64,000 nt of DNA from an uncultured Candidatus Saccharibacteria bacterium (GTDB lineage Bacteria > Patescibacteriota > Dojkabacteria > J137): NCBI GenBank assembly GCA_964607415.1, contig CAZSKK010000002.1, positions 9,991-73,990 on the forward strand. The letters run 5' to 3'. The notes beneath the pieces were generated by a model. The model saw only the letters and a list, made by a program, of their open reading frames with translations, had not been told where the DNA came from and searched no databases. This document shows positions 1 to 64,000 of this stretch, in pieces (position 1 is the stretch's first letter; every line of letters begins with the position of its first letter). The position numbers and the translations under genes are program-made.

Positions 1-803
1 AGGCATCTGTAACTGGAACTGAAAACTTGGTTTTAGCTGCAGTAAAAGCAAATGGTAGAACAGTAATTTACAATGCAGCATGCGAACCTCACACACAGGA
101 TTTATGCAATTTTTTAGTTTCTGTAGGTGCCCAAATTGAAGGGATTGGAACTAACAAACTTGTAATTGATGGTGTTCAAAACCTAAGTGGGGGAGAGTGG
201 ACAGTCATTTCAGATCATATTGATATTGGTGGAATGATTGTTGCAGCAGCAGTTACTAATGGCGAGCTTCTAATTAAAAATGCAATCCCAAACCACATGA
301 CTCAAATTTTAAATTACTTTGCAAAGCTTAATTTAAAAGTAGAAATTCAAGGTGAAAATATTTTTGTTCCATCTGGACAGGAATTATATGCAATTCCTAA
401 CTTTAAAGGAGATATTGATAAGATCAATGACTTGCCTTGGCCAGGCTTTCCAGTAGATTTAATTCCACAAGCTTTAATTCTTGCGCTAAATGCAAAAGGA
501 AACATTCGAGTATATTCTAATCTTTACGAAGTTCAGCTTGTAGAATTGTTTGCAGAGCTATTCAAAATGAGGGCTAGCATGTCCTTAACCAATCCTAATC
601 AGATTATTACTTTTAATAAAAGTACTATATCCGGGACCACCGTAAACGCATCCACAATTTTGCAGTCTACACATGCGCTAATACTTGCAGGATTAAGCGG
701 GAAAGGTACTACAATAATTCACAATGCAGATATTATTTATAGAAGATTTCCCGAGATTATTGAAACATTCCAAAGGTTAGGAGCTAAGATAGAGAAGATC
801 TGA
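1..803 (+). CDS. murA: UDP-N-acetylglucosamine 1-carboxyvinyltransferase MurA, C-terminal ~265 aa; 5' end lies outside the window
   Basis: In-frame translation from nt 3 reads ASVTGTENLVLAAVKA..., matching the MurA GATGTEN region; the rest matches the MurA C-terminal domain (…TFQRLGAKIEKI stop). The ORF-track start at 27 is a TTG inside the gene, not the real start. Confidence 0.85.
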   Translation, partial: ASVTGTENLVLAAVKANGRTVIYNAACEPHTQDLCNFLVSVGAQIEGIGTNKLVIDGVQNLSGGEWTVISDHIDIGGMIVAAAVTNGELLIKNAIPNHMTQILNYFAKLNLKVEIQGENIFVPSGQELYAIPNFKGDIDKINDLPWPGFPVDLIPQALILALNAKGNIRVYSNLYEVQLVELFAELFKMRASMSLTNPNQIITFNKSTISGTTVNASTILQSTHALILAGLSGKGTTIIHNADIIYRRFPEIIETFQRLGAKIEKI

Positions 804-1270
804 AATTCTCTATAAGCAGCCTTAGCTTTTTTATCAAGCTTTTCAATAAGTGCCCTATATTCCGTTTCTTGTGTCCCAGTAAGTTGTCGCGTAACACTAA
901 GATTAAAAAGCTCTGTTTTTCTTTCCATTAAAGTATAGGTTAGAAGCATGTCTAAGCCTCCTTTTATTTTAGCAGTTCCTCTCTGCTCAAGCTGATTGAT
1001 GAATCTCTCAAAAATAGCCTCTCTATGTTCCTCTATATTTAAAGTCCCATATTCAAATATTCTTTTGAAATATACTATATAAGCCTTTGACTCAAATTTT
1101 CTTTCCGATTCACTATTTTTAACTTTTTCTGCTTCATTAACCAAAGTTGAATAAGAATTAATACCGGAAAGCAAGTTAAGAATCACATCTGCTTTCCTAT
1201 ACTTAGATTCAGTATTAAATAAAATATTTTGATTTTCAAATGCCTCAGCCAGATGATCTTTTGTATCCAT
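737..1270 (-). CDS. hypothetical protein (177 aa), downstream gene of a two-gene operon of unknown function; its 3' end overlaps the murA stop region convergently by ~67 nt
   Basis: Long ORF 2 nt downstream of the 209-aa ORF on the same strand; no motif I can recognise. The convergent overlap with murA is unusual. Confidence 0.5.
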   Translation of the reverse strand: MDTKDHLAEAFENQNILFNTESKYRKADVILNLLSGINSYSTLVNEAEKVKNSESERKFESKAYIVYFKRIFEYGTLNIEEHREAIFERFINQLEQRGTAKIKGGLDMLLTYTLMERKTELFNLSVTRQLTGTQETEYRALIEKLDKKAKAAYREFQIFSILAPNLWNVSIISGNLL

Positions 1271-1272
1271 AG

Positions 1273-1902
1273 TTATGATTCTGGGTTAGGTGCATGAGTA
1301 TGGAAATGGCTTCCTCCAACTACATTAACACCTTTTCTATTTAATCGTTTTGCTAGAAATTCTAGCTCTTGTATCTCTAATTTACTTGTACCACCAACTA
1401 CTTTCAACGAAAATAGATAGGAATAGCGCTGTCTCCTAATCCCACCTAGAACTGTTTCAAAATTAAATTCCCTATAGTTCGTTTGCGAAAGTCGTTGTGC
1501 AATAACTGCCTTAGTAATTAAAAAGTATCTTTCAAGGATTTCCTGTCTGTTTGCTTTTGCTGGAATAAAATCTTTATTAAATCTTATGTTACTAACCAGT
1601 GAAGCAACCATAGGGTTTTTTCTACTGCTATTTTGAAAAAAATATACTAAATCATCAAAATTATCGCATTCTCCTAGATTTTTAACAGCTTTATTTAAAT
1701 CAACATCCCTACAATCGTTGTTTACTAAAATTTGATTTATCTGCTCAATATCCTCATCAAGTAGAAGGCTTGACCAAGGTGATTCTAAAAAATCGTTAAG
1801 CCTGTTATTAAAAGATTCTTGTTTTTTTCTTTCAAGCATCAATTGAAACCCTTCTGTATAAACTGGATCTGGTTCGGAATTTGTGTGATTGAGATCACTC
1901 AT
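1273..1902 (-). CDS. hypothetical protein (209 aa), upstream gene of the two-gene operon of unknown function
   Basis: ORF with three weak internal VxGG repeats (TVLGG / VVGGT / VVGGS) and an HFHTH C-terminus; no family recognised. Confidence 0.55.
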   Translation of the reverse strand: MSDLNHTNSEPDPVYTEGFQLMLERKKQESFNNRLNDFLESPWSSLLLDEDIEQINQILVNNDCRDVDLNKAVKNLGECDNFDDLVYFFQNSSRKNPMVASLVSNIRFNKDFIPAKANRQEILERYFLITKAVIAQRLSQTNYREFNFETVLGGIRRQRYSYLFSLKVVGGTSKLEIQELEFLAKRLNRKGVNVVGGSHFHTHAPNPES

Positions 1903-2037
1903 AAAAAATAATTAATAATTGCGAAAGTTTACCAAAGCCTCCTTAATATGGCAACATTATTCCATTCTCTGGCTTCTGACCTCAGGCCTCTGGTTTCTAA
2001 CTTCTGACTTCTTTCCTTCAATTTGTTAAAATTAATC

Positions 2038-3105
2038 ATGGAAAATCTACAAAAACTTATAGATCAACTAAATCCCGAACACGTTAAATTAAACGAACCC
2101 CTTTCAAAACACACGACCTTAAAAATTGGTGGACCTGCAGATATTTTTTTCACGCCAACATCAACCGATGAGCTTGTAAACGCTGTAAAGGCTGCAAAAA
2201 GCCTGGGAGTTCCAGTAACCATGTTGGGCTGGGGTGCAAATGTTTTAATCGCAGATAAAGGCATTAGAGGCCTTGTAATAAGAAATAACTCTAAAAATAT
2301 TGAAGTTCTTGGGCAAACTAGTTCAAACGAATCACAGGAAAATTCTGATGATACAGAAGTAATTGCAAGATGGACTGCAAGTACAGAAGAGCAGGGCGCA
2401 CGCAAAATGTACGATTTTAAAGATTTGAACTATGATGAATCAGATAAACCTATTATTCAAGTAAAAATGGATAGCGGGGTAGATCTGCCTTATGCAATCA
2501 ATTATCTAATAAGTAAAGGCATTACTGGACTTCAATGGTATTCCAAAATTCCTGGAACAATTGGTGGCGGAATTTATAATAATATTCATGGAGGTACACA
2601 TTTTTTTAATGAAATTCTTGAATCAGTAACAATTTTAGATGAAAAGAATAATATTGTAACTTTAAATAAATCTGAATTGGGTCTTGGATATGATCAATCT
2701 CGCTTCCATAATTCAAAAGAGATAATTCTAAATGGCTTATTTAATTTAAGAGCAGGAGATAAAGAAAAAGCCCAATTTGTAAGCATTGAATGGGCAAGAC
2801 GTAAAGGTGCCCTTCAACCTGCAGTATCGTGTGGAAGCGTGTTTCAAACCCTCTCGAATGATGAAGTACAAAAACGAGGATATCCTACAGGAAGTGCAGG
2901 GTATGTGATTGAACACCTATTAAAAATGACCGGATTCCATGTAGGGGACGCCTGGGTTTCAGAAAAGCACCATAATTTCATAGAAAACAAAGGAGCTGCA
3001 ACTGCCTCAGACTATCTTTCAGTAATAAACGAAATTAAAACTCGAGCTAAACAAGAACTGGACTTAGATTTAAAATTAGAAATATTCCTTCTAGGCGACT
3101 TTTAA
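2038..3105 (+). CDS. murB: UDP-N-acetylenolpyruvoylglucosamine reductase MurB
   Basis: HTTLKIGGPADIFF...LGWGANVLIADKGIRGLVI is the FAD-binding MurB N-terminus; ATG at 2038 (MENLQKL) preferred over the TTG at 2023. Contains a ~60-aa acidic insertion. Confidence 0.85.
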   Translation: MENLQKLIDQLNPEHVKLNEPLSKHTTLKIGGPADIFFTPTSTDELVNAVKAAKSLGVPVTMLGWGANVLIADKGIRGLVIRNNSKNIEVLGQTSSNESQENSDDTEVIARWTASTEEQGARKMYDFKDLNYDESDKPIIQVKMDSGVDLPYAINYLISKGITGLQWYSKIPGTIGGGIYNNIHGGTHFFNEILESVTILDEKNNIVTLNKSELGLGYDQSRFHNSKEIILNGLFNLRAGDKEKAQFVSIEWARRKGALQPAVSCGSVFQTLSNDEVQKRGYPTGSAGYVIEHLLKMTGFHVGDAWVSEKHHNFIENKGAATASDYLSVINEIKTRAKQELDLDLKLEIFLLGDF

Positions 3106-3318
3106 AATATCCTATAATATTAAACTAGTGTTTATTACTTTTATCCTGAAGGCAATCAACGGAGTGCTTTATCTTCTTTCTAACGTTTGTTTAGCCCAAA
3201 TCTTCAGTAAATTTTTAGCCTACATTTAAAATATATGATTTTACTCAATTATTAATAGATGTCAACATCGCATTTTAGTGTAGTATATATATCGAGTATT
3301 GATTGAACCCCTAAACTT

Positions 3319-3369
3319 AAAGTAGAGAAGTAAGTATTATTTTCTATACTTGCAGTTTACTTCTACTTT
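3319..3369. other. imperfect hairpin (AAAGTAGAGAAGTAA...TTACTTCTACTTT) inside the 627-bp non-coding murB-mutL gap
   Basis: ~13-15 bp inverted repeat with a ~21 nt loop; no adjacent U-tract. Confidence 0.4.
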
Positions 3370-3732
3370 TAGAATACTTGCTCGCAAAGCGCATCGATAA
3401 GTTTTACGTAACGAAACAAATTTGATCATAGTAAAAATGTAAAGTTAATGTGTTTTTATATTTCCATAATATTTATTGGATATACATCAAGCGAATGTAT
3501 AAACAAATTATCCATAGCTAGCTGCAACCCTTTGCAAGAAGCTTGTTTCAGCTTTTTTGAAAATTCGAAAATTACAAATTGAAAATTAAATTTGGTTCTA
3601 CTTTTGTTATCAAACGCAAAATTTGCAAAATTTTGTAATTTTTATGTTTTGAGACGCAAATATGAACTTTTAGAAACATGTTAAAAATGTTAATCTTTAT
3701 TTTAGTAACATAAATTTCAAAAATCCCTAAAA

Positions 3733-5541
3733 ATGAGTATCAAAATCCTACCCGAAAACATAATTAATTTGATTGCAGCAGGCGAAGTAGTAGAAAGACC
3801 AGCTTCAGCACTAAAAGAACTAATTGAAAATTCAATTGATGCTGGAAGCTCAAGAATCATAATCAGGCTAGAAGAATTCGGTGAAAAGCTTATAGAAGTG
3901 GAAGATAATGGTGCCGGCATGGATGCTACCGACGCTAAGCTAGCATTTGTTCAACACGCAACTTCAAAAATCTCAAAAGAAGACGATTTAAATAGTATAA
4001 ATACACTAGGATTTAGAGGTGAAGCTTTAGCCAGCATTGCGTCTGTTGCTGAATATGTAGAACTGGAAACAAAAAAGGAAAATGCTGAGCCAGTTAAAAT
4101 TAAAGCAGAATCAAATACCGTAATTAATCAGGATAGTAACAAAAGCACAGTCGGTACAGTAATTTCGATACATAATCTTTTTGCAAAGGTGCCAGCTAGA
4201 AAAAAATTTCTAAAAAATCCTAATACAGAGTACAAGCACTTATTAAATACTTTTATAAACATAGCTCTAGTAAATACAAACATTCATTTTGAAATATTTC
4301 ATAACAACAAGCTTGTTTACAGACTTAATAAAACTGATAATTTTAAAGAAAGAGTTTTTGAACTATTTGGCAAAGAAATAAGTACAAACTTAATTGGACC
4401 AATTCACTATGAAAATAATTTTTGTACCATCAACCTATTTTTGGGAAGCCCTAGGCTATCAAAAAAAACCGCAACCAATCAATATACTTTCGTAAATAAT
4501 AGATTTGTTATAGATAAAGTAATTCAAGCAAGTATCGCCAATGGTTTTTCTGGATTTATCCACAAAGAACTCAAACCTGTATGGTTCGCATTTATCCACA
4601 TAAACCCTGAGTTAGTTGATGTAAATGTTCATCCTAGAAAGCTTGAGGTTAGATTTACAAATCCCAAAGATATTTATGGCATAACCTACTCACTAGCAAA
4701 AAAATCTCTTGAACAGGAAAGCAGATCCATAACTATCAATACTTTAGCCGACAGAAATGAGGCAACATCACCTGCCTTTATCTCTAATTTCAACAAATCT
4801 GCAAAGCAAATGTACAAATATGAAAATTATGGTAGCAACAAATCATCATCACCAAAAGTTATTATCGAAGAAGCAATCAGTTTTAGCAAAGCGCTATTAC
4901 AGCCGCTCGATGGTGAAAAATCCGACATAAATAACTTTAATGAATTTGCGCTAGATTCCGCTTTTCAACTTTTTAACACTTATATATTATATGAAAAAAA
5001 TGATTCACTAATTGTCGTGGATCAGCATGCAGCAAGCGAAAAAATTACATTTGAAAAGCTTATTTCTAATATCGATTCTATTAAAACAAAACCATTATTA
5101 CTTCCTAAAATAATTGAACTTAATTCAGCCCAGAAAGAGGAAATCATTGCTATGACTGATGAACTTAAAAAATTAGGCCTTGTGGTAAATGATTTTGGTG
5201 GCAATTCGATACAAATTTCAGAAATTCCAGAACAAATTGATGATCACGATCTTGAAGGTCTTATATTAGAATTGCTGGATGAGCCAATAGAATTTAAAAA
5301 GACCTTCTTTGAATATAGCAGGACAAATAATTCCCTGTCTGAAAAAATCTATTTAATGATCGCCTCAACTGCATGCCATGGGTCAATACGAGCTGGGCAG
5401 CGTCTAAATTCAATGGAAATGAAAAATATAATAAATGACCTTCTTAAATTAGAGAACCCCTACTCTTGCCCACATGGAAGGCCTGTTTTCTGGGAACTTA
5501 AAAAAGCAGAGTTAGAAAAAAACTTTAAACGTATATTATGA
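3733..5541 (+). CDS. mutL: DNA mismatch repair protein MutL (endonuclease-type C-terminus)
   Basis: N-terminal GHKL ATPase motifs (IAAGEVVERPASALKELIENSIDAG, VEDNGAGM); C-terminal DQHAASEKITFEKL, ACHGSIRAG and CPHGRP motifs typical of MutH-independent MutL. Confidence 0.9.
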   Translation: MSIKILPENIINLIAAGEVVERPASALKELIENSIDAGSSRIIIRLEEFGEKLIEVEDNGAGMDATDAKLAFVQHATSKISKEDDLNSINTLGFRGEALASIASVAEYVELETKKENAEPVKIKAESNTVINQDSNKSTVGTVISIHNLFAKVPARKKFLKNPNTEYKHLLNTFINIALVNTNIHFEIFHNNKLVYRLNKTDNFKERVFELFGKEISTNLIGPIHYENNFCTINLFLGSPRLSKKTATNQYTFVNNRFVIDKVIQASIANGFSGFIHKELKPVWFAFIHINPELVDVNVHPRKLEVRFTNPKDIYGITYSLAKKSLEQESRSITINTLADRNEATSPAFISNFNKSAKQMYKYENYGSNKSSSPKVIIEEAISFSKALLQPLDGEKSDINNFNEFALDSAFQLFNTYILYEKNDSLIVVDQHAASEKITFEKLISNIDSIKTKPLLLPKIIELNSAQKEEIIAMTDELKKLGLVVNDFGGNSIQISEIPEQIDDHDLEGLILELLDEPIEFKKTFFEYSRTNNSLSEKIYLMIASTACHGSIRAGQRLNSMEMKNIINDLLKLENPYSCPHGRPVFWELKKAELEKNFKRIL

Positions 5542-6044
5542 AAAAATTTTTTATTTTCTATACAATTTTCATCTTCATATTAATTCTAGTACTAGGATCT
5601 TTAACCATCTATATGCTATCTTCAAATTCAAAAACTAGTGGGATCCTTGATATTAAAACTGTTTCTGATAACTCAACAGTTACTTTAAAACATATCCCTT
5701 CAAATCGTAAAATTGAATTGGAAGTTGCCAAATCAATCGAAAAAAGAATGAATGGATTAATGCTCAAAACTAGCCTTGAAGAAAACTCAGGAATGATTTT
5801 TATTTCAGAGCAAGAATCAGAAATGACATTTTGGATGAAGAACACCTTGGTCTCTCTGGATGTGATTTATTTAGACAAAAATTTGAAAGTTGTAAGTTTC
5901 CACGAGTCAACTCAGAAAAACCAGACAACGGAAGTTTATCCTTCAAACGGCAAAGCTCTTTATGGCATAGAACTTAATGCAGGTTGGTCAGAAAAAAACA
6001 ACCTAAATGTTGGTGACCAATTTGAAATAGTTGGAATAAATTGA
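5538..6044 (+). CDS. DUF192-family membrane-anchored protein
   Basis: N-terminal TM helix; FWMKNTLVSLDVIYLD...GIELNAGW resembles the DUF192/COG1430 core. Start overlaps the mutL stop (ATGA). Confidence 0.55.
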   Translation: MKKFFIFYTIFIFILILVLGSLTIYMLSSNSKTSGILDIKTVSDNSTVTLKHIPSNRKIELEVAKSIEKRMNGLMLKTSLEENSGMIFISEQESEMTFWMKNTLVSLDVIYLDKNLKVVSFHESTQKNQTTEVYPSNGKALYGIELNAGWSEKNNLNVGDQFEIVGIN

Positions 6045-6097
6045 ACAGTAGGCTTATCTCGGAAACAATTGTATGTCAATAAGTCCAAGAAAAAGTG

Positions 6098-6126
6098 TTG
6101 ACAAAAAATTTTTATTAGGATAGAAT
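6098..6126 (+). promoter_or_regulatory. sigma70-like promoter TTGACA-N17-TAGAAT upstream of clpP
   Basis: Consensus -35 TTGACA (6098-6103), 17-nt spacer, -10 TAGAAT (6121-6126), ~200 nt upstream of clpP. Confidence 0.55.
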
Positions 6127-6182
6127 ATGAGTACAAAAGTAGCACAACAAAATTTCGAGGCAGTAAAAATAGTTAAAAGTGC

Positions 6183-6216
6183 AAGCAAATTATCCCGGTG
6201 ACGGGATAATTTGCTT
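6183..6216 (+). other. perfect 15-bp stem hairpin with GTGA (GNRA) loop in the clpP 5' leader
   Basis: AAGCAAATTATCCCG-GTGA-CGGGATAATTTGCTT; no U-tract follows, so not a canonical terminator. Confidence 0.6.
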
Positions 6217-6325
6217 TCTGGAGAAGAAGATCTCAAAATTATAGCTAAAACATATAAACTTAGCTAAAATAGTTAATATAATTGATCCAAAATATTTGTA
6301 CTTTTCTTATTTTTAATCTTTTTAT

Positions 6326-6949
6326 ATGAGTTATCTAGTACCAACAGTAATAGAAAGATCAAGAGAAGGTGAAAGAGCATACGATTTATATTCAAGATTA
6401 TTAAAAGATAGAATCATTTTTGTAGGAACAGCTATCGATGAAGGTGTTGCGAATGCAATCATTGCCCAGCTTTTATTTTTAGATAAAGAAGATCCAGAAA
6501 AAGACATAACAATGTATATTAACTGTCCTGGGGGGGTTATTTATTACGGGCTTGGGATTCTAGACACAATGAACCATATCAAAGCAGATGTCAGCACTGT
6601 AGTTGTCGGACTAGCTGCTTCTTTTGGTGCATTAATTGCAGCAAATGGAACTAAAGGTAAAAGATTTATATTGCCAAATGCAACAGTAATGATTCATCAA
6701 CCATGGTCAAGCGGAGGCGGAGGACAAGCAACAGACGTGGAAATAAGTGCTAAGGAAATATTAAGACAGAAGGATATTTTAAATAAAATTTTAGCTGAAA
6801 AAACTGGCCAAACATTGAATAAAATTGAAAAAGATGTGGATAGAGATAATTTTATGGATGCAAAGAAAGCACTTGAATATGGCTTAGTAGATAAGATAAT
6901 ACAGAAAGAAACATCAAGTTCAAAAAAAACAAGTTCGCATAAGGGTTAA
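6326..6949 (+). CDS. clpP: ATP-dependent Clp protease proteolytic subunit ClpP, with Lys/Ser-rich C-terminal tail
   Basis: [32 protein letters not shown] (catalytic Ser) and MIHQP (His) motifs. Confidence 0.9.
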
Positions 6950-7031
6950 TTAGTGAAAATGCAAACGGTTAATTCGTAGCACAAATCATCGAACTAATTA
7001 ACTGATAAACCAATTAACCTGTAACTTTTAT

Positions 7032-7104
7032 GAGCACTTAGCTCAGCTGGTAGAGCAAACGCTTGACGTGCGTTAGGTCATAGGTTCGATCCCTATAGTG
7101 CTCA
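7032..7104 (+). tRNA. tRNA-Val (anticodon GAC)
   Basis: Cloverleaf: acceptor GAGCACT/AGTGCTC, D arm GCTCAGCTGGTAGAGC, anticodon stem AACGC/GCGTT with loop TTGACGT, T arm GGTTCGATCC; CCA not encoded. Confidence 0.85.
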
Positions 7105-7267
7105 AATTAACCAATTAAGATTAACGGAAACAAATCACTAATTAACCCATCGATTTTAGTGCTATAATTTTTTAGATTTTGAGTAATTAGCCAAGTGATA
7201 AAACTATTAACTATTGGCTATAAGCTAACTCAAAAGCTATAACACATAACATAAACCTGGTTTATAT

Positions 7268-8824
7268 ATGGCACAAATAATTCCCATTTCAGATGAAGTT
7301 AAGCACTCTGCTGCACATGTTCTAGCTCTTGCAGTAAAAAGACAATTCCCAGACGTAAAAATAGGAATTGGTCCCGTCACTAAAGAAGGCTTCTACTATG
7401 ATTTTGATATAGGTAGAAGATTTACAGAAGAAGAAAAGAAAGCAATAGAAACCAATATTATGCAAATCGTTAAAGAAGATTTACCTTTTTCTCAGTTTTA
7501 TCTGAACAAAGAGAAGGCAATAACAATGCTTTTACAAAACGGTCAAGGCTACAAAGCTGAACTTGTGAAATCTATACCAGACGAAGAAATTAGCTTTTTT
7601 AAGGTCGGTGATGAATTCACCGATCTATGCAGAGGTCCTCATTTAAAATCTACTGGATATCTTGGCATTATTCAGATAGATAAAATAACAGAAACACATT
7701 GGAAAGAGGATCCTAAAAGACCTAAAATGGAAAGAATTCATGGTGTAGTATTTAGAAATGCAGAAGAAGCAGTAAACTTTCACAATGCAAAGTTAGAAGA
7801 GAAGTCTAGAGACTTCAAAAAAATCTCAGAAACTTCAAAGCTTGGTTTTGTGGTTGGGAAAGATTTGTATTTTACAAACCGTGGAACGTCAGTCCAAAGG
7901 CAAATTGAGAAGATTATTGTCGCTGAAATTAAAGGCAACAAGCTTGCCGATGAGATAACAGTACCAACTCAAAAAAGTGTAGAGGAAATAACTGGAAGTG
8001 TAGATTCTTATCTATCTTCTAACAACCATAGTTACAAAGATTTTCCCAGATATTTTTTTATAAGAACAAATGTAAAGTCAAAAGTAAAAAATGAAATAGA
8101 AGAAGGAAAAGCAATCATTTTTTTAAATTATCTAAAAGCAACAGATGCAGCCACCGAGCTTGGCAAAGCCATTGAAAATACAATCGGTATATTTAAGCAA
8201 TTTAATCTGGAGATTTTTGGCGAAATTCTTTGCAGCAACCTAGATGATCCTTATTTAGAAAGCATTTCAAATATTTTGAAAGGTAATCTTATTTCACACA
8301 ACAAGGTTTTAACTAAAAATAGAAACGATATTTCATTAATTCTGAAGGTAAAAGACTCAATTTCAAGAGATTGGAATTTATGTGTCATAAACTTAAGAAG
8401 TGAAAATACACCTAGATATATAAATGATGTAAACAATTCACAAAACACGGTTGTATTAGAGAATATATTTCCTATTTTAAATATTTACGGATACTTTATT
8501 GAAAATTTTGAAGGTGAATTGCCTCTTATTTTGAAACCAGTAAAAGTTAAGTGTATTCCTTTAACCAAAAAACAACATGAATATGCTAAGGAAATCTTAA
8601 GAAAAGTTATAGATCTTGGGTATTCAGCGGAAATTGATTTGAGGGCTAATAGTATGCAAGAAAAAATTAAAGACGCAGAGAATGAGGGAATTCCTATCAT
8701 TCTTGTGCTGGGTAATAAAGAAGCTGTTAACCAAGCAGTTTCAATAAGGCAAAACAGTATAGAAGTTGGATTAATAAGCCTTGATAATTTTAAAGACTAC
8801 CTCGCAGAAAATCTAAATTACTAA
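7268..8824 (+). CDS. thrS: threonyl-tRNA synthetase homologue (no TGS domain; editing and anticodon-binding domains conserved; catalytic core highly divergent, class II motifs not recognisable)
   Basis: HSAAHVLALAV + DLCRGPH (editing-domain HxxxH/CxxxH), RDFKKI hinge and a C-terminal class IIa anticodon-binding domain, all alignable to E. coli ThrRS by eye. The 210-aa middle lacks CPGH, the motif 2 FRNE...R...F and the motif 3 GSxERFIG Arg. Canonical position upstream of infC-rpmI-rplT. Confidence 0.7.
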   Translation: MAQIIPISDEVKHSAAHVLALAVKRQFPDVKIGIGPVTKEGFYYDFDIGRRFTEEEKKAIETNIMQIVKEDLPFSQFYLNKEKAITMLLQNGQGYKAELVKSIPDEEISFFKVGDEFTDLCRGPHLKSTGYLGIIQIDKITETHWKEDPKRPKMERIHGVVFRNAEEAVNFHNAKLEEKSRDFKKISETSKLGFVVGKDLYFTNRGTSVQRQIEKIIVAEIKGNKLADEITVPTQKSVEEITGSVDSYLSSNNHSYKDFPRYFFIRTNVKSKVKNEIEEGKAIIFLNYLKATDAATELGKAIENTIGIFKQFNLEIFGEILCSNLDDPYLESISNILKGNLISHNKVLTKNRNDISLILKVKDSISRDWNLCVINLRSENTPRYINDVNNSQNTVVLENIFPILNIYGYFIENFEGELPLILKPVKVKCIPLTKKQHEYAKEILRKVIDLGYSAEIDLRANSMQEKIKDAENEGIPIILVLGNKEAVNQAVSIRQNSIEVGLISLDNFKDYLAENLNY

Positions 8825-8967
8825 AGAAAATCCCATTGTGATTAAAAAACTAATGTGATATTATTACTATGCTTTTTAAGTATTAGAACTGTTTTCGTAT
8901 AAAAAAATACAATTATTACAAGCCGAAAGCTCCGCAAATAAGAAATTTTAAAAATGAAGAGATCCGA

Positions 8968-9483
8968 ATGCCTAAATTACGGGTTATTGATGAATCCGGT
9001 GAAAATTTAGGTATTTTATCAAGGGACGAAGCATTAAACCTAGCACGCGAAAGAGAATTAGATCTTGTATTAATCGCATCCAATTTAGAAATTCCAGTTG
9101 CAAAAATAATTGACTGGTCTAAATTTAAGTACGAAAAAAGTAAAAAAGCAAGACAATCTAAATCAAAGACAGAAGAAACAAAAGAGTGGTGGTTTAATCC
9201 AAATATAGGTGACCGTGACTTGGAAATCAGATTAAATAAAATCAAAGAGTTTATAGAAAAAGGTGGCAAAGCTAAACTTACTGTTAGATCTAGAAGGAGG
9301 GTATCTCCAGGACAAGTTGCAGAGGCCCTAGATAGAATTGTAAAATTTAGTGAAGGATTTGCAGAGCCTGTATCAGAAAAGCTTAGAGAAGGAAGAAATA
9401 TGGCAATTTACATAAAAATAAAGAAAAATAACACAAAAAAGAATTTAACTGTTGAGGAAACAAACAATGAAAACAAAGATTAA
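8968..9483 (+). CDS. infC: translation initiation factor IF-3
   Basis: LRVIDESGENLGILSRDEALNLARERELDLVLIA... is the typical IF3 N- and C-domain sequence. Confidence 0.9.
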   Translation: MPKLRVIDESGENLGILSRDEALNLARERELDLVLIASNLEIPVAKIIDWSKFKYEKSKKARQSKSKTEETKEWWFNPNIGDRDLEIRLNKIKEFIEKGGKAKLTVRSRRRVSPGQVAEALDRIVKFSEGFAEPVSEKLREGRNMAIYIKIKKNNTKKNLTVEETNNENKD

Positions 9484-9673
9484 AACACACAAAGCAAGTA
9501 AAAAAAGATTCAGAATAACAGGCAAAGGCAAAGTTGTTAGAGACAAACAAAGAATTAGAAATAGTTCACACTTAAAAAATAAAAGAAAATCTACTAGAAA
9601 ACTTATTCCAGAAAACCTTGGGTTAAGTTCTCAAAAAGAGTCTAAAAAAATTAAAAGATTATTAAATAACTAA
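9467..9673 (+). CDS. rpmI: 50S ribosomal protein L35
   Basis: MKTKIKTHKASKKRFRITGKGK; GAGGAAA Shine-Dalgarno 7 nt upstream of the ATG at 9467 (the ORF-track start at 9452 is probably too early). Confidence 0.85.
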   Translation: MKTKIKTHKASKKRFRITGKGKVVRDKQRIRNSSHLKNKRKSTRKLIPENLGLSSQKESKKIKRLLNN

Positions 9674-9675
9674 AC

Positions 9676-10020
9676 ATGAGAGTAAAAAGAGGCCAGAACA
9701 AAAAAGCTAAACATAAAAAAGTTCTAAAACAAACAAAAGGATATAGACTATCATATAGCAAACTATATAGGAGAGCTAAGGAAGCATCGGGACATGCAGG
9801 TAGCTATAACTATGCACATAGATTAAGAAGAAAATCGCAAAAAAAAGAAGAATGGATAAAAACTATTTCTGCGGAGCTTTATAATCATGGAATTTCTTAC
9901 AGCAAATTCAGTAAAATGCTTAACGACAAGAAAGTAATTATCGATAAAAAAAACTTGGCAGAAATGATCGTAACAAGACCAGAAAGCTTCAAGATACTTG
10001 TTGAAACAGTTACTAAATAA
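9676..10020 (+). CDS. rplT: 50S ribosomal protein L20
   Basis: MRVKRGQNKKAKHKKVLKQTKGY...GISYSKF matches the L20 consensus. Confidence 0.9.
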   Translation: MRVKRGQNKKAKHKKVLKQTKGYRLSYSKLYRRAKEASGHAGSYNYAHRLRRKSQKKEEWIKTISAELYNHGISYSKFSKMLNDKKVIIDKKNLAEMIVTRPESFKILVETVTK

Positions 10021-10037
10021 TAAGTTAAAGAGATTAA

Positions 10038-10068
10038 AACAGGAGGAATTATTCCTCCTGTTTTTTAT
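10038..10068. terminator. Rho-independent terminator after rplT (could act bidirectionally with the convergent PBP gene)
   Basis: AACAGGAGGAA-TTA-TTCCTCCTGTT stem followed by TTTTTTATT. Confidence 0.8.
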
Positions 10069-10087
10069 TATCTTTATTATCTTCCGG

Positions 10088-13000
10088 TTAGTTTATTGTA
10101 ATATTGCCACTATTGGGTGATCTTAATGTACCTGTATTGCCCACTGACACAAACACTACAAATGCGTATATGTCACCAACTTGCCTATCAGAAGGCGGCG
10201 TCCATGAATAGCTGTAAACATTTCCTATTTGATTCATATTTCCTGGCAATAGAGTTGTTGTAGTATTTCCGGCTCTAGTCCTAAGCTGATAAATTTGTGC
10301 AGTACCTACTGCATTAGGACCAGAATAAGTTACTGTAACAGCCTGATCTGGTAGTGAAGCAGGAGTTGCAGGTAAACTTGAAGGAAGTGGTCCAAAAGAA
10401 AGGTTTGAAGAAACCTCAGCACCTATTATAACTCTTATGTCTTGATTCCTTGTTAATGAGTTACTATCGCTAGCAGACAATCTTAAAGTATAAGTTCCAT
10501 TCTCTAAATTCAAAGACGCAATATTAAATGTCACATCGAAGTTAGAATATGTGGTTGAAGTACCAATTGGTAATCCATCAAGATAAAAACTAAGACTTGT
10601 TATATTTCCACTGGTAGTAAATACACTTCCACGAATATTTATATTGTTGCCAGAAATAACCTGGTTTGCAGTAGGAGCCTGAACAGAGAAGAAAGGACCA
10701 GGTGTTCCGGAACTTCTATCTATATTACATTGTTCTGTAGGGATTATATTTTGCTTAACGGTAGGATCTTCAGCACTTTTACCGCTGATGTAAGCATCTA
10801 AAAAATTCTGCCATCCAGCTACAGGGCTCTTATAATAAGTAAATTCTACTTCTTCAGCAAAACCTAGTGTTCTGTCTACATCTCTTGCAAGCCTGTCTCT
10901 TTGATCCCTGCAAACAGTAGCCCTTGTTCTTATGATTGTTCTTTCTGGATTCCTATCAACTATCATCCAGTTTCTTTCAAAACCTTGGCATTCTCCCGCG
11001 TCATTACAATCACCACCACCTTCATATACAAATCCCGGTCTATTTGTATCCCAAGATGTCTTGGCAGAGAAGTAAGGAGCTTCTCCTACATCTCTCATGT
11101 AATTTTTAACCCATGGTATTACAGTTGTTATTGGGAATGCTGCATTTGGATTCATTGGATAGTTGTTGTTATTTCCTACCCATCCAACAGTCACAAAATC
11201 AGGTGAATATGCCACAAACCAGTTATCCTTGTTGTCTTCTGATGTTCCTGTTTTACCAGATAAATCTCTTTGATCCCAGGAAAATCCATCAAGATTTTTT
11301 AATGATTGATTTAGAAGGTATACTCCTTGCGCATCTGCTACAGATTTTCTTTGCGGATTTGCTTGATATACTACATTTCCATCTTTATCTTCTATTTTTA
11401 AAATTGGGTCAAGCTGAACAAAGTCACCACCATTTGCAAATACACCGAAAGCCTGTGCATGTTCAACTGGATATACAGAAGTACCTCCAAGGATTACTGA
11501 GTGACCATAATCTTCATTATATGTGGTGTAGCCGAATTCTCGAGCTGTATTAACATAATTTTGAACACCAACCAATTCTACAACTTGTATAGCTGGAAGG
11601 TTTCTAGAATCTCTTAGCGCTTGCTGTGCAGTGTAGTTAATACCATTAAAGGTTCCATTCCAGTTTTTCGGACTATAACCTCCAATTTGAATAGGAATGT
11701 CTGGCAAGAAACTTCCTGGGAATAGCTTTCCTTCTTTGTAAGCCATATAATAACCCAATGGTTTATTTGTTGATCCAGGAGATTGTAGTGTTGTTAGAAC
11801 ATTAACTTGCGGATTGTATAGACAGTTTGCACCGTTACCGTCACAACCTTCACTAGTACCATAAAAGTCTTTAGACCCAACCATCGAAATGATTTGTCCA
11901 TTGCTTGGCGTTGTAGTTACAACGGCTGCATTATAAACATCCCAGTACGTGTAATCATTTCCAGCTCTTCTTACATAATCTTCTGCAATTCTTTGAATGT
12001 TATAGTCTAAAGAAGTATAGATCTTGTAGCCTCCAGAACCTAATTCAGCGTTTGTAAAAGGCTCCTGACCATTTTTGTAGTTTCTAGTTGTTAGTTGAGT
12101 TAGAACGTAGTCAACAAAGTGGCCGGCTTTTTTGTCAGTTGCAATAGGTGGTTTATATGCAAGTTCTTGATTTCTTGCTTCTTCAAGCATCTCCTTCGTA
12201 ATTACATCGTCCATTTCAGGATCATCGTAATTCTTTCTAGTTTGATCATTGATTTTTCCTAGATTATTTTCTAATTGGCCAAGAATATATAACTGTCTTT
12301 CCTTAACTTTAGCTTGAGCAGTTTCAGGATCAGGTAGGCCTTTTGTAGGTGAAAGCCTTGAAGGATTTTGAATAATAGCAGCTAAAATTGCTCCTTCTGC
12401 TAATGTTAAATCTTTTGGATCTTTATCAAAATAGAATTGTGAAGCTGTATTAATACCATAAATGGTTGCTCCAAAAGGTGCAACTTGCAAATACATTTGC
12501 AAAATATCGTCCTTAGAGTTTGATTGCTCAACTTTAATAGAAAGAAGAACTTCTTTTATTTTTCTTTCAATTTTTACCTCACTTTGTTTAGTTGTGATTT
12601 TCACCAACTGCTGGGTAATTGTACTTCCTCCACAAACATTATTTGAATCTTTTACATAGTTAACTCCACAACGCAGAATAGCTGCAGGGTCAAATCCTTT
12701 ATGTTCATAAAATGATTCGTCTTCTGCTGCAATAAATGCCCATTTTACGTACTCAGGAATTTCTTCGATATTTACAGGGTCGCTATTATATTGTTCATCG
12801 ATTTGTCTATATAATAAAGTGCCCTTACCATCTCCTTGCTCTAGCTCGTTTCTATCATAAATTTCACTTGCTACTGGGATCTCGGGAAAAACTGCATCTG
12901 TTGTTGGAATTTCTTTATTAAGTCTCTGAAGCCATGAAAATAGCAATAATCCAATAATTGCTCCAGCTACAATAAATACTGTAGCCAAAACTAGAGCAAT

Positions 13001-13168
13001 TTTTTTTAACCGTTTTGATACTTTTTTACTAAGCTTAAATTTTTTAGAAGATCTAACTCTTGATTTATTTAAATTGCTTTTTGCTATAGCAAGCCTAGCA
13101 TTGCTAGAAGAGTACAGTGATTTACTTCGTGTTTTCTTTGTATTTAATGATGTTTTCTTTGTTTTCAT
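10088..13168 (-). CDS. class A penicillin-binding protein (glycosyltransferase + transpeptidase) with ~300-aa Ser/Thr/Asn-rich beta-rich C-terminal extension
   Basis: EDESFYEHKGFD...GGSTITQQLVK (GT51 motifs), STNK and SGKTGT (transpeptidase SxxK/KTG), N-terminal TM anchor. ATG at 13168 preferred over the TTG at 13183. Confidence 0.85.
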   Translation of the reverse strand: MKTKKTSLNTKKTRSKSLYSSSNARLAIAKSNLNKSRVRSSKKFKLSKKVSKRLKKIALVLATVFIVAGAIIGLLLFSWLQRLNKEIPTTDAVFPEIPVASEIYDRNELEQGDGKGTLLYRQIDEQYNSDPVNIEEIPEYVKWAFIAAEDESFYEHKGFDPAAILRCGVNYVKDSNNVCGGSTITQQLVKITTKQSEVKIERKIKEVLLSIKVEQSNSKDDILQMYLQVAPFGATIYGINTASQFYFDKDPKDLTLAEGAILAAIIQNPSRLSPTKGLPDPETAQAKVKERQLYILGQLENNLGKINDQTRKNYDDPEMDDVITKEMLEEARNQELAYKPPIATDKKAGHFVDYVLTQLTTRNYKNGQEPFTNAELGSGGYKIYTSLDYNIQRIAEDYVRRAGNDYTYWDVYNAAVVTTTPSNGQIISMVGSKDFYGTSEGCDGNGANCLYNPQVNVLTTLQSPGSTNKPLGYYMAYKEGKLFPGSFLPDIPIQIGGYSPKNWNGTFNGINYTAQQALRDSRNLPAIQVVELVGVQNYVNTAREFGYTTYNEDYGHSVILGGTSVYPVEHAQAFGVFANGGDFVQLDPILKIEDKDGNVVYQANPQRKSVADAQGVYLLNQSLKNLDGFSWDQRDLSGKTGTSEDNKDNWFVAYSPDFVTVGWVGNNNNYPMNPNAAFPITTVIPWVKNYMRDVGEAPYFSAKTSWDTNRPGFVYEGGGDCNDAGECQGFERNWMIVDRNPERTIIRTRATVCRDQRDRLARDVDRTLGFAEEVEFTYYKSPVAGWQNFLDAYISGKSAEDPTVKQNIIPTEQCNIDRSSGTPGPFFSVQAPTANQVISGNNINIRGSVFTTSGNITSLSFYLDGLPIGTSTTYSNFDVTFNIASLNLENGTYTLRLSASDSNSLTRNQDIRVIIGAEVSSNLSFGPLPSSLPATPASLPDQAVTVTYSGPNAVGTAQIYQLRTRAGNTTTTLLPGNMNQIGNVYSYSWTPPSDRQVGDIYAFVVFVSVGNTGTLRSPNSGNITIN

Positions 13169-13316
13169 ATATAAAACTATCAATTAATCCTGTAAATATT
13201 TGCGCTTCTTTATTAAAGTACAAAAAAGTGTACACTTGGATCTAAGCGCATAAAATAGTATACAATAAGATAGACTTAAGTGTAAGAAAAAGTTCAAGTT
13301 CGAAATCTTTACTGAT

Positions 13317-13709
13317 TTACTTTAATCGTTCAAGCAGCCCTCTTCTTTTTACAATGTTTTTGTAATCCCACTGAATTTCTCGTGATTTTTTAAGCCAGCG
13401 CTTCAAATCCTTTACGTTTATCTGATCAACTGAGGTATATAAAATTGAAGCATCTTTAAATTTACCCGTTCCTATTTTAAGCTGAGGTTCATCGAAACTT
13501 AAGCCGCTCCAAAACATCAGTCTTACCCCATCTTTCAACTTATTATAGCCTACAATTGGGTTTCCCTGCAAAAACCAGACCGGATGTCTGTGCCAGATTT
13601 TATTTTCTGCATCGACCAAGAATTTATCAATATTATTGGCAAGAAGATCACATATTTCCTTATCTGCTTCAGTTTGTCTGCCATTGTATTCTTTAATTTC
13701 TACTTCCAT
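13317..13709 (-). CDS. DUF1801-like (YdhG-like) small protein
   Basis: 130 aa with a W..HP.WF..G.P..G and MFWSG pattern reminiscent of DUF1801; weak. Confidence 0.4.
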   Translation of the reverse strand: MEVEIKEYNGRQTEADKEICDLLANNIDKFLVDAENKIWHRHPVWFLQGNPIVGYNKLKDGVRLMFWSGLSFDEPQLKIGTGKFKDASILYTSVDQINVKDLKRWLKKSREIQWDYKNIVKRRGLLERLK

Positions 13710-13845
13710 ATTATCGCATTTTATATGAAAATTTCTTGGAAGGAAATAGATAGGGTTTTTGAAAGTATTAAGGAGAACTACTTCAGTTTAAGTTGAAGTG
13801 TAAGCTTAAGTATCGAGTCTATTGCTAGTTACTTAAACTATTGCT

Positions 13846-13934
13846 AATTTTTTTTGGCGGAGGGAGTGAGATTCGAACTCACGGTCCCTTGCGAGACGCC
13901 CGTTTTCAAGACGGGTACATTAGACCACTCTGCC
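13846..13934 (-). tRNA. tRNA-Ser (anticodon UGA), type II with long variable arm, CCA encoded
   Basis: Reverse complement GGGAGGGATGGCAGAGTGGTCTAATG...CGTCTTGAAAACGGG...GAGTTCGAATCTCACTCCCTCCGCCA; anticodon loop CTTGAAA. Confidence 0.85.
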
Positions 13935-14159
13935 ATCCCTCCCGAGATTGTTTCTCTAAAAAGCTTCGAAATTATAGCACTAAAACACAATCTGTTGTAG
14001 AAATTTTATCTTCTTTCTTTAATCATTTACCTTTCCACTTCTAACAATTTAAGTTCTCTTCCCCTTAGTCACTGTCAATGCTGCTGGACAATACATATAC
14101 TGCATATATACGCTCCTTGAGCATTCTGTATACAACCAAGCGCATCCATCTAAAATATT

Positions 14160-14187
14160 TTGACAATTCCTGCACATGTGATAAAAT
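14160..14187 (+). promoter_or_regulatory. putative promoter TTGACA-N16-TAAAAT for the NYN-domain gene
   Basis: Consensus -35 and good -10, ~30 nt upstream of the start codon. Confidence 0.45.
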
Positions 14188-14216
14188 TCCGGAAGAATTA
14201 AATCCTAACCCCAAAA

Positions 14217-14711
14217 ATGCCTGAACATATTTATTGTTTTATAGATAGCCAAAACCTTAGCTTAGGCATAAAAGCCCAAGGTTGGAAACTTGACTATCAA
14301 AAATTCCTTGTATACCTTAAAGATAAGTACAATGTACAAAAAACTTTTTTGTTTATTGGATACATTCCTGGATACGAAACATTTTACAATGCTCTAAAGG
14401 CCTTTGGATATGAACTTGTGTTTAAACCCACGTTCGAGATGCACTACAGCAAATCTAAAGCCAGCACCGATGTAGAACTTACCTTAAAAGCTCTGATAGA
14501 ATTTGAGAACTATGACAAGGCACTGTTAGTCACTGGAGATGGAGACTTTTACTGCTTGATTGATTATTTAAAAAAGAAAAATAAATTCCTAAAGGTTTTA
14601 GTACCAAACCATTCAAGTTATTCAAAACTATTAAATTTTCATGCAGCACATCGAATTGATTTTATGAATAATCTTAGAAATAAATTGGAGTATAAACAAG
14701 TAGATTATTAG
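14217..14711 (+). CDS. NYN-domain (LabA-like) putative ribonuclease
   Basis: IDSQNL...LVTGDGDF pattern and ~160-aa size typical of NYN/LabA PIN-like nucleases. Confidence 0.6.
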   Translation: MPEHIYCFIDSQNLSLGIKAQGWKLDYQKFLVYLKDKYNVQKTFLFIGYIPGYETFYNALKAFGYELVFKPTFEMHYSKSKASTDVELTLKALIEFENYDKALLVTGDGDFYCLIDYLKKKNKFLKVLVPNHSSYSKLLNFHAAHRIDFMNNLRNKLEYKQVDY

Positions 14712-14867
14712 TAAGCAAAAAAAAGAGAGGCAATTATATAAGGACTATCCCTTATAAACCTCCTCTCAATCGTAATGACAATATTTATTTTACCAGCACC
14801 GCAAAATAAAGTAAAATATTTTTGCAGGTATTTTTGTCTGCGCTATTCTATATAATTGTGGAACAAT

Positions 14868-14987
14868 TATGAGTAAAAGAAAAGAGAAGCATAAAAGCAC
14901 CGTTTGGTGGATTATAATGATAGTTATAGTTCTAAGTCTGTTACTTCCGCCACTTCTGGCAATAATTCAACTAATTAATAATGCTTG
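14868..14987 (+). CDS. possible small membrane peptide (39 aa) preceding recG
   Basis: ATG...MSKRKEKHKSTVWWIIMIVIVLSLLLPPLLAIIQLINNA: basic N-terminus plus one TM helix; its stop overlaps the recG start. Not in the ORF track (under 60 aa). Confidence 0.3.
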
Positions 14988-16987
14988 ATTTAATGCAACT
15001 GACTGACTCTGTAACTACGCTAAAACAAATAAGTAGTTCGTACGAACAGTTACTTAATAAACTAGAAATTAAATCTTTAAAAGATTTACTTACATACTTC
15101 CCAAGAAAGTACGAAAACGCTACAGCGATAGATCAAATTAGCGATATATTTTTAGAGCCAAACGAAAAGAAAGATTATATTCTAAAAGTAAATGTTTTGA
15201 AATTCACGAATGCTTACCTAAGAAGCAGGAAGACATTACAGCGGGCAGAACTAAATGATAATTCCGGGTCAATTAAAGCCATGTGGTTTAATCAACCGTA
15301 TTTGGAACAGGCATTAAAAGGAAATGCAAAATTTCTCATGAAAGGAAGAATCAGATCCAAAGGAAAGACTATAACCTTTTATCCTAATATTTACGAACCA
15401 ATAATTGAAGATAGAGAGAATGTACACCTGGGAAGGATAGTTCCAGAGTATTCATTAACGGAAGGTGTGAGTAGAAAATGGTTTAGGAATAGAATTAAAT
15501 ATCTAATCGACAACATCGACAGCATAGATATACCTAATGAACTTGCTTACTTTATTGATGATAAGACATTAAAACAATCAATCGCTCAGCTACACTTTCC
15601 TGAAAGCTTTGATGCCGTTAAGCTTGCGGAACAAAAACTTTCTTTAATGGAACTTACAAATATTCAGCTTCAATTAGAAGAAAAACGGCTCAGAAATAAA
15701 AAATTTAAAGCACCAATCATTGGTAAAGAAAATGAAGAACTGATTGACAACTTTATAAAAAGATTACCTTATGATTTAACTTCAGACCAAAGCAGTATCA
15801 TTACACACCTAGTTAAAAAAATAGAAGCTAGACAACTTCTTAATGAATTAATTCAAGGAGATGTAGGATCCGGTAAAACTATTGTTGCGGCAATTGTAGC
15901 TTTAGTAGTTGCAAATTCTGGCTATCAAGTTGCGATTTTCACACCCACAACTATTCTTGCCAAACAACATTTCAAGACATTTACTGAACTTTTTAGCCAA
16001 AACCCAGATATAAAAATCGAGTTTATAACTTCAGAGAATAAAAAGACAAAAGATGCCGATATTTTGATTGGTACATCAGCAATTTTGGCAAGAAAGACCA
16101 ATTTAATCAAAAATTTGGGTTGTGTGATTGTAGACGAACAGCATAAGTTTGGAGTTACACAAAGAGAAGAACTGCTAGAACCTTTTCAGCAATCAATAAA
16201 CACATCCCAGTTCCCACATTACATAAATATGACGGCAACTCCTATTCCCAGAACAATTGCACAAACATTTTTTGGTGATTTAGAAATATCCTCTATAAAA
16301 ACCAAACCTAAAGATAGAAAACCCGTGAAAACATTTCTAATAGAAGAAAAAAAGAGATTGGGGTGTCTAGAATGGATCGAAGAAGAAGTTAAAAAGGGCA
16401 ACCAAGCCTATTGGGTATGCCCACTTATATCTGAATCTGAAAAGCTAGAAATAGCTTCCGCTGAGGAAATTTATAAAAAACTTAAAAAATTAAAGAAAAA
16501 TATTAGATTCGGCCTTTTACATGGGCAAATGAAGCAAACTGAAAAATCAAAAATAATGAATAGCTTTGTAAGTGGAGAAATCGACATTTTGGTTTCAACA
16601 ACAGTTATTGAAGTGGGGGTTGACGTTCCAAACGCAACAATTATGGTTATCGAATCAGCTGAACGATTTGGATTGGCTCAGCTTCATCAAATCAGAGGAC
16701 GTGTTGGTAGGAGTGGCAAACAATCATGGTGCTTTTTGTTCCAAAGCAGTATTAGCCCTACAAGCAATGAACGTCTAACTTTTCTTGCAAACAATTTTGA
16801 TGGGAGTAAGATTGCTGAATTTGACCTAAAAACACGTGGACCTGGAGAAGTTTATGGTCAAAGACAAACAGGAGTACCTAATCTTAAAATTGCAAAACTA
16901 AACGATATTGAATTGATAAACAAAAGCAGAATCATTGCTGAAAAGTTGTATAATGATGGCGTTAGAAAAATCGAACTTTTTAGTTAA
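14981..16987 (+). CDS. recG: ATP-dependent DNA helicase RecG
   Basis: GDVGSGKT (Walker A), VVDEQH (DEQH box), helicase C motifs QLHQIRGRVGR; N-terminal wedge domain. Confidence 0.9.
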   Translation: MLDLMQLTDSVTTLKQISSSYEQLLNKLEIKSLKDLLTYFPRKYENATAIDQISDIFLEPNEKKDYILKVNVLKFTNAYLRSRKTLQRAELNDNSGSIKAMWFNQPYLEQALKGNAKFLMKGRIRSKGKTITFYPNIYEPIIEDRENVHLGRIVPEYSLTEGVSRKWFRNRIKYLIDNIDSIDIPNELAYFIDDKTLKQSIAQLHFPESFDAVKLAEQKLSLMELTNIQLQLEEKRLRNKKFKAPIIGKENEELIDNFIKRLPYDLTSDQSSIITHLVKKIEARQLLNELIQGDVGSGKTIVAAIVALVVANSGYQVAIFTPTTILAKQHFKTFTELFSQNPDIKIEFITSENKKTKDADILIGTSAILARKTNLIKNLGCVIVDEQHKFGVTQREELLEPFQQSINTSQFPHYINMTATPIPRTIAQTFFGDLEISSIKTKPKDRKPVKTFLIEEKKRLGCLEWIEEEVKKGNQAYWVCPLISESEKLEIASAEEIYKKLKKLKKNIRFGLLHGQMKQTEKSKIMNSFVSGEIDILVSTTVIEVGVDVPNATIMVIESAERFGLAQLHQIRGRVGRSGKQSWCFLFQSSISPTSNERLTFLANNFDGSKIAEFDLKTRGPGEVYGQRQTGVPNLKIAKLNDIELINKSRIIAEKLYNDGVRKIELFS

Positions 16988-16998
16988 GTTACTTACTT

Positions 16999-17841
16999 AT
17001 GAACATATTTCAAATCATTGTATTGGGTGCTGTCCAGGGCGCGACGGAGTTTATTCCGGTATCTAGTTCTGCGCACATTTTAATTTTTGAAAAGATTCTT
17101 GGTGTTTCTTCTGAGAATGAAAATTTAAATGCAATTAGTGTATTTTTACATCTTGGAACATTAATAGCTCTACTTTTATACTACAGATTAAGACTTAAAA
17201 CTTATGCATTAGATTTATTCAGCAAAGATAAGCAAAAGGCACGCACAACACTAAAACTTGTTTTTAAAATAGCAATTGCCTCAATTCCAATTGCCTTAGT
17301 AGGATTTCTTATTGAAAATAATCTGGATGAATTTTATGGAAAAGTTGAAAATCAGGACAAAGCATTGCTTTTAATTTCAACAACTCTTTTTTTATTTGGA
17401 CTATTATTTATTTTTAGCGAAAAACTTTTCAAAAATTCCAATAGCAAAATTACAGAATTAAAATATAAAAATTCTTTCTTTATTGGGCTTCTACAAATAC
17501 TGGCTTTAATATATGGGATTTCTAGATCTGGTTCTACAATAATAGCAGGAATGTTGAATGGGCTTAAAAAAGAAGAGGCCTTAGATTTTTCATTTTTGGT
17601 GAGTATCCCTGTAGTTGGCGGTGCAACAATTTATAAAACTTCCGAGTTAATTGTGAATAATTCTCTAACATCTACAGATGTGACCAACTATATAGCTGGA
17701 GTAGTAAGCTCGTTTGTGGTTGGATATTTTTCTATAAGTTTTCTTTTCAAATTTATAAAAACAAATAATCTAAAAATCTTTGGTATCTACAGAATTTTAC
17801 TATCTGCTGGTATAATTCTGATGTTGTTGTTTAATTTTTAA
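16999..17841 (+). CDS. uppP: undecaprenyl-diphosphatase UppP (BacA)
   Basis: GAVQGATEFIPVSSSAHIL at the N-terminus, 8-TM profile, …SRSGSTI motif. Confidence 0.85.
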   Translation: MNIFQIIVLGAVQGATEFIPVSSSAHILIFEKILGVSSENENLNAISVFLHLGTLIALLLYYRLRLKTYALDLFSKDKQKARTTLKLVFKIAIASIPIALVGFLIENNLDEFYGKVENQDKALLLISTTLFLFGLLFIFSEKLFKNSNSKITELKYKNSFFIGLLQILALIYGISRSGSTIIAGMLNGLKKEEALDFSFLVSIPVVGGATIYKTSELIVNNSLTSTDVTNYIAGVVSSFVVGYFSISFLFKFIKTNNLKIFGIYRILLSAGIILMLLFNF

Positions 17842-17843
17842 TA

Positions 17844-18305
17844 ATGGCAAGAGAAATAATACTTGTTTTAGATAACATTCGTTCAGCCTTAAATGTTGGC
17901 AGCATTTTCAGAACCTCAGATTGCCTTGGAGTAAAAGAAATACACATTATTGGAATTAGTCCTACACCTAATCATCCAAAGGTAAAAAAGACAGCAATTG
18001 GGGCAGAAGGTTACGTTAAGTGGAAGTACTTTAAATCTGTTAGAGAAAGTATCGATGATCTAAAAGAACGAGGGTATAAAATATATGCTGTAGAGCAGGT
18101 CAAAAATTCTAAAATTTTTAACGAGGTAACTTATCCCGATAAAGTAGCTTTAATCTTTGGACATGAGCTTACAGGGGTTAGTACTGACGGACTCGAATTG
18201 GCAGATTTAATTGTAGAAATTCCTATGTCAGGAAAAAAGAATTCATTAAATGTTTCCTTAACATCTGGTATCGTATTATCTTATTTAGTCTTTTCACATG
18301 ATTAA
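17844..18305 (+). CDS. SpoU/TrmH-family RNA 2'-O-methyltransferase (TrmL-like)
   Basis: LDNIRSALNVGSIFRTSDCLGV...IFGHELTGVS...EIPMSG; ~150 aa like TrmL. Confidence 0.75.
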   Translation: MAREIILVLDNIRSALNVGSIFRTSDCLGVKEIHIIGISPTPNHPKVKKTAIGAEGYVKWKYFKSVRESIDDLKERGYKIYAVEQVKNSKIFNEVTYPDKVALIFGHELTGVSTDGLELADLIVEIPMSGKKNSLNVSLTSGIVLSYLVFSHD

Positions 18306-18861
18306 TAAACTTAACCCAAGAATAATTGCTGGTGAATTTAAAAATAAAAAACTTTTAGTGCCTTTTGACTCCAGGCCAGTTACAGATAGAGTAAAAAAAA
18401 CAATTTTTGATATTTTAGGCGATTACGTCGAAAATTCTCTTGTTGTAGATTTATTTGCAGGTGCTGGAAGCTTTGGCTGTGAGGCTTTGAGTAGAGGAGC
18501 AAGTATTACTTACTTTATGGATTCTTCAGAAGATGCAATTCAAACTATAAAGGAAAACTTAGCTAACTTAGCTATTGATTCCGGTAGGTTTAAGGTAATC
18601 AAAACAGATTTTGATAACTTCATAAGAAAAAATAAGGGATTAGATGCAGATTTAGTTTTTGTGGATCCACCATTTTTTATGTGTGAAGACTTTCCAGTTT
18701 TTAAGCTTTTAAGAATATTAAAAAATGGTGGGGTTGCAGTATTCAAATTACCTTCAGAAATACGCGACCCACATATTCCAAATAGTTTTGAAATTTTAAA
18801 AGATAAGGAAATAGGTATAAACAGGGTGTTAATTCTGCAGAAAAACACAAAAAAAGACTAA
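18298..18861 (+). CDS. rsmD: 16S rRNA (guanine966-N2)-methyltransferase RsmD
   Basis: RIIAGEFKNKKL...DLFAGAGSFGCEALSRGA...VFVDPPF (the DPPF/DPPY motif of N6/N2 MTases). Confidence 0.8.
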   Translation: MINKLNPRIIAGEFKNKKLLVPFDSRPVTDRVKKTIFDILGDYVENSLVVDLFAGAGSFGCEALSRGASITYFMDSSEDAIQTIKENLANLAIDSGRFKVIKTDFDNFIRKNKGLDADLVFVDPPFFMCEDFPVFKLLRILKNGGVAVFKLPSEIRDPHIPNSFEILKDKEIGINRVLILQKNTKKD

Positions 18862-18969
18862 AAATTCCCCAAATTTGTATTGCAATACAATGCGTAAGAA
18901 AAAAATTTGAAATAAAATTAGGTCACTTAGAGGTTATCTATAGTGTTGGGGTAGGATTCATCTCTAGGT

Positions 18970-18989
18970 TCCCCTCCGCAAGGAGGGGA
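18970..18989 (+). other. GC-rich 8-bp hairpin with GCAA tetraloop in the rsmD-downstream intergenic region
   Basis: TCCCCTCC-GCAA-GGAGGGGA in an otherwise AT-rich spacer. Confidence 0.5.
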
Positions 18990-19176
18990 GGAAAAGAAGC
19001 TTAAGAGAAATTTTTTATAATGGTTTTATTTCGAAAATTAAGTCTATTTGGAAATCTAAAAACTAAATAATCATAAACCTTGCTTCTTACATTTCAAATT
19101 AAAGTTATTTCCTTTACTAACCTGCCTACCCATGCTACAATTTCATGTTTAAATTACAGTTTTTATAAAATAAAAT

Positions 19177-19395
19177 ATGGCAGCAACAATGAAACATAGA
19201 CGGTCTAAGAGTAAGAGAAATAGCACACGAAGCTCTAATAGATACGATAAATTACTAACTAAATTTAAAAAGATAAAAAAACAAGGTGGTAAGACACTAG
19301 CGAAAACCTCTACAAATAAATTTGTTCCACCTCATACTGTAACGAAAGACAATCCTGTGTATAATGGTGTTAAGGTTCTAAATACAGAGGAATAA
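19177..19395 (+). CDS. hypothetical highly basic small protein (72 aa)
   Basis: Lys/Arg-rich N-terminus; located immediately upstream of nusB; no family recognised. Confidence 0.4.
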   Translation: MAATMKHRRSKSKRNSTRSSNRYDKLLTKFKKIKKQGGKTLAKTSTNKFVPPHTVTKDNPVYNGVKVLNTEE

Positions 19396-19400
19396 ATAAA

Positions 19401-19859
19401 ATGTCTACTAGCAGTCAAAATCCTTCAAAAGATACCAGGCATGTAACCAGGGTATTAGTTATACAATACCTTTTCTCTAAAGCTAAAGCGGATCAACTAA
19501 GTATTGCTGAGAAGTCTGCAAGTTTTGACCCTCTATCCATTTTAAATGGAATTCTAGAAGAAAAAAAATTTAATAGAAAGCTATATGAAAAAATAGTTGA
19601 AGGTGTGGAAGAAAATACAAAAAAAATTGATAAAATAATAACTAAATATGCTCCAGAATGGCCTTTAGACCAGATTAATACAGTAGATTTGTGCATTCTA
19701 CGTGCTTCTATTTGGGAAGCATTTATTGGAGAAATTACTCCAAGTAAAGTGGTTATTAATGAGGCAATCGAACTTTCAAAAGAACTAAGTTCTGAAGAAA
19801 GCGCAGGTTTTATTAACGGTGTTTTAGGAAATATTTTAAAAAATACGAAGCTAAAATAA
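19401..19859 (+). CDS. nusB: transcription antitermination factor NusB
   Basis: RHVTRVLVIQYLF... and INEAIELSKELSSEESAGFINGVLGNI match the NusB consensus. Confidence 0.85.
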   Translation: MSTSSQNPSKDTRHVTRVLVIQYLFSKAKADQLSIAEKSASFDPLSILNGILEEKKFNRKLYEKIVEGVEENTKKIDKIITKYAPEWPLDQINTVDLCILRASIWEAFIGEITPSKVVINEAIELSKELSSEESAGFINGVLGNILKNTKLK

Positions 19860-19884
19860 TATTAAGGTAATAATTATTAACAGT

Positions 19885-20589
19885 ATGGATAAATCCTTGA
19901 AAAATTTCTACAAAAAAATTAAGGTAGAATTTTCTAATGAATCAATAATTAAAGAAGCACTGACCCATAGATCGCATTTGAATGAATCAAAAAATAAGGC
20001 ATTAAAGAATAACGAAAGAATGGAGTTTTTAGGTGATGCGGTTTTAGAAATGATTGTAACAATATTTCTACTAAAAAAATTTCCCGAATTCCCAGAAGGT
20101 GAACTTACAAGCTTAAGAGCAAGCTTGGTTAGAACAGAAAGTCTAGCTGAAGAAGCAAAAAGAATTGACTTAGGTAGTTTTATTTTAATGAGCAAAGGAG
20201 AAGAATCTACTGGGGGGAGAAATAGACCTTACATTTTAGCCAATGCCTTTGAAGCATTGATCGGAGCTATTTATTTGGATAAAGGATATGAAGCCGTTGA
20301 AAATTTTATTTTAAAAAATGTCTGTTACAAAATAGATAGTATTGTTGAAAGTAAGGGGTATATAGATTCCAAGTCAAGACTACAAGAACTATCTCAAGAG
20401 GTTTTAAAAATAACACCTAACTATAAGCTCCTAGGTTCAAGTGGTCCTGATCACAATAAAACATTTGAAATGGCAGTTTATATTGGTGAAAAGATCCACG
20501 GCAGAGGGCAGGGTAAAAGTAAGCAAGAGGCCGAACAAAATGCTGCCCTAAATGCCCTAAATTCATGGAGTGACGAAAAAGCAAACTAG
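19885..20589 (+). CDS. rnc: ribonuclease III
   Basis: ALTHRS...ERMEFLGDAVLE (RNase III signature) plus a C-terminal dsRBD. Confidence 0.9.
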   Translation: MDKSLKNFYKKIKVEFSNESIIKEALTHRSHLNESKNKALKNNERMEFLGDAVLEMIVTIFLLKKFPEFPEGELTSLRASLVRTESLAEEAKRIDLGSFILMSKGEESTGGRNRPYILANAFEALIGAIYLDKGYEAVENFILKNVCYKIDSIVESKGYIDSKSRLQELSQEVLKITPNYKLLGSSGPDHNKTFEMAVYIGEKIHGRGQGKSKQEAEQNAALNALNSWSDEKAN

Positions 20590-20660
20590 ATTTATGATTG
20601 CTTTTATTGATTCTTATTGCTAAAATATTCAAGTTTTAATTAAGTTTAATATATAAAAAC

Positions 20661-21032
20661 ATGGTAAGAATTAGATTATCAAGAGCAGGAAGAACACATT
20701 TAGCATTTTACAAAATTGTTGTAACTCCTCTAAGAGAGAAAAGAGATTCTAAATTTATAGAACAGTTAGGATATTACTCACCTCATACAAAAGAAATAAA
20801 ACTTGAAAAAGAAAGAGTAGAATACTGGCTATCAGTAGGTGCACAACCTTCAGATACAGTTAAAAGACTTTTTGTTAGACAAGGCTTTATTAAAGCTACT
20901 GATAAAAAAGTTGCTTTTAAAAATGCTCCTAAAAAGAAATCAGTAGAAAGAGCTAAAGCTAAGATAGAAAAAATAGAAGCTAAGAAAAAAGCAGCTGAAA
21001 CTCCAGAACCAGAAGCATCGGCTGCTGAATAA
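20661..21032 (+). CDS. rpsP: 30S ribosomal protein S16 with Lys/Ala-rich C-terminal extension
   Basis: MVRIRLSRAGRTHLAFYKIVV... Confidence 0.9.
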   Translation: MVRIRLSRAGRTHLAFYKIVVTPLREKRDSKFIEQLGYYSPHTKEIKLEKERVEYWLSVGAQPSDTVKRLFVRQGFIKATDKKVAFKNAPKKKSVERAKAKIEKIEAKKKAAETPEPEASAAE

Positions 21033-21087
21033 ATCACATTGAACTTTCTTTGAATCAAACTTTTGAAAGAACTTGGAAGTTTTTTTC

Positions 21088-21837
21088 TTAATTAACAGTC
21101 TGCCTTGATTCTATATATTGTTTAACTTTTTCATCAATCTGAGCCGTTAATGGAATTCTTTTGTAAACAGTCTGCAATTCCTCAGAATCTTTATCACTAA
21201 ATTGATATTTTACAACTTGAATTTCGAACGACCAAGGTTTTTGTTCTATATTATTATAATCAGAGTCTGAAAAATTAAGCTTCATTTCTTTTACAACAAC
21301 AAAATCTTCAAGCTGATCTAAGGATTGCAAAAAATTCTTAATATTATTCAAAGTCCCATTCATTTTAAATTCAGATGGCACTTCCTGAAGCCCAACAACA
21401 CCTATATAATTATTTCCTCCTTCCGGTAGGTTTGATAGGTTAGGTTCTACCACTTCACTGAATCTCTGTGACGATATTTCAAGGTTACTTTTTAATGCTA
21501 GCGCTGTTATTCTATCTCTAAAATTTACAACCTCTGTTGTTCCACTTGGAGCAATACTATTTATAATACTTAATTGATCAAGAATAATCACAGATCTTGA
21601 TGAGATAGAAGATAACTGCGATAAAGTATTATTTTTTTCAGCAATTTGATTATTAAGTGTATTTATCTCATCTAATTCGGAAAAAATATCTGAAACCTTT
21701 GGAAATACAAACCCTACAATAATACCTATAAATACTATTACAGAAATTATGGGAATTATATAGAGTCTTAAAATCTTAATAAAATTTGAAGACTTTGTTT
21801 TTTTCTTCTTTTTTGATATTTCATCAATTTCACTCAT
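21088..21837 (-). CDS. pilO: type IV pilus assembly protein PilO-like
   Basis: N-terminal TM + coiled coil; last gene of the pilM-N-O triplet. Confidence 0.6.
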   Translation of the reverse strand: MSEIDEISKKKKKTKSSNFIKILRLYIIPIISVIVFIGIIVGFVFPKVSDIFSELDEINTLNNQIAEKNNTLSQLSSISSRSVIILDQLSIINSIAPSGTTEVVNFRDRITALALKSNLEISSQRFSEVVEPNLSNLPEGGNNYIGVVGLQEVPSEFKMNGTLNNIKNFLQSLDQLEDFVVVKEMKLNFSDSDYNNIEQKPWSFEIQVVKYQFSDKDSEELQTVYKRIPLTAQIDEKVKQYIESRQTVN

Positions 21838-22391
21838 ACATTATTAACTGTGAACGATATTGTAAGTCTTACGGTATTCTCTTCCTTGGATACTTGTCTT
21901 AAAAATATATCTTCTATGCCTGAAACGGCATTACCTTCTTCAATGATTTTAGCTGCTGTATCGTAATTTGAAGTAACTATTGTCAGGGCAAACTTTCCTG
22001 TACTTTCCCTACCATAAGAAATGATTTTTGAATTTGGATCAGAAGCAACTATTTTTGAAGTTGTATCTAAAAATTTAATTGCTTCAAAATCTGTCTCCAA
22101 AATAGGTCCTAGAGCTTGGGCTTTTACAAATAATTCCCCGTTTGTAGCTCTAATGGTATCAAAACTTGCTATTTGACTATCCTGTTTGGAAAGATCAGAT
22201 TTTAACTTATTAATTCTAGGCTTGATAAAAACCGTTTGAATTATACTTAGAATAAAAAAGATCAGTACAGCAAAGAAAATGAGAATAAAAGAGTAGAGTA
22301 TAGAATTATCTCTTTCTTGAATAATCACTATCTCTTCCTTTGATTTTGGAGGTATAAGATTAAATTTAAATAGTTTAGAATTATTTTCCAT
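21834..22391 (-). CDS. pilN: type IV pilus assembly protein PilN-like
   Basis: FNLIPPK motif (PilN INLLP-like) followed by a TM helix; overlaps pilO by 4 nt. Confidence 0.65.
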   Translation of the reverse strand: MENNSKLFKFNLIPPKSKEEIVIIQERDNSILYSFILIFFAVLIFFILSIIQTVFIKPRINKLKSDLSKQDSQIASFDTIRATNGELFVKAQALGPILETDFEAIKFLDTTSKIVASDPNSKIISYGRESTGKFALTIVTSNYDTAAKIIEEGNAVSGIEDIFLRQVSKEENTVRLTISFTVNNV

Positions 22392-22393
22392 AA

Positions 22394-23437
22394 TTAATCA
22401 TTTTCACTTTTTAGACCAAGGCCCATAGCTACAGAATAGCTATGTATATTAACCTGGTCTACTTCTTTTCTAACATTACCTGATAATGTAATGTTAGCAA
22501 GTGGATTTACCAGAGAAGCTTTTATATTGATTTCTTTACTCAGGTATTCATCCAGTTTAGGAAGTAATGCACCACCTCCTGTCAAAAATAAATTTTTTAT
22601 TTCTGATCCACTAACCCTTTCCTTAAAGTAAGTAAATGTTCTTGAGATTTCTGAAACAAGAATCTTCATTATTGGCTCAATAGACCTGGCAATTTTTCCA
22701 TCACCATTGCTAAAGTCCATACCAAAAGTTGTTTTGTATTTTTCTGCCTGGACATTATCTATACCAAAATCAGCAGCAATCACTTTAGTAAGTGCATTAG
22801 ATCCGGTGCTTATGCTTTGAGAAAATACAACAACACCGTTTCGTACCAAGATAATATTCGAACTTTCTGCGCCAAAATCTAATACCATCATGTCTTTTAT
22901 CTCCTTATTTGCAAACGCTACCATCCTTGCAATCGCTAATGCCTCTGTTTCGACAGCTAAAAGCGTTAGTGACGCTTTATCCATAACGGTCTTAAGATTT
23001 TCTATTAAAGATTTTGGCGCAGCAACAACATACCAATTAGCCATAGCTTTATCATCTATTTTTCTTTCATCTATTTGTAAAAAGGAAACATTCACATTTT
23101 CTAAAGGCACAGGAATCAAAGGCTTTAATGCCCAATGTACCGATTCGGAAACCTCCTCGTCTTTTACAACAGGTAATGTTAAGAGTCTAGAAAAAACTGA
23201 AACTTCTGGAACAGAAACAACGCAGTTCTTTGTATCAATTCCAGAAGCTTTATATGCCTTACCTAACTCGTTGGAAAGGGCAGTTAATCCTGCCTCAGAA
23301 TTATTATCTAAAATACCACCAAGTGTTGGCACAGACCCTATATCAATCAATTGAGCCTTATCTCCATTTCTTTTCAATTGAGCAAGTTTTATAGAATTAT
23401 GACCTAAATCAAGTCCGAAAAATTCTGGTATAGCCAT
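22394..23437 (-). CDS. pilM: type IV pilus assembly ATPase-fold protein PilM
   Basis: FGLDLGHNSIKLAQL actin-like fold N-terminus; 347 aa. Confidence 0.8.
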   Translation of the reverse strand: MAIPEFFGLDLGHNSIKLAQLKRNGDKAQLIDIGSVPTLGGILDNNSEAGLTALSNELGKAYKASGIDTKNCVVSVPEVSVFSRLLTLPVVKDEEVSESVHWALKPLIPVPLENVNVSFLQIDERKIDDKAMANWYVVAAPKSLIENLKTVMDKASLTLLAVETEALAIARMVAFANKEIKDMMVLDFGAESSNIILVRNGVVVFSQSISTGSNALTKVIAADFGIDNVQAEKYKTTFGMDFSNGDGKIARSIEPIMKILVSEISRTFTYFKERVSGSEIKNLFLTGGGALLPKLDEYLSKEINIKASLVNPLANITLSGNVRKEVDQVNIHSYSVAMGLGLKSEND

Positions 23438-23553
23438 ATATGAAAAGTTACAAAAGTTAAAATGTTATAAAGTCTTTAAGATTTTAAGTTTAACGCTTTA
23501 ACGTTAAAACCTTACAACCTTAAAACTCAGCCATTATCATTCTACACAATCCT

Positions 23554-24510
23554 TCAGTTTGTATCTACTGAATCATTTGTTATGAAGCTATGATCAAATA
23601 CACTATCTACCTGTGGGAAAAGAGGAATTTGGGTAATAACTCTTGCAACAGGGCTTGCTGTATCGCTTGGATCAAATGAAACTGATTCAAATTGTCGTAT
23701 TTGGTAAGGGAAATTCCCGGGGTTTGTTGAAAGCACATCCAAGTCTATACTTCCATAAGTTTCTCTTGTTCTTACTGTTATTCGTAAAGATACTGTCGTA
23801 TGAGAAGCGTTCCAACCATCAAAAGTTGAAATATTAAAAGACACAGTATTATCAGTATCAGAAACATTGTTAACAGTAAAATTAAAAGGATGAATTGGAT
23901 TCAAATTATCGTATGGATTATCAGAGGCTAATGAAGTATAAACTTGATCCATATCAAAAACATCTTTTATAACTCTGTATTCGCCAGCAGGTCCTAAGTT
24001 TCTATAAATTAAGCTGAAGTCTAATGCTACTTCTGATCCAGTCCAACTAAAGTTAAGCCCTTGATTGTACCCATTTAAGTTTAAAACAAGGCTTTGATCT
24101 TTATTTATAGTATAGCCATCAACGTCTCTCGTGTCCGAAATTGTCATTTCTGTAAATAAGTTAGCTTCAGTTAAATCTATATTTGTAAATGTACACCTGT
24201 ATTGGTTTGAGTTCGTGGAAACGTTGCCCTGTGAACATGTTCCAGTAGCGGCCGAATTAAAGTCATTCGGAAGTGTGCTTAAAGAAGTTGTATAATCACC
24301 ATATTTTCTTATTATATTTAAAATGTTTGATTCAGAAACATTTAAAGCTTGCTCATACTTCTCAGTGTTTACAACTTCCAGAGTATCTCTTCTGGTTAAT
24401 ACAACAATACTGACAACTATAATACCCAAAATCATCAATACCAAAAGCGTAATTAGCATTATCTGTCCATTGAGTTTCTCTTGCTTTTTGTTATTTTTAT
24501 TTATTTTCAT
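23554..24510 (-). CDS. putative pilus-associated minor pilin (PilX-like) lacking a canonical prepilin motif
   Basis: Basic N-terminus, then a hydrophobic helix (GQIMLITLLVLMILGIIVVSIVVL) and a Ser/Thr/Asn-rich beta-rich body; position matches other T4P operons. Confidence 0.4.
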   Translation of the reverse strand: MKINKNNKKQEKLNGQIMLITLLVLMILGIIVVSIVVLTRRDTLEVVNTEKYEQALNVSESNILNIIRKYGDYTTSLSTLPNDFNSAATGTCSQGNVSTNSNQYRCTFTNIDLTEANLFTEMTISDTRDVDGYTINKDQSLVLNLNGYNQGLNFSWTGSEVALDFSLIYRNLGPAGEYRVIKDVFDMDQVYTSLASDNPYDNLNPIHPFNFTVNNVSDTDNTVSFNISTFDGWNASHTTVSLRITVRTRETYGSIDLDVLSTNPGNFPYQIRQFESVSFDPSDTASPVARVITQIPLFPQVDSVFDHSFITNDSVDTN

Positions 24511-24528
24511 TTTAATCTGTAATCTTAT

Positions 24529-25068
24529 TTATAGTGTATAGTTTCTAGTTGAAATAGTTACTTGTCTTACAACGTTAGTAATGTTTAATCTCTCATTGCT
24601 ATGATTCCCAACAACAGTAAACAATATATTCCCTTTTCTAGGATCAGTCAAAGTTGCAACACCTCTTTCAAATGAGAAAGTAGTGACGCTTAGAACTGGT
24701 GATGTTTGAAAACTTTGGGCGCTTGATCCAGAAACAGAGTCTATTACATTTCTACAAACTGCATTGCCACATTGTGCCCAGGAAATCCTTTCTCCGTTTA
24801 CAACTAGATCACAGCTTTGGGTGCTGCCACTATCACCACAGTTTAAAATAATATCTGCATTTCTTACATCTCTGGATATTAAAGTTGTAACCTCACCTAT
24901 TTCTTCTCTGACAATACTTCTCGATAAGGTTTTGTTTGTAACTTGAATTGCAATGATTAATGCATTAAAAAGAATTGTTAAAATTACTCCTATTATTGCA
25001 AGGCTTATGATTACTTCCGCTAAAGAATATGCTCTTTTCTTTTTTTTATTGGTTAAGTTTTTTGTCAT
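24529..25068 (-). CDS. pseudopilin (type IV prepilin-like)
   Basis: KRAYSLAEVIISLAIIGVIL: class III signal with Glu at +5. Confidence 0.7.
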   Translation of the reverse strand: MTKNLTNKKKKRAYSLAEVIISLAIIGVILTILFNALIIAIQVTNKTLSRSIVREEIGEVTTLISRDVRNADIILNCGDSGSTQSCDLVVNGERISWAQCGNAVCRNVIDSVSGSSAQSFQTSPVLSVTTFSFERGVATLTDPRKGNILFTVVGNHSNERLNITNVVRQVTISTRNYTL

Positions 25069-25069
25069 G

Positions 25070-25594
25070 TTATCTTAAAATGAAACTATCTTTTCTATAA
25101 CCTGTAACACTATTTATAATAGTTTCACCTTCAAGTTGATAAACTATTTTAGAAGTTATTGCATAAATACTTTGATCCAAGGTATTTTGAGGCGTGATCT
25201 CTATAACTAGACAAACGTTAATATTCTGTGCCTGTGATCCTTGAGTTAAATCGGTTATATAAGGACTTTGTGAATCACAACTATTTGCAGTTGAGCTTTC
25301 ACGCCTTAATGTATATTGATTATTCTGATTTTGGATACTAAAAAAGTAAACTTGCCCATTGACAGTGTTTACAAGAGAAGTATCCGAAACATAAATATCA
25401 GCAGGTGATTTTGCAATCTCCAGTGCCTTTACCATAACTCCATTTGCAGTATCTTCTATTTCATTATTTTTAATCGTTGCCAATGCTTTAACCACAAGAG
25501 TAGTAGAAGCAATCACTGTAGTTGATATTATTGCTAAAATAATTAGTACTTCAGCAAGACTTGTAGCTTTCTTTTTTTTCTGCATAATAATCAA
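25070..25594 (-). CDS. pseudopilin (type IV prepilin-like)
   Basis: KKATSLAEVLIILAII prepilin signal with E+5. Confidence 0.7.
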   Translation of the reverse strand: MIIMQKKKKATSLAEVLIILAIISTTVIASTTLVVKALATIKNNEIEDTANGVMVKALEIAKSPADIYVSDTSLVNTVNGQVYFFSIQNQNNQYTLRRESSTANSCDSQSPYITDLTQGSQAQNINVCLVIEITPQNTLDQSIYAITSKIVYQLEGETIINSVTGYRKDSFILR

Positions 25595-26130
25595 TTTAAT
25601 TGGAGTGTATCATTATCCGCATTTACAATTATGCTTCTTAAATCTCCTAAGGATGTTTGCGTTAATCTTATTGTGCAAGAACCTGTTGGATCTGCAGTAA
25701 ACAACGCACCATTTGTTTGGACTAAATCAATGTTACCAGTTAGCCTTTCAAATGCAATTCCTATACAACCTTCGATTTGAAGCTGCACACCTGAAGGCAT
25801 TATCACACTTTCCTGTTGACTTAAAGTAGAACAATTTAAACGATCAGATAGAACCATACAGTCAAAAAAATCATATGAATTATTTTCAACTCTTAGAGTG
25901 TATAAGTCAGGTACTGCATTAGGAATATCACTTGATATGGCTGAACTAGCAACTGAGTTTTTTGCTTTATTTTGTAAACTCTTTAAAGAAGAAACTAGTT
26001 CGTTATACGAAGTAGTAAGTTGTGTGTAGTTTCTGAATCGAATTAACGCAATTGTGCCAAGGCCAAAAAGAAAGGCTATAACTCCAAGTACAACCATTAT
26101 TTCGAGCAAGGTGAAAGCTTTTTTATTCAT
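25591..26130 (-). CDS. pseudopilin (type IV prepilin-like)
   Basis: KKAFTLLEIMVVLGVIAFL prepilin signal. Confidence 0.75.
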   Translation of the reverse strand: MNKKAFTLLEIMVVLGVIAFLFGLGTIALIRFRNYTQLTTSYNELVSSLKSLQNKAKNSVASSAISSDIPNAVPDLYTLRVENNSYDFFDCMVLSDRLNCSTLSQQESVIMPSGVQLQIEGCIGIAFERLTGNIDLVQTNGALFTADPTGSCTIRLTQTSLGDLRSIIVNADNDTLQLN

Positions 26131-26189
26131 ATTTGTAATCAGAGATTTACTAATACCAGTTTATATTCTAATCTAACATAATTCAAGAA

Positions 26190-27002
26190 CTAGGTAAGCC
26201 AAACAAAGTTTATAAAATCTTCCCCGAAGCCAATAACTATCAAGAATCCTAAAAAAATAAAAGGAACTAAGGGCACTAAAACATCTCTAAATTTCTTGAC
26301 TAACATAGCTAAAATTAGCGAAAATACTCCCCCTGTAAGTAAAGTAAAGAAAATTGATATAAGTGAATAAGGCCAGCCTAAAGATAGACCAACTATTCCC
26401 ATAATATCAACATCGCCTTCACCAAGTCCTTTTTCTTTAGAAACTTTAACTAAAATGTATGTTACTGCCCAAAAAATCAAACCGATTAAAAGATTATCCA
26501 CTTGGCCAAGTTCAACATTTTTAAAAATTAAATCACCTGATAACTGGAAAGAAAAAAATCTAACTGATACAACAAATAGATTTGAAAAGCCTACAAACAT
26601 TAGAAAAAGCTTTACAACATTTGTTGGAATAGAGTAGCACAAGGAATCAAATATAGAAAGGTAAAGAAAAAATATGTAACTAGCTATAAAAAAAATCAAA
26701 ATCACAAGAATCTCCTCTATTTTTAAATTTTCGATACTTCTAAGATACCTCTCTAAACTAACAATCAAAAGAAAGGAGCTGATAAGTCCTAACAGCTGAA
26801 TAAAAACAAGTCTCAAATGTTTCTTAAAATCAATTTTTTTATAATAAATAACTTGCAAATAAAAAGGTAAAAAAATTGAGCGAATTAAATCCCCTTGCAG
26901 CATATTAAATCTATAAATTTTTTCTTGTTTATCTATAAAAAACAAAAAAAGATTTGAAAGAACAGATCCAGTATATAGAAAAATCAAGGAGACAATAATC
27001 AC
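26190..27002 (-). CDS. pilD: prepilin peptidase (A24 family) PilD
   Basis: Polytopic membrane protein with FDSLCYSIP (first Asp) and GLGEGDVDIMGIVGLSLGW (GxGDVKL-like second Asp motif). Confidence 0.8.
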   Translation of the reverse strand: MIIVSLIFLYTGSVLSNLFLFFIDKQEKIYRFNMLQGDLIRSIFLPFYLQVIYYKKIDFKKHLRLVFIQLLGLISSFLLIVSLERYLRSIENLKIEEILVILIFFIASYIFFLYLSIFDSLCYSIPTNVVKLFLMFVGFSNLFVVSVRFFSFQLSGDLIFKNVELGQVDNLLIGLIFWAVTYILVKVSKEKGLGEGDVDIMGIVGLSLGWPYSLISIFFTLLTGGVFSLILAMLVKKFRDVLVPLVPFIFLGFLIVIGFGEDFINFVWLT

Positions 27003-27021
27003 TTAAGAAAAAGTTAATAAT

Positions 27022-27438
27022 TTAATTCCAATTTGAAATAGGAGGACATTCATCTGTGCCTAAACTTTTTATTTCATTCGACTCAAGTTGTATACAAAAA
27101 ATAAAACCATTTGCACTTTTATTATAAAAATACTTGGTTCCATTGGAACTAGTGATACTTGCAGGCTGAGTAAATCCAGAGAACGTATAATAAGTCCTGT
27201 TATCAATTCTAAAAGTTGATGGATTAAACTCTACGTTAACTTTTTGTGGGTAAGACAAGGTTACCCTTGTATACCTATTTATTTGATTTACTATTTCAGC
27301 CCCTACAGTAAGCCGTTTTTTATCTCTTGAGTTTTTTTGCAAAATAGATGCGCCATAAAGGCCTAGCAGCAAAAGAACTGCAATAATCACCAAGGTCACC
27401 ATTATTTCTATTAAAGTAAAAGCTCCCTTTTTCCTCAT
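27022..27438 (-). CDS. type IV pilin
   Basis: MRKKGAFTLIEIMVTLVIIAVLL; start moved to the Met just before the prepilin signal. Confidence 0.75.
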   Translation of the reverse strand: MRKKGAFTLIEIMVTLVIIAVLLLLGLYGASILQKNSRDKKRLTVGAEIVNQINRYTRVTLSYPQKVNVEFNPSTFRIDNRTYYTFSGFTQPASITSSNGTKYFYNKSANGFIFCIQLESNEIKSLGTDECPPISNWN

Positions 27439-27521
27439 AAAAAAATTATATAGTATATAAACAAAAACTGGTAGGTTTGAGCCATTCCTCAAAACCTACC
27501 AGTTTTAAAATTTCAATAGTT

Positions 27522-27977
27522 TTAATTAACTGCAACTGGAGTTGTACAATTTGGAAGGCTAGGCTCTCCAAGTTGAAGGCCCCATAGACTTCCTTCTAAA
27601 TCAACGGAAAGTTTGTATGATCCAGCATTAACAGAGTAACAATATCTTGTATATGTTGAGTTAACTGCGCTTGTAGTATTCTGAGGTACAGTTGCACCTG
27701 TAAATCTATAAACTACCTGACTATTTATTTCGACTCTGTCCGAATAAAATCTAATACCTGCTGCGGTATTGTAGGCTGGATAATTAGCTGTAGCTTCAAA
27801 GTATTGTTGAATAGCCAAATTAATATCATCAGCAGCTTTTCTTCTAGAAGTATTTCTTAAAGATCTTTGAACAAGTGAAATACCGTAAATGGACATTGCA
27901 GCAAGAATTGCAATAACTCCCATTGCTACCATAAGTTCCAAAAGAGTAAAACCTTTTTTTGTTTTATTTTTTCTCAT
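27522..27977 (-). CDS. type IV pilin (probable major pilin)
   Basis: KKGFTLLELMVAMGVIAILAA: canonical G/FTLLE prepilin signal; adjacent to pilC. Confidence 0.8.
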   Translation of the reverse strand: MRKNKTKKGFTLLELMVAMGVIAILAAMSIYGISLVQRSLRNTSRRKAADDINLAIQQYFEATANYPAYNTAAGIRFYSDRVEINSQVVYRFTGATVPQNTTSAVNSTYTRYCYSVNAGSYKLSVDLEGSLWGLQLGEPSLPNCTTPVAVN

Positions 27978-28016
27978 TATTAAAAATTAAAAAATACAAA
28001 TTTAAGAACTTACTTT

Positions 28017-29246
28017 TTATTGAATCTTTCCCAGTATTGAATAAATTGGCAAATAAACTGCAATAGCAAGAAATCCAACCATTAACCCAGCTATAACTAG
28101 AATAAAAGGTTCCAAAAGCTTTGTCAAGTTATTAGTCATCTGTTCAACTTCATTATCGTAAAACACGCTCATATCTTCCAAGACTTTATCCAACTTTCCT
28201 GCTTCTTCTCCTGTTGCTATTATTTTAAGAAGAACCACTGGAATTGCTCCGTAAGTGTTATTTTTAGCCAAAGAAATAGATAAGCTTTCTCCTTTTTTTA
28301 TACCTTCAACTGAATTTGCAACAGCCTCTACGAATATCTTATTTCCTAAAGCTCTTGAAACTATATTTATTGCATCCAGAATAGGAATACCACTTTTTAG
28401 AAGCATAGATAAAATTCGGCAAAATTCAGCAAGCTCAATTTTTGTTGTAAGTTTGCCAAATACAGGAATTTTCAGTTTAAAACGATCTACCAGAATTTTG
28501 CCTTGCTTAGTTGAATTTATGTACTTATAGACAACAAATAACATAGCAAAGAAAAGAAGAGTCAAAAATAAGCTTACAGGTTTACCAAGTATTTCACCAA
28601 TAACAACAAGAATTTGGGTGACCAAAGGTAGTTCATCCTGACCCAGACTGGTATACAATTCTTTAATTTGAGGAACCATAAAAGTTATCATTATCGCAAG
28701 AACTATGAACATTATTATGAAAATTATTATTGGATAAATCATTGCACCCACAATCTTACCTCGTAGATTCTTACTTTTTTCCAAATCTTCAGAAACCTTC
28801 TGAAGCATTTCACTTAAATTACCACTTTTTTCTCCAGCTGCAATTAAATTTAGTTGCACCTCTGTAAAAATACCTTCTTCTCGTCTAAATGCTTCAGACA
28901 GAGTTATACCTGATTCAATCATTTTATAAACATTTTCCAACTTTACTTTTATAGAATCTTTTTCGGCCTGCTGACCTAAAATATCTATACACTGAATTAA
29001 AGGAATGCCTGCTGCAATCATTGTAGCTAGTTGTTTTACAAGAACAACCTTTTCAGAAAGTGGATAGCCACCAATTTCAATATTAATTATCTTATTCAAG
29101 TTAACCCCGACTTTTTCATCAACAGAAATAACAGTCAAATTGTTGGCAGTCAAATAGCTAACAACGTCATCCTTGGATTCGGATTCTCGCATCCCTTTTA
29201 TTCTTTTTCCTTCTGCAGTAATCGCAGTATAATTAAATTCGGCCAT
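28017..29246 (-). CDS. pilC: type IV pilus platform protein PilC (GspF family)
   Basis: 409 aa, duplicated GspF domains, 3 TM segments. Confidence 0.85.
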   Translation of the reverse strand: MAEFNYTAITAEGKRIKGMRESESKDDVVSYLTANNLTVISVDEKVGVNLNKIINIEIGGYPLSEKVVLVKQLATMIAAGIPLIQCIDILGQQAEKDSIKVKLENVYKMIESGITLSEAFRREEGIFTEVQLNLIAAGEKSGNLSEMLQKVSEDLEKSKNLRGKIVGAMIYPIIIFIIMFIVLAIMITFMVPQIKELYTSLGQDELPLVTQILVVIGEILGKPVSLFLTLLFFAMLFVVYKYINSTKQGKILVDRFKLKIPVFGKLTTKIELAEFCRILSMLLKSGIPILDAINIVSRALGNKIFVEAVANSVEGIKKGESLSISLAKNNTYGAIPVVLLKIIATGEEAGKLDKVLEDMSVFYDNEVEQMTNNLTKLLEPFILVIAGLMVGFLAIAVYLPIYSILGKIQ

Positions 29247-29274
29247 ATATAAAAAATGCTTTTACATCTTACTT

Positions 29275-29355
29275 CTCCTGAAAATGCACATTATGCATTC
29301 AAATGCAGTTAATTTAGTTACACTCAACAGCACAACATGCTGTCTCAGGATGAGG
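29275..29355. repeat. copy A of an ~80-nt structured intergenic repeat (two covarying hairpins), between pilT and pilC
   Basis: CTCCTGAAAATGCACATTATGCATT...ACAGCACAACATGCTGTCTCAGGATGAGG; matches 53074-53152 and 62235-62335. Confidence 0.75.
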
Positions 29356-29382
29356 TTTTAAGTTAAATTCTTTTTTTATGTT

Positions 29383-29456
29383 CTCGACAACAGCATAATA
29401 TGCTTTTTCGAGTTGATCCTGAACTTGCTTGCCAGCCTATGCTATGGTTTCAGGAT
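29383..29456. repeat. degenerate relic of the repeat family (second-hairpin copy + ATCCTGAA...TTCAGGAT inverted repeat)
   Basis: CTCGACAACAGCATAATATGCTTT resembles hairpin 2 of copy C; GATCCTGAACTTG shared with 61010-61023. Confidence 0.5.
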
Positions 29457-29497
29457 TGAGATACTCTTGATTCTTAATTTCCCTTGAATCATTCTGT

Positions 29498-30982
29498 TTA
29501 TTTTCTCATCAATAAATCTATTTCATCTGGTTTGTTGCTGATTAATTTTGCTGTATCAAGAGAAATTAATCCCTGCTTAATCATACTTACCAATGATTTC
29601 TCCATTGACATCATTCCAATATCTTGACCTGTTTGAATCATATTGTCAATCTGATAGGTTTTTCCTTCTCGAATTGCATTTTTTACTGCAGGTGTTGCAA
29701 TTAAAATTTCAGTTGCAGCTCTTCTTCCTCCAGATGTTAAAGGTACAAGTCTTTGAGAAACGACAGCTGCAATTACATTGGCAAGTTGTGCCCTAATTTG
29801 TGCCTGCTGAGAGTCTGGAAAAACATCAATAATTCTATCAAGAGTTTGTGAAGCTGAATTTGTATGCAAAGTAGCAAATACAAGATGCCCTGTCTCAGAA
29901 ATAGTAATTGTTGTAGCAATAGTTTCATAATCCCTCATTTCTCCGACAAGTACAACATCCGGATCCTGTCTTAATACTGATCTTAAAGCCTTTTGCCAAC
30001 CAGAAAAATCTATTCCAAATTCTCTCTGGTCAATTAAACCAACACCTGCTGGAAAAACAAATTCAATTGGATCTTCAAGTGTGATTATATGCCTTGGCTG
30101 ATTTAAATTAATATCATTTAAAATTGAAGCTAAAGTTGTAGATTTACCACTCCCTGTTGGTCCAGTTACTAGAACTAAACCATTTGGAAGCTTTCCAAAT
30201 TCCCTTAAAATATTTGGTAGCATCAATTCTTCAGTAGTTAGAATTCTTTCAGGAATTAATCTCATTACAGCAGAATATTGTCCTTTTTGTTTAAAGATAT
30301 TTACTCTGAATCTTCGTGTTTGATATGTATAGCTCAAATCTTCTTGTTCTATGTTCTCAACACTTATATTTTTTCTAGATACCACTAGTTTATTAACGTA
30401 TTCAAACATTTGATCTGGTGTAATTGTCTGGGAATTGATACTTCGTAAGCTTCCATCTACTCTTACAATTGCTCTATATCCAACTGTCAAATGCAAGTCT
30501 GAAGCATTAAGTCTAATTGCTTCTGTGCAAAGTTCATCTAAAGAATAAACCTTCGACTGTAACTCAGTAACATTCAAATTTTCAGCTTGAGATTGCATAC
30601 TACGATTAGGTTCTGAATTATTCTGAGTTTTAACAAGATCTTCTGTAGTTAGTAATGATTGGGTTTCAATATTGGCTGGTTTTGGTGCTTCAACTGGTAG
30701 GGGTGGAAGCTTTGAATTTAAATCCTTTAGTTTTTGTTCCAATTCTGTTGAGACGTCCTTTATCTCATCCTGATTTATTTCTACATTTGAAGGTTTAGAA
30801 ATACTCTTTATTCCTTTTTCATCTGTTGTTACCTTAAAGTCATCCGCCATTTCAATTTGTTTAGGAGATTGAACAGAATCTGTGTCCGAATGAGAAGTAT
30901 ACTGCATAGATAAAGGTGTTTGGCCCGTTGTTGCGCCAGGGGTTCCAGATGCATTTTGATTTGTTATATCTATAATAGGCAT
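29498..30982 (-). CDS. pilT: twitching-motility ATPase PilT with ~130-aa low-complexity N-terminal extension (or start at internal Met, nt 30598)
   Basis: LVLVTGPTGSGKSTT (Walker A), GEMRD, ATLHTNSA motifs; the core begins ASDLHL... about 150 aa into the ORF. Confidence 0.85.
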   Translation of the reverse strand: MPIIDITNQNASGTPGATTGQTPLSMQYTSHSDTDSVQSPKQIEMADDFKVTTDEKGIKSISKPSNVEINQDEIKDVSTELEQKLKDLNSKLPPLPVEAPKPANIETQSLLTTEDLVKTQNNSEPNRSMQSQAENLNVTELQSKVYSLDELCTEAIRLNASDLHLTVGYRAIVRVDGSLRSINSQTITPDQMFEYVNKLVVSRKNISVENIEQEDLSYTYQTRRFRVNIFKQKGQYSAVMRLIPERILTTEELMLPNILREFGKLPNGLVLVTGPTGSGKSTTLASILNDINLNQPRHIITLEDPIEFVFPAGVGLIDQREFGIDFSGWQKALRSVLRQDPDVVLVGEMRDYETIATTITISETGHLVFATLHTNSASQTLDRIIDVFPDSQQAQIRAQLANVIAAVVSQRLVPLTSGGRRAATEILIATPAVKNAIREGKTYQIDNMIQTGQDIGMMSMEKSLVSMIKQGLISLDTAKLISNKPDEIDLLMRK

Positions 30983-31071
30983 TTTCTTAATTTAAAAATT
31001 CGGACACTTAAGTTTAGATCAAATTTTAAATCTATGCAATTTAAGAATAAACTCCTTTTGACTCATTGCCA

Positions 31072-32931
31072 TTATTCATTTTTAACCCTTAGGACTTCTT
31101 CTATCGTTGTTATTCCTTCCAAGGCTTTTATAAACCCATCTTGAATCATTGTAATCATACCTTCTTGAACACCAATTTTTTGGATTTCTGAAATCGCCTT
31201 CTTTTCTATAACTGCTTTTGATATATTTTCAGACATTTTCATAGCTTCAAAAATTCCAGTTCTACTAATATAACCAGAATCATTACATTTAGGGCAACCA
31301 ACTGCCTTATAAAGCGTGAGATTTTGACTATTTTTATCAAAATGTAACTTAAGACTCTTATCTTCATTTAATAAGTTAAATCCACCAAGTAAGTCTAGTT
31401 CTTCGTGAATTTTATCTGAAATTTCTTTTGGGGCTGCATAAGGTTCCTTGCATTCACAAAGAACTCTAACAAGCCTTTGAGCTACAACGATATTAACTGT
31501 AGAAGAGAGTAGGAATGGTTCAACTCCCATATCTATTAACCTTGGGAACGCTCCTGCTGAGCTATTTGTGTGAATTGTAGAAAGTACAAGCCTTCCCACA
31601 AGAGCAGCTTGAATTGCAAGATTTGCTGTTTCTGAATCTCTTACCTCTCCAACCATAATAACATCTGGGTCCTGTCTTAAAATCGACCTTAAGCCTGAAG
31701 CAAAAGTTAACCCAACTTCGGAATTTACTTGTACAGCATTAACTCCATCTAATTTTATCTCCACAGGATCTTCAAGTGTAATAATGTTAACTTCGGATGA
31801 ATTTAAAATCTTTAAGCAAGAAGCAAGTGTTTGGGTTTTACCACTACCTGTTGGGCCAGTAACTAAAATTACACCTTGCGTCTTACTCAAGGCATCTTTT
31901 AATCTTGTAAAGCTAACACCCCTAATACCAAGATCCTCAAGGTCTTTTATTCCTTGAGTTTTTTCAAGAAGTCTCATTACTATTTTTTCTCCATGGATTG
32001 CAGGAAGCACTGAAACTCTAACATCCAAAAGAGCAGAAGAACTTTTTACCTGAAAACGACCGTCCTGAGGAATTCTATGTTCATCAATTTTTAAATTCGA
32101 AAGTATTTTAATTCGAGTAACAACAGACGAAAGTAATTTTTTTGGTAAAGTAAGTTTTTCATATAAAATTCCCCTTATTCTAAACCTAACAACAATTCTG
32201 TTTTCTTGCGGTTCAATATGAATATCTGAGGCCTTATTCTTAATTCCATAATCCAAAATCATATTGATAATTCTAATCATTGGGGCTTCTTCTACATTAT
32301 CAATTTTACTTTCAGTATAAGAATTAATATCCAAAGATCCTTCCCCTACATCCTCTAAAGCCAAATCTACATCTTCGCCTAATTGTGCTCCATATTTAGT
32401 ATCAATAATCTGAATAATATCGTCATAACTGGCATAGTATGGTTCTATTGTTTTTTTTAAAATTGATTCAAGATATTTAATTTTTTGAAGATCTAGAGGA
32501 TCCAGCAATGCAACTTTAAATCTATTTGGCGTTTCTTCAAAAACAATAGCCATATTGTTTTTAGCAGTCTCGGCGTTAATCTTGTTTAAAGTCTCAAATT
32601 TAAGATCTATTGCTTTAAGATCTATAAAATCCAAGCCTTTCATTTCGGCAAAAGTTCTCGCAATAGCATCTGCAGATATTATTTTATGGTCTCTTAGCAA
32701 AGCCTCTTGTGACTTTCCTGAATTTATTGACTCAAACTTTATTGAATTATATTGATCAATTGTTATTAACCCTTTAGCCAAAAGAGCATCCAATATATTA
32801 TTTAATCCTTTTACATCTGTTTTTTGAACTCCAGATGTCACTTGCGCTTTAGGATCAGAGCTCAAAAGCTGCCTGGTTTTTTCCACCAGACTTGCTTGAT
32901 TACTTGTAGGAGGGTTGGAATTTTGATTCAT
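31072..32931 (-). CDS. pilB: type IV pilus assembly ATPase PilB (GspE family)
   Basis: N-terminal GSPII_E_N, VLVTGPTGSGKTQTL, tetracysteine CECK...CPKC zinc motif. Confidence 0.9.
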   Translation of the reverse strand: MNQNSNPPTSNQASLVEKTRQLLSSDPKAQVTSGVQKTDVKGLNNILDALLAKGLITIDQYNSIKFESINSGKSQEALLRDHKIISADAIARTFAEMKGLDFIDLKAIDLKFETLNKINAETAKNNMAIVFEETPNRFKVALLDPLDLQKIKYLESILKKTIEPYYASYDDIIQIIDTKYGAQLGEDVDLALEDVGEGSLDINSYTESKIDNVEEAPMIRIINMILDYGIKNKASDIHIEPQENRIVVRFRIRGILYEKLTLPKKLLSSVVTRIKILSNLKIDEHRIPQDGRFQVKSSSALLDVRVSVLPAIHGEKIVMRLLEKTQGIKDLEDLGIRGVSFTRLKDALSKTQGVILVTGPTGSGKTQTLASCLKILNSSEVNIITLEDPVEIKLDGVNAVQVNSEVGLTFASGLRSILRQDPDVIMVGEVRDSETANLAIQAALVGRLVLSTIHTNSSAGAFPRLIDMGVEPFLLSSTVNIVVAQRLVRVLCECKEPYAAPKEISDKIHEELDLLGGFNLLNEDKSLKLHFDKNSQNLTLYKAVGCPKCNDSGYISRTGIFEAMKMSENISKAVIEKKAISEIQKIGVQEGMITMIQDGFIKALEGITTIEEVLRVKNE

Positions 32932-33059
32932 ATCCTATACTATTTATTAGATAGTAAGATTTTACTTAATTAAATATAATTAGTAGGCTAGTATTATCTT
33001 TTAAAGATTAAACATAGCTAATCTAGCTAAGATACATTATATATTCAATTCGGTCAAAA

Positions 33060-33713
33060 ATGAAATACCAATCTGTAATATTCTTTCATGGAGATAAAGA
33101 GCCTACAACAAAAGAGATCATAGAAACTGTAGCCGAAAAATTTCATGAAACATTAGATAATTTTGATAAATTTAATCAAATAGAAATTTTCACGGAAGAC
33201 AATAAGCTTGGAATTTCCGATGTAAGGTCAATTAACGAATGGAACGCTATGAAAACTGAAGATAAGATTAAGTTAAGCTTAATTAGACAAGCTGAGAAGT
33301 TAACTGTTGAAGCTCAAAATGCTATTTTAAAAGTAGTAGAAGAACCCAATGAAAATACGTTAATAGTTTTATCTACTAATAATATTGACTCTCTTCTAGA
33401 AACAGTTAAGTCAAGATGCTTAATCATTACTTTTAAACAAAAAGAAAATAATAATGAAAACTCTGAACTTGTAAATACCTTCCTGAACTCAGACTTTCTG
33501 CAAAGGTCAGTAATCTTAGAAAACCTGGCAAGAGAAAATAGAGCAGTAATAAAAGACTTTTTATACATTCTAATAAAAAAAACAGTTGAGAATGATGGCC
33601 ACAACACCAAACTAGTTGAAACAATCAAAGCTTCTTACATTGGAATTGAAATGAGCACCAATACAAAGCTTAGTCTGGATGTAATAAATATTGCCCTTTT
33701 AGAAAAAGAATAG
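33060..33713 (+). CDS. holB: DNA polymerase III delta'-like subunit (HolB-like, P-loop degenerate)
   Basis: AQNAILKVVEEPNENTLIVLSTN...LETVKSRC aligns to the HolB sensor/SRC region. Confidence 0.6.
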   Translation: MKYQSVIFFHGDKEPTTKEIIETVAEKFHETLDNFDKFNQIEIFTEDNKLGISDVRSINEWNAMKTEDKIKLSLIRQAEKLTVEAQNAILKVVEEPNENTLIVLSTNNIDSLLETVKSRCLIITFKQKENNNENSELVNTFLNSDFLQRSVILENLARENRAVIKDFLYILIKKTVENDGHNTKLVETIKASYIGIEMSTNTKLSLDVINIALLEKE

Positions 33714-33835
33714 TATCCTTAAGTAAGTTTATAGTCTTCAGTTAACAGTTATTAAGACTTTATTAACAATATTATAAAGCTTTAACTGAAATTTAGATAA
33801 TCTTAAAACTTATTACTTATTACTTAAAACTTTAT

Positions 33836-34348
33836 ATGAAGAAATTATCCTTTTTAGTTTATGCCTGGGGTACAACAATTTTATTCGCTGGGCTTATTTA
33901 TTGGCTTGCAACAATTCCAAATCTGGATGCAGGAGATGAAGTAACTGATGAACTTGTAAAAGTTATTTTCAAAATGACTTTGTATTCAATTCTTTTTATC
34001 TTGGTTTACAGATCAATAATAATAACGTTAAAAAGTACAGTGACACGACTTGCATCATGGAGATCTAAAAAGGAAAAGACTGAAGATGCTGAATTTGTTT
34101 TAATAATAGAAACTTTAGTAGTAATTATTACAGCACTTGGAACAACATTATTTTCAATTTTTGAGGAATACGTACAGAATTTTGTAGATGGAAGAACTGC
34201 TGATGTCAAAGATGTTTTAATAAGTGTTATGGCAATTCTATTAACCTCAATTGTAGTTTACAGTGTTCCTGTAATTGGAGAGTTAGAATATGCTATTAGA
34301 CATAGTCTACAGAGATCTTCTAAAAAAGATTCTACTGATAAAACCTAA
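33836..34348 (+). CDS. VanZ-like family membrane protein
   Basis: 4 TM helices; GRTADVKDVLISVMAILL resembles the VanZ R..D...N motif. Confidence 0.4.
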   Translation: MKKLSFLVYAWGTTILFAGLIYWLATIPNLDAGDEVTDELVKVIFKMTLYSILFILVYRSIIITLKSTVTRLASWRSKKEKTEDAEFVLIIETLVVIITALGTTLFSIFEEYVQNFVDGRTADVKDVLISVMAILLTSIVVYSVPVIGELEYAIRHSLQRSSKKDSTDKT

Positions 34349-34476
34349 TTCATTTGGAGCTTAAAGTGCCATGTGATTTAGCGATTGAGTGGTAGATGAA
34401 TACTTTCATTTTTCCCAAATTCAGTGTAAAATCATATGCGCTCGAATATAACTATTCACTACAGGATGGATTCTAA

Positions 34477-36423
<1,947 letters not shown>

Positions 36424-36464
36424 AAATATTTAAATCAATAAACATAATTAAATTTTAATTCTTG

Positions 36465-36500
36465 CTTTATGATTCATAACTGCTTTTTATGAATCATAAG
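36465..36500. repeat. 13-bp inverted repeat TTATGATTCATAA...TTATGAATCATAA in the gyrB-gyrA spacer
   Basis: Seen directly; related to the TGATTCA/TGAATC motifs near rpsB-tsf and rpmE. Confidence 0.5.
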
Positions 36501-36511
36501 TCTAAAAATCT

Positions 36512-39190
36512 ATGGCTGACAACGATAACACTAAACCAAAAGAACAACCAATAGATACAGAAAAAAAAGTAGAACAAACTACCTTAAATTCTGTAGCTAT
36601 CAATGACAACGTAACTTCACAAAATATTGTAGATGAAATGAAGAAAAGTTACATTGACTATGCAATGAGTGTTATTGTTGCAAGAGCACTACCCGATGTA
36701 CGTGATGGCTTGAAACCTGTTCAAAGAAGAATTTTATATGCTATGTACAAAATGGGTATTACTCCCGGATCTTCCTATAAGAAAGTTGCAAGAATCTCAG
36801 GGGAAGTTATGGGTAAATATCACCCTCATGGAGACGCTTCAATCAATGATGCATTAGTAAGGTTAGCTCAAGACTTTAACATGAGATACCCGCTAATAGA
36901 CGGACAAGGAAACTTTGGGTCCGTTGATGGCGATCCTGCGGCTGCTGCAAGATATATTGAAGCAAGATTAGATAAGAATGGTGCCAAAATGCTTGAGGAA
37001 ATAGATAAAATGACTGTTGATTTTGGACCCAACTATGATGGTAACGAGATTGAACCCAAAGTATTACCAACTATTCTACCAACACTTCTTTTAAACGGTA
37101 GTGAAGGAATTGCTGTCGGAATGGCAACTAAAATTCCTCCACATAGTCTCTCTGAAGTTATTGACGCTACAGTAAAATTAATTGATTCGGGCAACAAATG
37201 GAATTTTGATGAAATAAAAAAGCTTAACCTTGATTACGAAAAAGATTTACGAACAGTTGCAGATATTCAGAATTTACCTGCTGGCAGATACCACAAGTTT
37301 GAATCTGAATTAACGATTTCGGACATTTTAACCGAGCTTAAAGGCCCAGATTTCCCTACTGCAGCAGAATTCTACTATTCGGATGAGGTTAAAGAAGTTT
37401 ATGAGACAGGAAGGGGAAGAATTGTAATGAGAGGTGTTTCTAAAATAGAAGAAGTTAAGGGAGGTAGATTCAGAATTGTAATTACGGAAATCCCTTATCA
37501 GGTAAATAAGGCAAGCCTGATTGTAAAAATTGCTCAATTATATAAAGATAAGAAAATAGAAGGAATATCAGATATTAGAGATGAGTCCAACAATAGAGAA
37601 GGTATTAGAATTGTAATTGATCTTAAAAAAGACGCAAAACCAAAAACTGTACAGAATCAACTTTATAAGTATACTGAACTTCAAAAAGCATTTAATGCTA
37701 ACATGTTAGCTTTAGTCAATGGAGAACCTAAACTTCTAAACTTAAAAGAAATTCTTCAATATTTCATAATTCATAGACAAGAAATTTTAATAAGAAGAAA
37801 CGAATTTGAACTCGGGAAATTAAGAGAAAGGGAGCACATTCTACAAGGTTTGATGATTGCTCTTGATAATATCGATGAAATTATAAGTACAATTAGAAAT
37901 TCTAAAGATGCAGAAACTGCAAAAACCGCTTTAATGGCTAAATTTAAGCTTTCTGACATTCAATCTCAAGCTATTTTAGACATGCAATTAAGAAAACTTG
38001 CAGCACTAGAAAGGCAAAAGATCGAAGAAGAATATAAACAAGTACAGCAAAGTATTAAAGATACATTAGCTTTATTGACCTCACCAGAGAAAATATTAAG
38101 TGCAATTAAAACAGAACTATTAGAAGTTAAGGAAAAGTTTGGAGATGGTAGAAAAACTAAGATAATAAACGGTAAACCAGGCGAAATCAATGAAGAGGAC
38201 TTGATACCCAAAGAAGAGACTTTCGTAACAATTAGCGAACAAGGTTATGTTAAAAGAGTTAAGAATGATTCTTATCAATCGCAAAAAAGAGGAGGAGTGG
38301 GCAAAAAAGCTATGACTACGAAAGAAGATGATGCTGTAAGACACGTATTTAACTGTAATACTCATGATGAAGTCATGTTCTTTTCTAACAAGGGAAAAGT
38401 TTATGCACTAAAGGTTTACGAGATTCCTGAATATTCAAGGGTCGCTAAAGGACTACCTTTGGTAAATTTAATCAATATCGAGCCTGATGAACTAATAACA
38501 AGCGTTTTAACAAGAAGCGCAGATGGCTACATACTTGATGAAGATACAACTCAGGAAGGAGAGCAAAAGACAGAAAATAAAGGCTCAAAATACAAATTTT
38601 TATTTATGGCTACAAAACTAGGGGTTGTTAAGAAAACTGAGATTGAGTTATTCGATAATATTAGATCCAACGGACTTATTGCAATTAACTTAGACCAAGG
38701 TGATGAGCTTGTATGGGTTAAACCTACAACAGGATCTAATACAGTTATTTTAATTACCAAAGGTGCCAAATCAATCCACTTCAAAGAAGAAGATGTTAGA
38801 GAAACTGGTAGAGCTTCCCGAGGAGTTAGAGGTATTAAATTAAAAGCTGATGATATAGTTATTTCTATGGATGTTATCAGAAAACTTGAAGATTTTATGC
38901 TAACAATTTCCGAGAAAGGATTTGGGAAACTTACTGTTTTAGATAACTTTACAATCCAAAATAGAGGTGGTTCTGGTATTTTTGCAGCAAAAGTTGGAGA
39001 AAGAACTGGAAAACTTGCTATCGCAAGAGTTTTAGACCATCCACAAAAAGAACTTTTAATCCTAAGCGCCTTAGGAATTGGTGTTAAAATTCCAACAAAC
39101 GACTTACCTGTTCAAGGTAGACAAACATCAGGTGTGCGTTTAATGAAAGTTAAACAGGATGATAAAGTTGCAGCTATTGCAGTTGTATAA
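36512..39190 (+). CDS. gyrA: DNA gyrase subunit A
   Basis: YAMSVIVARALPDVRDGLKPVQRRILY, the active-site AARYIEARL, C-terminal beta-pinwheel. Confidence 0.95.
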   Translation: MADNDNTKPKEQPIDTEKKVEQTTLNSVAINDNVTSQNIVDEMKKSYIDYAMSVIVARALPDVRDGLKPVQRRILYAMYKMGITPGSSYKKVARISGEVMGKYHPHGDASINDALVRLAQDFNMRYPLIDGQGNFGSVDGDPAAAARYIEARLDKNGAKMLEEIDKMTVDFGPNYDGNEIEPKVLPTILPTLLLNGSEGIAVGMATKIPPHSLSEVIDATVKLIDSGNKWNFDEIKKLNLDYEKDLRTVADIQNLPAGRYHKFESELTISDILTELKGPDFPTAAEFYYSDEVKEVYETGRGRIVMRGVSKIEEVKGGRFRIVITEIPYQVNKASLIVKIAQLYKDKKIEGISDIRDESNNREGIRIVIDLKKDAKPKTVQNQLYKYTELQKAFNANMLALVNGEPKLLNLKEILQYFIIHRQEILIRRNEFELGKLREREHILQGLMIALDNIDEIISTIRNSKDAETAKTALMAKFKLSDIQSQAILDMQLRKLAALERQKIEEEYKQVQQSIKDTLALLTSPEKILSAIKTELLEVKEKFGDGRKTKIINGKPGEINEEDLIPKEETFVTISEQGYVKRVKNDSYQSQKRGGVGKKAMTTKEDDAVRHVFNCNTHDEVMFFSNKGKVYALKVYEIPEYSRVAKGLPLVNLINIEPDELITSVLTRSADGYILDEDTTQEGEQKTENKGSKYKFLFMATKLGVVKKTEIELFDNIRSNGLIAINLDQGDELVWVKPTTGSNTVILITKGAKSIHFKEEDVRETGRASRGVRGIKLKADDIVISMDVIRKLEDFMLTISEKGFGKLTVLDNFTIQNRGGSGIFAAKVGERTGKLAIARVLDHPQKELLILSALGIGVKIPTNDLPVQGRQTSGVRLMKVKQDDKVAAIAVV

Positions 39191-39262
39191 ATAAGTGTTA
39201 AAATTCATCACCCTATTATAATTTTAAGCTTTTAAAGTGATAAATTACTTATTACTTTATTT

Positions 39263-39739
39263 TTGCATATGGGTGATAATAATAACTTTGGTGATGGCAC
39301 TAATAGTGAAATTTTCGCTGACATAACGCCAACTTCTGTATCTGAAGATATAGCTAAGTTCATTGATACACTAAAATCAAATCTTGAGTCATCTAAATAC
39401 TCTGATACAGCTATTCAAGAATCAATAAACAGTATTCAACAAGGAATAAAGGCTCAGTTACTTGAGCTTTCGAAAATAAATGAGGCTTCAGCTTACACCT
39501 CAGAAATCATATCTGCATTTAGTAAAGATGGTGAAGATTTGAAGGTTTACATTTATAATGGAAGACTTCCGCAAATTTGTTCCATACAACGTGCAAGAAA
39601 ACTTCTACTTAATAGTGAGTTTTACACAATGAGCTTAGATTGGGAAATTCTACCCACTGTAAACCAGTATTGTTGTAATATTTACTTTCTAAACTTATTA
39701 GGCTACAACTTAACGGAATATTTAAGAAAAAAAGGATAA
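39263..39739 (+). CDS. hypothetical protein (158 aa)
   Basis: ORF only; no family recognised. Confidence 0.4.
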   Translation: MHMGDNNNFGDGTNSEIFADITPTSVSEDIAKFIDTLKSNLESSKYSDTAIQESINSIQQGIKAQLLELSKINEASAYTSEIISAFSKDGEDLKVYIYNGRLPQICSIQRARKLLLNSEFYTMSLDWEILPTVNQYCCNIYFLNLLGYNLTEYLRKKG

Positions 39740-40206
39740 ACTTTCAATATAAAAGTAAACAACTTCACAAATTGAATGGTAAAAAAGCTAAAAATCACCC
39801 TTTTCTATCCATAAACCGCTCAAATGTCCTATAGCAGGCCATTTTAGGCCGTAACGCTCTGAAATGAGCTAGAAGGGCATAGTTTTCCAAAAGCCGAGTA
39901 ACTTATCATCTAAAAATAGAGTAAAAAGTGAAAATTTTGAAAAAACTCAAAAAAGTAGTTTAAAAATAAAAATTTAAAAATTGTAAACTAATTTGAAATA
40001 GTAGTTAAGTGTGTAAGAATAGAGAAGTATAATTAGGTTTATAAAATACTATGATTTTTAAGTTCCCTTCTCTTCAATTTAACGCTTTACTAAATATAAG
40101 AGATATTATACTCAGTAAAAACATGCTAAAAAGATGCGATTTTAAATAGCCCCAACTACTCTATGTTTAAAAGTTTTTAATAAAAACTTAATATTATTCT
40201 GCTATT

Positions 40207-41364
40207 CTAGAAGACTAAACCATTAATACCCCATACACTATTGGAAACGAGTAGAATAGAAATAAGAAGAATTAGAAGGCTATACTCTAACCACACATAC
40301 TTTGTAAGATTTGTTCGCATTTCAAGGCTCATACTTAAAAGTACGTAATAAATCACTGCAGTTGATAAGATAGCATACACATAATTTACCGGCCAAACTG
40401 AGAATATAACTACAGCGAGCCCCATTAGGAAATAGATGTTTAATGACCTAGTTAGTACCTGTTGCAAGCTTATTTCCTTCAAGAACCAAATGCATGAGTA
40501 TGATAAGTAGAAAATAATCCCCGAAATAAAAATCAACCTAACTAGGAAGTCTAATTCTGATCCATAAACAAAAATCAAGGTTAAGTAAGTAGTTATTAAC
40601 GAAAATATAAACTGAGATGCTTTCGCAGCCTGCTCTAAAGGGATTTTCACGTATACAGATGTATTTAAAATATTTACAGTCAATAAGATTAAATAGACGC
40701 CTACTCCATAAGCAAGTGCAACACCCATAGAAAAAATAAACTTATTAGCCGTTGTATTAACACTTAAAAGCAAAGATAGCGTTAATGATAAAAGAGGCAT
40801 TGCTGCAACAGAAGGGAATACTCCTATAGTAAAGAATGTTATCTTTTTCAATTTAAAAAATAAAGTCCACAATGTCCCTAAAAGCAAGAACATTGAGCTT
40901 AAAATTAAATTTACTGCTATAAACCCATTAGAGTTATCCACATTCTCATTTATATTGGCTTTAAAAGAATTTATTTCAATATTAGGAATCGCATCAAATT
41001 CTACTCCACTCGATTTATTAGATGAATCATCTTCAGCATAAAATTTCACTCTGTACTCTACCCCATTCTCAAGGCCAGTAAGTAAAAATGCCGTTTCTTT
41101 TGTAAAGTATTCATTTACCTTATTCCCTGCCCTAAAAAGCTGTATTCTATATCCTTTAATATCAAATTCTTTATTGGCACTCCAGGAAAGATCTATCTCA
41201 CTTGATTTTTGAATAACCTCGATATTACTTACTTTTTTAGGACTAGTAATAATTTCATAAGTCCAGGTGCTTATAGGACTAATTGAAAAGAATAGAATGA
41301 TTGGAAGGACAAAACTTACCAACATCGCTCTCTGTCTTGTATTTAAATTCTTAAGAAATCTCAT
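40207..41364 (-). CDS. hypothetical membrane protein: N-terminal FN3/Ig-like ectodomain + ~7 TM helices
   Basis: TM signal anchor, beta-rich domain (WSANKEFDIKGYRIQLF...VEYRVKFYAED), then a polytopic hydrophobic body. Confidence 0.5.
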   Translation of the reverse strand: MRFLKNLNTRQRAMLVSFVLPIILFFSISPISTWTYEIITSPKKVSNIEVIQKSSEIDLSWSANKEFDIKGYRIQLFRAGNKVNEYFTKETAFLLTGLENGVEYRVKFYAEDDSSNKSSGVEFDAIPNIEINSFKANINENVDNSNGFIAVNLILSSMFLLLGTLWTLFFKLKKITFFTIGVFPSVAAMPLLSLTLSLLLSVNTTANKFIFSMGVALAYGVGVYLILLTVNILNTSVYVKIPLEQAAKASQFIFSLITTYLTLIFVYGSELDFLVRLIFISGIIFYLSYSCIWFLKEISLQQVLTRSLNIYFLMGLAVVIFSVWPVNYVYAILSTAVIYYVLLSMSLEMRTNLTKYVWLEYSLLILLISILLVSNSVWGINGLVF

Positions 41365-41398
41365 TATTTAATGTAAGTAATTGATAATTTATAAATTA

Positions 41399-42403
41399 CT
41401 AGGCTATATTATCATATTTATTACCATATAACCTTAAAGCATTATCTGTTACTACTCTGCCCCTTGGAGTTCTTTTCAGCAAGCCTTTTTTTATTAAAAA
41501 CGGTTCATAAACATCTTCAATTGTTTCGGCTTCTTCAGATATTGATGCAGCCAATGTGCTTAGCCCAACAGGTTTATTATCAAAATTTTTGATTATTGAA
41601 TACAGTAAATTTCTGTCTATTTCATCCAATCCAAACTCATCAACACCCAACAATTCAAGTGTTTTATAAACAGTATCGCTTGTAATTGATTTTTTTTCAT
41701 TAACTATTGCCATGTCGCGTACTCTTTTTAGTATTCTTATAGCGATTCTAGCGGTCATTCTGGCTCTTTGCGCTATAATCATCGCAGCTTCATCATCAAT
41801 TGAAATATTCATCATCCTAGCCTTTTGCTTCACTAATAAAACTAGCTCATCGTCGGAGTAAAAATCCAGCCTAAAGTTCATTCCAAATCTATCCCTTAAA
41901 GGTGCACTAATCATGGATAGCTTAGTTGTTGCCCCAATTATGGTAAACTCTGGAAGGTCTATTCTTAAGGTCTTTGCGTTTGGCCCTTTGCCGATAACAA
42001 TATCCAAAACACTATCTTCCATTGCTGGATACAAAATTTCTTCAATTGATTTTTTTAATCTATGAATTTCATCTATAAAAAGAATAGAAAATTGATCTAA
42101 AGATGTTAGTATTGCTGCCAAATCACCAGGCTTATCTATAGCACCTCCACTAGTCACATGAATCGGTACATTCATTTCTTTTGCAACAACATAAGAAAGT
42201 GTTGTTTTACCAAGGCCTGGCGGACCATGAAAAAGAATATGATCAATAGATTTGCTTCTTTTTTTTGCTGATTCAATCATGATTTTAAGACTTTTTTTCT
42301 CAATCTCTCTACCTATAATTTCAGCAAAGTTATCTGGTCTTAAATTACGCTCAAGCTCTACTTCAGATTCATTTTTTTGGTCATTAGTTAAAAACCTATC
42401 CAT
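41399..42403 (-). CDS. ruvB: Holliday junction helicase RuvB
   Basis: HILFHGPPGLGKTTL (Walker A), IDEIHRL, sensor motifs. Confidence 0.95.
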   Translation of the reverse strand: MDRFLTNDQKNESEVELERNLRPDNFAEIIGREIEKKSLKIMIESAKKRSKSIDHILFHGPPGLGKTTLSYVVAKEMNVPIHVTSGGAIDKPGDLAAILTSLDQFSILFIDEIHRLKKSIEEILYPAMEDSVLDIVIGKGPNAKTLRIDLPEFTIIGATTKLSMISAPLRDRFGMNFRLDFYSDDELVLLVKQKARMMNISIDDEAAMIIAQRARMTARIAIRILKRVRDMAIVNEKKSITSDTVYKTLELLGVDEFGLDEIDRNLLYSIIKNFDNKPVGLSTLAASISEEAETIEDVYEPFLIKKGLLKRTPRGRVVTDNALRLYGNKYDNIA

Positions 42404-42405
42404 AA

Positions 42406-43002
42406 TTATAATTTCTTTAAAGCTAATTTAATTAAATCAGAAGATGTTTCATATTCAACTTGGCTGCTGATTTGTTCCACAATCTTTTTAGTATCAATAT
42501 ATGAATATCCTAAAGCCACAAGACCGTTAATTGCATCTTCTATTATAGAACTGCTGACAAAATTTGGATTATCACCCTGCCCTAATGTGTTTTCAGAACC
42601 CAGAGTGCTTTCAAAGTCCTTAATTTTATCTTTAAGCATTATTATTATCTTTTCAGCTGTTTTATTACCAACTCCCGAAACTTTAATTTTTGTTATATCT
42701 GAAGTTATTATACCCAAAACTACTTGTTTCACGCCCTTTTCGCAAATAATTGACTGTGCTGTTCTTGGACCAACTCCCGAAACAGTTAGAAGTAGGTTAA
42801 AAATATCAAGTTCATTCTTGGTTTTAAAGCCCCAAAGCGATATATCGTTTTCCCTAAGTGCAGTGTGTATAAAAAGTTCCAATTCTTGGTTATCGTCAAT
42901 AGATAAATTCCCAACGTTAACTAACCAGCCTAAATTGCCCGCCAAAATTGTTACCTTACCATTCTCGTAATATTTGGGTGTACCTTTTATGTAACTTATC
43001 AT
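42406..43002 (-). CDS. ruvA: Holliday junction DNA-binding protein RuvA
   Basis: MISYIKGT...GVGPRTAQSII (HhH), C-terminal domain III. Confidence 0.9.
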   Translation of the reverse strand: MISYIKGTPKYYENGKVTILAGNLGWLVNVGNLSIDDNQELELFIHTALRENDISLWGFKTKNELDIFNLLLTVSGVGPRTAQSIICEKGVKQVVLGIITSDITKIKVSGVGNKTAEKIIIMLKDKIKDFESTLGSENTLGQGDNPNFVSSSIIEDAINGLVALGYSYIDTKKIVEQISSQVEYETSSDLIKLALKKL

Positions 43003-43084
43003 AAAGTTTAATTAAATTTTCAAAAAAAGTTAATTATTGATTAGCTAATAGTTACAAATTAACCTAGCTATAGTAGTAACAAAA

Positions 43085-43591
43085 TTAACTCGCTTTAGAT
43101 GTTAGGTTAGGCTTTCTGTAACTACTTATATGACATGTGGCAATTGCAACTGCATCGGCTGCATCATCTGGCTTTGGAGCTTCTTTTAATCCAAAAACCA
43201 TTTGAATCATTTTTTGAACCTGTTTTTTTTCTGCTCTACCATATCCAGTTACAGATGTTTTTACCTGCAAGGGTGTATAGTTAAAAGTTTCTATATTTTT
43301 AATTTTACCAGCAAGCAAAATTACTCCTCTTGCTTGACTAACATTTATTACAGTTTTTTGATTTTTAAAGTAGAAAATACTTTCAACCGCCATATGATCT
43401 GGATTATATTGATCAATAATACTACAAAGGCTGTTAAAAAGTTGTAATAATCTTTCTTCGAAAGGAGCTTTACTATCCGTAAGTATAACGCCAAAATCAA
43501 TAAGCTTCATTCCGTTTTTTGAAAAATTATCTTTTTCTACAATAGACCACCCTGTTGTAGCAAAACCTGCATCAATTCCTAATACTTTCAT
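43085..43591 (-). CDS. ruvC: crossover junction endodeoxyribonuclease RuvC
   Basis: MKVLGIDAGFATTGWSIVE...; overlaps yebC by 4 nt. Confidence 0.9.
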   Translation of the reverse strand: MKVLGIDAGFATTGWSIVEKDNFSKNGMKLIDFGVILTDSKAPFEERLLQLFNSLCSIIDQYNPDHMAVESIFYFKNQKTVINVSQARGVILLAGKIKNIETFNYTPLQVKTSVTGYGRAEKKQVQKMIQMVFGLKEAPKPDDAADAVAIATCHISSYRKPNLTSKAS

Positions 43592-44340
43592 AATTCATTT
43601 AAATTAGTCCAAATATTAACAACATCGTTACAAGTATAAATCTTTTCCTCCAATTCTAATAGTGCCTTAATATCATTATCTGATAAATCGATTGAATTCT
43701 TAGCTAACTTAACTATTTTTATTGAATTTATGATTGTTTTTTGTCCAAAATCTTTTAGGATGTTATCGTGTACTTCCTTGAGTAGTTCCCTTTCTGTAGT
43801 AATTCTGACAGAGTTTTTTGATTCAACTTGAATATCTTTAACTCCTTGGTATTCCATTACCATTAAAATAAATTCATCTTCCAAAGATATTTCTGACGAG
43901 GGAATATCAACAATAATCTCACCCACTTCCTCAAACTGCCAGGAAAGTGAACCTTCAGCAACCATCTTAAATCCTGCTTTTGTTATAATAGTTCTAATTT
44001 CAGTAACAGTTCTGTTTGGATTATCTGTTTCACAATCAATTAGAATAGCAACTCCACCTGGTCCATATGCTTCGTAAGTCTTTTCAAATATAAATTCTGA
44101 TTCATCGCTAATACCTAGACCCTTTTTTATGGCTTTTTCTATCCTTTCATTTGTCATATTCTGAAGCTTAGCCTTCTCAATAGCAACCCTTAAAATTGGG
44201 TTGAAATTTATATCCCCACTCTTGCCTAGCCTTGTAGCATTAATTATGTCTTTAGAAAGACGTGTAAAGGCTGCACCACGCTTAGCGTCTGCCGCTCCCT
44301 TAGATCTTTTGATTGTAGCCCACTTGGAATGACCTGACAT
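43588..44340 (-). CDS. yebC: YebC/PmpR-family transcriptional regulator
   Basis: MSGHSKWATIKRSKGAADAKRG is the family N-terminus. Confidence 0.9.
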   Translation of the reverse strand: MSGHSKWATIKRSKGAADAKRGAAFTRLSKDIINATRLGKSGDINFNPILRVAIEKAKLQNMTNERIEKAIKKGLGISDESEFIFEKTYEAYGPGGVAILIDCETDNPNRTVTEIRTIITKAGFKMVAEGSLSWQFEEVGEIIVDIPSSEISLEDEFILMVMEYQGVKDIQVESKNSVRITTERELLKEVHDNILKDFGQKTIINSIKIVKLAKNSIDLSDNDIKALLELEEKIYTCNDVVNIWTNLNEL

Positions 44341-44495
44341 ATATAAGTTTTATTTACCTCACCGGAGAATTATACTGTTTATGCACTAGCCTTAGCTCCA
44401 TTCGAAATCGAACAGTAAATCAAGTATTCTTGAACATAAAACATTGTTTATGTCTCCAGGCGAGGCCAGTCTTAACTAAGAATTAACCAGGTAAA

Positions 44496-45863
44496 TCAAT
44501 TTGCTCCTATATCTTTTCCCAAGATTATAATTATATCTCCTGAATAATTCTCATTATAACCTTCTGTTGTAACTTCTACTTCAAAATCAAAAGATCTTTT
44601 AATCATATCTACTGTATTTCTTAAAGATTTTACGTCTGTTTTAGTAATAAATACCGTAGTTTTTTCTCTTTCCTGATTATAATTACCATATTTAACCACT
44701 TTTGAACCGCTATTTTCGTAAAGCCTTCTATAATAAAATGCAAGTCCACTTAAACCTGAACCATTGTAAATTTCAATTTTTGCTTGTTCTTTTAAAATTT
44801 CAACATCTCGAAAGAATCTGGATACTTTTTCATCAACTAAAACTTGATCTGAAAGATAACCATTATCTATACTTTTAGGATCTTTCAACGCTCCTTCTGT
44901 TGAAATGAATTCAGATTCAACCGGGTAGTCCGCAGAAACCATTATCCTACTTATGTAGAAGATCTCTTCTCTATTCAAATTTGTATAAAATATTTTAACT
45001 AATTCTGATGATTTCCAAAAAAGCTTATACATATTAAAGTAATTCGAATTTCGTTCGATATTATTGTTCAAAAAAGTTAAAAATCTTTCAAAAACCTTCG
45101 TGTCAGCTTTAACAAGATCATCTTCATTAAATAGATAATTATTTAATTCTGGCCCTTTGATTGTATTCCCTAAAGAAAAACTCTTTTTAATACCAATAAA
45201 AGAATCTTCAATAACTTTTGATTGCAAATTATGCTTATCAATAAAAGCTTTCATATCTGAATACTTAAATGCGACGTATCTATCTATTCTCAACCCCAAG
45301 AAACTATTCAATGAACTAAGCAATTTCTGAAGTTTTTCCTCATTTGTAACCTGCAAGTTATTAAACATTGTTTTGAAGGTAAATGTATTTGTAAAGCCTT
45401 CTATTCTGTAACTGAAATTTGGATCAATAAGCAAGTGTTTAACTCTGCCTGTCTTTGTATCTAGAGACTGAAGAACAATGTTATATAAAAACATATAGTC
45501 ACCCTTATCTTCAAATCCAAGATATACTATATTTATTTGGTTTCCGTTAATATTATTTTGAGTACTAATAACTGAATTATTAAACTCCACGGGTCTGATA
45601 CTAAAGTACTGTATTACATTAAGCAATAAAGTCCCTATCAAAATAACAACTACTGAAATTAGAATGTAAGTTTGAAACTTTTGAAAAACTTTGAAGTTAA
45701 ACTTAGTCAATTTAGTTTTCTTTAAAGAATTACCGTTAGTTCTATCAGATCTTCTTGATGATTTAAGTGACCTATTTAGCTTGATAAATACCTGACCCAC
45801 TAAAGTACTTTGTAAGTACTTAAAATGATTTTTTTTCTGTTTAAATTTAGTGCTAGTAATCAT
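44496..45863 (-). CDS. LytR-CpsA-Psr (LCP) family protein, putative cell-envelope polymer transferase
   Basis: Basic cytoplasmic tail, a TM helix, then INIVYLGFEDKGDYMFLYNIVLQSLD...GLRIDRYVAF, reminiscent of the LCP core. Confidence 0.5.
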   Translation of the reverse strand: MITSTKFKQKKNHFKYLQSTLVGQVFIKLNRSLKSSRRSDRTNGNSLKKTKLTKFNFKVFQKFQTYILISVVVILIGTLLLNVIQYFSIRPVEFNNSVISTQNNINGNQINIVYLGFEDKGDYMFLYNIVLQSLDTKTGRVKHLLIDPNFSYRIEGFTNTFTFKTMFNNLQVTNEEKLQKLLSSLNSFLGLRIDRYVAFKYSDMKAFIDKHNLQSKVIEDSFIGIKKSFSLGNTIKGPELNNYLFNEDDLVKADTKVFERFLTFLNNNIERNSNYFNMYKLFWKSSELVKIFYTNLNREEIFYISRIMVSADYPVESEFISTEGALKDPKSIDNGYLSDQVLVDEKVSRFFRDVEILKEQAKIEIYNGSGLSGLAFYYRRLYENSGSKVVKYGNYNQEREKTTVFITKTDVKSLRNTVDMIKRSFDFEVEVTTEGYNENYSGDIIIILGKDIGAN

Positions 45864-45868
45864 TGTAT

Positions 45869-46627
45869 TTAGCTTCTTAATCGTTTACTACTAACTGTTT
45901 TATAGAAATTAAATGTAAGAAAAGTTAATAATAGTATTATACCGCTTAAAAACGCTATAAAGTTGGTAGAGATTTCTGATATATCGAAAGATATCAAGAT
46001 AATTATAAAACCCAAGAAGGAAGCCCAGTTTATATTTACCCAAATTTGTAAATTCTTCCTTAGTGCTACCTTTAGTATTACTTGCCAAAGAAAATATAAC
46101 AAAGATAATACAATTAAAGTTCTTTGCTGCTCTGAAAGTAAAGATAACTGAATATCTGTTTTTTCATAATCGTTTATTGTTGAGTAAAAAGAAAAAAAGA
46201 GAAAAAAAACAGCAGCAAACACATTTAAATTAGCTATAAATGGTGCTTCATCCCTTAACTTAACTTTTGTATGGGCCTTTTTAATTACTATCTGCGCAAT
46301 TAATGGTACAAGCAGAATGCAAAAAAAATATAAATTCCCATCCCAAAATTTTATTAATGACCAGGGCAGCTCGGAAGAAAGTTTGGCTTCTCCTTGTGCA
46401 TTTTGTATGAACGGAAAAATAGAAAAACCTTGATCTATATAAAACGAAGCTTCTTTTAAAACCCCTAGCACTCTCGATAGTATAGGAAAAGTAATTATTG
46501 ATGTAAACAAAAAGTCAAATGCTATAAAATTGAATTTGACTACCGAAGCTACATATATCCAAACAAAATAGATAGATATACAAATTAAAACAATAATTAT
46601 ATTGGTAATTATAGAAGACTGGATCAT
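45869..46627 (-). CDS. hypothetical polytopic membrane protein
   Basis: ~7 hydrophobic helices. Confidence 0.45.
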   Translation of the reverse strand: MIQSSIITNIIIVLICISIYFVWIYVASVVKFNFIAFDFLFTSIITFPILSRVLGVLKEASFYIDQGFSIFPFIQNAQGEAKLSSELPWSLIKFWDGNLYFFCILLVPLIAQIVIKKAHTKVKLRDEAPFIANLNVFAAVFFLFFSFYSTINDYEKTDIQLSLLSEQQRTLIVLSLLYFLWQVILKVALRKNLQIWVNINWASFLGFIIILISFDISEISTNFIAFLSGIILLLTFLTFNFYKTVSSKRLRS

Positions 46628-46632
46628 AAGTT

Positions 46633-47280
46633 TTACTTCTTAGTTTTCTTTTCTTGTTCTTGGGCAGAATCTTCTGGCTTTACCAACTTTTGCTCGTGTT
46701 CTGAAAGTGTTGAAGAGTAATTTTTAACACTCGAAATTAAACTTTTAGCACCACTACCAAATTTAGATTTAATAACACTTACCTTTTCTTTAACTTTCTC
46801 ATTTGATCCACCTATTTTTTTAATTTCAGATGATTGAGTAAGGTTTGCCCTATCCACTACAACCAAGTTAGGATTTTTTTCATCTACCTCTACATTGATC
46901 TTAAGATTTGGATTATTTAAAGCAATTTTTGAAATATTTAAACCAAAGCTTAATTCTATACTTCCAGACTCACCCACAAAATTGACAAGTGGTACGTTAA
47001 TTCCACCATTTGGTGAATATGATTCTGGTCCATATACAAACATATCTTCATCATCTTCAGGTCTAATAATCAAATAGAAAATCAATGCCGGAAAATTTAA
47101 AATTAGAACAGCTATAAATAACAAAATTGGAGTTAGTGAATTTTCATATCTTTTTTTAGCATCAAAAAATACCCAAATGCAAAATAGTAACCACAATGAT
47201 ACTAAATATACAGCAGCATAGGCTAAAATACTTTTATAATCAATATTAACTTGAAGAATATCTAAAATGAAATCAAACAT
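46633..47280 (-). CDS. hypothetical membrane protein (2 TM + soluble C-terminal domain)
   Basis: ORF and hydropathy only. Confidence 0.45.
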   Translation of the reverse strand: MFDFILDILQVNIDYKSILAYAAVYLVSLWLLFCIWVFFDAKKRYENSLTPILLFIAVLILNFPALIFYLIIRPEDDEDMFVYGPESYSPNGGINVPLVNFVGESGSIELSFGLNISKIALNNPNLKINVEVDEKNPNLVVVDRANLTQSSEIKKIGGSNEKVKEKVSVIKSKFGSGAKSLISSVKNYSSTLSEHEQKLVKPEDSAQEQEKKTKK

Positions 47281-47434
47281 AGTGGGTAGAATTAATAACT
47301 AACTAGACTAGAATTAACTATAGCAGATTAAAGGAAAGAAGAGAATATGAAAAGCAAAAAAAGAGAAAGAGACAGTTTAAGCTTAGGTATATGTTCAAGT
47401 AATAAGCGCTGATGACTTAAACTTGAACTAGTTT

Positions 47435-47517
47435 ATCGGAGGAGGGAGTTGAACCCTCACGAGGTTTGATCCTCACCAGATTTTGAGTCTGACGTGTCTG
47501 CCATTCCACCACTCCGA
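47435..47517 (-). tRNA. tRNA-Leu (anticodon CAA), type II, CCA not encoded
   Basis: Reverse complement GTCGGAGTGGTGGAATGGCAGAC...CAGACTCAAAATCTGG...long variable arm...GGGTTCAACTCCC...; G1-U72 wobble. Confidence 0.8.
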
Positions 47518-47639
47518 CTAAATAATTGTGTTAAATTTTTAAAAAGTTTATGTCTGCTCCCGCTTCGTTAAAACTTCACGGAACTAAGATCTTCTTAAAT
47601 TCGACTTCACTTACGCTTGTCTCGTTTAGAATCTCTTGA

Positions 47640-47657
47640 GCATTCCACCACTCCGAC
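47640..47657 (-). repeat. 18-nt duplicate of the tRNA-Leu 5' end (GTCGGAGTGGTGGAATGC) 122 bp upstream of the tRNA
   Basis: 17/18 identity to tRNA-Leu nt 1-18; downstream sequence does not fold as a tRNA. Confidence 0.6.
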
Positions 47658-47666
47658 ATTTCTTTT

Positions 47667-48995
47667 TTATTTTTCATCGTAGAACTTCTGAAATTCACCA
47701 ACGAATTTTAACACAAGTTTTCCCGTTGGGCCGTTTCTGTGTTTTGCAACAGAAATATCAACCAATTTACTTTTTTGATTTAACACGTCTTCTTCCTGAG
47801 ACATATCGCGACTTAAAAAAATCACCAAGTCTGCGTCTTGCTCGATAGATCCCGATTCTCTAAGATCTGAAAGCTGTGGGATCCTATCCTGCCTGTTCTC
47901 TACTGCTCTATTTAACTGCGACAAGGCAATAATTGGAACATTTAACTCCCTAGCTAAAATCTTTAACGATCTGGATATTTCCCCTACTTCTTGTGCTCTA
48001 CTATCTGCATACTTAGGGTTACCTTGCATTAACTGAAGATAGTCAATTAAAATTAAATCAATTTTTTTATCCATCATCAGTTTTCTAGCCTTACTTCTCA
48101 ATTGCATAATGCTAATACCAGGAGTTTCATCTACAAAAATATTACTGTCAGCAAGCTTTGCCTGTCCTAGGTTAAATCTTTTGTATTCGTCATTATTCAT
48201 CCCACCCATTCTTAGTTTCCACAAACTTATTTCTGTTTGTTGAGCAAGCAGCCTTTCAATAACCTGAATAGCAGGCATTTCTAAAGAAAAAATTACAATA
48301 TTCTTTTTTTCTACAACTGAAATATGTCTTACAATATCAAATCCAAAAGCTGATTTTCCAACGCTAGGACGTGCAGCAATAATTATAAGATCAGATCTAT
48401 GTAACCCACCCAGAAGATTATCAAAGCTCGAAATCCCTGTTGGAAAACCCCTTAATGCATTTGGGTTTTTAGCAAACTCATCAGCTTTTTTCATTTGCAT
48501 TTCAAGAAGAGTTTCAGCATCAAAAAAATCTTTTGCAATAGTTTTTTGAGAAACTAATAACAAGTCTTTTTCCATATCATCAATAACTTGATCGAGTTCA
48601 AGTTCTTCATTCCTAGCACTTTCATCTAGTTTTGCACCAAACGAAATCAAATTTCTTCTAACAGCAGCCTCTTTAACAAGATTTGCATACTCTTCAATGT
48701 TTGCAGAAGTTGGAACCGAATTGATTAGATCAGATATGTAACTATTGCCTCCAGCTTCTTTATGTTTATTACTTTTTTTTAGCTCAGCAGATAACGTTAA
48801 AACATCTAACGCTTTGCTGGAAGAAAAAAGCTTATACAAGTGTTCAAATATTATTTCGTTTCTAGGATCATAAAAATATTTAGGTTCTAATAAATCCGCA
48901 ACTTTATTAAAAGCTTCATCATCTATCAGAACTGACCCTAAAACCGCCCTTTCTGCTTCAATATTTTGTGGAGGAACTCGTAAATTATTATTCAT
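47667..48995 (-). CDS. dnaB: replicative DNA helicase DnaB
   Basis: N-terminal domain EAERAVLGSVL, Walker A ARPSVGKSAF, RecA-like C-terminal domain. Confidence 0.95.
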   Translation of the reverse strand: MNNNLRVPPQNIEAERAVLGSVLIDDEAFNKVADLLEPKYFYDPRNEIIFEHLYKLFSSSKALDVLTLSAELKKSNKHKEAGGNSYISDLINSVPTSANIEEYANLVKEAAVRRNLISFGAKLDESARNEELELDQVIDDMEKDLLLVSQKTIAKDFFDAETLLEMQMKKADEFAKNPNALRGFPTGISSFDNLLGGLHRSDLIIIAARPSVGKSAFGFDIVRHISVVEKKNIVIFSLEMPAIQVIERLLAQQTEISLWKLRMGGMNNDEYKRFNLGQAKLADSNIFVDETPGISIMQLRSKARKLMMDKKIDLILIDYLQLMQGNPKYADSRAQEVGEISRSLKILARELNVPIIALSQLNRAVENRQDRIPQLSDLRESGSIEQDADLVIFLSRDMSQEEDVLNQKSKLVDISVAKHRNGPTGKLVLKFVGEFQKFYDEK

Positions 48996-48996
48996 T

Positions 48997-49524
48997 TTAG
49001 TTCAGAATATGATAAGTTGTTGCGTGATCTTCTAAAGTTTCAAAGTCTGAATCGTCAAATTTAAACTTGGTATCTTCTATTATATTCTGGCTGCCTAATT
49101 CTTTTTTGGATAATTCTATCCAGCTGGAATCACCAGTTAAAATTACTTTAACTGGATCAAAAATTTCTATGTAACGTTTTAGATACTTTTCGCTCACATT
49201 AGAAAGTATCAAAACATACGAATTAGATAAATTCTCTGCCTGTTTTTTCTCAACCTCAACATCCGAAAACATACACACAACTCCTACCGATCCAGATTCT
49301 ACATAACTCAGATCTATTTTTGATTCCATCTGGTCTTTTTTTGATTCTAGAACAAGAATATCTAAAGTTCCAAATTCATATTCGCCCGGTTTTTCAATTA
49401 CACTTTCTCCTCGTTCTGAATTTACAACGAATTTAATTTCTTTTACATTTGAAAAATCAAGAATTGCTTTTGATTTAGGAACTTCAAAGCTCAATTGAGT
49501 CTTACTTGCTTTTTTAATTGTCAT
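48997..49524 (-). CDS. hypothetical protein (175 aa) immediately upstream of dnaB
   Basis: Not L9; no motif recognised. Confidence 0.4.
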   Translation of the reverse strand: MTIKKASKTQLSFEVPKSKAILDFSNVKEIKFVVNSERGESVIEKPGEYEFGTLDILVLESKKDQMESKIDLSYVESGSVGVVCMFSDVEVEKKQAENLSNSYVLILSNVSEKYLKRYIEIFDPVKVILTGDSSWIELSKKELGSQNIIEDTKFKFDDSDFETLEDHATTYHILN

Positions 49525-49705
49525 AAAAGTTAGTTAAAGGTTAAATGTTAATAGTTAATGGTTGAATGTTAAAGCTGTTTGAACTGCCTTGTATAAAAAT
49601 TAATTAACACTTCACTATCTAAAGGATTTACAAAAAGAGATCAGATGTTAGTGACTATTAGCCTATGATTGAGCTTTGTGTGAAATTCGTAAATGCGTCA
49701 CTTAT

Positions 49706-49777
49706 GTCATCCTGAGCTTATCGAATCTATACCTCAGCCAAGTATTTTTGTCTACCCTTCGACAAGCTCAGGATGAC
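49706..49777. mobile_element. MITE-like miniature element: 20-bp terminal inverted repeats GTCATCCTGAGCTTATCGAA / TTCGACAAGCTCAGGATGAC around a 32-bp core
   Basis: 19/20 matching inverted termini seen directly; ends share the CATCCTGAG/CTCAGGATG motif with the structured repeat family. Confidence 0.55.
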
Positions 49778-49990
49778 ATAATTACAATGTTAAATAAAGT
49801 TCATTATACTTATCTGGCTTAAAGTCTCTGGCTTTTACTCACGAATCTTAATCAGAAATCTGAACTCTATCATCTGTTCTCTGACTTCTAATCTTCCCAG
49901 TAATTATAATATCTTTTGAAAATTTAACAAATGTTTTTTAACATAATCTGATACCTCTAGCTAGAACTTTTGTTCAGACTTGATTTTTAA

Positions 49991-50005
49991 TTCACGAATC
50001 GTGAA
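49991..50005. promoter_or_regulatory. perfect palindrome TTCACGAATCGTGAA ~20 bp upstream of the rpmE -35 box
   Basis: 7-1-7 dyad; a near-identical TTCATGAATCGTGAA sits at 59832-59846. Confidence 0.4.
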
Positions 50006-50026
50006 TTTATATTCAGAGAATTGTTC

Positions 50027-50055
50027 TTTACATATGTTAATTTTATCGATATAAT
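50027..50055 (+). promoter_or_regulatory. putative promoter TTTACA-N17-TATAAT for rpmE
   Basis: Consensus -10 and near-consensus -35 about 30 nt upstream of the rpmE start. Confidence 0.5.
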
Positions 50056-50085
50056 TCTAATGCTTTAAAAGTAATACACAGTCTT

Positions 50086-50403
50086 ATGAAAAAAGGAATT
50101 CATCCAGAATGGCATAAAAATGCAAAGATAATCTTTAACGGGAAACAGGTTATGACAGCAGGTTCAACAAAACCTGAGCTTAATCTTGAAATCTGGTCTG
50201 GAAATCATCCTTTCTATACAGGACAACAAATCTTAGTAGACACCGACAACCTTGTTGAAAAATTCAATAAGAAAAGAGAAGCTGCTCAAAATCTTTCTTC
50301 AAAAGTAGTCAGTAAAAAAGAAAAAAGAGCTAAAAGACGAACTACTGCATCTATCGCTAATAAGCCTGTCACACTAAAAGACATGCTTAAAGATTTACAG
50401 TAG
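50086..50403 (+). CDS. rpmE: 50S ribosomal protein L31 (zinc-free type, with basic C-terminal extension)
   Basis: MKKGIHPEWHK...NHPFYTGQQ; the four Zn-ligand Cys of type A L31 are absent. Confidence 0.8.
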   Translation: MKKGIHPEWHKNAKIIFNGKQVMTAGSTKPELNLEIWSGNHPFYTGQQILVDTDNLVEKFNKKREAAQNLSSKVVSKKEKRAKRRTTASIANKPVTLKDMLKDLQ

Positions 50404-50419
50404 ATATACTACCCTCAAT

Positions 50420-51502
50420 ATGGATTCATCAACCCAAAAGACTTTAGAAAGTCTTAACATATTTGTAGATCTTAATAAATTAGATTCTGATTTTGAAGAT
50501 CTATCAAAAAAGCTTTCATTAGTTAATCCTAAAGATTCAGGAAAGCAGGAAAATATTGAACTTCTTAAAAAGTTTAATAAAACACAAAGAATTAAGGATT
50601 TAATATCTGAATTTAAGAAGTTAGAAAAACAAAAATTAGAAAACATTGAGTTAACTAGTGATCCAGATTTTAAAGATCTTGCAACTGAAGAAACCCAGAA
50701 AATTGAAGAGAAAATTGTGGAAATAACCAAAGAACTTGCCAAGCTTTGTAAAGTACCTCTAGCCAATGATGAGGAGAAAGCCATTATTGAAATACGACCA
50801 GGTGTGGGGGGAGTTGAAGCATCATTGTTTGCGGAAGATTTGTTCAAAATGTACACGCGATATTTTTCAAATAATGGAATGAAGGTTGAAGTATTTTCAA
50901 TAGACTATAACTCTGAAGGTGGCATTAACGAGGCGATTTTTTTGGTTGATGAACTTGATTCATTTGGATTATTAAGATTTGAAAGTGGAGTACATAGAGT
51001 TCAAAGAGTTCCCAAAACAGAATCATCTGGAAGAATTCATACATCTTCTGCATCAGTAGTTGTTATGCCAAAGTTTTCAAAGAGCACTGTAAATGTTAAA
51101 TCAGAAGAATTAAGAATTGACGTATTCAGAGCTGGAGGTCCTGGTGGACAATCTGTAAATACTACAGATTCAGCTGTTAGAATTACCCACTTACCTACAG
51201 GGATAACCGTATCATGTCAAAATGGGAAATCGCAACATAAAAATAAAGAAATGGCGATGAGTATCTTATTGAATAAATTACAACAAATTGAAGACGAAAA
51301 GAAAGCTACCTCTATTCAAAATTTAAGAGAATCATCTATTCAGTCAGGAGACAGATCTGTAAAAATTAGGACATACAACTTTCAACAAAGTAGAGTTACT
51401 GATCACAGAATTAATCAAAGTTGGTTTAATCTGGAAGAGATTTTAAATGGTGAAATTGAAGAAGTTCTTACAGAAACGAACAAAACTCTAAGACAATTAT
51501 AA
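50420..51502 (+). CDS. prfA: peptide chain release factor 1
   Basis: RVPKTESSGRIHTS (PxT tripeptide region), GGPGGQSVNTT (GGQ), RPGVGGVEASLFA. Confidence 0.85.
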   Translation: MDSSTQKTLESLNIFVDLNKLDSDFEDLSKKLSLVNPKDSGKQENIELLKKFNKTQRIKDLISEFKKLEKQKLENIELTSDPDFKDLATEETQKIEEKIVEITKELAKLCKVPLANDEEKAIIEIRPGVGGVEASLFAEDLFKMYTRYFSNNGMKVEVFSIDYNSEGGINEAIFLVDELDSFGLLRFESGVHRVQRVPKTESSGRIHTSSASVVVMPKFSKSTVNVKSEELRIDVFRAGGPGGQSVNTTDSAVRITHLPTGITVSCQNGKSQHKNKEMAMSILLNKLQQIEDEKKATSIQNLRESSIQSGDRSVKIRTYNFQQSRVTDHRINQSWFNLEEILNGEIEEVLTETNKTLRQL

Positions 51503-52786
51503 CGTTGCTATTTCTTTGGCTTTTTCCAATTGCGGATCCGTTCCCTTGTTAAAGTCATCTTGCGTGTAATCTACTTCAAAATCCGGCTTTACAGGGCTTT
51601 CTTTAGTTATGTTATTGCCATTTGGTGTAAGCCATTTTTGAAATACAAGTAGTAACATACTCCCATCCTCAAAATCATCTAGTATTATCTGCTCTACCCC
51701 TTTCCCAACTGTAGGCATTCCTACAAGCTTTCCCCTATTATTTTCAGAAATTGCAGTCGCAAAAATTTCAGATGCAGAAGCACTTCCTTGATTTACCATA
51801 ACGACAACGGGAACATCTTCAAACCGTCCTACTCTAAAATCTTTATATATTTTAGGATCTTGGTTTTTTATCTGTTCAGACATCAATGTAGTTCCATTAG
51901 TCAGAAACTCTTCCAATGTATGCCTAACGCTTACAACGAAGCCACCAGGGTTATTTCTTAGGTCAATAATAATATTTGTAGGCTTGCCCTTAGCTAAAAT
52001 TTCATTTACTACTTCATCCCAGGAATCATTAAATTTATCTGGCGATTCATCACTAAACTGAGAAATATCAATTAAAATTTGTCCATTACCAAGATCTTTC
52101 CAGGTTACATTATCAATATCAATTTTTTCTCTAGTTATTTCAAATTCTTTTATTTCCCCATTAGAGTTTTCTGATGCTCTGAAAAGTTTTAATTTTACGT
52201 TAGTTCCTTCTTTCCCTCTAATCTTTGTAGCAACAATTTGAGGTTGTTTACCCTGCTGATCTTCTCCATCCACTTCTAAAATTGTGTCCCCAACTTTTAT
52301 ACCATTTCTCTGCGCTGGGAATCCTTCTAGAACTGTTTCAACATAAGTGTTCTCGCCGTCGAATGCTAGAGTAACACCTATACCTTCAAAGTCACCTGTA
52401 CGGCCTTCTAAATATACTTTAGCCTCTTCAGGGGTTAGGTAAGTTGTGTATGGATCGTTTAAAGAGTTTATAATGCCTTTTATAGCTCCGTAGTTTAATT
52501 CTTTGTTAGTTGGAAGCTCATTTATATAGATTTGTTTTAAATAGCTGTAAACTTGTTCTAAAGAGCCTGAATTTAGAAATTCTAAGTCTACCTGTGTTGT
52601 TTCTACAGTTGTTTCAGGATCTTTTGATTTTAGACTTATCCAATCAGGGAATTTAATTACTAGTACACCTAGTACAAAACCTGCAAGCACGGAAGCAGTG
52701 ACTACAAATGGTAAAGCAGTCCCGAATTTTTTAAATTCGGGACTGCTTTTGTCCTTATCTTGTTTAAAAGAATTCTTTTTAGTCAT
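51497..52786 (-). CDS. ctpA: carboxy-terminal processing peptidase (S41 family)
   Basis: N-terminal TM, PDZ (GIKVGDTILEVDG), S41 core VVVMVNQGSASASEIFA. Confidence 0.85.
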   Translation of the reverse strand: MTKKNSFKQDKDKSSPEFKKFGTALPFVVTASVLAGFVLGVLVIKFPDWISLKSKDPETTVETTQVDLEFLNSGSLEQVYSYLKQIYINELPTNKELNYGAIKGIINSLNDPYTTYLTPEEAKVYLEGRTGDFEGIGVTLAFDGENTYVETVLEGFPAQRNGIKVGDTILEVDGEDQQGKQPQIVATKIRGKEGTNVKLKLFRASENSNGEIKEFEITREKIDIDNVTWKDLGNGQILIDISQFSDESPDKFNDSWDEVVNEILAKGKPTNIIIDLRNNPGGFVVSVRHTLEEFLTNGTTLMSEQIKNQDPKIYKDFRVGRFEDVPVVVMVNQGSASASEIFATAISENNRGKLVGMPTVGKGVEQIILDDFEDGSMLLLVFQKWLTPNGNNITKESPVKPDFEVDYTQDDFNKGTDPQLEKAKEIATL

Positions 52787-52800
52787 TCTAAGAGTGTTAG

Positions 52801-53049
52801 TTACACGTATTGAGTGTATGGAAGCAAAGCTACCTGCCTTGCTCTCTTAATTGAAAGTGCAAGTTTTCTTTGGCATTTTGCAGATACCCCAGTTTTAGTT
52901 ACTGGTCTTATTCTACCCCTTGTTGTAATGTACTTTTTTAATGTTTGCACATCTTTGTAGTCGATTCTTGAAGAATCTCCATCAAAAGGACATTTTATGC
53001 CTAATTGCTTTGCAGTTTTTTCTTTTACTTTCTTTTTTGCAACTGCCAT
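52801..53049 (-). CDS. rpsR: 30S ribosomal protein S18
   Basis: [11 protein letters not shown]...[40 protein letters not shown]; the ORF-track N-terminal extension (to 53100) would overlap the repeat copy B and is rejected. Confidence 0.85.
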
Positions 53050-53073
53050 ATATAAAAAGTTATTCCACATGCC

Positions 53074-53152
53074 TCTCCTAAGAATGCATAATGCATTCAA
53101 ATGCAGTTAATTAGCTACACTCAACAGCACAATGTGCTGTTTCGAGGTGTGG
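53074..53152. repeat. copy B of the structured intergenic repeat, between ssb and rpsR
   Basis: CTCCTAAGAATGCATAATGCATT...ACAGCACAATGTGCTGTTTCGAGGTGTGG. Confidence 0.75.
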
Positions 53153-53168
53153 TTTATAAAATAATTAA

Positions 53169-53651
53169 TTAAAATAATTCTTTACTATCGAATTCTTCAT
53201 CAGACACCTCTTCTGAAGAATAATCTTCAGATGGAGCATTTTCCTCCGAAACTACTGGAGTTTCTGTAGCATCTGGCTCACCTTCAATACTGCCTGCGCC
53301 TTTCTTGTCCTTAGAATTTAACAAAACCATATCGTTAAGCTTAATTTCTGTTCTGTAAATTTTCTTTCCTGTTTCTTCTTCTTCCTTAACTCTTGTTCTT
53401 AACTCTCCCTCAACATAAACCAACATTCCTACTGATAAAACTTGTACACAAATTTCAGCTAATTTATTAAATGCTACAATATTATGAAATTCAGCTTTTT
53501 CTTGAACATTTCCTGAAGCGTCCTTCCACATAGAGTTTGTAGCAATTCCGAAAGTGCAGACTTTAACTCCGTTTCCGGTTTCTTTTAAGCTAGGATCTCT
53601 TGTTAAATTTCCTATCAGCATAACTTTATTTAGTGATCTTGCCTTTGCCAT
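53169..53651 (-). CDS. ssb: single-stranded DNA-binding protein
   Basis: MAKARSLNKVMLIGNLTRDP...OB fold, acidic C-terminal tail ending DEEFDSKELF. Confidence 0.9.
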   Translation of the reverse strand: MAKARSLNKVMLIGNLTRDPSLKETGNGVKVCTFGIATNSMWKDASGNVQEKAEFHNIVAFNKLAEICVQVLSVGMLVYVEGELRTRVKEEEETGKKIYRTEIKLNDMVLLNSKDKKGAGSIEGEPDATETPVVSEENAPSEDYSSEEVSDEEFDSKELF

Positions 53652-53688
53652 TGTCTTTTTTGCTAAAAAATAAAACTTAAAATAAAAA

Positions 53689-53979
53689 TTAAAGCTCTTC
53701 TTCTTTCACTAAAAGATATCTCAAAACCTCATCTGTCAAATTCAGAGTTTTTTCGATTTCTTTCGTTTCAGCAGGATTAGCTTCCAAGGTGAATAGAACA
53801 TAGTAACCTTCTTTATATTTTTTTATAGGATATGCAAGAAGTCTTTTACCCATAAGCTCCTTAAGCTCTAATTTAGCTTTATGATCTGCGAGCTTTTTTT
53901 CAAGCTTCTTCATTACCTTCTCTTTGATATCTTCTACCAACAAAGGCTTTAGCACAACCATTAATTCATATTTTTGCAT
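53689..53979 (-). CDS. rpsF: 30S ribosomal protein S6
   Basis: MQKYELMVVLKP... Confidence 0.85.
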   Translation of the reverse strand: MQKYELMVVLKPLLVEDIKEKVMKKLEKKLADHKAKLELKELMGKRLLAYPIKKYKEGYYVLFTLEANPAETKEIEKTLNLTDEVLRYLLVKEEEL

Positions 53980-54120
53980 TTATGGTTTCAATTAATAACT
54001 AAAAGTCAGTTTGAATTATAATATAAAAATATCCTGTTATCAATTGATTATAGAAAAACCCTCCAACCTGCTTCTCTGTCTTCCTCCTTTTTTTATAAAG
54101 CCGAGAAATTAACAAGGGGT

Positions 54121-54726
54121 TCAATCGAATTCTGCTCTGCTTTTTAAGGAATCTACAATCGTTTGTTGTGACACAAATTCTAAATCACTGCCCACAGGAA
54201 TTCCTTTTGCAAGTCTTGTGATTTTCACATCAGCATTAATCTTATTTATTTGGGCTTTAATATACATGCTTGTAGAATCTCCTTCAACATTAGGATTTAA
54301 GCCTAAAATAATTTCACTAGGTTGAAGTTCTGAAATTCTTTTAAACAAGCTATCCAAGTTTATATCATTTGGTCCTATGCCATTAATTGGAGAAATAACT
54401 CCGTTCAAAACATGATATAAACCATGGAATTCTTTAGTTGACTCAATACTATAAAGATCAAGTGCATCTTCTACAACAAAGAAAATATCCTTTTTTCTTG
54501 TGTCATCAGAACAAATTTCACAAATTTCTGAAGTGGTGACATTTCCACATTCAATACAAGTTCTAATTTTTGAACTTACATCAACTAGTGAATTAGCGAG
54601 GTTAATTGCTTGTTTCTTACCACCTACTGAAAGATACATTGCCAATCGATTGGACATCTTAGGGCCAATTCCTGGCAATGAATTCAAAGCGTCGCTTAAA
54701 TTTACAATCTCTTTAGGTGTATTCAT
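54121..54726 (-). CDS. recR: recombination protein RecR
   Basis: HhH N-terminus, C4 zinc finger CIECGNVTTSEICEIC, Toprim domain. Confidence 0.9.
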   Translation of the reverse strand: MNTPKEIVNLSDALNSLPGIGPKMSNRLAMYLSVGGKKQAINLANSLVDVSSKIRTCIECGNVTTSEICEICSDDTRKKDIFFVVEDALDLYSIESTKEFHGLYHVLNGVISPINGIGPNDINLDSLFKRISELQPSEIILGLNPNVEGDSTSMYIKAQINKINADVKITRLAKGIPVGSDLEFVSQQTIVDSLKSRAEFD

Positions 54727-55043
54727 TAGCTTAATAAATCCTTCAAATCGTCGAGACTTGTTGCAGATGCCATCTGCTTTTCCAGCTGTTTTTTAGCATC
54801 TTTCAAAGCTTCCTTGACGTTTTTCTTTAATAAATCAGCAATTTTTTGAAGATCTTTTTCTGAAAGTTCAAGCTGAAGTTCATCTTTAAGTTTTTCTTCA
54901 GAAACTTCCACTTCCGTTACTTCGTAAAGACCATTCATTAATAAAGCAAGGCTTCCTGACTGACCCGCAACTTCTAGCTGCTCCATTTTCTTTTTTGCCT
55001 GTCTTGCCTTCTGAATCATTTTTGTTGTGTCCATTAAACCCAT
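54726..55043 (-). CDS. ybaB: nucleoid-associated protein YbaB/EbfC
   Basis: MGLMDTTKMIQKARQAKKKMEQLE...; classic dnaX-ybaB-recR order. Confidence 0.85.
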   Translation of the reverse strand: MGLMDTTKMIQKARQAKKKMEQLEVAGQSGSLALLMNGLYEVTEVEVSEEKLKDELQLELSEKDLQKIADLLKKNVKEALKDAKKQLEKQMASATSLDDLKDLLS

Positions 55044-55138
55044 ATTTAGAAATTTTAAAAGTTAAATGCACAAGTCAATTATTGTCTATAGTCAATGGTT
55101 CATAGTATCACTATTGACCATTAGCTATTAACCAGGAA

Positions 55139-56602
55139 CTATAATAGTCCTTCTACCACCGAACTATTGTCTACACTTTCTTTCTTAGAATCTAAACTCA
55201 AACTATTTACTTTTTCTTTATCCATTATAACCTGCAAACCAGAGATTTTTGTAATAGATTGCTTTAATAAATCAAGAAACTTTTGTTTCCTTTCAGAATC
55301 ACTAATGTATGTATAATCGTGCTTGTGTTTAACGTAAACATAAATAACACCTTCTTTAAGCTCAATAACCGAAGCTTCAAGCTTGATAGAAAATCCAAGA
55401 TCAATCTTCTTTGCATTTTCAAAAATAGCATTTAAAATATCTTTACTAAGATTATCTTCCAACGTTTTATCAGATAAAATAATTTCTTCAACTATCACTT
55501 CTGAAATTTGTTCTTTTCTAGATGGTTGAGCGATCATCTCTTGCATTACTTTATTTTGCGATGAATTTGATACGTTTGTATTTTGACAAAGTTTTATAAA
55601 AGCTATTTGCAACAAGAGAGTTTTATCGTTAAAAAACCTCATCTGGTTTTTTACATCCACAAGTTCCTTAACAATAATGAAAATTCTTGAATTTGTTTTA
55701 CCAGACTCAATATTTTTAACAAGTATATCTCTGAAAATATCTAATAGTTGATCTAAAAAGAACTGTAAATCTATACTTTGGTCAAAAATCTTTTTAGTAA
55801 ACTCATTCATTCTTTGAAGATTTGACTCAATCAAAATTTCTGCGCATTCATTCAAAATATCCTGCGAGATCAATCCTAATGAATTAACAACAATATCCAA
55901 AGTAACATTTTTATCTTTTGAAGACGATAGGACTTTCGATAATAAACTTTCTGCATCTCTAAAACTTCCACCAGAATATTTATATAATGCATCAAGTGCT
56001 GAATCTTCATATTTAAACTCCTCTGCTTCTAAAATTTTAATGAGCTTAAATTTCATTTCAGAGTTTGTTGCAAGTCTAAAATCATACCTTTGGACTCTAG
56101 ATAAAATTGTAACTGGTATTTTATGAGCTTCCGTTGTTGCCAGAATAAAAATTACATGGCTAGGAGGTTCTTCCAAAGTCTTTAAAAGTGCATTAAAAGC
56201 ATCTTTAGTAAGCATGTGAGCCTCGTCAATGATGTAGACTTTGTATTTTAAATTATTTGGCAGAAAATTTATTTTATCTTTTATATCTCTAATTTCTTCA
56301 ATACCTCTATTGGATGCAGCGTCCATTTCAATAATATCTAGGCTTGCATTTGATGCTATTTCTTTACATGAGTTACATTCGTTACAAACGTCAGAATGAA
56401 TTTGAAAATTTTCGCAGTTAACTGCTTTAGCTAGAATCCTGGCAACTGTCGTTTTTCCAGTTCCTCTAGGACCACAAAGAAGATATGCATGAGCAATATT
56501 TGTGGAAGAAACGGAATTTCTTAAAATATCAGTAATATGCTTCTGGCCAACAACCTCTGCAAAGCTATTAGACCTGTATTTTCTATATAGTACTGCGTCC
56601 AT
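55139..56602 (-). CDS. dnaX: DNA polymerase III subunit gamma/tau
   Basis: YRKYRSNSFAEVVGQ...CGPRGTGKTT...zinc module CENFQIHSDVCNECNSC. Confidence 0.9.
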   Translation of the reverse strand: MDAVLYRKYRSNSFAEVVGQKHITDILRNSVSSTNIAHAYLLCGPRGTGKTTVARILAKAVNCENFQIHSDVCNECNSCKEIASNASLDIIEMDAASNRGIEEIRDIKDKINFLPNNLKYKVYIIDEAHMLTKDAFNALLKTLEEPPSHVIFILATTEAHKIPVTILSRVQRYDFRLATNSEMKFKLIKILEAEEFKYEDSALDALYKYSGGSFRDAESLLSKVLSSSKDKNVTLDIVVNSLGLISQDILNECAEILIESNLQRMNEFTKKIFDQSIDLQFFLDQLLDIFRDILVKNIESGKTNSRIFIIVKELVDVKNQMRFFNDKTLLLQIAFIKLCQNTNVSNSSQNKVMQEMIAQPSRKEQISEVIVEEIILSDKTLEDNLSKDILNAIFENAKKIDLGFSIKLEASVIELKEGVIYVYVKHKHDYTYISDSERKQKFLDLLKQSITKISGLQVIMDKEKVNSLSLDSKKESVDNSSVVEGLL

Positions 56603-56654
56603 TTTTACGCTGATATATTAAGGGTTTAATTATTTCTTTTTAGAAATTGAAGAA

Positions 56655-56861
56655 TTATTTAGATTTGTTTCTTCTTGCTGCAGCTCTTCTTCTTCTTTTA
56701 GTCTTTGCCCAAATCTTATTTTTCTCGTGCCTTAATGTTGTAGGCGAAACATAATATCTTCTTTTTTGAAGTTTTTCTATAACACCTTCTCTAGTAGCTT
56801 CTCTCCAAAGAAGTCTTAAGCCAAGGTCTATTGGTGTGTTGTCGTTTACTATAACTGACAT
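56655..56861 (-). CDS. rpsU: 30S ribosomal protein S21
   Basis: Arg/Lys-rich 68 aa; the ...REGVIEKLQKRRYYVSPTTLRHEKNK... pattern parallels E. coli S21. Confidence 0.7.
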   Translation of the reverse strand: MSVIVNDNTPIDLGLRLLWREATREGVIEKLQKRRYYVSPTTLRHEKNKIWAKTKRRRRAAARRNKSK

Positions 56862-56963
56862 ATTGAATAGAATTAAACAAACTTAAATTAGAAACGAAAT
56901 AATTGTAGCACGAAAATTAAGAAAATGAATACAAAATTATGCTTTAATAACAAAGTTCACTTT

Positions 56964-56994
56964 CCTTGCCTAAGTGCTTCGGCTCGCAGGCAGG
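56964..56994. other. GC-rich bulged hairpin with UUCG tetraloop ~100-140 nt upstream of rpsU (downstream of rseP)
   Basis: CCTTGCCTAAGTGC-TTCG-GCTCGCAGGCAGG; stands out in AT-rich context. Confidence 0.45.
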
Positions 56995-57091
56995 AAGCAT
57001 TCAAAATTTTCAAGTTACAAGCATCAATTTTCAACTAAGTTAAATGAAAATTTGTACTTGTTTTGAAAGCTTTAATGTTTGCCTTATCTGA

Positions 57092-58504
57092 TCATCTTCC
57101 TACAACACTCCTAACAAACTCTCCTACCGAATCAATCCATCCCAACTGTACTACATCTTTTATGGTTACAAATATTGAAAATGCAATCAAAATTGTAAAT
57201 CCACTCATGTTGATTAAATTCAAAATTTTATCCGGGATTCTTTTCCTACTTATTGATTCAACTATAGCAATTGCAAGCTGACCACCATCTAAAGCCGGAA
57301 AAGGTAGAATGTTTGCAGTGGCTAAAGCTATGCTCACCAATGCTGTTAAAGGGATTAAAAAACTAAAAGCTTGAAAATCGACAACTTGCCCTACTTCTTC
57401 CCCAAGCCTTGGAACCCCTCCCACGGCATCTGAAACCTGATTATAATCACCTGTTTTAAATGCATCGCTAATAAGTCCGCCAAGAACTTTTAGCTGATAG
57501 ATACTCAAATCAAATGTAAGAGAAGTTCCATTTAAAATATTCTTATTATATGAAAGAAAGTAACTTTCTTTATTTGATGCAGTGTCATAACTTACACCTA
57601 AGCCTAAACCATAACTTAATCTTGCATAAAGCAGCTGACCCTGATCGTTTCTTTGACCTAGTTTTAAAAGCCTATTTTCTATGGTTCCATCCTCTTTAAG
57701 CATTTGAAAGTTCACCTCTGAATTTTGATATTGATCTACTGTTGCAGTAAAGTCTTCAAAACTTGTAAAAAACTTGGAATCAACCCCAATGATAGCATCT
57801 CCCGGTTTTAAGTACTGAAGCATATCCTGAGAAACAACTTCTTCTACTGTTATTGGAAAATAACCATCGTTCGTTAAGAAATTTACATTAAACGTTTCTT
57901 TTGTTGTTTTAAAAGTATCTAAATCTAAGACCTCAAATTCTGTATCCTGATTTAAATTTCTATAAATTTTATTCTGAAAATCTTCAAACGATTCAATCTT
58001 TTGATTATTGATACTAACAATAGTTTTATCCGTTAGTGATTGATCCCATTTTCTGTCTTCTTCTACCTCTAAAATGGAAATTGGAAAGTAACTATTTTGT
58101 GACGAAACATTTGAGAAATTATAATTCGAATAGTTAGGAAGTATAAACTTAGAGCCAGTTGCAAACAAAAATATTGTTAAGAATATACACGCAAATATAA
58201 AATTCATTCCCACTCCTGCCACCAAAATCAAAGCCTTAGCCCATAAAGGCTTTCTTCTAAAACTTCCTGGTCCCGTATCTTCTCGTTCTCCTTCAAGTTG
58301 AACGTAACCTCCCAGTGGAATTGTACAAATCTTATACTTTGTGCCTTTATAAGATTTAGAAAAAATGGCATTACCAAATCCTATTGCAAATTCGTGTACA
58401 TGTACTCCGACTGCTTTTGCAGCCAAAAAATGACCCAGTTCATGGATAAAAACTAGAAACCCCAAAATCAAAATTAGGAAAAATAGTGTTAATAGGAAGT
58501 TCAT
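57092..58504 (-). CDS. rseP: RIP metalloprotease RseP (site-2 protease, M50)
   Basis: HELGHFLAA (HExxH), PDZ domains, LNLLPFPALDGG. Confidence 0.9.
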   Translation of the reverse strand: MNFLLTLFFLILILGFLVFIHELGHFLAAKAVGVHVHEFAIGFGNAIFSKSYKGTKYKICTIPLGGYVQLEGEREDTGPGSFRRKPLWAKALILVAGVGMNFIFACIFLTIFLFATGSKFILPNYSNYNFSNVSSQNSYFPISILEVEEDRKWDQSLTDKTIVSINNQKIESFEDFQNKIYRNLNQDTEFEVLDLDTFKTTKETFNVNFLTNDGYFPITVEEVVSQDMLQYLKPGDAIIGVDSKFFTSFEDFTATVDQYQNSEVNFQMLKEDGTIENRLLKLGQRNDQGQLLYARLSYGLGLGVSYDTASNKESYFLSYNKNILNGTSLTFDLSIYQLKVLGGLISDAFKTGDYNQVSDAVGGVPRLGEEVGQVVDFQAFSFLIPLTALVSIALATANILPFPALDGGQLAIAIVESISRKRIPDKILNLINMSGFTILIAFSIFVTIKDVVQLGWIDSVGEFVRSVVGR

Positions 58505-58507
58505 ATT

Positions 58508-59053
58508 TTAAATTTTAAGAATTTCCTGCTCTTTTTGTGAAGCAATTTTATCTAAATCAGCAATTTGATTATCAACAACTTCTTGAAGCTTTTTTGTATC
58601 TCGTTCTTGTTCGTCTTCTGAAACACCTGTTGCTGCTTCAATTTTTTCTTTAAACTTTTGTCTTAGTTGCCTTATTGAAACTTTTGCTTTTTCTAAAAGT
58701 TCGCCTAATTCCTTAACTCTTTCTTTTCTATCTTCTTCACTTACTGGATTAAATTTTAATCTAATAAAACCTGAGTCCATAATCACATTTGCACCAATAT
58801 TTGCTTCTCTTAAAGCTTTTTCTACATTTGGCATTACGTTTTTATCCCAGATATTAACTTTTACACTAACTGCATCTTCAACAACAATATTGCTTAAAGC
58901 TGTAAGCTTGTTCATTGCACCATAAGCTTCAACCATAATATTATCAAAAAGTTCCATGGTTGCTCTACCCGTTCGTAGTTTTTTTAATTCACTATTAAAA
59001 TGATCTACGATTCCTTGTGCATCACTTTTGAACTGTTGTTCGTTGAAAAGCAT
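58508..59053 (-). CDS. frr: ribosome recycling factor
   Basis: 181 aa; MLFNEQQFKSDAQGIVDHF...KLRTGRA... Confidence 0.9.
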   Translation of the reverse strand: MLFNEQQFKSDAQGIVDHFNSELKKLRTGRATMELFDNIMVEAYGAMNKLTALSNIVVEDAVSVKVNIWDKNVMPNVEKALREANIGANVIMDSGFIRLKFNPVSEEDRKERVKELGELLEKAKVSIRQLRQKFKEKIEAATGVSEDEQERDTKKLQEVVDNQIADLDKIASQKEQEILKI

Positions 59054-59160
59054 ATTTGAAAAAAGTTAAAAGTTAAATGTAGAAAGTAAAAAGTTCGTTA
59101 TGAGTTATGGGTTTTGAGTTATGAGTTTGTGTTAACTCATAACCCATTACCCAATACTGA

Positions 59161-59766
59161 TTACTGTTTTGCCATTACTGTCTCTTTCGCAACTTCAAAT
59201 CTTGCAAATTGAACAATTTCAATCTTCTCGCCTATTTTTGCAACCATTTCATCAAGGTAATCTTTTACAGTTTTTGAGTCGTCAACAAAAAGATCCTGTT
59301 TTAATAATACTATCTCTTTATAGAATTTCTCAAGTTTTCCTGAAAGAATTGTTTCTTGAATATTTTCTGGTTTGCCTTCAAGCTCTTTCATGTAAACTTC
59401 TTTTTCTGCATCAATAATTTGGCTATCAATATCCTCTACTTTTATGTATTTAGGGCTCATTGCAGCAACTTGAACTGCCATATCACTTGCAAATTTTTTC
59501 ATGTCATCGCTATTTGCAGCAAAGTCAGTTTCGCAGTCTACTTCAACAACAATCACTACTCTATTTGTTGGGTGAATGTATGTTCCAATAATACCATTAG
59601 ATGCTACTCTTTCTTTCCTTTTATCTGCTTTAGCAACACCTTTTTGTCTTAAAATTTTGATTGCTTCTTCCTGATTTCCATTTGCTTGCTCTAATGCTTC
59701 TCTTACAGCATTAAGTCCTGCGCCTGTCATCTCTCTTAATTGTTTTACTTGGTCTAGTGTTATCAT
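59161..59766 (-). CDS. tsf: elongation factor Ts
   Basis: MITLDQVKQLREMTGAGLNAVREALEQANGNQEEAIKILRQKG. Confidence 0.9.
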   Translation of the reverse strand: MITLDQVKQLREMTGAGLNAVREALEQANGNQEEAIKILRQKGVAKADKRKERVASNGIIGTYIHPTNRVVIVVEVDCETDFAANSDDMKKFASDMAVQVAAMSPKYIKVEDIDSQIIDAEKEVYMKELEGKPENIQETILSGKLEKFYKEIVLLKQDLFVDDSKTVKDYLDEMVAKIGEKIEIVQFARFEVAKETVMAKQ

Positions 59767-59792
59767 ATTTTTTAGTTAATATTTAATAAATT

Positions 59793-59848
59793 AGATTCAG
59801 GAATTATGATTCAAGATTTAAGAATTCTTAATTCATGAATCGTGAATC
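59793..59848. repeat. cluster of GATTCA/TGAATC palindromic units including TTCATGAATCGTGAA in the rpsB-tsf spacer
   Basis: GATTCAGGAATTATGATTCAAGATTTAAGAATTCTTAATTCATGAATCGTGAATC seen directly. Confidence 0.45.
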
Positions 59849-60844
59849 TTACTTCTTACTACTCTTCTTTGTAGCTTTTCTTTTCTTCTCAGTTTCTTCC
59901 TGAACTCTCTCTAAAATCCCCTTTACTGCTTTGGATTTTGTAGCAGTTTTTTTAGGAGCAGTTGTTTGAACTTTTGGTTCACTTACAAATGCTTTAGCTT
60001 CTGCTTCAACTATTGCTTTAGCTTTTTCTTCTTCTAATGGCTCTTCTACCTTTGCAATTTTAACTTCTGCTTTTGCGTAGTCTTTAAGGTCATGTTTAAT
60101 ACCATTTCCGCCATTACCTGTTAAGACTGAATCTGCCAGGCATCCTACAATTAGTTCAAGAGTTTTTACTGCATCATCATTTGATGGAATTACATAGTCA
60201 GCTTTATCAGGATCGTTATTTGTATCAACAAGAGCAACAACAGGGATTCCTAGTTTTTTAGCTTCTCTGATTGCTCCCTTGTCATATTTAACATCAACAA
60301 CAACTACAGCTGTTGGTTTGCTTGCTAATAATTTTACTCCTGCGTAAAGTCTGTCTAATCTTTGCCATTCTTTCTTCATTCTAGAAATTTCGTACTTCGT
60401 TCTTCCTTCAACACCTTCTGTAAATGCTTGTTCAAGAGCTTTTAATTTATTCAAACTTCTTTTTACTTCTTCGAAGTTTGTAAGTAGTCCTCCTGCCCAT
60501 CTTTTATCAATAAAGAATGACCCCGATTTAATTGCGTTAGTTTTAATAATTTCTTGAGCTTGTTTTTTTGTTCCTACAAATAAAACCGGTCCTCTGCTTG
60601 CAGCTTCTACCAAGAATTCCGATGCTTTTTTAAGTGATTCAATTGTTTGTTCTGCATCAATAATGTGAATTCCGTTTTGAGCTTTGTAAATGAATTTCTT
60701 CATTTTAGGATTCCATCTTTGAGTTTCGTGTCCAAAGTGTGATCCTGCCTCTAGTAGGTCTTTTAGTGTAGGTAATTTAACTTTCTTTGGGGCTTTTTTT
60801 TCTACCGCAGCCTCTGCGTGAGTTGTTGAAGCGTCTGTCGCCAT
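59849..60844 (-). CDS. rpsB: 30S ribosomal protein S2 with extended Lys/Ala/Glu-rich C-terminus
   Basis: LLEAGSHFGHETQRWNPKM...LFVGTKKQAQ... Confidence 0.9.
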   Translation of the reverse strand: MATDASTTHAEAAVEKKAPKKVKLPTLKDLLEAGSHFGHETQRWNPKMKKFIYKAQNGIHIIDAEQTIESLKKASEFLVEAASRGPVLFVGTKKQAQEIIKTNAIKSGSFFIDKRWAGGLLTNFEEVKRSLNKLKALEQAFTEGVEGRTKYEISRMKKEWQRLDRLYAGVKLLASKPTAVVVVDVKYDKGAIREAKKLGIPVVALVDTNNDPDKADYVIPSNDDAVKTLELIVGCLADSVLTGNGGNGIKHDLKDYAKAEVKIAKVEEPLEEEKAKAIVEAEAKAFVSEPKVQTTAPKKTATKSKAVKGILERVQEETEKKRKATKKSSKK

Positions 60845-60868
60845 TTCCTTAATAATAATAAATTAAAT

Positions 60869-60942
60869 ATTCTTCCGAAGAATGCTCCCGTTTCCGGGTA
60901 GGAAAATTAATTCTTCGTGCTGGATTAAGAAAGATTATATCA
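60869..60942 (-). promoter_or_regulatory. rpsB 5' leader: extended -10 promoter (TGATATAAT on the minus strand at ~60931-60942) and a nested stem-loop leader structure
   Basis: The reverse complement carries TGATATAAT; the leader folds as CGAAGAAT[gctCCCGtttcCGGGtaggaaaatta]ATTCTTCG, and ATTCTTCCGAAGAAT is itself a palindrome. Confidence 0.45.
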
Positions 60943-61009
60943 GAACAGGTCAAGAAGTTAAAGAGTTGACGCGTTTACGGGTTAATCAGTTTGTCAATTC
61001 TATCAGGAC

Positions 61010-61033
61010 GTCATCCTGAACTTGTTTCAGGAT
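61010..61033. repeat. short relic of the inverted-repeat family (GTCATCCTGAACTTGTTTCAGGAT)
   Basis: Left arm matches the 49706 element's terminus; 8-bp hairpin ATCCTGAA/TTCAGGAT. Confidence 0.45.
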
Positions 61034-61123
61034 CTAACTAAATTTTATTTACAAAATACAATTTACTATTTACTGACTACTCTTCTCTGCTATAATTCCG
61101 GAAATTAATTTTTCAAAAACAAT

Positions 61124-61447
61124 ATGGAAGACCCAAAACAGCAATTATTAGACCCTCTTGAAATTGAGATGGAAAAAATCCAAAAAGAAATTCTAGAATT
61201 AGATTTGGCATTGGATAAGGTTAGGCATCAAGCAGAATTAGCAAAGCAAGTTAAAGATTTAATAGAAACAATAGGTGCGCCTGTATTCGACCCTACTTTT
61301 ATGGAGGCATTGAACACAAAGTTAAATGCAGAAGAAATTACTATCGAGCTTTACAACGCAACAATTGAGTTAATAAGCGATGCAGTTAAAACTATAGAAA
61401 ACCTAGCTGTAAATCTGATTACGCCTAAATCGAATTTTGAAGGATAA
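61124..61447 (+). CDS. hypothetical coiled-coil protein (107 aa)
   Basis: ORF only. Confidence 0.4.
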   Translation: MEDPKQQLLDPLEIEMEKIQKEILELDLALDKVRHQAELAKQVKDLIETIGAPVFDPTFMEALNTKLNAEEITIELYNATIELISDAVKTIENLAVNLITPKSNFEG

Positions 61448-61538
61448 AAAATTTACAGCTTAATTTCTTGCATTAAATTTCTGACATACTCCTCTTCTAT
61501 CAGCAGTAACCCTAAAATTATTTTTATATTTTTCTGCA

Positions 61539-61766
61539 ATGGAGTATGAAACAAAAGTTATTCTATACAAAAGTATTTCTTCTATGAATAATGGAATAGC
61601 CAATATGCAAGCTTCTGGTTGGGAAGTTCTAGAAACCGAGACTCTTTCTGGTAATTATGGTTGTGCCAAGACAGCATGCTTTGGCTGCTTATTTTTACCT
61701 CTAGCACTTCTAGGAAAAAAATCTGATCAATTCAAAGTTGTATATAAAAGAAAGAAAAGCCTTTAA
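61539..61766 (+). CDS. small protein, possibly DUF4177-like
   Basis: MEYETKVI...ASGWEVLE...VVYKRKK loosely matches the DUF4177 pattern (WEYK...GWELV...FKR). Confidence 0.3.
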   Translation: MEYETKVILYKSISSMNNGIANMQASGWEVLETETLSGNYGCAKTACFGCLFLPLALLGKKSDQFKVVYKRKKSL

Positions 61767-61859
61767 CACTAATATCAAACTTAGTGAGTTGGTCAAGGAA
61801 TTGTAAGTTTAAGAGTTAACGTGTTTTCGGGTTAGAGAATTAACGGCTTAATAATAAGA

Positions 61860-62213
61860 TTAAAGCTCTTCTGCAATCCTATTCAGTACTTTATCAATAT
61901 CCAAGAAAACCTCTTCATTTGTAAATCTGATTATTTTTATATAGAAACTTTCAATATGTACAGTTCTTACTCTGTCGTAATCTGATATTTCAGGTAATAA
62001 ATGGTGTGAACCGTCAATTTCAATACCTAGTCTGCTACCAGGGCAATAAAAATCCAAAATATATTTGCCAATGGAATACTGCCTTAGAAATCTTACGCCA
62101 TACAGCCTACGCTTTCTAAGATTTTTCCACATCAAAGCCTCGTAGTCTGTAGGCGACTTTCTTAGTTCTCTTCTGTAGTATTTTAAATTTTCAGTGTTGT
62201 ATAACTTAGTCAT
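61860..62213 (-). CDS. DUF559 (Vsr-like endonuclease fold) protein
   Basis: MTKLYNTENLKYYRRELRKSPTDYEALMWKNLR...YILDFYCP...IEIDG; start trimmed because the upstream in-frame codons lie across repeat copy C. Confidence 0.6.
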   Translation of the reverse strand: MTKLYNTENLKYYRRELRKSPTDYEALMWKNLRKRRLYGVRFLRQYSIGKYILDFYCPGSRLGIEIDGSHHLLPEISDYDRVRTVHIESFYIKIIRFTNEEVFLDIDKVLNRIAEEL

Positions 62214-62234
62214 AATTGGAATAACCCCACCGGC

Positions 62235-62335
62235 TCTCCGAGCCACCCGAAAATGCACATTGTGCATTTGAGTGCAGCTTACTAGAGGGCCTCATTAGCT
62301 CCACTCGACAGCATAATATGCTGTCTCAGGGGAGG
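62235..62335. repeat. copy C of the structured intergenic repeat (with ~20-nt internal insertion), in the DUF559 upstream region
   Basis: CTCTCCGAGCCACCCGAAAATGCACATTGTGCATT...ACAGCATAATATGCTGTCTCAGGGGAGG. Confidence 0.75.
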
Positions 62336-62442
62336 AATCAAAGGAGGGGTTATTAAGTGTACCGAATAGTATAAAGTTCCGCATTGTACCGCAGCACAAA
62401 TTTCATCTGATATAATTTGTAATTACTCTTTAAAACTACCCT

Positions 62443-63243
62443 ATGTCTGAAATAAAAATAATCTCCTGGAACGTAAATGGAATTAGAGCAGCTTTAAAGA
62501 AAGGCTTTGTTGATTATGTTAAACAAGAAAATCCAGATATAATCTGCCTTCAAGAAACTAAAGCAATGCAAGGACAAGCCGAAATTGACTTACCTGATTA
62601 CATTGAATATTGGAACTCTGCCGAAAGAAAAGGCTATTCAGGAACTGCAATTTTCAGTAAAACTCCTGCTATTAAGGTTTTTAACAATATTACTGCAAAT
62701 GGAAAATTAATTGAAATTGCAGATAAATACGGTAACGCAAACAATGAAGGACGTGTAATTGCAACTGAATTTGAAAAATTTTTTGTAGTTAGTGTTTACA
62801 CGCCAAACTCAAAAGGAGATTTAACAAGGTTAGAATTTAGACATAAAAATTGGGATCCAACTTTTTTAAATTATATTAAAGAACTTGAAAAACAAAAGCC
62901 AGTAATATTTTGTGGAGATTTAAATGTTGCACATACGGAAATTGATCTTGCTAGACCAAAAACAAACGAATTTAGCCATGGTTTTACCAAAGAAGAAAGA
63001 CAAGGTTTTGATAATATTATAAATGCAGGATTTATAGATACTTTTAGAACTCTTCACCCTAATGAACTTAACGCATATAGCTGGTGGGCACCTTTTGGTA
63101 AAGCAAGAGAACAAAATATTGGATGGCGTATAGATTACTTTTGTGTTTCGAAATCTTTAAAAAGTAACGTAAAAGATGCGTTTATTAGACCAGAAGTAAA
63201 AGGCTCAGATCATTGTCCGGTTGGGGTTATAGTAGATTGTTGA
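62443..63243 (+). CDS. xth: exodeoxyribonuclease III
   Basis: IISWNVNGIRAA...DIICLQETK...GSDHCPV. Confidence 0.9.
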   Translation: MSEIKIISWNVNGIRAALKKGFVDYVKQENPDIICLQETKAMQGQAEIDLPDYIEYWNSAERKGYSGTAIFSKTPAIKVFNNITANGKLIEIADKYGNANNEGRVIATEFEKFFVVSVYTPNSKGDLTRLEFRHKNWDPTFLNYIKELEKQKPVIFCGDLNVAHTEIDLARPKTNEFSHGFTKEERQGFDNIINAGFIDTFRTLHPNELNAYSWWAPFGKAREQNIGWRIDYFCVSKSLKSNVKDAFIRPEVKGSDHCPVGVIVDC

Positions 63244-63279
63244 TTTGTTTAATGTTAATTTGTCTATCGAATTAACAAA

Positions 63280-64000
63280 TTAACTACTCACTAACTGCTT
63301 TTTAGCAATTCTCTTTATATCCTTAACCTTTGGATAATCTGGGTGCGCCCAAAAGAAGCCGAACTTACCAGATTTTAGAAGATAATCTTTTCCATCCTCA
63401 GTTTTGGGAGGTTCACCAAATGTTGCTCTTAATTTTTCCGGCTTCATGACAAGTGGCTTGGCATCTTTAACTTTTGGGTAATCAGGGTGTGCCCAAAATT
63501 TGCCAAATTTACCAGCTTTCAGAACATAATCTTTGCCATCTTCTGTTTTTGGAGGGTCTTCATAGTCATTTTTAAATTCAACTGATTGTGCTTCTTTTTC
63601 GATATCCTCTTTGCTTTGAAGATCAATTGATAACATTCCCTTACAATCAGGAAACCTGGAACAACTGTAAAATCTTCCATACCTGCCTAATTTAATAACC
63701 ATTTTTGATCCACACTCCGGACATTTAACGCTATCTGGAGCATCTCCTAGCACTGTAAATTCATCTCTTGGAATATCTTTTTCCTTCTCTTTTATTGTTT
63801 TTTCAAAAGGAAAATAAAAATCAGATAGCATTGCCACCCAATCTAATTTTCCGTCAGCAATCTTATCCAGTTCATCTTCCATTTCTGCTGTAAATGCATA
63901 ATCTACAATATTAAAGAAGTATTTTGTTAACAATTTGTTAACAACTCTTCCAGTATCTGTTGGTTTTAAATATCTACCTTCTTTTTCGACATATTTTCTG
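63280..64000 (-). CDS. topA: DNA topoisomerase I, C-terminal part (gene continues beyond window end)
   Basis: In-frame translation continues past 63933 (…YVEKEGRYLKPTDTGRVVNKLLTKYFFNIVDYAFTAEMEDELDKIA = Topo IA domain); C4 zinc ribbon CPECGSK...CSRFPDCK; two DGKDY(V/L)LK.GKFG.FWAHPDYPK Topo_C repeats. Confidence 0.85.
   Translation of the reverse strand, partial: RKYVEKEGRYLKPTDTGRVVNKLLTKYFFNIVDYAFTAEMEDELDKIADGKLDWVAMLSDFYFPFEKTIKEKEKDIPRDEFTVLGDAPDSVKCPECGSKMVIKLGRYGRFYSCSRFPDCKGMLSIDLQSKEDIEKEAQSVEFKNDYEDPPKTEDGKDYVLKAGKFGKFWAHPDYPKVKDAKPLVMKPEKLRATFGEPPKTEDGKDYLLKSGKFGFFWAHPDYPKVKDIKRIAKKQLVSS

Follow-up and report, generated by a model that had tools for sequence, protein, structure and literature searches.

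Which element fills the spacer between ssb and rpsR in this Dojkabacteria genome, where does ribosomal protein S18 begin behind it, and does the element serve the operon in which it is located? Here, we examined these questions in the window (the whole stretch of 64,000 nucleotides of DNA analysed) and in contigs of the same species and its relatives. In our best explanation, the element, designated copy B, is probably a member of a lineage-specific, modular and hairpin-rich family of intergenic repeats that has its frame in common with whalefall-1 (RF01762) and that would be selfish or neutral and tolerated in 5' leaders.

The ssb-rpsR spacer and the start of ribosomal protein S18

The spacer between ssb and rpsR is 119 nt long and is occupied almost completely by copy B (116 nt, 53050-53165), which ends one base before the rpsR ATG at 53049 (Table 1). 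A sequence-only reading of this DNA had recognized a structured element at 53074-53152; its presence was confirmed, and with the conserved flanks its real extent is longer.

Table 1. Genes of the rpsF-ssb-rpsR locus, parts of copy B and further copies of the repeat in the window
Feature	Position	Strand	Evidence
rpsF (ribosomal protein S6), first gene of the operon	53689..53979	minus	ORF; PF01250 on syntenic genes of related contigs
ssb (single-stranded DNA-binding protein)	53169..53651	minus	ORF; PF00436 on syntenic genes
rpsR (S18), 82 aa, MAVAKKK start	52801..53049	minus	Orthologue alignment and PF01084 matches
Copy B, full: 5' frame, three-hairpin core, 3' tail	53050..53165	minus	R1 98.3 bits over 53060-53154; R2 frame alignment 53046-53165
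P1 5' arm CCACACCUC, pyrimidine tract homologous to ACCUCAYCC of other copies	53144..53152	minus	Minimum-free-energy fold and frame alignment
P2 hairpin AACAGCAC-AUU-GUGCUGUU	53123..53141	minus	Fold; compensatory changes at 2/8 pairs, 7 copies
P3 hairpin GAGUGUAG...CUGCAUUU, containing the spurious TTG 53100	53099..53122	minus	Fold
P4 hairpin GAAUGCA-UUA-UGCAUUC	53082..53098	minus	Fold
3' tail: AGGAGAGG-CAUGUGG, then AAUAACUUUUUAUAU; in-frame ATG 53070 inside; P1 3' arm at 53065-53075	53050..53079	minus	Sequence; near-identical tail of murA copy
Copy A, directly 5' of pilC (T2SS-F, ATG 29246)	29247..29357	minus	R1 103.7 bits
Partial copy A', close upstream of A: single P2-like hairpin, stem CUCGA/UCGAG	29369..29420	minus	R1 16.4 bits; one-mismatch P2 pattern match
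Copy C, 5' of DUF559 endonuclease-like gene (real start ATG 62213)	62214..62354	minus	R1 93.7 bits

The same reading had noted that the listed rpsR ORF starts at 53100 and would be translated across the element, had judged this start implausible and had placed the beginning of S18 at MAVAKKK (53049). The former point is evident from the ORF itself, as the longest S18 ORF comprises 99 aa, starts with TTG 53100, runs through copy B and ends with its stop at 52801. The latter was upheld by the orthologues when the N-termini were compared. A protein search assigned the organism to Candidatus Dojkabacteria (CPR). The S18 orthologues retrieved from this group are 79-83 aa long and lack the longer N-terminus, and the best 120 matches cover at most 83% of the 99-aa ORF. 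In an alignment of 19 Dojkabacteria orthologues, the N-terminal M of the close ones coincided without exception with that of MAVAKKK, and none of the orthologues carried the MWNNFLY- extension that begins at ATG 53070 (89 aa), the S18 start adopted in public gene calls for 19 contigs of the same species.

Both TTG 53100 and ATG 53070 are located within stems of copy B, and the probability of being unpaired in the predicted fold ensemble is 0.06 for TTG 53100, 0.36 for AUG 53070 and 0.79 for AUG 53049. The AGGAG tract to which gene callers respond is uninformative because this genome almost never uses Shine-Dalgarno-like sequences. GGAG, GAGG or AGGA was found at -20 to -4 of only 3 of the 58 long ORFs in the whole window, as against a background of 7.6%, and by this count the genome appears to be essentially Shine-Dalgarno-free; its leaders are AU-rich and commonly end in runs like ..ttatatATG, resembling the tail of the repeat. 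We therefore rejected AGGAG as a Shine-Dalgarno site, the tract being also base-paired and 22-25 nt away from the AUG. The tail AUG as a conserved uORF or alternative start was rejected as well, since its reading frame differs in every copy: in B it is in frame, in A a UAA comes directly after it, and at a copy upstream of murA (see below) it runs out of frame over more than 43 codons. Given the orthologues, this non-conserved frame, the scarce use of Shine-Dalgarno sequences and the lower accessibility of AUG 53070, it is unlikely that ATG 53070 is the true S18 start, and the comparisons support ATG 53049 (MAVAKKK) as the authentic one.

Predicted structure of copy B

In mRNA sense, copy B is predicted to fold into a four-way junction in which P1 (CCACACCUC / GAGG..UGUGG) encloses P2, P3 and P4, and these hairpins abut directly with zero junction bases. 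The fold energy is -35.4 kcal/mol with a z-score of -3.3, and the z-scores of the copies on this strand range from -3.3 to -4.9. Copy C is predicted to fold like B, and copy A to favour an extended hairpin formed by the same arms. For copies A-C, folding is more favourable by 4.6-14.5 kcal/mol in sense than in antisense, and their consensus pairs on the gene-sense strand include 13 G-U versus 2 A-C combinations (p=0.007, the copies not being independent); P3 contains three G-U pairs that are possible only on the minus strand. The element is also quasi-palindromic, as the reverse strand scores 48-62 bits to R1 (the covariance model of copies A, B and C), and both P2 and P4 are palindromes of the 6-N5-6 form.

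We detected no intrinsic terminator (a GC-rich hairpin with a U-run directly behind it) on the minus strand at 52950-53300 or at copies A and C. No consensus promoter exceeded the shuffled expectation in or beside copies A, B and C, and a promoter-carrying element was rejected for this reason. A tRNA-like cloverleaf was rejected too, since the three true tRNAs were the only ones that ARAGORN and the Rfam tRNA models detected in the window.

A dispersed repeat family with a common frame and exchangeable cores

Three copies in the same orientation, with blocks that are 69-84% identical, are present in the window (A, 29277-29358; B, 53075-53155; C, 62246-62339), and apart from these R1 matches only the partial P2 copy A' there. 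The 9-bp terminal inverted repeats of copy C (AATAACCCC/GGGGTTATT) are perfect, and the ends of A and B are imperfectly inverted and form P1. P2 is the most widespread module of the family. Its pattern, ACAGCA-N5-TGCTGT, occurs four times versus 0.11 times expected by chance, and seven P2 hairpins, solitary or combined, are found in about 71 kb of this species; the solitary ones lie beyond the window edge in tRNA-gene spacers and are co-oriented with the tRNAs.

Further copies have a different core. In the same species, about 500 nt left of the window start, a copy directly 5' of murA (L033:11745-11834) carries two different hairpins and a tail, AGGAGAGGCATGTGGAATAAACTTAATATAT-ATG (L033:11745-11782), that is almost identical to the tail of B, the stretch AGGAGAGGCATGTGGAATAA being identical in both. 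In a sister species, two-hairpin copies were found 5' of gyrB (L016:4786-4875) and, in another strain (L017, L018), 5' of pilC. All these copies have one frame, consisting of AAATTTAATTW-ACCTCAYCC (the pyrimidine arm) on the 5' side and of AGGAGARG with a 22-25 nt AU-rich tail, stopping exactly at the downstream ATG, on the 3' side, and the core in between is exchangeable and contains either two or three hairpins. A covariance model from the two-hairpin copies (R2) aligns with B on both flanks, passing over the core (26 bits, E about 0.016). Each of the six framed copies (A, B, C, murA, gyrB and the L017/L018 pilC copy) abuts a start codon in sense orientation, and the distance from AGGAGARG to the AUG is 22-25 nt in five of them, C being the one that differs. 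Pairing is conserved through compensatory changes, which affect 3 of the 16 pairs in three two-hairpin copies and 2 of the 8 pairs in seven P2 hairpins. The neighbouring genes are unrelated to each other: pilC, rpsR and the DUF559 gene in the window, murA and tRNA spacers outside it, and gyrB and pilC in the sister species.

The repeat has consequences for both assembly and annotation. Contigs of public assemblies end within copy C (62241-62279) and at solitary P2 hairpins, which is the behaviour to be expected of exact repeats and explains recurrent contig breaks in metagenome assemblies of this lineage. Independent Logan assemblies of several runs end at 62241-62279, L020:7650-7679 and L033:12128-12160, and within copy C two contigs of one sample have 21 nt in common, suggesting that a stretch of about 39 nt is repeated exactly at another site of the genome. 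With regard to annotation, the longest ORF of the DUF559 gene (61860-62267, minus strand, start at 62267) reads across copy C. Its homologues begin at MTKLYN (ATG 62213) and cover only 83-87% of this ORF, and an NCBI record of this species contains an over-long DUF559 call of 135 aa. Because the repeat brings spurious starts and a decoy Shine-Dalgarno-like tract, the DUF559 protein is called 18 residues too long in this species, and S18 is too long by 7 residues in public assemblies and by 17 according to the longest-ORF rule. We also considered the DUF559 gene and the repeat as one mobile unit and rejected it: the next-best homologue is 56% identical, and among the listed homologues the extension occurs only in the window's own protein (P0241).

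Gain and loss among related genomes

In contigs of a sister species (S18 96% and PilC 87% identical) the gene order is the same and the ssb-rpsR spacer has 20 or 49 nt and no element. Judged by these spacers, copy B entered its site after the split from the sister species, and the element does not recur at the same position in the orthologous operons as expected of an operon-specific ribosomal protein leader or attenuator. Within the species, copy B was unchanged in all seven contigs inspected, each from a different sequencing run.

Presence is variable at other sites as well. The pilB-pilC spacer exists in three alleles, with no element, a two-hairpin copy or a three-hairpin copy; among sister-species contigs, L016 and L037 lack the element and L017 and L018 have the two-hairpin copy, and in a more distant Dojkabacteria contig this spacer has 5 nt. 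The copy in the gyrB leader is present in the sister species and absent from the window. The pilB-pilC alleles of the sister species differ over the whole spacer rather than by a clean insertion, and no clear target-site duplication was found in comparisons of filled and empty spacers. L016/L037 and L017/L018, with identical or near-identical PilC, have wholly different spacers (118 and 113 nt), one of which contains the repeat; this suggests that whole intergenic cassettes may have been exchanged. No parent or donor element was found in about 72 kb of this genome, and the gene tables of the fetched loci show no transposase or recombinase gene adjacent to a copy.

The family was also searched for more widely. 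A pattern scan of GTDB representative genomes gave one chance match, in an Anaerolineales genome, and a scan of JGI metagenomes gave three chance matches in tandem repeats, none of them matching R1. Two scans of viral contigs detected no family member, and copy B had no BLAST match among phage and plasmid records.

Observations at other loci

Several other spacers deserve mention in their own right. At 47520-47690 (minus strand), an insert of about 120 nt separates the dnaB stop from tRNA-Leu(CAA) (47434-47518). It starts with a duplicate of the first 17 nt of the tRNA (GTCGGAGTGGTGGAATG), ends with ...GCAGACA and resembles a tRNA 5' fragment split by about 85 nt; the sister-species contig L002 lacks it. 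In that same contig (L002:11200-11270), just 3' of tRNA-Leu, a perfect P2-like hairpin, CGAAACAGCAT-AAA-ATGCTGTTTCG, precedes a fragment resembling a tRNA T-arm (GGGGTTCGAGTCCCTCC), and a gene caller has put a 64-aa ORF over this region. A second and unrelated palindromic intergenic repeat, TTAATTCAYGAATCGTGAAT, occurs at 49987-50008 and 59829-59849, one site being between rpsB and tsf and the other between the ORF at 48997-49524 and the gene for L31 that precedes prfA. The gyrB gene is preceded by a block of about 90 nt (around 34370-34470, plus strand) that is strongly conserved between the window species and the sister species and contains an extended -10-like TGTAAAAT; it is probably the gyrB promoter and leader, and in the sister species the two-hairpin repeat copy is located between this block and the ATG.

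Relationship to whalefall-1

The gathering cut-off of the Rfam covariance model for whalefall-1 (RF01762) is 37 bits. The murA copy passes it at full length (L033:11769-11823, 45.7 bits) and the gyrB copy of L016 reaches 34.6 bits. Copy B gave no whalefall-1 match at E<=10 over 52950-53250, and there was none in the whole window; the Rfam search on copy B returned noise-level matches only, and Rfam found no ribosomal protein leader in the window. The whalefall-1 layout, with two adjacent hairpins (CYCUCC/GGAGRG and a 9-bp stem) and then a purine-rich tract, is absent from B. What B retains of it is the CCUCUCC tract, a hairpin at the position of hairpin 2 and the complementary outer tract. In B, P3 and P4 take the place of the second arm of hairpin 1, and the outer tracts pair as P1. 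Homology to a member above the cut-off is seen in the frame and flanks, in the R2 alignment and in the AGGAGAGGCATGTGGAATAA stretch identical to the murA copy. As aligned in this way, B is a three-hairpin variant on the whalefall-1 scaffold.

The description of whalefall-1 is based solely on metagenome reads from whale falls and presents it as a stand-alone sRNA that is not associated with genes; the motif was classed as a non-coding RNA and not as a cis-regulatory one (Weinberg et al., 2010; PMC2864571). Its 16 seed sequences favour the Rfam orientation (7 G-U vs 0 A-C, and CUUG loops). The layout of one seed, wf1_Contig538, is nearly identical to that of the Dojkabacteria copies, and the other seeds occur as inverted pairs 35-50 nt apart. 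There is a conflict of strands here: the model and the seeds favour the antisense strand, as the matches of RF01762 to the sibling copies are confined to the strand antisense to murA and gyrB, whereas the Dojkabacteria evidence favours the gene-sense strand, because the framed copies abut start codons in sense, the solitary hairpins are co-oriented with tRNA genes and the core has its G-U asymmetry. It is likely that for the whalefall-1 relatives in Dojkabacteria the functional strand is opposite to the Rfam one.

Possible origin and function of the repeat

On the reading that we consider probable, the element would be transcribed within the rpsF-ssb-rpsR mRNA, where the four-way junction formed in mRNA sense would bury TTG 53100 and, in part, ATG 53070 with the AGGAG-like tract, and would leave the authentic AUG 53049 in an unpaired AU-rich stretch typical of the leaders of this genome. 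The repeat may be tolerated because its AU-rich tail gives the downstream gene an unstructured leader in which the decoy signals are base-paired. It would have no function specific to this operon, would persist as a selfish or neutral repeat, and would spread by transposition or by recombinational exchange of whole spacers, the latter fitting as well, since whole spacers differ between alleles. If rpsR were affected, for example by uncoupling from the translation of ssb, by RNase cleavage within a long duplex or by altered mRNA stability, this would be a by-product. On the other hand, placement at start codons at no fewer than five loci, compensated hairpins and the constancy of B in the same-species contigs could equally point to a selected cis-acting function.

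In the version of such a function that we weighed, the element would be a genuine cis-regulatory leader spreading between genes, in which a protein or alternative pairing switches AGGAGARG between two pyrimidine partners and thereby tunes downstream translation. The two competing tracts do exist (ACCUCAYCC, and CYUCUCC or the P1 arm), and the sense placement of all six framed copies at a start codon, the nearly constant AGGAGARG-AUG spacing and the compensatory changes are what a leader of this kind would show. Yet the set of genes is heterogeneous, presence varies between sister species and even between strains with identical PilC, the organism makes almost no use of Shine-Dalgarno-like sequences, and hairpins abutting without junction bases offer no conserved junction like a ligand pocket. 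We regard this leader as unlikely. Much the same low probability is given to a broader proposal, in which the whalefall-1-related elements are portable 5'-leader cassettes of a Shine-Dalgarno-less CPR bacterium, placed or exchanged at start codons and setting translation by AGGAGARG switching; if it were true, it would provide the first host, context and function for the orphan whalefall-1 motif.

Still less probable is an operon-specific RNA processing or attenuation site evolved to keep ssb and rpsR expression apart; the sequence-only reading had suggested that the insert could separate the two in such a way. A stable structured insert (-35 kcal/mol) is indeed predicted between the two cistrons, copy A may form an extended duplex of about 28 bp of the kind cut by RNase III, and an RNase III gene lies within the window's span on the same-species contig L011. 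This proposal was not supported by the comparison with other loci: the sister species has the spacer without the element, the same element is found 5' of the unrelated pilC, DUF559, murA and gyrB genes, including a divergent promoter region at copy C, and no terminator-like hairpin with a U-run is present on the minus strand around B. The RNA may nevertheless be processed as a by-product of carrying a long structured insert.

We are equally sceptical of an independent sRNA, i.e. the whalefall-1 sRNA as defined in Rfam, made from the opposite strand and divergent from or antisense to the neighbouring leader. The antisense-only RF01762 matches at murA and gyrB, the orientation of the seeds and the class assigned to the motif by Weinberg et al. 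(2010; PMC2864571) all speak for it. Against it, copy B has no whalefall-1 match and its core would contain 13 A-C mismatches in that orientation, no promoter consensus upstream and no terminator downstream were found on that strand, and the promoter would have to sit within coding sequences that differ from locus to locus.

Least probable is a DNA-level element with incidental RNA structure, whose nested palindromes would be bound or recombined, for example by a REP-type tyrosine transposase or a dimeric regulator. The 6-N5-6 palindromes P2 and P4, the quasi-palindromic whole, the terminal inverted repeats of copy C and the inverted whale-fall pairs around a promoter-like spacer speak for it. 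They are opposed by a G-U strand asymmetry and a strict orientation to transcription not expected of duplex-DNA sites, by compensatory changes with G-U intermediates that fit a folded single strand, and by fetched loci whose gene tables list no transposase or recombinase beside any copy.

Comparison with known systems

The literature searched contained no previous account of structured repeats dispersed in CPR genomes. The REP/BIME elements of enterobacteria and pseudomonads are similar in being short imperfect palindromes, alone or in mosaics, that are extragenic yet transcribed (as would be the case here), are frequently intercistronic within an operon, differ from strain to strain and interrupt assemblies, and the many dispersed P2 hairpins in about 71 kb of this species, single or in mosaics, correspond to this pattern. 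The differences are that the Dojkabacteria repeat has no evident GTAG-type head, that no RAYT was seen in the gene tables of the fetched loci, that REPs are usually 3' of genes whereas these repeats are 5' and end at the ATG, and that there is zero sequence similarity.

The MITE-like BOX elements of Streptococcus pneumoniae and Correia/NEMIS elements of Neisseria are likewise modular (in boxA-B-C style), about 100-150 bp long and inverted at their ends, and are co-transcribed with their neighbours into stable stem-loops, which probably also applies to the Dojkabacteria repeat. RNase III cleaves Correia RNA, and a side effect of this kind has been proposed for the ssb-rpsR insert. In contrast to these elements, no TA target duplication and no promoter or IHF boxes were found in the Dojkabacteria repeat, and it belongs to another phylum and has another sequence. 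Mycobacterial interspersed repetitive units (MIRUs) are also intercistronic in operons, oriented with the genes and in touch with flanking start and stop codons; however, they are tandem direct repeats encoding small coupled ORFs, whereas the Dojkabacteria element is palindromic and the frame of its internal AUG is not conserved.

The rpsF leader bound by the S6:S18 complex is a structured RNA of the same operon, and copy B could in principle control S18 synthesis in a comparable way. That ribosomal protein leader is located 5' of rpsF and is conserved across orthologous operons, whereas copy B occupies the ssb-rpsR spacer, has no counterpart in that spacer of the sister species and belongs to a repeat that is found at unrelated genes as well.

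For whalefall-1 itself, the comparison runs through the murA copy of the same species, which passes the cut-off and with which B shares the pyrimidine arm, the CCUCUCC/AGGAGAGG tract and the tail. B differs in having three hairpins inside a closing stem, forming a four-way junction, in place of two adjacent hairpins, and the elements in this CPR genome are dispersed, strain-variable and abut start codons. Whalefall-1, an orphan motif of Rfam for which whale-fall reads were the only source, is now tied to Candidatus Dojkabacteria, where its relatives behave as a mosaic, strain-variable repeat ending exactly at start codons.
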